Source: Octopus vulgaris
Taxonomy: Eukaryota
DNA length: 64,000 nucleotides
NCBI GenBank assembly: GCA_951406725.2
Contig: OX597817.1
Location: 130,324,001 to 130,388,000, forward strand
Reading direction: 5' to 3'
Shown here piece by piece: positions 1 to 64,000 of the stretch. Both the position numbers and the translations under genes were made by a program. The stretch's first letter is position 1, and every line of letters starts with the position of its first letter. The notes beneath the pieces are model-generated. The model saw nothing but the letters and a program-made list of their open reading frames with translations. It did no database searches and was not told the origin of the DNA.

Positions 1-2
1 GC

Positions 3-197
3 AATATAACTTTCAAGCTGGAATGGTCCATATTATCTGTATCCTTTCCTTTTGATAAGGGCAGAAAATATTGCGGCGTCTGTAATTCCGAATTTTTCTA
101 TATACTTTTCGCCAAATTCCCTTTGGTAAACACAATGGTAGAAAAATCCTATAGGTGCATGCACTGGCAGAAATACACCTTCCACTCATATGAATGA
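3..197 (+). mobile_element. Penelope-like element, C-terminal end of GIY-YIG endonuclease ORF (runs off window start)
   Basis: Manual translation from nt 3: NITFKLEWSILSVSFPFDKGRKYCGVCNSEFFYILFAKFPLVNTMVEKSYRCMHWQKYTFHSYE*. This fits the PLE endonuclease tail pattern WSIL..P...K.C..C..E...I....N...E...C.H..K, and an HHR-containing direct repeat follows. Confidence 0.75.
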
Positions 198-255
198 TGA
201 TTAATATAGATAACCTCCTTGAATTTAATAATTTGGTTCCACTTCTACAACACCA

Positions 256-775
256 TATGCAGTCTTCGAAACATATGTCGAGAATAAAGGAATTTTGTTA
301 AATCGTCGTTTGACTCCATTCTTTCATTTATTTATATATATATACATATATATACATACACACACATAGGCACTCAATCTCATTAGCAAAAGCAAACAAC
401 AACGCATCACCATACATACCACTTGCACTCTGTTACCCTCCTATTCTTAGAACTTTCCCCTTCCAACCATTTTTAAACTCTTGAACTTTTTAGAATCTTC
501 TCCATCCAACCAATTTTGACGTCACTGCTTATAACAGAATTTTTTAAAGAAACACTCATTATCACTATGGACTCCGTGTGGGCAGTCATCTAAAAGTTTT
601 TGTTCGTCATGATACTGACATAAGTTCCTTGTCTTTCCTGATGAGAAGGCGACATAATGCACCCTTTATTCCTTCGGAATTAAGAATATGCAGTCTTCGA
701 AACATTTGTCGAGAATAAAGGAATTTTGTTAAATCGTCGTTCGACTCCATTCTTTCATTTATTTATATATATATA
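256..775 (+). repeat. PLE pseudo-LTR-like direct repeat (about 430-nt period) ending in (TA)n
   Basis: atatgcagtcttcgaaacatWtgtcgagaataaaggaattttgttaaatcgtcgttYgactccattctttcatttattta occurs at ~256-335 and ~686-765. Confidence 0.85.
627..721 (+). ncRNA. Type I hammerhead ribozyme motif
   Basis: CTGATGA 638-644; stem II gaaggc/gtcttc with a long insert; GAAA 699-702; stem III catttg (palindromic catatg in the upstream partial copy); TC 709-710. Stem I is imperfect. Confidence 0.7.
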
Positions 776-779
776 TATA

Positions 780-900
<121 letters not shown>

Positions 901-1007
901 GCGTGTATACATATACATATAGTTTAAATTTACTGAAAAACAAAAGATGAAGACAGGTGTATGAACAACAAGCAGGTGAATTAGGTTGACGCTCGGGAAG
1001 TGAGAAA

Positions 1008-1046
1008 GTCTTTTACGTTTCAAGCCTACGCTCTTCAACAGAAAGG
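1008..1046 (-). ncRNA. Minimal hammerhead variant in a short microsatellite-flanked repeat (~925-1080)
   Basis: Minus strand reads cttt-CTGTTGA-agagcgtaggctt-GAAA-cg-TA-aaag. Same family as 32194 and 32591. Confidence 0.55.
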
Positions 1047-1074
1047 AATAAGGGAGAATGAACAAAGACAGAAT

Positions 1075-1132
<58 letters not shown>

Positions 1133-1138
1133 CATATA

Positions 1139-1173
<35 letters not shown>

Positions 1174-1459
1174 ACATTTCATTTCATATATATATATATA
1201 TATGTATGTATGTATGCATATGTATATACATATGTGTGTGTGCATATATGTATTTCATGAAATATATGTGTGTGTAGCATGTGTGTTTTGGTATGTATGT
1301 ATGAATGTACGAATGCATGTATGTATGCCTGTGTGTATGTATATATGTATGTATGAATGTACGCATGCATGTGTGTATGCACGTGTGTGTATGTATGTAT
1401 GTATGTATGTATGTATGCATGAATTATGTACGTATGTATGCCTGTATCTATTCTATATA

Positions 1460-1905
1460 AGTTGAGTTCGTCTTTTACCGTCTCAAGTTCTGCCGGTTCC
1501 TCAAACACATCCTCATCTGGCGTTCATTTAGAGATATCACGATACTCACTTCCTCCCCCACCCCCATCTATCCACATTGTACACGATCGTTCTTTGCCTA
1601 TTAAACCTTCAATTTCTCATGCATTCATTTTCCACATTCTACTTGCCCTCATAATATGACTAATCAATGCTTTCCAAGGTACTCCCGGGTTTCCCCCTTG
1701 CTGCAGTATTGATCTGTTTTCTCTTCTTTTCCACTATGATAATCTCGATAACCTTCATCACCAGCTTCGCATTTCTAATACAACAGTTTTACTTCTGCCT
1801 TGTTTGTTAATTGTTCAGCTTCCGCCGCCATAGATCATTACTGGATATACAATTGATTTTTACAATCTCTTCTCTTGTTCTTTATGACACTCCTTTGACT
1901 TTCAC
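1460..1905 (-). mobile_element. Decayed RTE-clade LINE ORF fragment
   Basis: Minus-strand translation with stops and frameshifts, ...[34 protein letters not shown]..., resembles the RTE post-RT region (V.PVLLYG.E.W......EM..W). Confidence 0.55.
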
Positions 1906-1966
1906 ATTTATGTATGTATATGTGTGTGCGCGTGCGCGCGTGGTTCGCCTGCATGTAGGTATGATC

Positions 1967-2046
<80 letters not shown>

Positions 2047-2167
2047 TTGTATATGTGTATATATTTTATATATATACGCATATATATATATGTATATATA
2101 TGCGCGTTTGTGTGTTTATATGTGTATATATATCTGTCTATCTATCTCTCTCTCTCTCTCTCTCTCT

Positions 2168-2226
<59 letters not shown>

Positions 2227-2523
2227 GAAGTGTGTATATAAGTATTTTACGCCTTGATACATTGCAGCTTTCAGGCCAAATCCCCACCCGACCCTCATTG
2301 CGTTTCACGTGTCTTTTATCTTTTCTGATCGATGCTAAACAAAATCAGTAATCAATAAGCTGGTCGATATATTAGTTAATTAGTGTCAATTAAATCTACT
2401 GCACTCCTTCATTTTAGCAAAATCAATACATTTTATATACAAATGTTCGTAAATATTTTCGTGGGGAAATCTCCCATCTTCGTCGACAGAATACTTACTG
2501 AGGTGTTTATTGATACAGGGAAT

Positions 2524-2658
<135 letters not shown>

Positions 2659-2750
2659 CTGTTTATTAGAAAAACATAAATTCGGAGTAGAAGTAGAAAA
2701 GTCTAAGAAGTAGACCAGTCTATATTTATTTCTGGTGAAGGCCGGTTTAT

Positions 2751-2808
2751 AGGGTTACCCTAGGTTTCTCACCATAAAGGATACTTTTATGGCATATCTT
2801 CAGACCCT
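2751..2808 (-). ncRNA. Type I hammerhead ribozyme in the 3' region of a PLE
   Basis: Minus strand reads agggt-CTGAAGA-tatgccataaaagtatcctttatggtga-GAAA-cctaggg-TA-accct. Stem I agggt/accct is perfect; stem II gccataaa/tttatggt. Confidence 0.8.
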
Positions 2809-2949
2809 AAGATCTGTTGGCCTATGACCTCTTTAGAATATGGAAGGGGAAACGATACGGATGTAAACAAGGGGATTATGTCCCTTTGCTGCTGGCCATC
2901 GGCTTCCGGCCGTGTCGCCGTCTTTCAACTATGAGGGTAAACACTAGAG

Positions 2950-3018
<69 letters not shown>

Positions 3019-3082
3019 ATCAGCAATTAACTGTGGTGTTATTTTCGCTATCACAGCTATTATGCGGTTCCCAAAACCCCAG

Positions 3083-3372
3083 CAGTAATCTCCTAAAATG
3101 TAAACGCTGCCCCAAAATCTCCGTTCTGGAGTTCAGTATTGTCCCTGGTACACGCGAGTTTTCAGGATTTCCGTGCATTCAGCTATGCATAGCTTGCAGC
3201 GTTTCGTTCTATTGATGTAGAAACCCGGACGCTCGAGGATTTTCCATGATTTCGAGTGTGGAATTCCATCTCCCTTTAGCTGCGAGATATGGCTGGCCAG
3301 CAATGTTACGTATCTCCTTTCCGGGACCCTGAAGGAGGATGTATGGTTAGAAACACGTTTCTTAAAAGAAGT
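3083..3372 (-). mobile_element. Penelope-like GIY-YIG endonuclease C-terminal fragment (5'-truncated, one frameshift)
   Basis: [71 protein letters not shown] / [20 protein letters not shown]. Not in the ORF track because it lacks a start codon. Confidence 0.85.
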
Positions 3373-3517
3373 TGCTACTGCTGCTGCTATTGGTGTTGTT
3401 GTTGTTACTGCTGTTGTTACTGCTGCTGCTGTTGGTGCTGTTATATATATATATATATATGAATATATATATATATATATATATATGAATATATATATAT
3501 ATATATATGTGAATATA

Positions 3518-3589
<72 letters not shown>

Positions 3590-3817
3590 AATTCTCGAGT
3601 CGGTGTTTTGGGGCGATTGCAGCCCCTGTGAGTATATATGTATTTATTTATGTGCTTTTCCTACAGTATTAGACCTAATTAGTTCTTATTTCTAGCATTA
3701 ACGTTTTCTTGACACCCTTTATATTTTTCCTTTACCGTAACACATTGCGCATACCTGCTTGTATTAATTTTTGTATATAAGCAGGAGGGTTAAGCCCGTA
3801 ATCGCTCGAACGAGCGG

Positions 3818-3870
3818 TCCTTACTGAAGAGGCTACGGTAATAGCCGAAATAGAATGTTCAGTCTAGGGA
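3818..3870 (+). ncRNA. Type I hammerhead ribozyme
   Basis: tcctta-CTGAAGA-ggctacggtaatagcc-GAAA-tagaatgttcag-TC-taggga; stem I 6 bp, stem II ggcta/tagcc. Confidence 0.82.
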
Positions 3871-3927
3871 ATTTTCGAGTCGGTGTTTTTAGGCGATTGC
3901 AGCCCCTGTGAGCATATATATTTTTTT

Positions 3928-4300
3928 GAATCTTTTATTCTTTTATTTGTTTTAGTCATTTGACTGCGGCTATGCTGGACCACCGCCTTTAGTCAAACAA
4001 ATCGACCCAAGCACTTATTCTTTGTAAGCTTAGTACTTATTCTATCGGTCTCTTTTACCGAACCGTTAGGTTACGGGGACGTAAATACACTAACATCGGT
4101 TGTCAAGTGATGGTGGGGGACAAACACAGACACACAAACACACACACACACACATACGACGGGCTTCTTTCAGTTTCCGTCGATCAAATCCACTCATAAG
4201 GCTTTGGTCGACCCGAGGCTGTAGTAGAAGACACTTGGCCAAGGTGTCACGCAGTGGGACTGAACCTGGAACGACTTACCACACAACCGCTCCAGTACCA
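3928..4300 (-). mobile_element. tRNA-derived SINE, family A
   Basis: Near-identical to the copies at 4478, 13690, 24145 and 44546; pol III B-box-like ggttcagtccc on the minus strand. Confidence 0.85.
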
Positions 4301-4412
4301 CATTTATGTGCTTTTCCTCTTATTTCTAGCAATATAGGTGTCTTAACACTCTTAGTCGCATTTAGTGACAATTATATTTTTCGTGTATAGTACCACATTG
4401 CGCATGGCTGTT

Positions 4413-4477
<65 letters not shown>

Positions 4478-4479
<2 letters not shown>

Positions 4480-4897
4480 TTTGTCTTTTATCTTTTACTT
4501 GCTGCAGTCATTAGAAAACGGCCATGATGAAGAACCTTTTCACGAATGTATCGACATGAATACTTATTTTTCTTAAAAGCCTGGTACTTATTCTATCGGC
4601 CTCTTTTGCCGAACCGCTAGATTACGGGACGTAAAACCACCAGCATTGATTGTCAAGTGGTGAGTGTGGGAGGGGGCAAACACAGACGCTAAGACATTCA
4701 CATATAGATATATATATATATATATACATATATACGACGGGATTCTTTCAGTTTCCGTCCACAAAATCCACTCACAAGGCTTAGGTCGGCCTGGGGCTGT
4801 AGCTGAAGACACGTGCCCAACGTGCCACGCAGTGGGACTGAATCCCGAACCATATTGTTGGGAAGCAAGCTTCTTACCACACAACCAAACCAGCGCA
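4478..4897 (-). mobile_element. tRNA-derived SINE, family A
   Basis: Head (minus strand) tgtgtggtaagaagcttgcttcccaac...gattcagtcccactgcgtggcac.ttgggca; same body as the other copies. Confidence 0.85.
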
Positions 4898-4915
4898 TAT
4901 GTGTGTATGTGTGTA

Positions 4916-5015
<100 letters not shown>

Positions 5016-5594
5016 CGAACATGGCCGCAATCAAATGACTGAAACAAATAAAAGAATAAAGGAATAAAAGAAAATATATATACACACACATGTATATATA
5101 TATATATATGTGTGTGTGTATGCATACATACACATACACAAACACACACATACAAACATGCAAACACACACGCATACACTCGTCATTCCTTTCCCAAACT
5201 TTTCACGCCAAATTACAATATCGCCCACCTATCGGCCAAAAAATGCTCCATCGCCCACCTGTGTTAAAAACCCCGGCACAAACCCACCCAACACAAAAAT
5301 CCCCAACTCTTACTCCTCGTATCATTTGACCCACACGCTATATCGTAGACTCGTTGCCTGCTTAGTGCCGTTTGTACTAAATATGCGGTTGTTTACAAAT
5401 CCCTTATTGTAGATTTAGTTTTGCCATTAGTGTGAATAAAATTGTAACGTTAAGTCTATATTATACAGACAGATTAACTTCTAGAAACCTGCGCTTTCTT
5501 TCACACTTATTTTCATTTTCCCCAAACCATTGATCAGAACTACCGGTGCAAAAATAATTAATAATTGTATTATAAAGGAAAAGAATAAAACTTT

Positions 5595-5819
5595 TTAATG
5601 AGAACCATGTGTCTGGTGCAATGCAGATAGTGCAGATACATTCGGTTTCAAACTTGTCAACTTTAGCCGCAAGTCTCCTCGTTGTATCATATCCAGTTCA
5701 ATTCTTTTATGAGAAAGTAATGTTCCAGCATGGCTAAAACCAGATTCAACCAGGTTTGAAGTAGGGAGGACAAGCAAAAGTAATTTCAGATGTTTCCACA
5801 GATTGGGGTTGGAATTCAA
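5595..5819 (-). mobile_element. hAT transposase C-terminal (dimerisation region) remnant
   Basis: LLVLPTSNLVESGFS...LLSHKRIELD..QRGDLRLKLTSLKPNVSAL...HQTHGSH* is typical of Buster/Charlie-type hAT C-termini. Flanks carry tttcccaaa/tttgggaa ends and repeated tcgccca motifs (~5190-5925). Confidence 0.8.
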
Positions 5820-7180
5820 TATACTTTGATGCCACCCACAAAATGTTCGTATTGCTCACCAAAATCTCAAATCGCCCATCGCCCATCGCCCATCTGTAAG
5901 CTGAAAATCGCCTTCTTTGGGAAGCTATGCTTTAGATCAAATATATTATCTCTCGGTATATTCTTACTCTAGGGAATGCAAGTTGGCGTCAGACTCGCTC
6001 GTCAGCATATTGGAGAAGTACATGTTTACGTTATCAAAGATGAATTTTAGATTCACACAAGCGATTTTATGTGCTTGTGTGTGCTCACGTATCATATTTC
6101 ACTATGGTCGTACTCTGGTTAAGTTGTAGTCATTCATCGATCTTTTGAATTAAAAAATACTTCGTTTAAGCAACTTAAGCAGTGTATTGCAATGCTTATG
6201 GTTGGTGTTGTTTCTACATTTCTGAAAAACCAGGAAGAATTTATCAACTCATTTAGTTCGTTCCGGTACATTCTATCCCACTTTTTATATTGCACGCTGC
6301 AATACCGCTTGCTACTGCTATGCGTAGTTTGAATTCACGAAATTGTGTATTCCACCAGATGAAACGAAAATGAAACTCACACGTTAAACAAGTAGATTTA
6401 TTGATGAGGTATATACCACCATTATACGGTGTATTTCAAACTTATCCGTCCCAGTTTGTTTCTGTTACATTTGAATACACTAGAGCTGTTTATCTTTTAA
6501 CTGCTGCACAAACCGTTATTTTATGAATAGAATACATACTATTCTCTTTTGCCGTAATACAGTTTTATATTCAAAACCGAAAAACAGAAAAGTAAAGTTA
6601 TTGTAATTGGAAAACCAATTCCGTATACCAGACCAAAGACAAGATTCCCCATATCCAACGATATGTAATGAAATAGTATTGTTAGGTCCATGGACCTCCT
6701 GGGCACCGGTGTATCAACATCCGTAACATCTACCTTGCCATAGCACTGGTTGTGGCATACAGCGTGTCTTTGGTATTTAACTTCTGATGAATCCCATCCG
6801 GCCGATTTCTTCCCAACAGAGAAAGAGAAGGGGGATGGAGAGAAAGCGAGAGAGAGAGAAAGAGAGTATGAAAGAGAGAGAGAGAGAGAGGGGGGGAAAT
6901 GAATTTCGGCTGGTACCTTATTTATCGAAAGGATGAAAACATAAAATTGACGTCGGTGAGATTTATTCAGAACGGAGACAGTTGAAATGGATACCATAAA
7001 ACAATGCTTCCACCAATTAGAGTATGATTGAAAAGTTTATATGGAACCCATATATTATATGGGTGGAGAGACGATAGATGCACCTTTACAGATATTTTTT
7101 TAACTTCATCTTCCATTTATGAATCAACTTCTAATGAACCGCTTGCTAAGTACAATCACAACAACATCGACAAAAATAAT

Positions 7181-7335
7181 CCTTTCTACTAAAGGCATAA
7201 GGCCTGAAATTTGCGAGGAAGGGGCAAGTTGATTTCATGACCTCAGTATGTAACTGGTATTTATTTCATCGACCCCGAAAGAATGAAAGGCTAAGTCGAC
7301 CTCGGGCGAATTTTAACTCAGAACGTAAGGACGGA
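7181..7335 (-). mobile_element. SINE family B fragment
   Basis: tcgaccccgaaagaatgaaaggctaagtcgacctcgggcgaattttaactcagaacgta matches the reverse complement of the 31106 copies. Confidence 0.75.
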
Positions 7336-7909
7336 CAAACAAACATAAAGACAATAATAATAATAACAACAGTAATAACAGATTTTTGAAATGAGAATAA
7401 ATAGTATATAAGCAAAACAGAATATATGCCACTTATGCATGTAACTTGTGAACAATATACTTAAGTATAAATTAAAATCCATTGTCAAAATTTGTGGAGA
7501 TTTCTATACATGAAATGAAGATGAACACTACACCTTTAACGTTAACAAACATTTGCTTATAAATGCATATGAACATGCCTGAATGTTGTTTGTTTTGGCT
7601 ATGAGTGTCTTTCGTTAATCTCATTGTCTGCTTACATGCATAAACATGTATAAGCGCGTACATAGGCAGAGAAATCAATATATATACGTGAGTTTGACCG
7701 ACGCCACACGCTAAAGTTTAGGTCAAGTTGTTATCAGCGTCAATCAAATACCCGGGATTAAATGACTCTGGTCTAATATTACGAGCATGTACAATAAAAA
7801 ATGGTGGGAGTGGATGAATCGTAGCAAGTGGGCGTTGTTTAAGTTTACGTAAAAAAAAGGAACAATAGTGAAGAATTATTTGAGAAGCATTACCGCAACA
7901 ATTTTGCTA

Positions 7910-7973
<64 letters not shown>

Positions 7974-8104
7974 GCATACACACACATGCACACACACATA
8001 AACATACACTCACAAACACTCACACACAGACACACACACTCACACGCACTTACACAAATATACACATACACACACGCACGCATACATAACGCATATACAC
8101 ATGC

Positions 8105-8182
<78 letters not shown>

Positions 8183-8186
<4 letters not shown>

Positions 8187-8307
8187 AGGTTGCTACGATG
8201 ATCCGGTTCTTGACTGGGGATTGGGGGCTTCGAGTGTCCCGTCCGTGTTTTTTGTATCGTCTTGTGGGTGTTTTGCGTTCTTGTCCCAGTTTGTATTTTT
8301 CTACATA
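8183..8307 (+). repeat. Short (TA)n-embedded interspersed repeat (other copies 34898-34948 and 54455-54580, minus strand)
   Basis: Aligns colinearly with the reverse complement of 54455-54580, with 19 substitutions and one indel. Confidence 0.85.
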
Positions 8308-8313
8308 TAATAA

Positions 8314-8426
<113 letters not shown>

Positions 8427-8776
8427 GCAGAGATATAGTGTGAGAGTGTATATTATTTCGAAGCTAGTGATTTACTGTGTCGCATACTCAATGCGATATT
8501 TCAATTGCTGCCCAAAAGATCGTATCTAGAGATGAAATGAAACACTGGTCGGGCGTGCTTTGTTATTTTGTGGTACAAAAATATACAATTACCCAATACA
8601 GAATATGTATTTATGTATATGCAGAATGGGGGATTAAAATTTCTGGTCAGTTTTGTTCAGTTGGCTCTTTAGTTGACTATAATTATTAACAATAGGTTAA
8701 AAGAACTTATTGTTAACCGCGCATACTCTATAAATTACAATTGTTGCGTCTTCTAGGACTCACATGATCGTCGCAG

Positions 8777-9100
8777 TCAGTTATTATGCATCAAGAAGGT
8801 ATTTTCTAAAATTTCTTTGAAAGAATTTGAGCATGTGCATGAAGGTTGAGAATAGCTCGTTATTTTAATTAGGATTACGATAGGGTGGCGAATTATATGG
8901 TATTTTTCTGTAATACAAGTACGGCAGCATTTTGATAGATTCTTAAATGCGTGTGCCTTATCTGACACAATCGATCCAGCCATTGCTTCTTTATCTCTAA
9001 ATATTCTCTGAAAGTGTTGTGGTGTTCCTCTGGTGAAGGTTACTCTTGAAATGGCACTTTGTATTCTTTAAGTAGCTTCTTGGTGTGTTGCTGACAGAAA
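8777..9100 (-). mobile_element. Decayed Penelope-like GIY-YIG endonuclease tail
   Basis: ...CHFKSNLHQRNTTTLSENI*...SIVSDKAHAFKNLSKCCRTCITEKYHII...; same motif spacing as 3083-3372. Confidence 0.65.
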
Positions 9101-9105
9101 CATTA

Positions 9106-9214
<109 letters not shown>

Positions 9215-9354
9215 TTCCAGTAACGAACAATGCGCTGTACTTCGGCTATTTCATACTGGCTATCTTCGTTCAACGCTTTCGAGCATTATTTTTTTCATAG
9301 TGCTTCTTAAAAGCACGGAAATAGCAGTTTGTGTGTCATAGTTAAAGCAGACAC

Positions 9355-10666
<1,312 letters not shown>

Positions 10667-11361
10667 TATATATAAACGAGACTGCCTATATGTATTTATT
10701 TTAAACTACGCGTATGTAAGAGCTGTTATCCCAAGTTGAATACTGCAGTTAATTAGGCGTTCTATGGTGTGTCTGATTTAAGTATGATACACAGTTTATT
10801 ATCTTAAACTAATACTGCTTCTGTTGCACATAGCGAATTTTTATTCGGCACTAGAAATTTTGCTTCATGCAGCTGTAACTCTTCGTTGTATATAGAAAAA
10901 AAACAAAGCAAGAACTGTATCCCGCACTGATTCTGTTTACCACTAACACTACATAGGAACAAGCTATATAGGAATTACAGAGATCTCTTCAAATGTTCTG
11001 TACCAAGACAACATTGTTTCATCAGTGAAAACTGCTGAATACTGCAACACAATCAACAATTCTAGCCATTGCATAAATGTGCACACGTATATGTGTATAC
11101 GTATATGTGTGTATATGTGTATGTGTGTACATGTATATGTATATGTATATATTTGTGTAGGTTGTTCAACAGGAAGTTATGAAGCACACATCTGTCATTT
11201 ACGACAGGAGAGCCCATTATGTGTGTATGTGCATTAACTTGTAAATTCCAGCTTCAAAATAAAACTGATAAATTTTACTGTTACCGAATAGGTTCTTTAG
11301 TATCTGAAAACAAGTTGTTTCCCTAATTATTTACGCATATAGATATACACACACATACGTA

Positions 11362-11505
11362 TACGAGGTCTGATCAGAAAGTATCGGGACTGGTGCTATA
11401 AAAAGAAAACTACAACATATATCAATTCGGTATTTAATCTCCTTCAGAAACTATACACTTTATCTAGCGTCGTTTCTATTGCTGGAAGCATTTTTGAAAA
11501 TCGGT
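11362..11505. mobile_element. mariner-like terminal fragment
   Basis: Begins TA-cgaggtctgatcagaaagtatcgggact, a mariner-type TIR. Confidence 0.5.
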
Positions 11506-11508
11506 GAC

Positions 11509-11880
11509 TGTCTGGAAACCTCGTGACATACTTAGACTGTTGAAAAAATCGATAATACAGCCCCTGGAAGGGACCTTTATATCTACTTCATATAACTAAT
11601 TTTTTTAAGCACCCAAGAGAAATAACTCATTTCATTGCTTATGTTCGATTATTTTGAATATTGATGTTTTTTTGTATGTCCTATTTCTAATTTTTGCAGA
11701 CAATATCATTTTTATACTTTATTTGACACGTGAGTAGAATTCATGTCTGGAAACCTCGTGACATACTTAGATTGTTGAAAAAATCAATAATAGGTCCCTT
11801 CGAATGGATCCTTCTCTCTACTACATATTACTAATATTTTATTTAAACAACCCAAGGGAAATAACCCATACCACCTGCAG
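11509..11880. repeat. Diverged local duplication, period about 236 nt
   Basis: tgtctggaaacctcgtgacatacttagaYtgttgaaaaaatc at 11509 and 11745. Confidence 0.85.
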
Positions 11881-12129
11881 ATTTTAGCGAAGCGATCAAT
11901 ATTTCATTCTCACGATCAGCCAACGTAATTCTGCATTTCACTACTCACAGTTTTGAACTGCTAAACATTATTATTGCACTTCCTTAATTTGAATCTAAAA
12001 CACTAAAGATTTCATTTATACATTTCTATACATACATACATACATGCATACATACATACATACATACATACATACATACATACATACTTTTTTGAATGCA
12101 CATTACTCCGATAATTCTGCACTTTTACA

Positions 12130-12544
12130 GTTACACTTTTTCCATGACAGACATAGCGTGGATTCGATTCTCATATCGTGGTTTCGATTCTTCATGCTGG
12201 CATAGCGTGGATTCGATTCTCGATTGCCAAATTTCATTTAACACTTCAACAGTACTTTTCTCACGGGAAAACAATAGTTTTTCTGTGAATGATAACAGTT
12301 ATGCATTTTCCAGATGCCTTCGCTAGACAGAATAATGCCTTGGCCTCTCGCCAACCTCCAAAAACCTCTCTCGCGAATCTCCAACAATCTCTCCCTCCTC
12401 CAGCTGACAGTTTTTTGTACTTTTTCGTGATGGAAAATACACCTTTTGTGGCAGTTATAACGAAATTGCTTTCTTATATCAGAATAATAAGGCGTTTCCA
12501 TACAACATATTTACCCCACTGGAATTACCGGGTACACCAGCTAG
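12130..12544 (+). mobile_element. Non-autonomous Helitron-like repeat (related copy at 53140-53290, minus strand)
   Basis: Ends ...ggaattaccgggtacaccagCTAG|T (Helitron-type CTAG terminus). About 150 nt are shared in inverted orientation with 53140-53290. Confidence 0.55.
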
Positions 12545-12631
12545 TATAATATATACACACAAATATATTTACACACATACACAAATATAGATAGATAGAA
12601 GGGTATGTAAGTAGGTATGTATGTAGGTAGG

Positions 12632-12691
<60 letters not shown>

Positions 12692-12765
12692 CAGATAGAT
12701 ATGAGTAAGCATTATATATTATATATACATATACATATATATATATATATATGCAATCACATATA

Positions 12766-12819
<54 letters not shown>

Positions 12820-13689
12820 AATATATTTGCATACAAACACACAAATAGAGAGATGTGCGTATTCGTTTGTATGCTTGTGTATATATATATATTATATATA
12901 CATACCTATATATATGTGTGTGTGTGTCCATACACACACAAACGCACATACATGCACACACATACGCATTCTTAAAGTTAACACCCAACAAAATTTTTGT
13001 TCTTAGTTTGTTGTCTTCTACTCCTTCGCCTTTTTCTTCTCCTCTTCCTCCTCCTCCTCCTTTTATGCCTTACACTCCACCTCAACGTCATACTGTGTCC
13101 CATATATAGAAATTATTCATGTGAACCTTAATCCAAGAAATCATGCGTCCGAAAACAAAATAAATAACTTTTTTTTTATATATATATAAAAAAGATAAAT
13201 AAATTAATATTTTTCTTTTCCTATTTTTTATTTTATATTTTTGCAATACATGGGAATGGTGGGAGCAGTGGTTTATGAATCTTCTTTTTCTTTTTACTTT
13301 GTTCAAATTTGACTTGCAGTAAATATGTACCAAACACGGTTATATTTTGTTTACGGTTCACTGATTTTAGTATTTGAAACAGCTATTCATACAAGTGATT
13401 TTGTATGTTATTATATCCAGTCAACGTAGAAGCTTCTAGATGCCCACTCGACCTATTATAAATAGCAGCCATATTAACCTCAAATATCACAACCTAGTCA
13501 TTAAATTAGGAAGGGCGTATTGGTCATGTTGACATAGAATCAACGGTGTTATGTATAAGCCGGCGGATGGGTTCAATCCGTAGTCGCTCGATATGCTAGA
13601 AACAGAAGCATAATCTTTCTCAAATCACAACCTAGTATCTTATTCGTGAGACACTGCATTCATGAGATATTGCAGCAATAGATACTCAT

Positions 13690-13895
13690 TTGCTCTTTTA
13701 TTTGTTTCAGTCATTTGACTGTGGCCATGCTGGAGCACCGCCTTTAGTCGAGCAAATCGACCCCAGGACTAGTACTTATTCTATCGGTCTCTTTTGCCGA
13801 GCCGTTAGGTTACGGGGACATAAACACACCAGCATAGATTGTCAAGCGATGTTGGGGGAACAAACACAAACACGCAAACATACACATACACACAG

Positions 13896-13948
<53 letters not shown>

Positions 13949-14115
13949 TACGATGGTCTTCTTTCGGTTTCCGTCTACCAAATCCACTCACAAGGCTTTG
14001 GTCGGCCCTAGGCTATAGTAGAAGACACTTGCCCAAGGTGCTACGCAGTGGGATTGAACCCGGAACTATGTCGTTTGTAAGCAAGCTACTTACTACACAG
14101 GCACTCCTACGCCTG
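13690..14115 (-). mobile_element. tRNA-derived SINE, family A
   Basis: Full head-to-tail match to the other family A copies. Confidence 0.88.
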
Positions 14116-14334
14116 TACAGTATATTTTAAAATAAAAATTGGGATGGCATTGCCAGAATGCCTTTTGCTCGACTAAAATGAACGGAAGTGCGTTTCTATG
14201 TTCTTTGCAATTTGTGTTGGGGTAAAGAAGTGTACGTACGAATGCGCGCTTGTGTGTGTGCGCGCGGTGTATGTCTGAGAAAACGTGCATGCGCATAAAA
14301 GAGAGATCATCACAAGGTCCAGTCTTTGTTGCGG

Positions 14335-14560
14335 TTTGGTGGTTTTTGTGCCTCAGTGACTCTGAGAGCTGTGCCAGCGGGGTGCAAGCCTCTTGTAGGG
14401 TCTCCCATACTGGACAGATCAAAGGATAGAAGATAGATTAATATGTGCCACTTTTTGCCAGAGGTAAAAATGGGTTTGCGTTGGACCAACAACCCTTCCT
14501 AAGAGAAAGAAGTTTTAGAAGAATCGATGATAATTCAAAACGTAAAAGATCTGAAGGAGA
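14335..14560 (+). mobile_element. RTE-clade LINE 5' UTR-like fragment
   Basis: ttgttgcggtttggtggtttttgtgcctcagtgactctgagagctgtgccagcgggg...gtagggtctcccatactggacagatcaaagg resembles the conserved RTE 5' region (from recall). Confidence 0.5.
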
Positions 14561-14748
14561 AAGGCCTTCTCTCAAGGCAAAAAAAAAAAGGCAGAATACG
14601 AAGACACGGTGGAAAAAGTAAGGGTCTAACAGGAGAGAGGCAGAAATATAGCCCAGGGTCGAGAATAATGGAGAAAAGTCGTCGATGGCCAATGCTCTTG
14701 GTGGGGAGAAGGACTTTCGTAATGAAAGAGTGAGACAGACAGACAGGT

Positions 14749-14783
<35 letters not shown>

Positions 14784-15073
14784 TAGACAGACAGGCAGGC
14801 AGGCAGACTAGCAGTCATTCAGACAGAAGTAGACAGAATCGGAGAGAAAAATGATAGAGGAAAGACAGCTTGAAGGTGCATACAGTTTATGTATGTTTAC
14901 ATTTGTATATATGGGGGTGCGGATGACTGAAAGCACGAGACCGGCAAATAGATAGAGTGTACAGGTGTGTGTGTGTGTGTGTGTGTGGTACGTACATGCA
15001 TGTATTTGTTAGCAAGTATCTGCAGAGCTGCAGATATATGTGTGCGTGCATACTTGCATGAGTATATGTATGC

Positions 15074-15116
<43 letters not shown>

Positions 15117-15592
15117 AATTTAGCATAGCTGAATGAATGAAAGAATTTTCGCAATTATATAGTATCGGGATCGATCTCAATGTGTAGCATTCAAGATACG
15201 TGTCTTTTAGGCCACTGGTCTACAGAATCCTTATGCGTGAATTTAGGTTGGTGGAATTTGTTATAAAATAACCTGTTCCATTTTTTCTCCATATTTAGTG
15301 CATATCTTATCGTTAGAATAAAAAGTATTTACTGTGGTAATGACCTATTTCATTATTGATCAAAATTTATCAATCTAGTTATGGTTCTTGATCACCATCT
15401 AAAAATGATTTCTACTCTAGAAATAAATATTCATTCACACATACGCATACACACTCGCTGCACACTTAAATACACACGCACATACAAATATTTCTGCAGG
15501 TGTTTGTGTGCGTCTTTCTCTCTCCCTCTCTCTACCTCCTCTCTCTCTCTCTTTATATATATATATATATATATATACTACTAATATAGGAT

Positions 15593-15661
<69 letters not shown>

Positions 15662-16340
15662 CTCTCTGTATATATATATATATATATATATACTACTAAT
15701 ATAGGATGAAAAATTCTGTTGGCTAGCTTTCCCCAATTTCAGCACGACGTGTATTTATAGTGAGTGTATAATATGTGGAAATTGACGATTTAAAGACTGT
15801 TATCAGCATATTGGCATGAAAATAATTTCTTTTTTGCCCTTCTTTATAAGTTATATATGTGTGTGTGTATGTGTGTGTGTGTGTGTGTGTGTATGTATAT
15901 ATGTATGCATATATATATGTACATATACATATATATACTTACATACATATACACACATATATATACACTAACACACAATATATAGAGAGCGTGATATTGA
16001 GAGAGATACACACATATGTGTATACATCTATGCATTTTTCTACGTGTGCATGCATTTATGGATGTATGTATATATTACAAGTGGCCACATGGCTATTCCC
16101 ATGGTAGCCGTTTTGTAACGCCATGCATCTGCTTGATGATGATGATCTTGATCATGATTATGATGTTCATCATCATCATCATGCTGATTGTGAGGGAGTC
16201 AACCTCACTGATGCTGCAAGTTGGGCATTCAATACATTTCCGAGCGTTATTCAAGATCTTTAACATTCACTGTGTTGCTTAACCAAACGTGAATATTTGA
16301 ACATAAAACAAAAAAAATACGCAATGTCAGACAGATAATT

Positions 16341-16427
<87 letters not shown>

Positions 16428-16545
16428 TAGATACATAGATAGATAGAAGAGGGCAGAAAAATAGGTAGACAGACAGAGAATTAAATACCTGCGTGTTTAG
16501 GTAGTTTTATACATATGACGGTAGTCAAATAACTGAAACAAGTAA

Positions 16546-16576
<31 letters not shown>

Positions 16577-16684
16577 GTTAATCAAAAAACGGTGGGGAGA
16601 GACAACAAGAAAAAACAGCAACGTGAGGACAGGGTACATACACAGTTTTAATGAGATGCTCAGAGAAGGAAAGAAAGAGTGGTA

Positions 16685-16719
16685 GTTTTACGTTTCGAGT
16701 AAAGCCCTTCTTCGGAAAC
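16685..16719 (-). ncRNA. Minimal hammerhead variant (CCGAAGA core)
   Basis: Minus strand reads gttt-CCGAAGA-agggctttactc-GAAA-cg-TA-aaac. Confidence 0.55.
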
Positions 16720-16869
16720 AGGAGACATAGGAAAGTCCAAAAGAATGGGAACGAGGTAAAAAAAATCGCCAACAGTCTACGAGTAGTTACATTTAGGAAT
16801 GGCCAGAAGTAGATGGACAAAAAGAAAGTGCTTTCTGGGGACAGGAGAGTGTAAGGAATGGTTGGCATC

Positions 16870-18100
16870 TGTGTGTATGTGTAGGTGTGTGCGCATGTGT
16901 GTGTGGTGGCATGTGTGTGTATGGTAGCATGTGTGTGTGGCAGTAACTGAGTGTGTGTGTGTGTGTGTGGTAGAGGGTGTGTGTGTGGTGGTAATAATGT
17001 GTCTGTGTGGTGTGTGTAGCATTTACTATTTACATGTGTTTGTTTATGTGAGTGGTCTGGTGTGTCTGTTAATGTCGTAGTGAGAGATCAGCAGCTATGG
17101 TGGCAGGTGTTTGTATGGGTAGTTGTGTGTTTTTGCACGTGCGCGTAGATGGAATGGTCAGTAGTGAGTCGGTGCAGTTTGAAGGATGTTTGAGAAGCAG
17201 TTCGAAGGATATGTGAATGGGTGGGTGCCGAAGTGTGTGTGTATGTGTGTGTTGGTATGTGTACGTAGACAGAGTGGGAATGTGTGTATGTGTGTATGTG
17301 GACATGTGTATGGGTGCGTGTTTGTGTCCCACTCTTTGTGTCACTGTCTCTCTCTGCATATACATGTGTGTGTTCATGTATGCGTGTGGCGATGTGTGTA
17401 TGTATGTGCGTGTGAGTAATTGTGAAAGTGTATGTATGTGTGTGTATGTATGTGTGTGCGTGTATGTGTGTGTTGTGTCTGTATGGAGGTATAAGTGTGT
17501 CCATGTGTGTGTGCGTGCGTATAAGTATATGTGTGTGTATGTGCGTGGGATTGTGTGTGTGGAGGTATATGTGCATTCATGTGTGTATAAGTTCGTGTGT
17601 GTATGCCTGCCTGCCTGTGTGTGTACGTGTGTGAGAGGGAGATAGGGTTGAGGCTGAGTGTGGGTGCGTTGTCTGAAGGGTATGTGAATGGATAGCTGTG
17701 GTTGTGTGTGGGTGCGTGTGTTGGCATGCATGTGTTGGCCTGCATGTGTTGGCATGCGTGTGTTGGCATGTGTGCGTGGACGAAGTAAGAATGTGTATAC
17801 ATGTGTGTGTGCGCACATGTATGGGTGTGCGCGTGTGTTTATCTTTGTGTGTCATTCTGACGCGCGTTCTCTCACTGTATAAGTGTGCGTGTACCTATCT
17901 CTGTGTGTCACTGTATTGCGTATGTGTGTGGAAGTGTATGTACATGCGTGTATATGTGTGTATATGTGTGCATGTGTGTGCGTTGTATGTAGAGGGTTGT
18001 GTGTGTGGAGGTATGTGTGCATTCGTGCGTGCATGGGGTTGTGTGTGCATGCGTGTTCGTGCGTAAGAGGGGAGCGGTGGTGGTATGTGGTGTGTCGTAT
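16870..18100. repeat. Long degenerate GT-rich low-complexity tract, followed by an A-rich tract to ~18480
   Basis: Imperfect (GT)n/(GTAT)n over about 1.2 kb. Confidence 0.9.
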
Positions 18101-18729
18101 AGGAACAGGAGATAAAAAATTAATACAAATAATAAGTAGAAATTGGTAAAATGAAGCCATGAAAGGAAAAGATTGTGTGAACAAATTAGTGACAGAAATT
18201 AATAAAAAATAGATACAATAATAAAATAAAACATAAAAGGAAAAAATTAAATGTAATAAAAACTAAATATGATTAAATATAATAAAAATTAAATAAAAAA
18301 TAATAAATAATAAAATAAATAAAAATTAAATATAATTAAAATAATAGATGAAAAGTAAAATAAAATAAAAAATAAAAAGATAAAAATAGGAAATAATAAA
18401 TAGATAAAATAAAAGGATCAAAATAAACAAGTATAACAGTAACAGAAGTAAAGGAATAAAAAAAATGAATAAATGAATGATACACAATCAAAAGTGCAGA
18501 AACGACGTATGCGAAGGAATTTATAGATAATGTAATCCAAGGGCTGAGTAAGAAAATCCATGAATAAGGTACTCCAAATCAGTCGGAAGGATGCGGGCAG
18601 TCCGATTGAGCGTGCAGTAAATAGTCAATTCAAATAAATAATCAATTCAAATAAACGAGTAAAATTAAGGGACAACAAGAGGACGTGCTCAAGAAATGTC
18701 TTAGCTTGACGCTCGGTGAAAAGAGAGAG

Positions 18730-18761
18730 ATTGACGTTTCGAGCATAGCTTTCATCGGAAA
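18730..18761 (-). ncRNA. Degenerate minimal hammerhead variant (CCGATGA core)
   Basis: Minus strand reads ttt-CCGATGA-aagctatgctc-GAAA-cg-TC-aat. Stem I is weak; flanks are homologous to 16578-16790. Confidence 0.45.
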
Positions 18762-19869
18762 GGAAAAAAGGAAAAGTTCAAAGAAAGAAACGAAATCGCC
18801 AAAAGTACATTTGTAGTTACAGTACTTTGGCCACAATAATTATAACTAATGATAATGTATTGAAAACATGCCAAAGTATCAGACTCTGTTAGCACAAACC
18901 TATGAAAAATTCCTTACGGTACGTCGGCAGTTATGTGGAAAAGTCACATCACCTCGTTATAGCTTTTCCCTCAGCATACATATCCCACGATGGTATTGTT
19001 TCACATTATTTAATAAGCTTTAAGAAACTTTTTTTTCATTGTCAAAATGACAAATTCTCCCAGAAAGATGAAAGAAATTTTGAACTTCCATTCGCCTGAC
19101 ATCTCTTTGCAGTGAGTAGATGACTACAAAATCATAGCGGATGATCGCTGGTACATAAAACATCACAACCAGAATTGCTTAACTGAAGCAGAAGTTCTCA
19201 GTCATTTTTTATCTATGGACCCCTTTAATTACTATTTTATTCTGTGGACCCCTTTAGCCATTCGATGCTAAAAAAAAACTAGCTTTATAAAAACTTCATT
19301 CAAAATTCCTATTTTGTTTTTCAAACATTCACTTGTGTTTACTATATGAAATGTTAGAGAAAGAAACCTGGCTATTTCTTGCAATATATACCAATACATA
19401 CGTCTAGAGGAAAATTTTTTCAAGGGCTCATAAAATGCTATTCTGGATCTTCACTTTACTATTTTGTTATGTGGACTTCGAAAATCTTATATGGATCGTC
19501 TAAAAGAAGATAAAGCTGAGGTACATGGTTTAAGATAAAGCTGAGGTACATGGATCGTCTAAAAGAAGATAAAGCTGAGATAACATGGTTTAATTATGAA
19601 AAATTTATGGTTTCATATTTATGTTTTGTATGAGGATCATTATAGCAAAAATAAATGCACACACTGGTTCTATTTCACTTCTTTAATTTTTTTTATTTGT
19701 CAATTGGTTAAGTATTTAACCAATTAACCAATCGATTCTTTAGTTAATCGTTCGGTCAATCAATAAGTCAAATTTCTCTGTTCTTTCATCGCCTGAAGTA
19801 GATCTGGAGTAGAGAAGGAATGTAACTGGTGAGACCATGATGAGTGAGCGTGCGAGCGAACGAGAGAGA

Positions 19870-19902
<33 letters not shown>

Positions 19903-20164
19903 AAGAGAGAGAGAGAGACAGACAGAGAGACAGACAGACAGACAGAGACAGAGAGAGTGGGAGAAACGCGGAGTAGACGAAACAGGGACAACTGAAGAAG
20001 GGGAATATTCCTTGTGTTGTATGTCTTGTACTGTGTTTTTTCGTTGTTTGTAAAAAAAGGTCGTTTCCATATTTTTGTTTTCTGTGTTTTCGTTACTCAT
20101 TGAGTTCATCGTTTTTTTTTTTTTTGTGTCCTGTACCCATATATACATGTATATATACATATGT

Positions 20165-20452
20165 GGAGGCGCAATGGCCCAGTGTTTAGGGCAGCGGACT
20201 CGTGGTTGTAGGATCGCGGTTTCGATTCCCAGACCGGGCATTGTGAGTGTTTATTGAGCGAAAACACCTAAAGGTCCACGAGGCTCCGACAGGGGGATGG
20301 TGGCGATCCCTGCTGTATTCTTTCGCCACAACTTTCTCTCACTCTTTCTTCTGTTGGCCTGCTCGCTTAGCCAGCGGGGTGGCGTCATTGAAGGCTAAAA
20401 CACATGGCCAGCGCATTGTGACACAGCGATGTGTAGCAAGACGTGATCACGT
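20165..20452 (+). mobile_element. tRNA-derived SINE, family C
   Basis: Head ggaggcgcaatggcccagtgtttagggcagcggactc...ggtttcgattccc (A/B boxes); matches the reverse complement of 41631-42015. Confidence 0.85.
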
Positions 20453-21220
20453 GATATATACATATAGATGTCGGTATGTACATATATGTATGTATATATG
20501 CATATATTTATATATTATTTATATTATTATATATATAGCTATTTACGCAAAATATCTCATTCTGCATACTAAATAACTACAGAAATGTACAGAAGCATTT
20601 CACACATGTATAACAGAGGGTTGAAGACTTTCGATCAACTAAGATTTCCCAAGCAAGTAACTGACAAAAACTCCCAGGCGAACCTTGTGAATCAGAGTGG
20701 CGGTTCCAGCGCCCCTACCTCCTCATCTTCTGGGCAACGCTTTTTCCATTTTGTCTGTTGGGATCATCAGGCGGTCTGACATATAAACGAAATAGACTTA
20801 AATGAACTTTTGAATACAGACAAAACAAAACGAATCTACTCTAGGAAAAACAATACTTATTTGTATTAATAGTGGCTGTTATATGCAAAATATATTGTTT
20901 AAATTACACAACGGAAAGGCAAGAACAACTATTGGAATGATAAAACAAAACGGAATAAACGAACTTAAAACTCCCTCTGGATAGAAGCATAAATAATAGA
21001 CATATGCACAAACCTACACACAAGCATTCGTTCTTTCACACATATACATACATTCATACATGCATACAGACACGCGCGCGCGTGCAGTTTAAAGATATAT
21101 ACTTATGTTCGTACGTATATTTACGCTTACATATAAGCATACGTTGGTAGATGGATAGATAAATTGAGGGAGTAATGGATGTTTAAATAGTAAATTGGAT
21201 AGAAAGATAGATAGATAGAT

Positions 21221-23168
21221 ATGTTTCTTTATTAGCCACACAGGGCTGCACACAGATGGGACAAGTTACAAGGTAGAGCTTTTCTTTTGGGGGTAAAAAA
21301 AAGGGAGTGGTGGTTTTCGATCAAAAGGGATCGTAAAAGGAAGGAAAGAGGACTAAAAAAAAGGGAGGGGTTAAAAAAAAAAAAAAAAAAAGGTGGGGGA
21401 GAGCAAAAAAATTGATCAATAGGGATCGTGTATCACAGAAATGTTCATGATATGAAGTGTAAAGGGGAAAGCAAGTAAGGTTTATCCGTGGAAAGAAAAG
21501 CCTACGAAAAAGACCACGGTAACCTCGGTCAATGAAGTCACATGTTATATTTCTTTTTTTTTTTTTTTGCAAATAAGCAACTCTCTGTATTCAATTTCTG
21601 GGTTCATAGGATTATAGTCAAGGTGGCTTCGTCATTCATACGTGCCATCCTTGCTACATTCACCCATCTTTTTTAAAACATTCGCTAGACAAAACTTGCC
21701 TCTCTACTCTCACTTTCCTTTCAAGATACTTGAAGAAGTTGATGAGAGATTGACCAGAGAGGAAAGTGTTTGTCTCTAAAGGCGCGTCCACCAGATACAT
21801 TCTTTCGCCATAGCCACAAGTATGAGAGATTGACGATATTAACGATAGAGATAAACCGACACGTCCCACACGTGAAGCAGTCGTTCGACATAAGCCCACA
21901 GGTCGGAAATTGCTGGACACTGCACGATTGCGTGCAGAGCGGTTTCGTCGCTCTGCCCGCATCTCGGGCAGGTCGGCCCCGTGTTTCTCGAGCCATGCCT
22001 ATAGAGCTTATCCCGAACGGGTAACGCTTCTCGGTAGCACCGCCAGGCCAGGAATCTCTGGAAGTTGTCCATAGGTCCCGGGCCGAAAGTCGTTTGAAAC
22101 AGGCGGGTCAGGTATTCCTCGTCGACGCCCAGGTTTGCCCCGAGCTCGTCGTCGTACCTCCCCTCCACTAATCCCCTATAGAATGCTTTGGTTGTGTTGA
22201 AGTCACTGAAGGTCGACCCGGGACGGCAGAGTTGCTTGAGAGCAACGCGACACTCGCGGTGCCATTCGCCCTTCCTCGGCCTCTTTTTGATCCACGACTG
22301 TAGTTCGGTCATGGAGACGAGTTGCGGGAATGCGTGCCTCACAAACGGCGACCACACCTGTTCACCGTCGTCTACATAGAGCCGGAGCTGTCGCAGTCTC
22401 AGCGCGTGTCTGCGCATCATCAACCACGGCATGCCCAGCCCTCCTTTTAACGGATGTTGACAGCAAATGGATCGCCTGACCATCGGGACGCATCCTTTCT
22501 ACAAGAAGCGGAAGAGGATGCGTTCTAGTTTGGTGATGGTAGGGTCGGGACAAGGTACGACGGTCATGCGGTAGTAGATGATGGACGCGATGTACGCGTT
22601 CACCACCTCCGCCCGACCTTTTAGGGACTGTTTCCTCTCGGCCCATTGCTGGGCGAGAGTGACCACCCTACTCGTTATCTCGTTCCAGTTCTTCTCCATT
22701 TGGAGGTCCAGACCGAACCAGACCCCGAGCAACTCAACCGGGCCGTCTGTCCAGCGTCCCACAACGGAGGTACTGGTGGACGGCATGGGCTTGCTTCTCC
22801 AGGTGCCTAGTCGCAAGCCCACTGACTTTTCCCGGTTGATTTTTGCTCCTGTCACCGCTTCGTAGTCTTTCAGTGTCTCGCCGACCCGCTCGATGTGCTC
22901 GTGGCTTGACACTATGACGGTGACGTCGTCCGCGTATGCAGACACGCTCGTCCCGCATCCCAATTCTCGCGGGATGCCCCTTAGAGTCGCCAGCTTCCGC
23001 AGTAGTGGCTCAAGAGTCAATACGTATAGAAGCGCCGAGAGGGGCATCCCTGACGGACCGAACGTGCAATGTCGAAAGGTCTCGATAGATGTCCATTTAC
23101 GCGAATTACCGAACGGATGCCCCTGTACAAGGCAGCTATCCAGCCGCGGAAGACGGGACCGAAACCAG
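21221..23168 (-). mobile_element. 5'-truncated Tx1/L1-clade non-LTR retrotransposon (RT, C-terminal CCHC finger, 3' UTR), frameshifted
   Basis: GFGPVFRGWIAALY...SVRQGCPLSALLYVLTLEPLL, SAYADDVT, GAKINREKS, GGLGMP, CPRCGQSDETALHAIVQCP. AATAAA lies at the 3' end, and the element is GC-rich relative to its flanks. Confidence 0.93.
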
Positions 23169-23212
23169 ACAGACAGACAGACAAAAAGATGGATAGAAAG
23201 ACAGACAGACAA

Positions 23213-23306
<94 letters not shown>

Positions 23307-23585
23307 GAAAAACAGAGAAAATAAGAAGTGAAGCACAACACTAAAAACCAGAAGCAATGAAGCTTTGGACTGCAATCATTGAAGCAAACGGTTGGAAATG
23401 TGTGGACACAAATAAGCAGCATCTCATGTCGAAGCGGTCAGTTTTGCAATTAAAGCTATTAAGTTTATCGACTGACCTTCTCTGAAGCTCTGTCAGTTAA
23501 GATATCTCTGTTGTCCATTTTGTTTTCCACATGGTTGATTCGGTCAATTCCAGAGTAAACATTACTTCTTTCTCTTCTTATAAGT

Positions 23586-23620
<35 letters not shown>

Positions 23621-24144
23621 TTATACATTTTATGACTTTAGTTGAGATATTTTGTTTGCTTGTCTTTTTGTCGTTTTTGAGGGGTTTTTTTTGCTTCAGG
23701 TCATTTCTGGTCAAGTAAACCTATCCTTACCGTGATAATCCTGTCGTGTTTTGTGTATTCCGAATTTTAGACCGGTAGATTTAATTCGTCGCCTGGTTTC
23801 CCATCATCGCTTGGCTTCTTGAATGCCATTAGATGTGTCTTCTATGTTGCAAACATTCAAACACGCTCTCGCCTTTGCGGATACCTTCCTCTTTCCTTCC
23901 GTCAAGGGAGAGAGCTCAAGGGATCCTTTAAAGTGTCATGGGCACTGCCTTCTTTCTTGACAATAAGATAAGAAAATAATATCAATTATTATGTTGGATC
24001 TTCTTTAAAAAAAAAATGATGGTAGGGAGTTTCGAATTAGATGTGGCCGCTTATTCTAGCTGGTCGGCCGATCACGTAGATGTATAACGAGTGTTGTTGT
24101 TGTTGCTATTTAACTTCAAGTTGACTCTGATCGACAGATATATT

Positions 24145-24485
24145 CATTTATTCTTTTACTTGTTTCAGTCATTTATCTGCGGCTATGCTGGAGCGCCACC
24201 TGGAAGGGTTTTTGGTCGAACAAATTGACCCCAGGACTTATTCTTTGTAAGCCTAGCACTTATTCTATTGGTCCCGTTTGCTGAACCGCTAAGTTACGGG
24301 GACATAAATACATCAACATCGGTTATCAAGCTTCTTTCAGTTTCCGTATACTAAATCCACTCACAAGGGTTTGATCGGCCCGAGGCTATAGTAGAAGAAA
24401 CTTGCCTAAGGTGCCACGCAATAGGACTGAACCTGGAATTGCGTGGTTGTGAAGCAAGCTTCTTACCACACAGCCACGCCTGCAC
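24145..24485 (-). mobile_element. tRNA-derived SINE, family A (internal deletion)
   Basis: Matches the other family A copies. Confidence 0.85.
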
Positions 24486-24789
24486 TATTTGTTAAATGGT
24501 TTTTCAGCCATGACCATCGCGTCTTTTTCCTGAAGACAAGGAACCCATATCCACATTATCTGATATGGTCTGTATTGTGGAATATGTCCTTCTTTTCTAA
24601 GACGGCAGATGTGATTTGAAAAAAGATTTGACTGCTATTTGTCGAAGGTCGGGCAGTCGTGTAGGCGTTACGTTGGCTTGAATCATGGTGAGTCAAGTCA
24701 CGTAAAACTCCTTGGTGTTGAAACACGAATAAATAAAAAAAAGATTATGATTTATGATTTGAAATGGGAGATTAAAATATAGTTGTCAT

Positions 24790-25530
24790 GGAGGGTGAGT
24801 GTCGTACTTGTTGTAGCTTTGAGAGCTATAAGTATGAAGCTCAAAACTGGATTCAAAAGATAGGCATAAACGTATAGATAGAATACCTATAAAAAACGGT
24901 ATTGCTTGGAACTGCATGAATCCTCTGCGAATTTCTCGAAATCAGAACGAAGTATGCAACCTTCGTCCACTGGTTGTGGACAGCTGACACTGCGTTACCT
25001 ATCCCAGCGAAGATGCTGTATTAAACAACTATAAAACAGTAACAACAGCAGCAGCAACAGCAGCAGCAACAACAACAACAACAACAACAACAATATGGAC
25101 GAAAAGGGGACTTTGACTTCCAAACAGACAAAGTGTTTGAACACAGAAGGCCGGACATAGTAACCTTTAGGATGGACAAACAAGAATGCCTAATAATCGA
25201 CGTGGCAGTTCCAGGAGATCAACATATTATCATGAAAGAAAGAGAAAAGATCGATAAATATGGAGACCCGAGAATTGAGATCGCCAAGATGTGGCAGCTA
25301 CGGAGCATTGGGTTCAATACTACCCAGCCTGAAGAAACATTTGGAAACTTTAGAAATACCCTACAATCTAGGTGTAATTTAAAAATCAGCATTACTTGGA
25401 ACTGCACGCATATCGCATAAAGTATTGTCTGTCTGAGGTCCTTGTTGTGATTTGACAGACTGTACTAACTCCTGGTAGACACAATATCTTCAATCAACAA
25501 TATCACGATATTGGATACCGTATGACGTTT
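24790..25530 (+). mobile_element. Two 3' fragments of RLE-type (R4/Dong/NeSL-like) non-LTR retrotransposons
   Basis: EHRRPDIVTF...CLIIDVAVPGDQHIIMKEREKIDKY (PD..D restriction-like endonuclease) at 25133+. KTVLLGTA*IL at ~24895. (AAC)n and (AAT)n tails. Confidence 0.8.
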
Positions 25531-28051
25531 TAAATAATAATAACAATAATAATACTAATAATTGCTTCAAATTTTGGCACAAGGCCAGCAGTTTCAGAGG
25601 CAAGTCAATTACATCAACCCCAGTGATCAACTGGTAATTATTTTATCTAACAGTTCTGCATGTCCATTGTTCTTTAGACCGATTTTGTCAATCCACCGAA
25701 CGACTCTGATACTTGATTTAGTCGAGCCTCAGAAGGATGAAAGTCGACGAAGGTGACGTCGGCAGGATTTGAACCCTAAACATAATGAGCTTGAGCAAAT
25801 ATTCGCAAGGTATTTATTTTTATACGCTCTCACACTTCTGCTAATCCACTAGCCTGGACTGATACTTTATTTTATCGGCCCTCAAAAGGATGAAAGGTAA
25901 AATTGACCACGGAGGAACTTGAACCCAAAACGCAGAAGACTAGAACGAATACCATAAGACATTGTTTTTCTTTTGTCTCTTAATTCACTTCGATTACCAT
26001 TGCAGGCGGCGAATTGACAGAGCCATTGAAGCCTACTAAACATCAAGAACGCCAGCAATTTCTAACATATTGGGTTACATATCCATTAATTTCTCCATTA
26101 TTGGGTTACATATCCATTAATATTAAGTTCAACAGAAAAGCAACTTTCACGCTTCGGTGAAGACCACGTTGACTGATTCAGTCATCACCAAAACCTACAA
26201 ACTAACGAAGGAGCGCCTAAGGGGTCGCTCGTCTTGCAGGAAATATCAGCGAAATACGTTTTAGTGTCTTAATAAATTGAAGGACTCATCGGATAATGCA
26301 ATCTCAGATACACTCACTTTGCTTTGGAGAAAAATGAGATGACCACGCGTGCAACATCTTTGAAGATAGCCCTAACTTTGAGCTAATGAACAACAGCAGC
26401 AACAACAGGAATACGAGAACGGATTGACCGTGGTGAATCTACTTCTTGCACGGACTATCACATTTTACTCTATAGAATAAACCAGTAGTTGCCAACCTGG
26501 GGTCTGCAATGGTAGAACTGGGGCTCCGTACACTAAATTCAAAATTTCATGTCTCTGTGTGTATGTGTGTGATTGCGGGTGTGTGTGTGTGTGTGTGTGT
26601 GTGTGAGGATAAACATATTAAAAGGGATCCGCGGGAAAGCTCATTTTAATAGAAGGGTTGAGAACCACTCTTGGGAACCACTGGAAAAAAACCTTTGCTT
26701 GAGTGCGATGTTCCTCAAAAAGATGGATCTATTTGGAGCTATGGATTTGTGAATCGCATCGAGTTGTTCAACTGACCATCTACGAGCTAATTATGCAGTC
26801 ACTGAACGACCTAGAAATAGCAACTATGTCTCCTTTAAATCACGCCTTGCCGTCGTGGAGGTTTACATTAGCCCTGGATACATTACGTCCTGAATAAACG
26901 ATGTGACAGTCGTAGCTGGAATGTCTTCCCTCATAGATCTGAAGTTCACTCAGGCTGACCCGAGGCGACTATTTATGTTTCCCTGGCCGTCTTGGTTAGC
27001 ACTGACCTGGACTAACCAACAATATCAACATTATCAACGATGTCGGCAACAATGACAACAACAACAGTGATGAGTCCTTTCAAATGTGTGGTGCCTGTTT
27101 ACAGCCACGTAGACTGTAGTTTATTTGTTTTTACCCCCAGGTTACCAACTACCTCTTTCCCTCAGTTAGCTGGTAGTCCTGTATCCTCTTGACTCAGTCA
27201 TTCATTTGACAGATACACTCTAAGCTCTAGCAGTTCACATTAATAAATATGAATGTACCATATAATTAGATCTGTTGTAAAATGCATTGTAGGATACCAA
27301 AATTTTAAAACTCAATACAGCAAGGATTTTTATTGAGACCTATTTAATTTCCTCTTCTCTTTTTCTCCTTATTCCCCTCTTGCGAACTTGTAGAATCATT
27401 AGAGATTCGCCTCAAATATTTTGCAGGTGTTTGCTTCCGTTCCTTGCGTTTTGAGTTTAAATCCCACCGATGAGACTTTACCTTCCATCCTTTTAAAACT
27501 GATGATTATTTTACCGGTCCGGAGCGATGGATCAGATGAATTGTTAAAGTGCCGAATAGGGTTCTCTCTTATATTAGTCAAGCTGGAATACAGTAGTAGC
27601 AGGGCGATGGGGTAGTCCGCCGACGACGAGGCTTTTATGAGGACGGCACTTGTGAGCCTGCTCTGTAAGCCTGTGAAGGCTTTGGGGCCCGAGAGCGGCG
27701 GAAAACGCAAAAGCCTCCCCGAGTGGCACACATTGTGCTGGACTTATCTGTTGAGGACCAAGAATATTAGAAATGAATACACACTGTGTAAGACCGATCA
27801 GAGAATACAGACTTGCAAATTAGTCCTCGACTCCTTAGATTTAGAAGTGGAAAAGAGAGCTATTGCGTTTACACTTTTCCGCACAATTTCAGTCAATCAA
27901 ATTCGTTCTCAAGGTATTGGTTATAGAAGACATTTGCCTAAAATATTGCGCAATGGCGATGAACCCAACACGATGCAGCTGCGACGGTGCCTGTATATAT
28001 TTATATATGCATGTACATGTATGTATGTATGTATGTATGTATGTGTGTATG

Positions 28052-28085
<34 letters not shown>

Positions 28086-28263
28086 TGTATGTACGTATGT
28101 ATGTATGTATGCATCTATCTGTCTAACTGTGTGTTTGTCTGTATGAGTAAGGTTGTGAACCGGATTTGATAACTCTGAGTGCAATTATGATATATAGACG
28201 GAAATGTATTACACATTGAGTAATTAATAGTCGTTATTTGTCACGCAGTCAAAGTATAGATAA

Positions 28264-28414
<151 letters not shown>

Positions 28415-29141
28415 CACATGCTCACATATATTTGTGTGTGTATACATATATGTGGATATATATGTATATATATGTATGTATGTATGCATGCATATATGTA
28501 TGTATGTGTGTGTGTGTATGTGGGTGGGTGTATGTATGTATGTATGTATGTATGTATGTATGTATGTATGTATGTATGCCGCAGAGATGAGAAAGGCCGA
28601 AGAGGGAAGGAATAATCGTCATGACGCTTTTCCGCACAATTTTCATGTTTTCCCCCAAGTCGTGCCACTTAAAGGCTTATGGCTCTTCTCCGTGATACTC
28701 CAACACAAAGAACAGCTATCATCATCATCATCATCATCATCGTCGTCATCATCATCATCATCATCATCATCGTCATCATCATCATGTACATATATCCAAG
28801 AGAATGTGAAAGGAGCCACCTCCTTTGGTTCTTTTCTGTCTTTTACCATCACAGCCAAGGCTAATGGTGGTGTATTACTCTTACAAAATAGGTCGTCGAT
28901 CCAACTTGTCGAGTGAGTGCTGACCTATTCACTAAAGCAGCTAGCGATAGTGAAGTAGTTAGTGTCTTTGTTTTGTTCAACCTGTCATTCTGATTTATGT
29001 TTGTAGGCTTAAGTTGTGTATCAAACAGGTATGTTAACATATGTAACTAACGTGTGATGGTATGTATTGGCTTCTGACGTTAATGTAAGGTAATTCAGGT
29101 GGCAGCCCGATCAGTTTCTTATACCTTCATATATGCAAACA

Positions 29142-29201
<60 letters not shown>

Positions 29202-29294
29202 AGAGAGAGAGTGTGTGTTTAATATCTACTTATCTATCGAAGAATCTATCAACTTTTATATATACTTCTTTCACTCTTTCTCATTGTTACTACC

Positions 29295-29368
<74 letters not shown>

Positions 29369-30261
29369 CAATCTCACTAAGCTTCTATCTAGCAACCTTA
29401 TTTTCTATGCATTCTCTATTTCTATATGTATATTATATGTTTGCTTATTTCTGTCTACAATACGTACATGCAGGTATATATTTCTACCTGGTCTAGCTAC
29501 CATATAGAGGTTTCCCTCATTGGCTCATACATACATATATACATAAAATCGAAATAAAATACTTAAAGCAACAGGCGTCAAATACAAAAGCCAAGGTTCA
29601 TGCAGTGTCATGGGCCAAAAAAAATTCCAACTGTGTAATCGTAATCTACATCGTTTGAAAGGTATATGTATAAAATTTCATTAAAAAATACCTATTTTCC
29701 AGAAAGTTATGAGGAGGAAAATGTCAGGTCCTGTGAATTTTCCGAAACACCTCTCTCCAACCCCCCGGAAAAAATTTTTCAACAAATCTTTAGATAACAC
29801 TCAAATTACAGTATATGAGCGATTATTTGGTGGAGGTTTCGTTTAAAGTATTCATCTTTCTGGAAGTTATGAGGCAACAAGGTCGGTAGAGTGTTAAACT
29901 GTAGTTATGCTTTTTTCAATAAAAGTTAACTTTAACGGATTAACGTTAAATTCCGTCACATTTTCAAAGAATTAACGGATTAACAATTAACGATGTCAAC
30001 TTTTTGGTTAACGGATTAACGATTGACAGAGTTAACTTTTCGATTAACGGTGTCCACCTCTGTATATATATGTATATTGTATTTCGGACTATATGTTTGG
30101 TGTTACTTTGCTTCAGTGTTAAGTAACACCAAATATATAGTGCGTGTGTTTTTATTGGCTAAACTGGCAAAATGACCATTCCGAAATACAACAATATCTG
30201 TTTCAACACACGATTTCACATAAAAAATCTTGCACAACAAATATATATATATATGTATGTA

Positions 30262-30350
<89 letters not shown>

Positions 30351-30359
30351 CATACATAC

Positions 30360-30463
<104 letters not shown>

Positions 30464-30812
30464 TACACACACCTACATACATACATACATACATACATAT
30501 TTCTAGTAATTTTTATATGTTTCCAATCTCGATTATCTATCTCCGTCTTTGTGAGTAAACTAAGGAAATGGATCAGGAAAAGTGGGAGTTAACAGAGTTT
30601 ATTTTGCTAAGAACATATTACAATTGAATCTAAAAACCCAATTTTTTCCATTATGCAACAAAAGATGTGGTTGACAATGTCTAAGAAGGTGTTTTTATAT
30701 CAATTAAACTTAACAGACTAATTAGGAAAATACAAAAAACTCATTAATAAAGAATTATCGAAAATATACACAGTCGTGTATACAATATAACATGCCTGAA
30801 AGAAAAACTGAC

Positions 30813-30971
<159 letters not shown>

Positions 30972-31007
30972 TGACTGTTTATCTATTTATCTATCTATGT
31001 ATGTATG

Positions 31008-32053
31008 CGAGGGGGAGTCAAAAATTATCCGCACTTTTGCCATATTTTTATGACTGTCACACTGCCTTCTGCGCATTCGCGCTTATAGAAGGTACTGTGG
31101 TCACGATTAAGGCGGCGAGCTGGCAGAAACGTTAGCACACCGGGCGAAATGCGTAGCCGTATTTCGTCTGCCGCTACGTTCTGAGTTCAAATTCCGCCGA
31201 GGTTGACTTTGCCTTTCATCCTTTCGGGGTCGATAAATTAAGTACCAGTTACGCACTAGGGTCGATGTGATCGACTTAATCCGTTTGTCTGTCCTTGTCT
31301 GTCCCCTCTATGTTTAGCCCCTTGTGGGTAATAAAACAATAGGTATTTCGCCTGCCGCTACGTTCTGAGTTCAAATTCCGCCGAGGTCGACTTTGCCTTT
31401 CATCCTTTCGGGGTCGATAAATTAAGTACCAGTTACGCACTGGAGTCGACATAATCGACTTAATCCGTTTGTCTGTCCTTGTTCGTTCGCTCCTTGTGGG
31501 TAGTAAAGAAATAGGTATTGTGGTCACGTGATCGAAGTTCGAGTTTGATCGCGCCATTTTTTTTTTCTGGCTTTACAATGTAAGCATCGCCGCTCCACTA
31601 GCAATATCCACCAAAGAAGAAGAAAGAGTAGTGATCCAATCGATGGAGCTTGCTGAATCTTCTCGTCAACGGAGCAGGTTGACGAGCGTCCTGTTCCCTC
31701 GATGTGTGTCACGCTTGTCCAGCCACTTTTAAACTTCTCGATCCACTCATACACATTTCTACGCGGTAGTGCACTATCACTGTATTGTACTAAAATCCCC
31801 CGATGAATTTCATCACTTGACACACCTTTCGACCAGTGAAATCGGATCACTGCTCTTTGTTCTTCTTAGGTGCACACTGCTAATGGAACGTCCATGCGTA
31901 CACTGAAAAGCCAAAGAAAAATGGCGCCATCAGGCTCAAACTGCGATCACGTGACCCAAATAGTACCAACTATAGGCAGGCATGCGCAGAAGGCAGTGTG
32001 ACAATAATAAAGATATTTTGGTGAAAGTGTTGATAATTTTTTACTTCCCTTCG
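31008..32053 (-). mobile_element. Internally deleted mariner element with long inverted repeats; N-terminal transposase remnant 31660-31890
   Basis: Ends cgagggggagtcaaaaattatc / gataattttttacttcccttcg. Peptide IRFHWSKGVSSDEIHRGILVQYSDSALPRRNVYEWIEKFKSGWTSV...GRSST (mariner HTH). Confidence 0.85.
31106..31512 (+). mobile_element. SINE family B, partial dimer, inserted in the mariner element with a ~16-bp TSD
   Basis: Head ggcggcgagctggcagaaacgttagc...gagttcaaattcc. aggtaYtgtggtcacg occurs at 31090-31105 and 31513-31528. Confidence 0.88.
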
Positions 32054-32193
32054 TATGTGTGTATGTGTGTGTGTGCATGCGTGCGAGCGTGTTTGTGTGT
32101 GTGTATATATATATATATCGCCATGTTGATTCGTTAGTTACTGCACGCATTTTTTTTCTCTCCTTCTTTCTGTGTTTTTTTTCTCTCTGTGTA

Positions 32194-32231
32194 TCTTTCT
32201 GTTGAAGAGCGTAGGCTCGAAACGTTAAAGA
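32194..32231 (+). ncRNA. Minimal hammerhead variant (CTGTTGA core)
   Basis: tcttt-CTGTTGA-agagcgtaggctc-GAAA-cg-TT-aaaga; palindromic AACGTT. Confidence 0.55.
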
Positions 32232-32328
32232 CTTGTTTTATTTATATTTCCTGAGCGCCATACTAATACAATTGTTTGTTTGTTTTCCACCTGCCTTCGT
32301 CTTTTGTCTATTTTCATAAAGCTTCCCG

Positions 32329-32540
<212 letters not shown>

Positions 32541-32590
32541 GCTAGCCACTTCACATTCTTTATTTTCTCTCCTTGTTTCTTTCTGTGTTC

Positions 32591-32626
32591 CTTTCTGCGG
32601 AAGAGCGTAGGTTCGAAACGTTAAAG
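32591..32626 (+). ncRNA. Minimal hammerhead variant (CTGCGGA core), second copy
   Basis: cttt-CTGCGGA-agagcgtaggttc-GAAA-cg-TT-aaag. Confidence 0.45.
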
Positions 32627-32713
32627 ACTTTTTCAGCTCCCGAGCGTTAAACTAATACATATGTTTGTTGTCTACACCACCTGTCTTCGTCTTATATTAT
32701 TTTGTGAATTCTC

Positions 32714-32752
<39 letters not shown>

Positions 32753-32884
32753 TATCGTGCAATGCCTGTGCAAGAAGATTTTTTTTAAGGTGAGGAAAGG
32801 CTGTGCACTGAGTCAATCCCACTCACTAAGCAACAGCAGACATAATCCGAAAAGAAGAGAAGTCAACATCATCGGTAACCACTG

Positions 32885-33227
32885 AGCTGCAGGTTTTATG
32901 TCGGAGTTATCCCAGTTACCTGAGTTACCTTCTCCTAGAAGGATGCCCTAACAAAAGCTAGGAGTCCTTCACTCCCAATGGTTTAACCGCGCGATCGGGT
33001 ATTCAGTCCGATTATTTCTATGTCCCCGCGCATGATACAGCCTTAAGATATTTATTTGATGGCCGTTGACTCTCAAGAGTTCCTCCTGAGGGGTTTTGTT
33101 TTCCATCCCGCAGGATGTTCAATAAACACCCTCCTTGGTGGGGTTGCCGGTTTAGTCGCCGACGACCCGACCATGCAACAGGTTGTACTGGGTTACATGT
33201 TACCAGTAGCACTCGAAAGTGACCTGA
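32885..33227 (-). mobile_element. Interspersed repeat, probably an RTE-type 5' region (partial copy 46208-46325, plus strand)
   Basis: acccagYacaacctgttgcat..ggg..gtcggcgaYtaaaccggca is shared between the copies. The minus-strand ctaggagaaggtaactc motif resembles the RTE 5' UTR. Confidence 0.5.
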
Positions 33228-34453
33228 CACATACATACATACATAGAAATACATATGTGAGTGTATGTGTGTGTGTGCGTGTGCGTGTGTTGTGATCAGA
33301 CAGTCTCCAAAGAGGCTGGTCTTCGTCGCTAAGACGTATATTATGTGGTAAAATCGATAAAAAGCATAAAGTGAACATACATTTCGGACAGTGCCCTTTA
33401 TCGGGGAAAAGCTTAAAGAAGAGGAATAAATGAGAAAGAACAGAGATTTTTATCTTCTTAGTTAAAAATAATGTCAGCATCTGATAAAGAACACAGAATC
33501 TCGTGAGCTTCATACGTAAATGAGAAATGATAGGAGAAGCAGTGTGTGAAAGAAGAAACGAATAATGGAATGAAGAGAAGCAGATAAATGTCAAGAGTGG
33601 GATGAAAGGAAAAGATTAGGTGAGAGGGAAATTGGAGGATAAGAAAAGGTTTAACAAAAAGATAGTGTATGAACGGAAGGAAAAAAGGTTCATTTAAACC
33701 AAGGTACCGAGCCGGTTAACAGAACCTGAGGCCAAATGGTTGGAAAGCAAACATCTAAACTACACAACTACCCCTGCGCCTATCATGTTTCATCAGAAAT
33801 TTAATCTCACTTAGGAAGACCTATAATCAAAAATCAAATATATGACAATAAAGCTTATTTTTTAAGGAAGATTGGAAGTTTCTTGTGTATGCACGTCACT
33901 CCTCTCTACGACATCTATGTGTATCCATGGAGAAAGTCACCGACTTGCCAGTACAGTGTTGGCGTCAGTGGCTAAACGTAAAAAGCCCGAAAAAATACTG
34001 CAATATATCTTACATGACCATCTAATACTTCTGCCTAAACACCATTTTGGATTAGTTATTAATATTATTACCATTAACAGCTGTGTGTCGAACAGCTTTT
34101 ACCACCTGTGGGATGAAGCCCAGTATACCCATTATTACTAAGGGTGTTGAAAGAAACACCCTTGATTCCAGAGATGAATTATTAAGACCCTCTAAAGAAT
34201 TCTTCACAACACATGGCTATGACGTTCCCCCACTACCTTTGCTCGTGATCAGAGATGCACATATTGTCATCTACCAAGGCACATGCTCAACTGGTTGCAA
34301 ACAACTGACAAGCAAATCTGTGGTATTGAGCAGAATATTTGCTACAGCCCATCTTTTATACCAAGACAAAACAATGCACATGATAACACTTCCAATCAGT
34401 TAAGATCAGAAGCCATGAGAGCCAATGCCTGGTATTGCATCCGGACATTTCTT

Positions 34454-34564
<111 letters not shown>

Positions 34565-34831
34565 CTCCCTGAAAGGATGATATATATATAGAGAGAGATG
34601 ACCTTGGCCGGATTTGAGTTCAGAACGCAGGCATTCTATGCAACACTAACGACTTTCCCACTGTCACAACTAGTTAATGGTGTTTTTCTCCTCAACAGAA
34701 GTGTAATTTTAACTAATTGCATTAATCTCATGCGTCACTACTTTAAATATGTTAGCATCCATCGTATATATATATACATATGTATACATATACATATACA
34801 TATATACATATACAGACAGACAGACAGACAG

Positions 34832-34904
<73 letters not shown>

Positions 34905-35051
34905 ACAAACTGGGACAAGAACCGGATCATCCTCGCAATTTCGGCTGATATATATATATATATATACATGTGTGTGTGTGTGTGTGTATGTATATATTAC
35001 ATATATATATGTACATATATATACATATATATACATACACATACATACATT

Positions 35052-35148
<97 letters not shown>

Positions 35149-35973
35149 CTACATATATATATATATATATACACAGAGAGAAAGATAAGCATGCGCGCAA
35201 GCACATACGCACGCACACACCTAATTTATTTTAATTGCACCTAATTTTATGAAGATTAAGCTGTCGTCCGATAAACTGGACACTGACATCACAACAAATT
35301 CTCTAATATAGAACAGAATAGAATAGAATACAAGGAAAATATATTATACATGAAAATATTAAATACATGTATCTAACCCTTAATTCTGCATGCAAACTGC
35401 CTCCCAGCATAGTACCCTAGCAACAAGGTCAGCTCACTCTTGCACGTTAATTGTTGACTACATCAACAATATAATAATTGCCATGGTGTATTTATATATT
35501 TGGTGTCACGCATAGCGTCCTAACTAGTTTTGAATATCTTTGTATATAACGAAAAACTAAACTATTTTCGTAACCATAGAAATTACAAGTGTTTTTGAAT
35601 TTTTATGAAAAATAATTTCACTCTCCAGAAGATTTAGCGAATAGATAGATATTTTTCCGAGATATTTTCGACATTTTGTTTATATACAAAGATCTGTATA
35701 TAAATAGAAGCTGAGAATTCAATAAACACGACGCACTCATGTACATACTCAATAAACAAAACGCAAAGCGTGTTTATTTGTGTGTATGTAAATGTGTGTT
35801 TGTTTGTGTGGTGTGTGTTTGTGTGATGCGTGCATGTGTGTGTTTGTACGTCTGTTTATGTGTATGACTGTGTGTGTATGTGCGTGTGTATTACCATGTG
35901 ACACGTGAATGTATTTAAATGTTATCATCTCGTATGCACCTAAATAAGTGTATGCATGAGAAAGAGTGGACGA

Positions 35974-36031
<58 letters not shown>

Positions 36032-36102
36032 GGATGGTTGGATGGATGGATGGATGGATGGATAGCTACGAACATAGATACATACATACATACATACATA
36101 CA

Positions 36103-36135
<33 letters not shown>

Positions 36136-36414
36136 GCATGCATACATACATATGTGTCTGTGCATATCTGCACACACATGCATACAGCTACATACATACA
36201 GATCTACAGATACCTACATATATCAATCTTTTCTACTTTAGGCACAAGGCCCGAAATTTTTGGGGAGGGGACCAGTCGATTAGATCGACCTCAGTACGCA
36301 ACTGGTACTTAATTTATCGACTCCGAAAGTCGACCACGGCGGAATTTGAACTCAGAGCATAAAGACAGACGAATTTCGCCCGGCGTGCTAACGTTTCTTC
36401 CAACTCGCCGCCTT

Positions 36415-36449
<35 letters not shown>

Positions 36450-36467
36450 GTTATCTTACCGTTTTAT

Positions 36468-36509
<42 letters not shown>

Positions 36510-36749
36510 TAATGTGCTGTATAAGTGTGTGTGTGTGTGCTTTGTGTGTGTGTGTGTGTGCTTTGTGTGTGTGTGTGTGTGTGTGTGTGAGTGTGTGTGT
36601 ACGTTGTCATATACGATGTGATTATTTTTTAATATATCTGAGGCGTGTAACGATATGTGACTGTTGAGTACGTATATGAGTACGTGTGTACGTGTATGTT
36701 TGCATGCGCATCTGCATATACATTCAATATATATTGTACATATTTGCGT

Positions 36750-36842
<93 letters not shown>

Positions 36843-37217
36843 TAGATAGATAGATACATATATATATATATATTCATGTTTATGCGTGTGTCAGCATGTT
36901 TGTGGATGCATCTGAATGTTTGTACACCAACAGAACGCATGTGTGTAAATACATGTCTCTAATCGCGTGTTCTCTAATTTGGCAGTGTTTGTATATACGC
37001 GCACGCGTGTATTCAAGATAACACCTGTGTTTATATGTGCATGTTTGCGTAGTAAGAAGCATGTGTATTTGTGTACATTTGTGTGCACGTAGTGAGAACA
37101 AATGCATAAATATATATATATTTGTATTTAGACTATGTTTATGTACATGTGCATATATGTGTTTGCGTGTGAATGCTTAGTAAGCAGCCCTCCTCAGTAT
37201 TTTATATATTATATATA

Positions 37218-37416
<199 letters not shown>

Positions 37417-37495
37417 TCATAAAATATGCACATGTATGCAGAAAAATACTGAGGGCTGTTTACTAAGCATTCACGCGCAAACACACATATGCATA

Positions 37496-37553
<58 letters not shown>

Positions 37554-37629
37554 CATATATATGTACATATACATATACGCATACATTTTCGCATATAGAT
37601 TTTTGCATGTTCTGTGAGTGCGGGGGTGG

Positions 37630-37800
37630 GGAGTAACCTTGAATATATATTGGCAAATGCTAGCTGATAATAAGACACGGGAGGAGATATTCGTTCCAAG
37701 ATTAAATTTACAAGATTAAATTTACACTCGGTAATATCAACCTTCTCTTCAAACAAGCATCAATTTCCAACGTTTTTAAAATTAACATTAACAAATCGCA
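37630..37800 (+). mobile_element. Decayed Helitron Pif1-like helicase fragment
   Basis: [10 protein letters not shown]...KHQFP...INKS(H), read across frameshifts, resembles V.IPRI.L...RRQFP....TINKSQ. Confidence 0.5.
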
Positions 37801-38062
37801 TATTCCCCCCACTATGTTGTGTAATCATCTTCAATACATTGTTGTGATAAACATATTTGACATAATTTTGGGGAATGTATTTTTTCTGATAACTTTGGAT
37901 TAACACAGGCCGTGTGAATGATATCGGATTGACAGAAATTGTGCAGATACAATTCATTCGTTAGATGGATTGTACCAGAAATTTACAAGTACAGTCTTGT
38001 TACACATTGTGACTCCTAATTCTGCCTGAAGATTACGTTAAGGATACATGTATGCGAGGAAT

Positions 38063-38569
38063 GTTAGTTAGTTAGTTAGTTAGTTAATTTGGCTCAAAAG
38101 CAAATAGCAAGGCCATGTAGGGGGACATGGAGTTAAGTACAGGGTGGTGTTCATGTAAAGAGTTCAGGCCACTTGAGGTCAAGAGAGACTTTGAACAAAG
38201 CGGTCGTCGGCATCTTCACCATCTCGTCTGGCAGCTTGTTCCACGGATCCGCAACCCGGACGGAGAAAGCTCCTCTCCTTCGATTGAGATGAAATCGTCG
38301 CAAGTAGAGCTTTTCGGAATGAGCCCGCAGCCGACGCTCTGGAGCAGGAGTGAAGAACAGCTCTTTCAAGAGGTTACACTTTCCGCTTATGATGCTGTGG
38401 GCGAGAATGAGACCACCACGGCGACGGCGTTTTTCTAGAGAATAAAGGTCGAGCGTCCTCAGTCTTTCTTCATAGGACAAATTTTTGAGACCATGAACCA
38501 TGCGGGTAGCCAGCTTCTGGACTCTTTCGAGATGCTGTATGTCTTTGAGGAGATAAGGAGAAGAGGCTT
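38063..38569 (-). mobile_element. CR1-clade LINE 3' end with (CTAA)n tail
   Basis: SPYLLKDIQHLERVQKLATRMVHGLKNLSYEERLRTLDLYSLEKRR.RG.LI...FSVRVADPWNKLP...FK..LD. Confidence 0.92.
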
Positions 38570-39002
38570 ACTCAGCCATGTAATTAAATGAGCAGTTATT
38601 TCAGTTTATTATACCTAAATAATGATCATTGAGATCGACGAAGTTACACTTCCTTTGTGTCATTTATGCCTTTTTCGTTGCTTTCCCTGATTCTCATGAC
38701 TCTCTGTCGTCATCTAATTCCATTATTATAAATTTTGAATCGGTAACTTGATTCATAGTGAATCTTTCATTAGCTGATTACACAACCATGAATGCCACCC
38801 CTATGGATGTGTTGCAGTTATTCTCTTGAAAGAGCTTGGTGATCCTGACCGTTGATCTTCTTGGATTCCTCCACTCAGCATCAAAGTAAGAAGCATCGTT
38901 GGCTCAGTCGAGCTCTTCCGCTACATCTTCACAATCTGTCATGCTACAGTCCCGCAACTTCGCCGTATCACTGGCAGGGTGGCTGAACGGGTGCCGTGCT
39001 TT

Positions 39003-39074
<72 letters not shown>

Positions 39075-41143
39075 GTGTCTATGTGTAATGTGTGTATTTT
39101 TGTGTACATGTTTGTACATATCTACTTGTATATATGACTACTGACATTAAACTGTATCCGGAAGCAGACCCCTATTTCGGGAGTTCTATAGGTTTGAGAA
39201 GTTGTGAAGTCACCTCTTACCCACTATTGTTCCCAGGTCTACACTGGCTCAGAGTAGTAGCACCCGTCAGAGCCCCAACTAAGAGTTAATTAGCATTTTA
39301 GGGCTTACCTGCCCATACATGTGAAGACTAGAATCGGCGGACCCTACGGAAAAAAAACCTTCATAGTTCAACAGAGAAGTGGCCACAGCAACATGTGGAG
39401 TGCAGTAAAGCATCTTGGTCGTCCACGATATTCGTCCCTGTCCCCAATCGTCTTGTCCTGGTCTTGCCACTGGATTAAAGGATGTCACGGACGAGTGAGT
39501 TTGGGGGTGCACAACACTTCGTCAATTTAATCAAAGTCTCCAAGCAAGATATCAGCCATCTTTAAAGGTGACTGGATGGTCCACGTCGCCCCGAACATGT
39601 ATGGGTGTATCAATGAATTTATGTGAAATATAGACAAACCGTCGCCATGTTCTACTTAGTCATTGGGTAACTTTATCTGCATTCACTACCTTACAGGAAT
39701 CTGGGGGCCAGTGCTCTGGTTTTAGGATAACTTAGTGTAATGGTGTGTAACTTTCTACCATAACAACCGACGAGTTGTGCATTTTTTCCTTACTTCCCTC
39801 CAATCTTAGAAATTCTATCGATAAAGATCACGGGTAATGTATCCTTTTTTTCCCAGTCATGAAGCGTTATATTTTTCACTTATTTCAGTCATTGGACTGC
39901 GATCATGCTGGGGCACCGCCTTCAATTGCTTAATCAAACAAATCAACCCTGTATTTATTTTTCTGATACCTGGTATTTATTCTGTCAATCATTTTTCAGC
40001 GAACCGCTCGGTTACTGGGATATAAACAACCCAAAACCAGTTGCTAAGCGGTGGGCCGAACAAACACAAACACAAAGACATACACATTTTCACTTGGCGG
40101 GCGATGCATTGTGTCCTTAAGCAAAGACACTTTATCTCACATTGCTCCAGTCCTCTCAGCTGGCAAAAGATATGTTGTAGCTGTAAGTCAAAGGGCTTGC
40201 CTTGTTCCATTCTGTGTCACGTTGAGTCTCCTTGAGAACAACGTTATGAGTCAGTCATTTTGCACGTTAATTTCACAAGTAGGCTGCTCCATTGATCGGA
40301 TCACATGGAACACACGTCGTCGTAACCGACAGTGTCAATATTGACACGCGCGCGCGCGCACATAAATATCACCGTGATCACTGTGACCGACCAGGCTATC
40401 AGATGTTGCTACACATCGCTAGTCACGATGCGCTTTGCATTGTTTTATATATATATATATTTTATATATATTGCATTGTTTTATATCTATATATATATAT
40501 ATATATATATATAACTGGCTTCCACACAATTTCTCTCAATTAAATTCATACAAGCCATTGGTCGTCCCGGGGTTATAGTAGAAGATATTTGCCCAAGGTA
40601 CAGAGCAACGGGACAAAAACCGAAACCACGTAGTTGTAAAACGAACTTCTTAACCATACAAATTTCCAGCAAATCCTGAATTGCTATAGGCTCGTCCCAT
40701 TCCTAGAGCTTCTGATGTACCAGTGTCATCGACGAAATCAATATTATCTTCACTAATTCTGACATTGAATAACCACAGATTAAAGTAATCCTGTTTAAAA
40801 GTCCATGCATCTGTCAATATCTCTGAATTCTTCAGAAATGCTTTCACGCTTTCTATCATGACGTGATGTCCTAGCTTATCTAGATAATCAGCAATGTGTA
40901 TATATATGTGCATACATACTCACACACGCATATATACACGCACACACATATACATATACATATAAATATATATTTATACGTATGTGTGTGCATATTATAT
41001 GTATACATAAATACGTATGTGTTTCTATGTATATGTATATACGTATATACCTACACACACATGCATATTTATGTATATATACAATATATACACACATATA
41101 TAGATAAATATAATTGATATAAATGCATATGTGTGAGAACATG

Positions 41144-41250
<107 letters not shown>

Positions 41251-41630
41251 GTACTCGCTTACATGCATGTCCCTTATATTGAATAACTTTCCATAATTGG
41301 TAAACTTAAAGAAAGAGAAAGGGAGATTGAATAAATGCATAAACGTGCAGAACAGACAGAATATTAATTTTAGTCTATTATACACACATACGAGTTAAGT
41401 CAAATGAAACCGCTGGCTCCACACTTAGTAGTGACCTTTTGACAAATCGTTAATTTCTTTCTTCTCTTTTCTTTTTTTTTTTTTTTTTGCAATCGTTACA
41501 ACCGTGACCAATTCAACTTTTCAAACAGTTTGTCTCAGATTATGTAGCTTATCAGTAGCTTCTTTTTGTATTGACCCATTTTAATGTTTTTCTTTTTTAC
41601 ATTTCCTTATGGCTCGCATATACATTATAT

Positions 41631-42015
41631 GGAAGCACTCCGTCGGTAACGACGATGAGGGTTCCGGTTGATCCGAATCAACGGAATAGCCTGCTCGTGA
41701 AATTAACGTGTAAGTGACTGAGCACTCCACAGACACGTGCACCCTTAACGTAGTTCTCGGGGATATTCAGCGTGACACAGAGAGTGACAAGGCCGGCCCT
41801 TTGAAATACAGGTACAACAGAAACAGGAAGTAAGAGTGAGAGAAAGTTGTAGTGAAAGAGTACAGCAGGGATCACCACCATCCCCTACCGGAGCCTCGTG
41901 GAGCTTTTAGGTGTTTTCGCTCAATAAACAGTCACAACGCCCGGTCTGGGAATCGAAACCGCGATCCTATGATCGCGAATCCGCTGCCCTAACCACTGGG
42001 CCATTGCGCCTCCAC
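41631..42015 (-). mobile_element. Full-length SINE family C with a 12-bp TSD
   Basis: tatacattatat at 41619-41630 and 42016-42027; tRNA-like head at the right end. Confidence 0.9.
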
Positions 42016-42029
42016 TATACATTATATAT

Positions 42030-42730
42030 TGACCCGAAAGGATGAAACTCAAAACCCACCTCGGCAGAATTTGTACTCAGAACGTAAAGACGGGCGAAAT
42101 ACCGCTAATCATTTTGTCCGGCGTGCTCACCGCCTTAGAAAACATAAATATTCGCTTCAAACTTTGTTACAAGGCCAGCAGTTTTAAAGGGAGGGGGTAA
42201 GTCGATTACATCGACCCCAATGCTCAACTGGTACTTATTTTATCGACTCCGACAGAACAAAAAGCAAAATCGCTCTCGGGGGAATTTCAGATCAGAACAC
42301 AAAGACGGAAGAAATGCCGCTAAGCATTTTTTCCGGCGTGCTAAGCATTCTGCCAGCTCGCCGCCTTAGAAAACTTATTTTACCGACTCCGAAATGATGA
42401 AAAGCAAAGTTGATCTCGGCAGAATTTGAACTCAGAACATAAATACGGGCGAAATACCGCTAAGCATTATGTCCTGCGTGCTAATTTGCCAGTTCGCTGC
42501 TTTAGGAAATATTGATATTCGTTTCAAATTTTGGTACAAGGCCAGCAGTTTTAAAAAGAGAGGTGAGCCGATTACATTGATCCCAATGCCCAACTGGTAC
42601 TTATTTTATCAATCCCAAAAGGATGAAAAGCAAAGTCGCTCTCGGCGGAATTTGAACTCAGAACGTAAAGACGGGCAAAATACCGCTAAGCATTTTCCCT
42701 AGCGTGCCAACATGCCGGCTAGCCGCCATT
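42030..42730 (-). mobile_element. Tandem cluster of four SINE family B copies or fragments
   Basis: Repeated ctcggcRgaatttgaactcagaac.taaagacgggcgaaataccgctaagcattt at ~42060, 42275, 42415 and 42640. Confidence 0.85.
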
Positions 42731-42967
42731 GTCGACTATTTTTTAACTGTTATACATAATGTAAGATTTTAACGATTTTTAACATTTTGTTTAACTGCTC
42801 AATACTTCATAAAGTAAAAACATTTGTATTATCATAGATATTAATTGGATTACCAAAAACTTTTGAGCCAGTTATGACTGGCCGTAAAGATACGTTAACA
42901 TAATCTACAACCGCTTTCTTACTGTAAACACAAATATTACGCACGCACAAACACACACACACACACA

Positions 42968-43009
<42 letters not shown>

Positions 43010-43725
43010 TACAGACACACTCGAGGTATAATATTTACGAAAAAAACATTTAAACAGAAAATGACAGAGTAACCTTTTCCATTAACCTATTTCCCGTATT
43101 TCGAATACAGTGTAATTCAATTAACTGCTGATTCGAGCAACTGTTACTTCGAACAATTGTTTTTTTTTTCTCTTGTCACGAAACTTGCGAATCGGTAGAA
43201 CGAAATGTGTCAGACAAACATCTTGTGATATTTTAACTTCACCTCTTTATATTCAGAGTCGAAATCACGCCGGGGCTGACCTTACTTTTCACCTTCCCGA
43301 GGTCGAGAAAATAAACTCTTCGACTCGTGCTGTGATCGATGTAATCGATTATTTAGCACTCTGCCATTAATTGCAATCAATATTATTGTAATATAACCAG
43401 GTAGTCATATTTGATTTCCACCTCACTACTCCCAGACGGCCGCAGGTTCTCCTGTTCACCTCGAGGTCACGATTTAGTAGCGTTATCGACTAAGACGTAA
43501 TATATTTATTAATTCTGACATTGAGCAACAACAGATTAGATTAATCCTCTCGTATCTATTCCTCTATCGTTGCTTTCAGAATTCTTCTGGTACTTTTCCT
43601 CGATTTATGTAATGCTGACTTAACTGGAAAGTATACTTCTTGGCAATTGTTAATTTTTCTTCTTTTCTATCTCCTCCACTTCTTTTTCTTCTTCCTCTTC
43701 CTCCTTCTCCTCCTTCTGCTTCATA

Positions 43726-43780
<55 letters not shown>

Positions 43781-43810
43781 CATTATTATTATTATCATTA
43801 TTATTATCAT

Positions 43811-43876
<66 letters not shown>

Positions 43877-43893
43877 CAGCAGCCGCAGCAGCT

Positions 43894-43939
<46 letters not shown>

Positions 43940-43959
43940 CAGCAGCAGCAGCAGCAGCT

Positions 43960-43993
<34 letters not shown>

Positions 43994-44358
43994 GAGGAGG
44001 AGGAGGAGGACGGCGATTAGGCAGAATCGTTGGCGCGTTGGGACATTATGCTTAGCAACATTTCTTCCAGCTCCTGCCTTTCATTCTTACAGGGTCGATA
44101 AAATAGAGTGTTCTATAATATCAATTCTAAGGTTGACATAATTTTCTGTCATCTTGTTCTTCTTACTTGTCACCACTGGCTGGATATTTCATTTGTGAAT
44201 ACTCAGAGATTGACATACATGTCGTACAGGCCTTTGTCACAATAATCCTATGATGAACAGATGTCTAACATCTAACATGATCAAACATCGTCATAAGTGT
44301 TTACTATACGGAGAAACGAGCGCACGTACTCACACACACACACACACACACACTACGA

Positions 44359-44402
<44 letters not shown>

Positions 44403-44545
44403 CGAACGCACACACGCACATATAAACATATAATTTGTTTTCACATAAACACCTATAAAGCATCACAAACGCACACATACGAGCATAATGATATACACAC
44501 ATAAACGCATTTGTGCACAAATATAAGCGCGTAGAAACATACATA

Positions 44546-45470
44546 GGCGCAGACGTGGCCTTGTGGTGAGAAGTGTACTGCCAACCATACGGTTTGTAGT
44601 TCAATCTCTCTGTGTGGCACCTTAGGCAAGTGTCTTCGACCATAATCCCGTGTCGATCAATGTCTTGTGAGTGGATTTGGTAGACGCCAACTGATAGAAG
44701 CTCATCGTGTATGTATTTTGTGTGCATGTGTGTGTGAGGAGAGAGAAAGGGGGGTATCTGTGTGTGTGTGTGTGTGTGTTTCTCTCTGTCTCCACAACCG
44801 CTCCACAAGAAGTGTTGGTTTGTTTGTGTTCCCGAAACTTAACGGCTCGACAAGGGAGAGAATGATAGAGTAAGTACCAGACTTTAAAACAAAAAAAAAA
44901 TTGGGGTGGATGTGTTCAACTGAAACCCTTCAAAGCAGTGCCTCAGCAGGCTGTATGGTAAGCCGGGCGAAATGCTTAGTGGTATTTCGTCTGCCGTTAC
45001 GTTCTGAGTTCAAATACCGCCGAGGTCGACTTTGCCTTTCATCCTTTCGGGGTCGATTGAATATGTACCAGTTACGCACTGGGGTCGATATAATCAACTT
45101 AATCCGTTTGTCTGTCCTTGTTTGTCCTCTCTGTGTTTAGCCCCTTGTGAGTATAAAAGAAATAGGTATTTCGTCTGCTGCTACGTTCTGAGTTCAAATT
45201 CTGCCGAGGTCGACTTTGCCTTTTATCCTTTCGGGGTCGATAAATTAAGTACCAGTCAAGTACTGGGGTCGATGTAATCAACTTAATCCCTATGTCTGTC
45301 CTTGTTTGCCCCCTCTGTGTGTAGCCCCTTTGTGGGCAGTAAAGATATAAGAAACTTTGCTTCCCAGCCACACAGTCGATTCCTTCGACTAAAAATTCTT
45401 CGAGGCGGTGCCCCAGCATGACCGCAGTCTAATGACTGAAACATGTAAAAGATAAAAAGTAAAAGATATA
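44546..45470 (+). mobile_element. Nested SINEs: family A plus a family B dimer (~44960-45352)
   Basis: Family A head at 44546. Two family B bodies are nearly identical to 31106-31512. Family A tail at 45380-45470. Confidence 0.85.
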
Positions 45471-46073
45471 AATACAGACATAGACGTACTTCTTAGTGTA
45501 TTTAGGATAAGGATGTAGCTATTTTCCTCTATCATCTTATCCACCATTTACCTTACCGCTCCAACCTATTTAATATAGTTTAACAAAACTCTGAATAAAA
45601 GGGTCAGTGTGTGTGTGTGTGTGTGTCCTCTCATCACCACGGCCTCCATCGCTGTCACATATAATAATCTTTGACGGTTCACTAGCGGTAACCCGAGATA
45701 TCCTTTAAAAGGGTATTGGTTTAAGTGAGGAAGATGTGAAGCCAGAGTGGAGCGAGGAGCTGATTATGGCAAGCGGCTGTGCGTGTATGTGTGATGGTAG
45801 GGAGGGGGTGTCTTCGTCGATTTACTTCAGTTTGAGTGGGAGTTGTGATGAGATCTTTCGATGTCAATGTATGTAGGTTAGTACCTCTGCTTCACGATGG
45901 ATACAATGCATTTGCTTGTGCGTCTCTCTCTTTCTCTTTTCTCTCTCTTCTTGTGTGTGTATGTGTGTGTGTCTCATTCTATGTATACGTAATGTGTAGT
46001 TTTGTGAGTAAAGAAGGTGCACTTTACCTCGGGTTGTGTATGTGTTTCTATTTGTGTTATAGAATATGCGTGT

Positions 46074-46138
<65 letters not shown>

Positions 46139-46509
46139 AGAGTAAGAGAGACAGTGGGGAGTATGTATGTGTACGAGAGAAACAGAGACAGAGACACAAA
46201 GAGGACTGTCTTGACCCAGCACAACCTGTTGCATAGTTGGGCTGTCGGCGATTAAACCGGCAGCAACGCCACTAAGCCTGCTTGGTGAATAGGGTGGTTT
46301 TTAGATACCCGTCAAAGGGTGAATGAATTCATATGGGTGGGGTGGGGGTTAAAGGTCATCCAATTACATGATATGTATATATATGCATGTGTGTATGTGT
46401 GTGTGTGGAGTATGTGTATTTCTCTTTCTCTTTTTATAATGTAGAATAAATTTTGACCGACCACCTACTCGGTAGCAAGGTTGTAAAGCAAAGCGTCTTA
46501 TTTTAACCA

Positions 46510-46745
46510 TCATTCTTTAAATTTCAAGGTCTTGCAGATTTTTACAGTTCCAGATATCGTGATCATTTGTAGCATATGAATTAAAGACTTGCGTTCTCCC
46601 CACAAGATCTCAAGTTCAGCCACACTTTGCTCCAGACTGGTTGGTATGTATCCTGTTGCTTCAATAATAACAGGTATAAAGCTGAAAGTCTGTGTTGAGT
46701 ATTGGGTTTGCAAACTCCTTATCAATGTCCTTAGGTATCATCTTG
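46510..46745 (-). mobile_element. RLE-type non-LTR retrotransposon C-terminal fragment
   Basis: FSFIPVIIEATGYIPTSL...LQMITISGTVKICKT matches the PVIIGA.G.IP..L...LQ.....GT..I pattern. Confidence 0.65.
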
Positions 46746-47200
46746 TATTTCAAACCATGTGCATGTATGTATGTATGTATGTATGTATGTATGTATGTAT
46801 GTATGTATGTATGTATGTATGTATGTATGTATGTGTAGCGTATCTGATATCCTCACTGTTTGAGAGGCACATTAGGAATGATCTCGTTTGAGATTACAAC
46901 CATCTTTGGCTAGTTTGACCCTGTTGTGTCCACTACTCTGATTGGTTGGCATTCGGTAGAAAATCCGTTCGACAGCAATAATAATTCTCTAAACGAGATA
47001 TAGACAGTAACTGCTCCATAACTGATGGACGTTAGCCATCTGAATGTGGCTAGAGACAGGGCAGGGCGGTGGGGGTGACGCCATCACGGCGTCCTCTAGC
47101 CTGCAAAGAACGGATTTTCTACATCAGTAAATGTATTTACTGTGAAAATCTTTATATATATCCTGCACAGAGAGTTGTTCGTCGAGGAGCGGTGCCTGCC

Positions 47201-47243
47201 ATGCGTTGATAATAGGCAAATACCTTGAAACCTAGGTCCGTAT
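47201..47243 (+). ncRNA. Type I hammerhead ribozyme, U3-A8 core variant (unit 1)
   Basis: atgcg-TTGATAA-taggcaaatacctt-GAAA-cctagg-TC-cgtat; predicted cut after 47238. Confidence 0.72.
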
Positions 47244-47556
47244 GTGGCATCCGCTTCTTCGAGGAATGATCTCCCTTTGCAGGCTAGAGGACGCCGTGAT
47301 GGCGTCAGCCCTCCTGGTGACGTTGATGATCGCCTGGGGCTAAATGCATCAGTAACACCCCCACCGCCCTGCCCTGTCCCTAGCCACATTCAGATGGCTA
47401 ACGTCCCTTATGTTATGGAGCAGTTACTGTCTATATCTCGTTTAGAGAATTATTATTGCTGTCGAACGGATTTTCTACATCAGTAAATGTATTTACTGTG
47501 AAAATCTTTATATATATCCTGCACAGAGAGTTGTTCGTCGAGGAGCGGTGCCTGCC

Positions 47557-47599
47557 ATGCGTTGATAATAGGCAAATACCTTGAAACCTAGGTCCGTAT
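47557..47599 (+). ncRNA. Type I hammerhead ribozyme, U3-A8 core variant (unit 2)
   Basis: Identical motif 356 nt downstream; predicted cut after 47594. Confidence 0.72.
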
Positions 47600-47816
47600 G
47601 TGACATCTGCTTCTTCGGGGAATGATCTCCCTTTGCAGGCTAGAGGACGCCGTGATGGCGTCAGCCCTCCTGGTGACGTTGATGATCGCCTGGGGCTAAA
47701 TGCATCAGTAACACCCCCACCGCCCTGCCCTGTCCCTAGCCACATTCAGATGGCTAACGTCCCTTATGTTATGGACAGCAGTTACTGTCTATATCTCGTT
47801 TAGAGAATTATTATTG

Positions 47817-47855
<39 letters not shown>

Positions 47856-48875
47856 TGTAAACATGTGATATGTTTTCTAGTGACGGCCTTAGTGAAAGGT
47901 CCACTGTAAGTGGGTTAGAGTTTATATTGATACCGGTGATATTAGTTGGTACTAAAAGTAATAAATTTCCGGGTATTAATCAAGATACTTTATTATTTAA
48001 AATAACGTATGTGTGTATTCATGTTAGAAAATACTTATCATGATTATTATCAAAGAAATTACCCACAAAAGTTAGAAGCAGAGCATCATTATTATTATTA
48101 TTATTATTGTGGTGATGGTGATTCCTTTTGGTTTTGACATCTCGTTAGATTAATGCATTTGTAAGTAGGTTCATGACATGTTGCTGTTTTTGCCGCGGAT
48201 GTTCAACACAAACAGAGGGGGCACTGCAGCGGATGCTCAACACTGAAGTCGTATATTTCAAGTAGTATAAAACATACATAGAACAATATATATATATATA
48301 CACTTACACATACACGCACACATAAACATATAATGTGTGTGTGTATGTGTATGCACACACACACACACGTCTCGCGTGTACTCCAAACACACCGTTTAAA
48401 ACACACATAGATGTAGAGGATGTTATGCGCTCTTCAACTTTAAAGATGATGAATGAAAGGATTTCAACCATCTTATACTCTTCGACAACGATCATTGAGG
48501 GAAGTCCAGGATACCAATGAAACTGAGGAAGAGGAGGAGGGGGTGACAGGGAGGAGAATATGAAGAGGAGGAGAGGAGGGGAGAGGAGGGGAGAGGAGGG
48601 GAGGAGGGGAGAGGAGGGGAGGAGGGATGGAGGATGAGGAAGGGATGCGGAAGAGGCGGAAGGGGATGATAATAGTGATGGAGAATGATCATAGTCAAGT
48701 GATGATAGTGAGGAAGATAACTTTGATGGCGATAAATTTGATGGCATTAGTGGTGGCGCTGGTGTTACTGCTGCTGCTGTTAATGGTGATTATAAAGATG
48801 ATGATGATGATGGTAGTGGTGGTGATGGTGATCGTGATCGTGTTGGTGGTGATAGTGATCGTGTTGTTGCTCTGG

Positions 48876-48907
<32 letters not shown>

Positions 48908-50040
48908 GGTGGACGACGCCATCATCATGATATAGAAAGTGATTAGTGATGGCGGTGATGGTATTGACAAAGCGGTGGGGGAGTGAGTAGAAAAGAACCG
49001 GGTGGGCAAGCACTTGTAGACGACGCCTGACAATGAACAGCAATGGGCTACGACAACGATATTCCTATCACCATCATCTTTATCACCACCACCACCACCA
49101 CCATCGTTTTCATCATCATAATCATTACCATCATCACCACCACTATCATCATCATCATCATCTATCATCATTAAGCTGACAGATGTGTTCCTCGTGTAGA
49201 GCAAATCCAGCTGTTTGGTCGTTCAGTATGATGCTTCAAAAAGACTGTGGGTGGTAACTGCATCTCTCTTCACTTCCCTGCACATCCATGTCATACACAA
49301 ACAGACGAAAGCGCCTCTATATGGTCTCTTGACCACATAGAAATTGCTAGAAACAGCAGTCAAATTCTCTCCTACCTTCTTTAAACAAACAGATACGTTG
49401 GATAATGTAATCCTGGGTTCCCAGCATGAAGAAAAACGACGGGATGGTCACGGCTGGAACACATTTGATCATAGGTCTACACGATGACGACTGACCTAGG
49501 GTTAAAGGACAACAGTAACAAGCATGTTAGATTCGAGTCGACGAAAGGAACCTCAAAAGGACACTACATGCAAGTACAAGTCGAGATGGTCAAGGCTGGA
49601 ATGTCTTCGACCATAGGTCTGCTGGATCAGGGTAGATCTGGGATTAAACAACAACAACAACAACAACCATGGTCTTAGGGGCTTGAAAATGAAAGCATAA
49701 ATGAATATAACCTTTAGTATTAGGTCATCACCGAAAACTTACCTTGGGATTGTATGTATGTGTGTGTGTGTGTGTGTGTTGGAGTAACAATATGTTACTG
49801 GTACATATATCAATCACAAAAGCTTTCAGATTCATTGAGTCACGCGATAATAATGTAATATTGTCATCATAGTGTCTTGTATAGATCTTTTCTGTTTGGA
49901 TGCCACTTTTCAATTTCTTCAATTTTTGTTCCAATTGATTCCACATTTGGCGTATTGGTGTAGTTTTCTAACGTAACCATGGACATGAAATTCATTTCCT
50001 GTATAAGCTATTCACGCTAATGCATTAACATGCAAATAGC

Positions 50041-50266
50041 AAATAGCAAAAACCAGAGTCAAGGAAAACTAATTGCGGCCTGCATCAACAAAACCCATTC
50101 CTGAAATTCATTCGTCTATCAAGGAATGTATTTTCGTATCATCTATCTAGTGATAAATAGCAAAAACCAGAGTCCAAGAAAATTAATCGCGGTCTGCATC
50201 GGCAAAACTCATTCCTGAAATCCATTTATCTCTCAAGGAATATATTTTTGTATCCTCTATTTGATC
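50041..50266. repeat. Tandem duplication, 114-nt period
   Basis: aaatagcaaaaaccagagtc at 50041 and 50155. Confidence 0.9.
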
Positions 50267-50564
50267 AAAGTAATTAAATAGAATTTCCTGCATTTGACAG
50301 ATGTTCTAATTATTCATACATGGTAATCCCTAGTGGATTCATGCTGTACTTAAGGGGTCAGCGCATACAGCTTATGGTTCAATGTTAGATTTGCTTGAAG
50401 GAAGTAAAAGGTCAAATGCGCTTAGCTGGGTAACTTTAGAGCAGAGAAGAATAGCATATGGGGCAACCAAAGAAAGAAGGTAATATATAATGTAAGCGTG
50501 GGAGTGTGACGGTGACGGAAGCTTTGCGCACTCGTGTGCGTGTGTGTATGTGTATGTGTGTGTA

Positions 50565-50595
<31 letters not shown>

Positions 50596-50878
50596 TGGGG
50601 CATGTATGTGAGTGTGAGTATGTGTAGTGGTTCCTGTGTCTATACGCTAATGCCTGTCAGCAATGCTACATATCAGTGTGCAAATGTGTATATGCTTCTG
50701 CATCAGTGATAGTATATGTATGTTATTGCATCAATGACTGCGTATGTGCTGATTCCTTTCAAAGGATTTCCTAATTTAATTTCTCTTAAAATTATGTAAT
50801 AATTGTTATTGTTATTATGTCTTCTGACTTAGCCGCATAATATATATGTGTGTGTACGTGTATATATATATATGTGTG

Positions 50879-50941
<63 letters not shown>

Positions 50942-50943
50942 AG

Positions 50944-51560
50944 CAATAATAAATCTCTGAGCGAAATGTAAACAGTTGCAGCACGACATCGTGAAGTATA
51001 CTTGCCACCTAAATGTGGATGACCCATATGGGACGATGCTACTGTTATTTATAACCCCAATAAGACATCTCTAACTGGCTAACGACACACTGTTTGTGTC
51101 CGATCAGCATTTGCGAAGGGAAAGCATCGTTCGCATCTCTAGTCTTACGTGATACACACGGACCCTGGTTTCTGAGTAGTAACCCGTCATCTGCTTGTGA
51201 CAATCACCAGCTAGGAATGAGAACTGATTCCAAATGCAAAATATTATTCCAGTGACAAATTGTCGCTGGTCTCGAAAAAGGAGAAACAAGCAATAATAAA
51301 TCCCTGAGCGAGATGTATTAAGTAACAGCACGACATTGTGAAGTATATTTACCACCTAAATGTGGCTGAATCATATGGGACGATGCTACTGTTGTGTATT
51401 ACGTAAAGCTAGAGATGGGAACGAAGATTTCCCTTCGTAAATCCTAATCAGACATAGACTGTGTGTCGTTAGCCAGCAGAGGAGGAGATGCCTTCCTGGG
51501 GCCATGAACAAAAGTAGCATCGTCCCATATATTGGTCAACCACATTTAGGTGGCAAATAT
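50944..51560. repeat. Three copies of one interspersed repeat: direct, direct partial, inverted
   Basis: ccacctaaatgtgg...catatgggacgatgctact at ~51005 and ~51352; reverse complement at ~51513-51553. Confidence 0.85.
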
Positions 51561-51561
51561 A

Positions 51562-51613
<52 letters not shown>

Positions 51614-51715
51614 ATAAAAATGGTAAGATAACAAAAGAATGAAAGAGACCTCGATATTATATAAATAGAGGAATTTATCTGTAAATGTAATATGTGACAA
51701 TTATTCGATAGCCAT

Positions 51716-51776
51716 GATAAAACTCCGAGTTTCAGATGCCGAGGTGGAAATCCACGCCGCCATCTCTTCAGTTATC
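51716..51776 (-). ncRNA. Type I hammerhead ribozyme
   Basis: Minus strand reads gataa-CTGAAGA-gatggcggcgtggatttccacctcggcatct-GAAA-ctcggag-TT-ttatc. Stem I is perfect; stem II gatg/catc plus gtgg/ccac. Confidence 0.8.
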
Positions 51777-51832
51777 CGGCCATCGGATATTGCCAAATGT
51801 GAACCACTATTTGTTCTGTTATATATGTATAT

Positions 51833-51915
<83 letters not shown>

Positions 51916-53292
51916 TATATATATATATATATATATATATATAACAGAACAAATAGTGGTTCACATTTGGCAATAAAATGCCCCTACCTCTACTAAGTGA
52001 CTCCTGTACCACTTCCTAACTTGCCTACACCCCTTTGTAACTTGTCTCGTATATATAGCGAATAGATAGGGATATCAATATCCGAGCGGGTACTATTCAA
52101 GCATTAGTTGTAATCCAAGTTAAGGCTAGCTGCATCGAGTTGTAAATGAACACCTAGAATTATTTGGTGTAAGAAATTCTACACTATTTTATCCGAGAGA
52201 TACATCCGGGGGTTCGCTTCCCTGGATTATGAATATTTAACCATGTGTTCTAGTACAGAGACAACAGGCTAACGCCGTTAGTAGGAAAGTTCGGGAAGGT
52301 GAAAGGAGGGTGGGATAAAGTGTAGCGTATTAACCGAGTGTATATCCAATACAGTAACAATGAATACGGAGATAGTACTTCTACATAATTTTTATTATTT
52401 CTAGTCAATTACTGCATATTTGTTTTAAATCCGTCCCACGCACGTTTCTGCTGTATACACATCTCGCAATTGCATTAGCATCCACTTATTTTCAGCTAGT
52501 CATTAGCCTATGTGTGGTGCGCGCGCACGAACACACACACACACACACATTAGTACGTCCAAGTTAACGTGGATTTGTTGTTTATAACGCTGCAGGGAAC
52601 GTCCTGAAAAATCATTTCATGTAGACACCAAATGCTAAAAGGCATTGAAATTTTTTATCGGTTGATTGAATTTCGTCAGCATCGGCGAATGGAAAAGATG
52701 TCTCACAAGGTTTCACCACGCTGCAGATCATCAGCGGCAAGAAACCAAGCAGCGAAAGCCAGATTGAAAATCAGTCACGTTCTCGTAGAAGTAATTTACA
52801 GATAGAGATCGAATGAAGTTAGGACGTATAAACACAGGGCAAGTAGTTTTGATCGTCCCATGTGTATACGCTTAACCCTAGGTGCTCCTGCTGAAGAAGA
52901 TTGCACCTAGCGAGTTCCTTGACTCTGGCCGTTTGTCTTTAGTGGCTGCCTGCTTGTGGCCATGACTCTAGTTGGTCTCTAACTGATTTTACCTTACCGA
53001 ATTCTAGTATTTATAACTATCCAAAACTAGTTTGAAAGATAGACATATTGTTGAGAACAATAGATTCCGTTGGTGGTACCTGTTATTTCAATTCTAACTT
53101 TTGGTGGCCTAGAAGAGGTTAGACGGGCCAAGTGGCAAAGCCCTAATTCTGCTTAGCGAAGGCATCTGGTAAATGTAACTGCTGTCACTCACAGAAAAAT
53201 TATTGTTTCACCAGGAGAAAAATGCTGTTGAACTGTTAAGTGAAATTTGGCAATCGAGGACCGAATCCACGCCATGTCTGCATGAAACCACA

Positions 53293-53325
<33 letters not shown>

Positions 53326-54577
53326 TGCATATATATGAATATGTGTATGAATGTGTACGTGTGCGTTGCGTAAGCGCATGCGTGTGTGTGTCTTTGTGTT
53401 TGTGCTATGTTGTATTCATTCCGCAATTTCCGCTTAACAATCAGTGCTCGTTTGTTTACGTTCTTGTCATCAGCGGTTCGGCATAAGAGAATGATAAAAT
53501 AAGTACCAGATTTTAGTAATTACCACGGTGGATTTGTTCGACTAAACATTTTATGGTTCTGCCCCAGCATGTCCGCAATTCAATAACTGAAGCAAGTAAA
53601 AAAGATACATTTTGTCTGAAGAAACGGCTTTGACCAGAGGTCAACAGGATCAGAGCTGAAGCGAGACTAAAATAAAGAATGCAACACAGTGTTGGAATTT
53701 TATTTTCGACCGTGAAAAATCAATATCATGTAACACCTGAAGTAAACATAAACGGATGAGTATCACTTTAACTGAGTTTAATTAATAAAAGACGATAACA
53801 TAGGTGTTATCTTGATGACGCACACTAAATTCTAAAATTTAGTCAGACGTTGTTTTCTTTAACCTAAACGTAGACACTGTGTCATCTGTTAAATACGAAA
53901 ATAGTGAAACTAAATCGATTCTACCAGTGTTAGAGAGAAATACCGAAATTTGATATTGAATTGTAAAGTAACGTTTACAAGGTTCTTGCATTCTTCCACT
54001 AAGTGAAAGAGCAAGTACGAATAATATCTTTTATCTTCTATCATTAGTTTGTTTCAGACAACTGGATTGCGGTCATGAGAAGCACTGTCTTGACGGATTT
54101 CATCGAACAAATCGACCCTGGTATTCATTTTTTAACATCGGTATTTATTCTGACAGTCTCACAAAGGCTCACAAATGAATATATATATATACATATATAG
54201 TAGAACCTATTTGCTAAAGTATGGTGGCAGTTCTGCGTAGGACCATGTTACTACCTTTTAAACCCAAGAAAACATATGTTCCAGCTGGTTATCGACATAC
54301 TATCTGTGACTGAAATATACAGCTAGCGTACTACTCCCTCCTAGCCGCTAGCAGTACCAATGGTTTCTGGGTAATTCCCCGTCCTCGGTGCTGGATAACC
54401 GCCAGCTAGAGACAGCAGCCTACTCATATATATATATATATATATATATTAAGGTATGTAGAAAAATACAACATGGACAAGAACGTATAACTCTTAGAAG
54501 ACGATACAATAAACACGGACAGGACATTCGAAACCCTCAGTCTTCAGTCAAGAACCGGATCATCGTAGTAATTTCGG

Positions 54578-54713
<136 letters not shown>

Positions 54714-54766
54714 TAGATAAAGCTTACTTGGAAGAGGATGCTTGGCGTTCAATCAAATAATTATGT

Positions 54767-54857
<91 letters not shown>

Positions 54858-55336
54858 TATATGCATATATGCATATATATTTATGCATACATATATGTAC
54901 ATACATCTATACGTATATATATATATATATATGTATATGTGTGTGTGTGTGTGTGTGTGTATATGTGGGCACAGGACGTCACGAAACGTGTACAACAAAA
55001 ATACGAAGTACGAGTACATGGAATATGAACTCGTTTTTCGAACAGCGAAAGACACAAATGGAAAACAAGACAAAGAACATAAAGAACGACTCTTCGTCAG
55101 GTGTTGACTGTTTTTTCTACTCTTGTACTTCGAGCAATTCACAACAAGATACGCTTTCGATAAAACAGTTACTTCCGCAAAGCGAATTAAATAAAATTTG
55201 GGATTTTTTGCGGAGGGGTCAAAATTGGTAACAAAAACAGGACAGTGAAAACAAACAGGAAGGGTTGCTAAGCCTAAACGAGGTTGTGGTGGCGTATAGA
55301 TATACGTATGTATATATGTATATGTATGTATGTATG

Positions 55337-55391
<55 letters not shown>

Positions 55392-55449
55392 CATATATAT
55401 AATATAAAATAATATAACATAATATGATATAATATATACATACATACAT

Positions 55450-55855
55450 ACGACGGGCTTCCACAGTTTCTTATTTCTTTATTGCCCACTAGGGGCTAAA
55501 CATAGAGGGGACAAACAAGGACAGACAAAGGGATTAAGTCATTACATCGACCCCAGTACGTAACTTGTACTTAATTTATCGACCCCGAAAGGATGAAAGG
55601 TAAAGTCGACCTCGAAGGAATTCGAACTCAGGACGTAACGGCAGGCGAAAAATACCGCTAAGCATTTCGCCCTGCGTGATAACCTTTCTGCAAGTTCGTC
55701 GCCTTCCACTGTTTCTGCCCACTGAATTCGCTCTTAAGGCGTTGGTTGGCTCGGGATTGTAGCTGAAGACGTTTGTCCAAGGTATCTAACATAGTGGGAC
55801 TGAACCGAAACCATGTTGTCGCGAAACGAGCTCCTTAACAACATAACCCTGCCTG
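55450..55855 (-). mobile_element. SINE family B (55468-55705) nested in SINE family A
   Basis: ttccacagtttc / ttccactgtttc flank the family B copy, which is a TSD-like pair. Confidence 0.8.
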
Positions 55856-56128
55856 TACACACACACACACTCAAACATCAATTTTATGCTCGTACCCGCA
55901 GATGCACATACATAAATCTAATATATTTATTCATATATACATATGTGCATCTATAAATATATGCATATATACATATACAAACGCGCATACCAATGCATAA
56001 CAATAACTCCTTTTATATTTAAAGTATATTAGAGAAATTCAATATGGGAAATGTTATTAAGCTAAAGTCACCGGGCAAGTTTATTTTGCAAGACTAAGTA
56101 CACGAATAGGCATTCACAACATACATAC

Positions 56129-56192
<64 letters not shown>

Positions 56193-56508
56193 TATATATA
56201 TATAATGTGTGGGTTGTATTATAAGCAAATGAATTGTGTTTAGGAGCACGGTTTTTCTATATTGTATACATGTATTCATGTATGAAATATTTTGAAATAT
56301 CTTGTATTGTGTCACTTTCTTTCACTTCCACTCTGAAGAAAATATACACCAGACACACACACACATACACACACACACATACACACACACACATTTATAT
56401 AATCACACATACATTCATGCAAACACACACACAAGCACACACAAATATATTTATATTTGTATTTCTGTATAAATGTATGTTCGTACGTAAGAATGTGCAT
56501 ATCGTCCA

Positions 56509-56562
<54 letters not shown>

Positions 56563-56662
56563 AAACTGTGATAAATTTTATAGGTTTCGGCCAGTATAGG
56601 CCCAGCCCATGTCTATATATATTCTCTTTCTTTCACCTTCCTGATTCACTTTCTCTCTTCCT

Positions 56663-56709
<47 letters not shown>

Positions 56710-56813
56710 CATACATACATACATACATACATACATACATACGTACATACATACATACATACATACATAATGTACGTACGTACATACATGCATATACTTG
56801 TCTGCCTATGTAC

Positions 56814-56846
<33 letters not shown>

Positions 56847-58140
56847 CGTCTGTCTGTTTGTTTCTTTGTCTGTCTATGTGTCTATCTGTTTACCTGTCTA
56901 TCCATCTACATATCTTCCTATCTACCTACCTATCTATCTGTCTGTCTTAGAGACGCTCAGAACACAAATAAAAGAAACGATCACAATAGGATTTAAAAGG
57001 CACTGACAACTATTTCACACAATACACAAAACCGTGCACATACCTTTTACCTTTCAGGTTTTACTTCTTTCAGTCACTAGTCTGCGGCTATATTGGGGCA
57101 CCGCCTTGAAGAATTTTTAGTCGAATGAATCGATACCAGTACTTGTTTTCTTCTGTTAAGCCTGGTATTTATCTTATTGGTTTCTTATGCCGAACCGCTA
57201 TGTTATAGGAATGTAAACACACCAACACTGGTTCTCAAGCGGTGGTGGGGGACAAACACACATACAGACACATGTAGACAGACACAGATACACACACACA
57301 CACACACATATTTCGTTTTTGGATTTGGTTTGCAAGATTCTTTATGTGAGTTTGTGTTTTGAAGCATATTTTGTTGTGTCTGGGGAGAGTAATTCTCTTT
57401 TAATATCTTATTATTTAACACACTAAACGGTAGTTTCTACTCATTTACTTATTTATTTTGCGTCTTGCAACCTTTTCAGTAATCGTTGACTCTGTCTGTT
57501 ATCCGAGCTGCGTTCTTTTTGTTTGTGCGCATGTGTGGGTGAGTGTGTGTGCGCATACACATGTATGTATGTATGTATGTATGTATGTATGTATGTATGT
57601 ATGTATGTATGTATGTATGTATGTATGTATGAATGTATGTATGTATTATGTATGTATGTATACATGCATGCATGTGTGTGCGCATACACATATGTATGTA
57701 TGTGTGTACGTTTGTATGTATTCTGCATATTTGTGTTTTTGTGTTTGTGTGTTTTTATGTGTGTGAGTGTGTACCTCTGTCCCCTAGTGTGTGTGGGATG
57801 GGTGGATTTTTGTGACTATGTACTATGTCTGTATGTATGGATGTGTGTCTCCATATGTGTCCTTGTGTAAAGTGAAGTGTGTATGTATAAGGTCATGTGT
57901 TTCAGTCTTCATTTGCGTATGTGTGTGTATGTGTGCTTGTCTGTTCATATTACCTATGTACCTATCCGTCTGTATGTCTATCTGCTTACATTCATATCAA
58001 TTTGCCTACACACATGTTCATATCCATATACATATGCATACACACACACACACTCACACACACATACATCTACATAACAGCCCACTAACTATTCTACCTG
58101 TATATAAATATTAACTGTGGGTATAGGGATATGATTACCT

Positions 58141-59345
58141 ACTACCTATATTTCCTATTTAGTAGTGGGGATGTTTTATTTATGAGGACGTACTCTTGTA
58201 TTTGTCTGAGGGTTGGGTCCTTTGGGAGCTTGGATAAAATGCGGATGTCAAGTTGACCCAGGTTGCTTTCATGTTGGTCCTTGGCATGTTGGTAGAGTAT
58301 GGAGGACTGTTTTTTGTCGTCATATTGTCTCAAATGTACATTTATTCTTTCTGCAATACTCCTAGATGTCTCCCCTATGCATATTAAGTTCATGTCTTTA
58401 CAAGCACCTTCTATGCATCCTATGCTGTAGACTACATTTCTGTTTCAACAGTTAATGCTAGGGCTAATAATACATACCATGCAGTTATCATTGGTGCATA
58501 TGGTATTCTCAAAGGGGTACGTCCCACATAGTTGTGATCTGGTGGTGTTCCCTGGCTTTTCAACTAATGTTCAGTTTGGTATCCTTCAGAGCTTTCCTAA
58601 ATCTACGGGCTAGTTCTCCATGTGTTGTGGCCTCTACAAACATCGCTCCTTGATATTTGTAAGTTTTATACCACGTGTTCACCTTATTTGCTTTGTCACA
58701 AGCTCTTTGTATTCTGTTCCGGTCTTTGCTTCTATATCTAGGGCAGGTACCACTGTAATTATGTGGTGGACCCATCGACAGAAATTGTTTCCTTTTCTGA
58801 GATTTAACAGTTATTTCTTGCGGATAGAGTGACCGTATTATGGCTATCGTAACTATAGGTCAGCCCCGATTGCACAAAACTTTGATCAAGAAAATGTTAT
58901 CTAACTTCTTTCTAGCACCCCTGTATACTCGAACCCTATCTTTCTGATCATATCAAGAAAACTACATGCGATGCATGAAGTTTTGAACATGTTTCTTCGT
59001 TTCATAGGGTTTTACATAGTGGGGACACTATTATTATCCTAAATTGTTCATTATCCTAAATAAGTCTGCAATCAGTATGTTAATTTTCATATTGTGTGAC
59101 AAAACTGAGGTCTTGTGAATAACATATTTCGAAGCTATGGGTTTTATGTAACAGGAGTGGAGGAGCTGCATTCTATTCTTCGCTGTCTCTAACCAAAGTT
59201 CAGTATCAAGGACAGGGCGTCTATATTGTTTGGGTGCCTAGTGGGGTAATCTATAGTTACCTTGATACTTTGGTGGATGGAGTTAGCTACTTGCTGGATG
59301 CTCTCCATTATGTTCCTCTCAGTTTCAACATTACCGTTACTAGAG
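58141..59345 (-). mobile_element. Decayed Penelope-like element (RT C-terminal part, Cys-rich linker, GIY-YIG endonuclease), interrupted near 58765-59030
   Basis: VANSIHQSIKVTIDYPTRHPN; MFVEATTHGELARRFRK; NVVYSIGC...CIGETSRSIAERINVHL...SILYQHAKDQH...DPTLRQIQEYVLINKTSPLLNRK. Confidence 0.88.
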
Positions 59346-59388
59346 TTGGTCTTAATTAGGATATTGCTGTAAAGTAGAAGTATATATA

Positions 59389-59449
<61 letters not shown>

Positions 59450-60029
59450 ATGCATATGTATAAACATATATGTACGTACCTACCACTACATGTACATATA
59501 CACGCATATATGAGTACAGGACAATTAACACAAAGAAAAAAACCCTTCTTCAGTCGCTATGGTTTCATCTAATCTACGTTTCGAAGGTGAAAGCGAGACA
59601 TATCTTCGACAAGACACTTTCCTTCCTGCGGAAAAGCAAATCAATTAAAATTTTGAGATCTTTTCGCAGAGGGGTAAAAAATGGTAACAAAAACAGGACA
59701 GTAACGACAGTACAAATTATAAACAGTAAAAGACAGGACAAGGAAAAACAAGATAAGAAGGGCTGTTAACGCCGAACGAAAAAAAGTATTACGAATGCGG
59801 ATTTTTTTGTGAACGACGAACGGAGCAAAAAGAATTGCCGTCCACACCTCGAGAGGGTTAGGCTAGAAAGACAGTAGCGGAAGTCTCGTCGCGGGTCAAC
59901 GACGGGAGGGGAGAAGAGGAGCAAAAGAAAGGGAGAGAAGAAGGGGAATGGTTGTGAGGAACCATGAAGAATGAGAGAGGGGGAGAGAGAGAGTGAAGAA
60001 TGAGAGAGAGGGAGAGACATATATATATA

Positions 60030-60195
60030 CACGACGGATTCTTTCAGTTTCCGTCTATCAAATCGACTCACAAGGCGTTGATCGGCCCGAGGCTATCGTA
60101 GAAGACACTTGCCCAAGGGGCCACGCAGTGGGATTGAACACAGAACCATGTGGTTGGGAAGCAAACTTCTTACCACGAAGCTACACCTGCGCCTA
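60030..60195 (-). mobile_element. SINE family A, 5' half
   Basis: Matches the other family A copies. Confidence 0.8.
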
Positions 60196-60447
60196 TATAC
60201 AGAATTCAGCTGACGGTCACTACCTTTCACTATATGATAACGAATCGATTTCTCTCAAACTCTTCGCTATTCTTTCTAGTTATAGAGCGTCATTCACTTC
60301 TCATCAGTGCGATATGTACTTCACTAAGGTTGACCCTCATTTACGTGTCTGTGTGTGAGTATGTATAAATGAGTGTGTAAATGTGTGTATGTGATTGTGC
60401 ATGTATGTGTAAGTGTATGTATATATATATATACATATATATATATA

Positions 60448-60518
<71 letters not shown>

Positions 60519-61279
60519 ATGTATGTATGTATGTGTTAGGGGCTGCCACATAGTTTGTGTCTACCTAATTCCACTGACAGAGCACTGGTCAATCCGAGGC
60601 TCTGTGTGAGAAGACAATTAATGAAATTATGTGGTGCACCTGTCGACAGAAATTGCTTCCTTTTCTGAGATTTAACAGTTATTTCTAACGGTTCGAATGA
60701 CCGTGTTATGGCTGTCTCGTAAACTATAGGTCAGCCTCGACTGCACAAAAGAAAATATTGGTGTTAATATGTAGTTTACCGTTGAAAAGTGAAAGTAAAC
60801 TGTCCTTAAGAAATGAAAGTAAACTGCAACAGAAATGGAAGTAACAAGTTCATTCTGTAATATCATGTAAACAACGTATCTGACAAACAATGTAAGTTAC
60901 ATATATTTAATGTAACATGAAGCCCACACATGTATTTAACGTAAAATGAAAGCAATAGCGTTCATGAAAAAACATTAGTCACTGACATATGATGTGAGAT
61001 TCGTGAATAGTTTGTCATGATCTTTAAATCTGTTTCGGCGCACAAGCTCACAACGATATCATGTAAATTAATTAAGCATCGATAGTCCCATATTATCGCC
61101 TATGTTTCTTCGTGGTAAACATCCATCACCCTTCTGTAGTCTGTGTATAGATGCTATCACCGTTTAGATCAACAAAATTGGGTGGGTGGTGGGCAATCAA
61201 TAAAGGAATTGCGGAGTCCCTCACAAGGAAGTCCGCCCACCGGATGTCAAACATTTTATAAAATTTTGGTGTATCATAA

Positions 61280-62499
61280 CGAGGGTGAGCTGAAAAGTTC
61301 ATTGGCTGACTATGAATGAATGACGCCAGAGCTGTGAAATTTTGCAAGCATTAATTTCAACATTTTTACTAATAACCACGCTGTTTCCTTCCAGGTAAAC
61401 TGAAATCTCAATGCTCAAAGAAAACTTCAAAAGTAAACTAGAAGCAACAGCAGATATGCCGTCATTATTATTGCGAAATTAGTTACTAGCTAAGTGTTTT
61501 TCATGTTGGGGAACAGATGATAGTCAAATCAGGAGAATAGCGAGGGTAACCAACAATTTCAGGCACAGTAGCCACTGAAATCAAGGAGTTGTGTGTCGGA
61601 GCATTGTCCACATGAGAGTATTGTCCACGTAACTACCTCAACAAGTTGGCATAGTACTCTTCATTCATAGTGTGACCCTTTTGCATATAGTCAATAAATA
61701 CAATGCCTTTTATATCCCACAATCATGAGGCTGTCATTTTCCCTGTAGATGAAACGACCTTGGATATCCTTGGAGCAAGTGCGGAGGGGGTGTTTCCACT
61801 TCATGGGTTGTCTCTTTGTCTCTAGCTCAAAGTGATGAGCCCTGCACTCATCCTGGGTTAGGAAACATTCAAGGAAACCAATGGGTCTGCCCCAAACAGT
61901 GTCAGATATTCCCGTGGTATGATCAGCCTGGTGCACTTTTAATCAGATGTCAGAAGACGTGGCACCCACTAAACACAAACCTTCATGTCAAGTTCATTGT
62001 GCAGAATATTCTCAACTCTCCCACGAGGAATGCTAGCTGCATTGGCTGCTTGATTTATAGTCAATCACCTGTCATCGATCACCATGTGATGAACACGATC
62101 GCTGTTTTCCTTGGTGGTAGCAGTTGCAGAACATCCAGACGTTGGGTCATCTTCAAAACTTTCTCTTCCCCTCCGAAATTCAGCTGCCCACTTTTACACT
62201 GTTGATAAAGCTGGAACATTATCCCCTAGTGTAGCAACCATGTCAGCATGAATGTCGTTGGAGGCTAAACCGTTTGTCTGCAGGTCCTTGATAACACGAC
62301 GGTCCCAAATTTTGTCTATTTTCAAGAGAAGTCGCTACTAGTTACTCTTGAAGTGTTCTTTGAACAGTCAGATATCAATTTACCCAGAAAGAAACAATGC
62401 AGTTATTAATAAGAAAAGCTGAAATTAATGCAGCCATGATTTCAGGACTCTGGCATCATTCCTTCATAGGCAGCCTATGAACTTTTCAGCCCACTCTCA
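61280..62499 (-). mobile_element. mariner transposon with both TIRs and a pseudogenised transposase
   Basis: TIRs gagggtgagctgaaaagttcattggctg / cagcctatgaacttttcagcccactctc. Peptides KWAAEFRRGRESFEDDP, WVPRLL and FLTQDECRAHHFELETKRQPMKWKHP, with stop codons. Confidence 0.93.
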
Positions 62500-63232
62500 C
62501 ATCGTCACTTCCGATTTCTTTAGCAAATATACTTTCATTTTTACGAACAATTTATTTCGCTTTTCTTTTTTTTTTTACGACTGTAAACTGTATGTTAACG
62601 GTTTAGTCATGACTACCTCTTCCTTAACTGAATCATTGCTCGTTTAACACTGCATTATCGAATGCGTTCCTGCTTTATCATGACGATAAAGAGTAATTTG
62701 AGGGAAATTGTTTGCTATTTTTAATAGGTCAAGTGACTAAGTGACTGCTTCTCCTGGACTCGAAACTATTATCAGTTGAATTTGTAAGTGAAAAGAAATT
62801 ATTTTTTAAATATAAGACAGATAGAGGATCGGGCAAAAGAGAAGGCATCGTTTATCACAAAGCAACATGGCCGACAGTTTTATGTAAACAGTTATTGCAA
62901 TGGCGGCAGTTGATGGATTTAGTTTAACAGAATAGCATTTTCTCACGGACAGTAACTAAGGACGTTTATTATACGACACCACATGCTCTCTCTCCCCCCT
63001 CTCTCCTTCTCACTCTCTCCCTCTCTCCCTCTCTTTGTCTCATTCTATTAATCTTTCTTTTCAAACTTCTTTTTCAAATCTATCTTTCTATTTTTCTTTC
63101 TAACTGTTGATTTCGCTTTGCTCTTTGTTTATGTGTATACTTTATCTACATACACTCAAGTTTCTCTTTACTTCTATGCATATGTGATATGTGTCTACGC
63201 ATGTGTGTGTGTATGTGTTTCTGTATGTATTT

Positions 63233-63282
<50 letters not shown>

Positions 63283-64000
63283 GGTTTATATTATTGAACA
63301 AAAGAAATAACGTTGGTATATTCTCAACTACTTATGTTAGAAGTAATACTTCATTCCCTCTCCTCTAGTTCAATTCATCAGTGTCTCTTTCTATTTTCGT
63401 TTTAGTTCAACCTCCCTCGCATCATCGTTTCCTCCTTCCTTCGTATTTCTTTCGTTTTCTTCTCTTACTCCATATATACACACACAGGGAGAGATACATA
63501 CTTACACACGTACATATATATATGCATGTGTGTATGTATATATACATGCGTATATACATATATATACACGTAACAATACTGAGGTCAGTAAATTAATTTA
63601 GTATCTAAAGGATCATAATAAACAATTTGATTTGGAATGGAATATTCTATCTATGTCTTTTCCGTATGATAAAGTTAAATCTTTTTATCCGCTTTTTAAC
63701 AGTGAAATGCATTTCATCTTTTTCTCAGAGAATCCTCTTGTAAATACGCTTATAGAACGCGTTTATCGTTGCAAACATTGGCAAAAACATACCTTTAGTT
63801 CCTATACATGATTTCTACCATTCTATAAAATTCGACCTTTTACTGTCTCCTTACATTTCACTTCCACTAAATATATCTACTTCCATAACTTTAAGCTTTA
63901 TTCCTATTCACATATCGCTCTATTAGTTTTCCACTAATTTCTTTCTTTCTTTCTTTCTCCTTCTCTTTCTATGAACTACCTTTGACGTTATATCTACTAT

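Follow-up and report, generated by a model that had tools for sequence, protein, structure and literature searches.

How animal retrozymes return to the genome is an open question. Penelope-like elements (PLEs) have been proposed as their mobilizers, together with a model in which the RNA is a circle (PMC7229834, PMC4209133). The question is raised again by a locus of Octopus vulgaris, at 46956..47818 of the 64,000-nt stretch of DNA analysed here (the window), which had been predicted to hold tandem units of a viroid-like hammerhead element mobilized by PLEs. The parts of this copy are given below, unit position being window position minus 47105.

47108..47463, forward strand: first tandem unit of the right arm
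47464..47818, forward strand: second tandem unit of the right arm, whose 3′ terminus is the fixed 'long' end (unit position 355)
46956..47077, reverse strand: outer part of the inverted (left) arm, unit positions 251-356 and 1-17
47076..47108, reverse strand: inner part of the inverted arm, unit positions 170-202
47417..47460, forward strand: 44-nt PLE-type tail of unit 1, lying between the short 3′ site at 47416 and the long one at 47460
47773-47818, forward strand: PLE-type tail of unit 2
47819..47852, no strand: (AT)n target microsatellite at the long end
47239..47594, forward strand: predicted cut-to-cut monomer of 356 nt, a putative circular RNA

The two units of the right arm were repeated head to tail with a period of 356 nt and were 98.6% identical across 355 nt, bearing out the near-identical pair that had been claimed. 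They differed by three substitutions (47247/47603, 47252/47608 and 47262/47618) and by a 2-nt insertion present in unit 2 relative to unit 1. The proposed junction of the 3′ end with (AT)n was confirmed at 47819. The original prediction had drawn the tandem arrangement over the whole of 46956..47818; it held for 47108-47818, whereas 46956-47108 was found to be an inverted arm, with an internal deletion of unit positions 203-250, meeting the right arm head to head at 47108. The outer end of this left arm was atypical, having neither the usual short end nor (TA)n, and adjoined a neighbouring repeat broken off at 46955. A search of the right flank did not find the rest of that repeat, so the left end of the copy was likely shortened by a later deletion. 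The broken repeat itself (46836-46955) is the start of another repeat family with 1409 candidates, fuller copies of which carry CCAAT- and TATA-like motifs and are possibly LTRs.

The longest ATG-initiated frames in the dimer were 33 aa in the sense and 104 aa in the antisense direction. A protein-coding reading was rejected because the antisense frame was not conserved, varying from 42 to 104 aa across 7 copies, in line with the claim that the element has no credible ORF. A tRNA-derived SINE was also considered and rejected, as ARAGORN returned 0. The copy contained no RT or GIY-YIG open reading frame such as an autonomous PLE would have, and in being non-coding, free of LTRs and not tRNA-derived it corresponded to retrozymes. 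An RNA read through the copy would pair the inverted arm with a unit as a long duplex (46956-47077 with 47356-47478), and such duplexes from head-to-head copies may be a trigger of silencing. No footprint of A-to-I editing was seen in two multi-copy classes, in which A>G changes were not above T>C changes (15 vs 30 and 6 vs 9); the small single-coverage class gave 5 vs 1 (P = 0.095).

Hammerhead motifs were located in both units, at the following positions.

47193..47249, forward strand: type I hammerhead motif 1, with core at 47206-47212 (U3-A8), stem II at 47213-47226, palindromic stem III at 47230-47237 and predicted cut after 47238
47549..47605, forward strand: type I hammerhead motif 2, with predicted cut after 47594
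47162..47283, forward strand: rod extending hammerhead stem I, with compensatory changes between sister families

Both motifs comprised the core TTGATAA (at 47206 and 47562), GAAA, and GTC at the cut. Stem III was ACCTAGGT in each unit, with the palindrome ACCUAGGU, and one distal stem I pair of motif 2 was broken at 47603. A type I hammerhead per unit had been expected, with cuts at 47238 and 47594 that would release one monomer. This stood as to the motif and the 356-nt distance between the predicted cuts, with the qualification that the core is non-canonical: it is of the U3-A8 type, and a U-U mismatch occupies 10.1-11.1 at the base of stem II. U3-A8 and U10.1-U11.1 have both been reported as natural variants of active hammerheads (PMC3088659). 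Only ~95 nt precede the first hammerhead of this copy, so that it would release no monomer if the promoter lay downstream of the hammerhead. A relaxed hammerhead descriptor gave 6 matches in the window, on both strands, against 1 match in 20 shuffled windows, and descriptor searches placed the hammerhead of the unit on one strand only. An Rfam search returned nothing at the gathering or E-value level. Other type I motifs in the window, at 638-710 (+), 2756-2803 (−) and 51721-51771 (−), had canonical cores and a long stem II and belonged to other repeat families; the motif at 638 resembled one in L038. A head-to-head hammerhead repeat with a period of ~534 nt also lies 6 kb upstream of the window (L102; 324-393, 858-927 and 1359-1428).

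When the genome was searched with the unit, 1383 first-look candidates were obtained and 40 of them scored. Exact matches numbered 182 for the hammerhead pattern and 769 for the long end joined to (AT)3, with 0 for the controls, in agreement with the prediction of a young, dispersed tandem family bearing one type I hammerhead per unit. Part of the unit was present in four organisms. Unit length was 353-362 nt in families A, B and C. Family B (353 nt, ~61% identical, 2545 candidates) had a canonical core, family C (362 nt, 2783 candidates) had a ~59-nt tail, and family D (2827 candidates) was old; the end pattern was common to each of them. One copy of family D lies in the window.

50942-51402, reverse strand, and 51393-51561, forward strand: old family D copy with head-to-head layout and long end

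The hammerhead core of this copy was decayed; it was canonical in relatives. Subfamily A2, 84% identical to the window unit, had a U4C core with C3-G8. It is the most abundant and youngest subfamily, and its loci L273, L287, L306 and L309 held up to 8-9 identical units summed over both arms. A further sister family (L257-L266), with 233 exact matches to one 21-nt motif, had the branched part of the unit in common and a different rod, a U3-G8 core and a loop III of TATA. Two near-identical family B insertions 6.3 kb apart (L195 and L196, C9:75170038-75177453) were likely a local duplication, and the pair was entered as one locus in the counts.

Folding of the circularized monomer gave a z-score of −3.2 against 40 shuffles, with 66% of it paired. 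The unit was thus highly self-paired, as retrozymes are, and the predicted stem I rod was present in the circular fold. Circular folds of 10 natural monomers from families A, B and C had z-scores of −2.6 to −6.9 (40 shuffles each), and the antisense strand folded less stably in 10/10. Among the pairs of the rod and hammerhead, 12/43 were changed on both sides, a number reached by 0/500 shuffles, in an 11-row alignment of related rows where the changes came mostly via two outgroup rows. For the whole monomer, 18/96 predicted pairs were changed on both sides.

The hammerhead pairing pattern was preserved between families ~60% identical. Position 3-8 was C-G in 224 motifs, U-A in 115, U-G in 88 and other in 2, from loci that partly overlap, and so was able to pair in all but 2/429. 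Loop III varied by lineage and was mostly palindromic (CTAG, CATG, TATA, TCGA or CCGG), one subfamily having the non-palindromic CTGG. Besides that subfamily, weakened variants among the cores were U3-A8, U3-G8, U4C and U-U at 10.1-11.1. U4C reduces activity in vitro and is tolerated in a viroid (PMC3088659), and elements with degenerate cores still amplified here. A direction of core change, from U3-G8 to U3-A8 as a single repair, was considered and set aside, since several changes are required on the tree and it has a long outgroup branch.

The lowest-energy fold of the single hammerhead was inactive (−19.3 kcal/mol; the active fold as drawn had −9.0 kcal/mol). PLE hammerheads include U3-A8 cores, and a short palindromic stem III permits a dimeric fold (PMC4209133); axolotl HHR_Amex2, with the same shape of stems II and III, cleaves better as a dimer (PMC7229834). 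A dimeric 'double' hammerhead would likely be the form that cleaves here. Among Xenopus retrozyme dimers, 1 of 9 cleaved in vitro and 8/9 stayed uncleaved (bioRxiv 10.64898/2026.07.22.740005).

Size, rod-like fold and hammerhead would also suit a viroid-like agent that replicates from RNA to RNA and that a PLE enzyme copies into the genome only from time to time, and a pool of many slightly different templates would fit such an agent. The presence of the hammerhead on one strand and the weaker folding of the antisense monomers speak against it, however, and the template diversity is accounted for by hundreds of genomic source loci. The ribozymes of both polarities and the lack of a DNA stage that characterize Avsunviroidae-like agents were not found. 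We regard such a replicator as extremely improbable, and the viroid-like label of the original prediction, taken as RNA-to-RNA replication, gained no support.

Insertion anatomy was analysed in 101 distinct loci picked by similarity or hammerhead pattern, a sample biased to long copies. The arms were head to head in 69 loci and in a single orientation in 31, with 1 other, and 50/69 head-to-head loci had one long and one short end. The long end was defined as unit position 349-355 and the short end as 306-311, giving two fixed 3′ ends 44 nt apart. Most outward 3′ ends fell at the two sites (149/170), and 133/149 of these adjoined (TA)n. A further sample consisted of 66 loci selected for the long end only (the first 66 of 100 listed, 6 of them in the earlier set); subfamily A2 made up 40 of the 60 newly added. 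An inverted arm was present in 55 of the 66 and absent in 10, with 1 too short to align. It ended at the short site in 48/55, on (TA)n in 47/48, and arms in this set extended to ~6 units.

Target duplications of 11, 11, 11, 10, 10 and 16 bp were found in the 6 informative loci among 70 with both ends parsed; elsewhere a duplication would be hidden in pure (TA)n. The duplication was thus 10-11 bp in 5/6 informative loci, within the >4 bp of retrozymes. At the inversion junctions of the 69 loci, an overlap of 1-9 nt was seen in 38 and of zero in 17. The two arms covered overlapping parts of the unit, which is unlike L1 twin priming.

Hallmarks of PLEs include an inverted 5′-truncated copy, an optional tail of 30-40 bp and a bias to (TA)n (PMC8557442). 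In vitro work places this tail between two internal sites at which the RT starts, and shows cleavage of both target strands (PMC11167929). The anatomy of the family agrees with the inverted arm, the optional tail, the two start sites and the two-strand cut. The match between the insertion scars and the PLE mechanism makes trans-mobilization by a PLE well supported, and the proposal of PLE mobilization is backed by the head-to-head arms, the two 3′ ends, the (TA)n and the 10-11-bp duplication. We hold with high confidence that this is a PLE-mobilized, non-autonomous hammerhead element.

The genome contained intact elements with RT and GIY-YIG domains (Pfam) and a zinc-finger-like motif of Neptune/Nematis type. 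Scoring covered 150 of 6136 GIY-YIG candidates, and a 781-aa open frame contained 16/148 GIY-YIG matches. The two ends of Neptune-type PLEs in this genome lay 33-38 nt from each other and on (TA)n, and the 781-aa Neptune-type element (for example at L091:1245-3587) is a candidate for the partner. Immediately upstream, the 781-aa elements had another open frame, of 330-400 aa (L091:2-982, L093:287-1420 and L094:2-1204), for which the one example compared with Pfam returned no match; a single frame is usual in PLEs. This autonomous family also bore a U3-A8 hammerhead-like motif ~65 nt from the 3′ end (L091:4560-4610 and relatives). Resemblance between its tail and that of the unit was weak (P = 0.006 and 0.016, in 2/12 post hoc tests) and was set aside as too weak to count as an identification of the partner.

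The presence of PLE ends and of a PLE-type hammerhead is also what orphan pseudo-LTR fragments would display, if 5′-truncated from an unsampled autonomous PLE. In Xenopus, 24/57 families of retrozymes had matches among known TEs, for the most part to PLE termini (bioRxiv 10.64898/2026.07.22.740005), and the scored share of the GIY-YIG candidates leaves room for such a parent. However, 0/66 long-end-picked loci entered a PLE frame, their long arms running into more units instead; the one old PLE fragment encountered, in L296, stood apart and unjoined. BLAST of the unit against 60 PLE-locus stretches gave no terminal homology beyond separate insertions of sister families; the matches in L096, L117 and L049 were of this kind and were rejected as partner homology. 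An origin from such fragments is therefore very unlikely in our view. Likewise, the concern voiced in the original prediction, that the unit might occupy a single locus or be a piece of a longer element, was not borne out.

The nature of the template was examined through the 5′ ends of the arms and the sharing of variants among units. The 5′ ends lay within 5 nt of the predicted cut in 5/137 arms vs 4.2 expected, a count that leaves out 9 composite loci, the window copy among them. The corresponding figures were 3/120 arms in the end-picked set and 0/42 listed starts in family B. A cleaved linear monomer as the usual template was rejected, as 5′ ends would pile up at unit position 134 and no pile-up was seen. 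Arms ran through up to ~6 cut sites, and in young arrays the tandem units abutted at the cut site without visible indels.

Variants in subfamily A2 (40 loci), scored strictly in columns covered three or more times, occupied every unit of an insertion in 65 cases, a single unit in 28 and some of the units in 1. This all-or-one pattern argues against patchy gene conversion, and is the outcome expected if one monomer is copied again and again. Individual loci held a private variant in 6/6 units (L273), in 4/4 units over both arms (L296) and in 7/7 units over both arms (L287). The counts of private variants in all, some and one were 9, 4 and 68 in family B (27 loci, 24 eligible), and 0, 3 and 66 under the strict test in the 101-locus sample around the window-type subfamily; a looser two-copy test of the same 101 loci gave 14 shared vs 199 unshared. 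The pattern was thus less clear for the subfamily to which the window copy belongs. Subfamily alleles were uniform within insertions in 633 cases vs 129 mixed, many of the latter reflecting gap placement at positions 203-208. Since a mutation arises in one unit, its later presence in all units of the two arms points to passage via a monomer that was read repeatedly. A covalent circle would be the simplest route to this; jumping on a single linear molecule or long uniform masters could also account for it.

These last routes belong to a scheme in which a non-autonomous PLE moves via linear RNA only, the enzyme copying uncleaved multimers or jumping from the 5′ end of a cleaved monomer to the 3′ end of the same molecule, which stem I would keep nearby. 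On this view a weak or even dispensable hammerhead would suffice, and the RNA need not be a covalent circle. The same insertion anatomy would result. Hammerhead cleavage is dispensable for PLE insertion in vitro, where uncleaved RNA is the main substrate (PMC11167929). Arrays of six units exist, the arms are long in each of three loci with one haplotype, and long linear masters could yield some long daughters. The amplification of elements with degenerate cores and the strict test of the window-type subfamily, with its lack of an all-unit private variant, agree with this as well. The copying of linear multimers, however, has no means of carrying a fresh variant into all units of the two arms unless a monomer stage intervenes. 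Indels at the cut junctions, which template jumps should leave behind, are not visible in the young arrays, and the hammerhead pairing is retained between families ~60% identical. Transposition by linear RNA only thus seems doubtful to us.

The reading that we prefer, and consider fairly likely, is that of a non-LTR retrozyme whose predicted circular monomer is copied in trans by the reverse transcriptase of a Neptune-type PLE. The multimeric transcript would cleave itself, probably with two hammerheads paired in the 'double' form, and ligation of the monomer would yield a circle. The scars suggest that the target, mostly (TA)n, would be nicked on both strands 10-11 nt apart; together with the in vitro work on PLEs, they suggest that both 3′ ends would prime reverse transcription at the two fixed internal sites 44 nt apart. 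Variant sharing suggests that both enzymes would travel round one and the same monomer, reading across the cut site and stopping after different distances, so that each arm comes to hold <1 to ~6 identical units. As the junctions indicate, the inner ends would be joined, often over 1-9 nt of common sequence, to yield the head-to-head insert.

A more specific version, towards which the balance tips slightly, is that hammerhead RNA circles of 353-362 nt, old and still active, hijack the Neptune-type enzyme and do not stem from present PLE termini. Each insertion would then record two reverse transcriptases that started on either strand of one staggered cut and rolled round the same circle, and the core would drift among C3-G8, U3-A8, U3-G8 and U4C while the element spreads. 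If true, this would give the rolling-circle model of insertion, for retrozymes and for PLE tandems, direct support from a genome.

At the level of sequence the family is a novel non-LTR retrozyme family, real, young and dispersed, with every expected feature: a 356-nt period within the range of 150-450 nt, a hammerhead in each unit and dispersal in the genome. A PLE route had been proposed (PMC4209133, PMC7229834), and the scars described here connect the element with the PLE mechanism. The co-occurrence of young retrozymes and intact Neptune-type frames in one genome makes this testable in the existing in vitro PLE assay. The family is invisible to Rfam and would be missed by canonical-core descriptors, so such elements are probably under-counted. 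We found no description of this family, or of a cephalopod retrozyme, in the literature, where supplements and Repbase/Dfam may hold some; the accessible parts of PMC8967140 and PMC10886601 contain no description of the family. The accessible text of PMC7229834 and of bioRxiv 10.64898/2026.07.22.740005 includes no analysis of insertion ends or unit sharing.

Among known systems, the metazoan non-LTR retrozymes of PMC7229834, including axolotl Rtz_353/HHR_Amex2 and the 350-390-nt mussel repeats, are alike in unit size and in having a type I hammerhead per unit. They share the two-pair stem III with a tetraloop, the U-U at the base of stem II, the lack of ORF and LTR, a target duplication of >4 bp and a self-paired monomer. 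The present family differs in its head-to-head arms, two fixed 3′ ends and (TA)n, features that the accessible text of that paper does not describe, and in its U3-A8, U3-G8 or U4C cores; its circular RNA is putative. Neptune/Nematis-type PLEs (PMC8557442; PAc Poseidon, PMC11167929) likewise have an inverted arm, an optional tail, (TA)n and partial tandems, and PLE hammerheads may have a U3-A8 core (PMC4209133). Unlike autonomous PLEs, the unit encodes no RT or endonuclease, repeats every 356 nt and has no terminal homology to the PLEs examined. Non-autonomous elements of the Chlamys clade, for example MRC1 (PMC8557442), differ in that their 3′ end generally resembles that of the autonomous partner and in that canonical hammerheads are mostly absent from the clade. 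The vertebrate retrozymes of Li et al. 2026 (bioRxiv 10.64898/2026.07.22.740005) also occur alongside Neptune-type PLEs, as monomers, dimers and multimers, in a sample of 31 vertebrates, 3 insects, 1 coral and no mollusc. Their argument for PLE involvement, in the text available, is based on co-occurrence and pLTR homology, whereas ours is based on the insertion scar, pLTR homology not having been found in the PLE-locus stretches compared. Those authors raise unequal crossover as a means of local expansion; in the octopus family, unit sharing points instead to repeated copying of a monomer.
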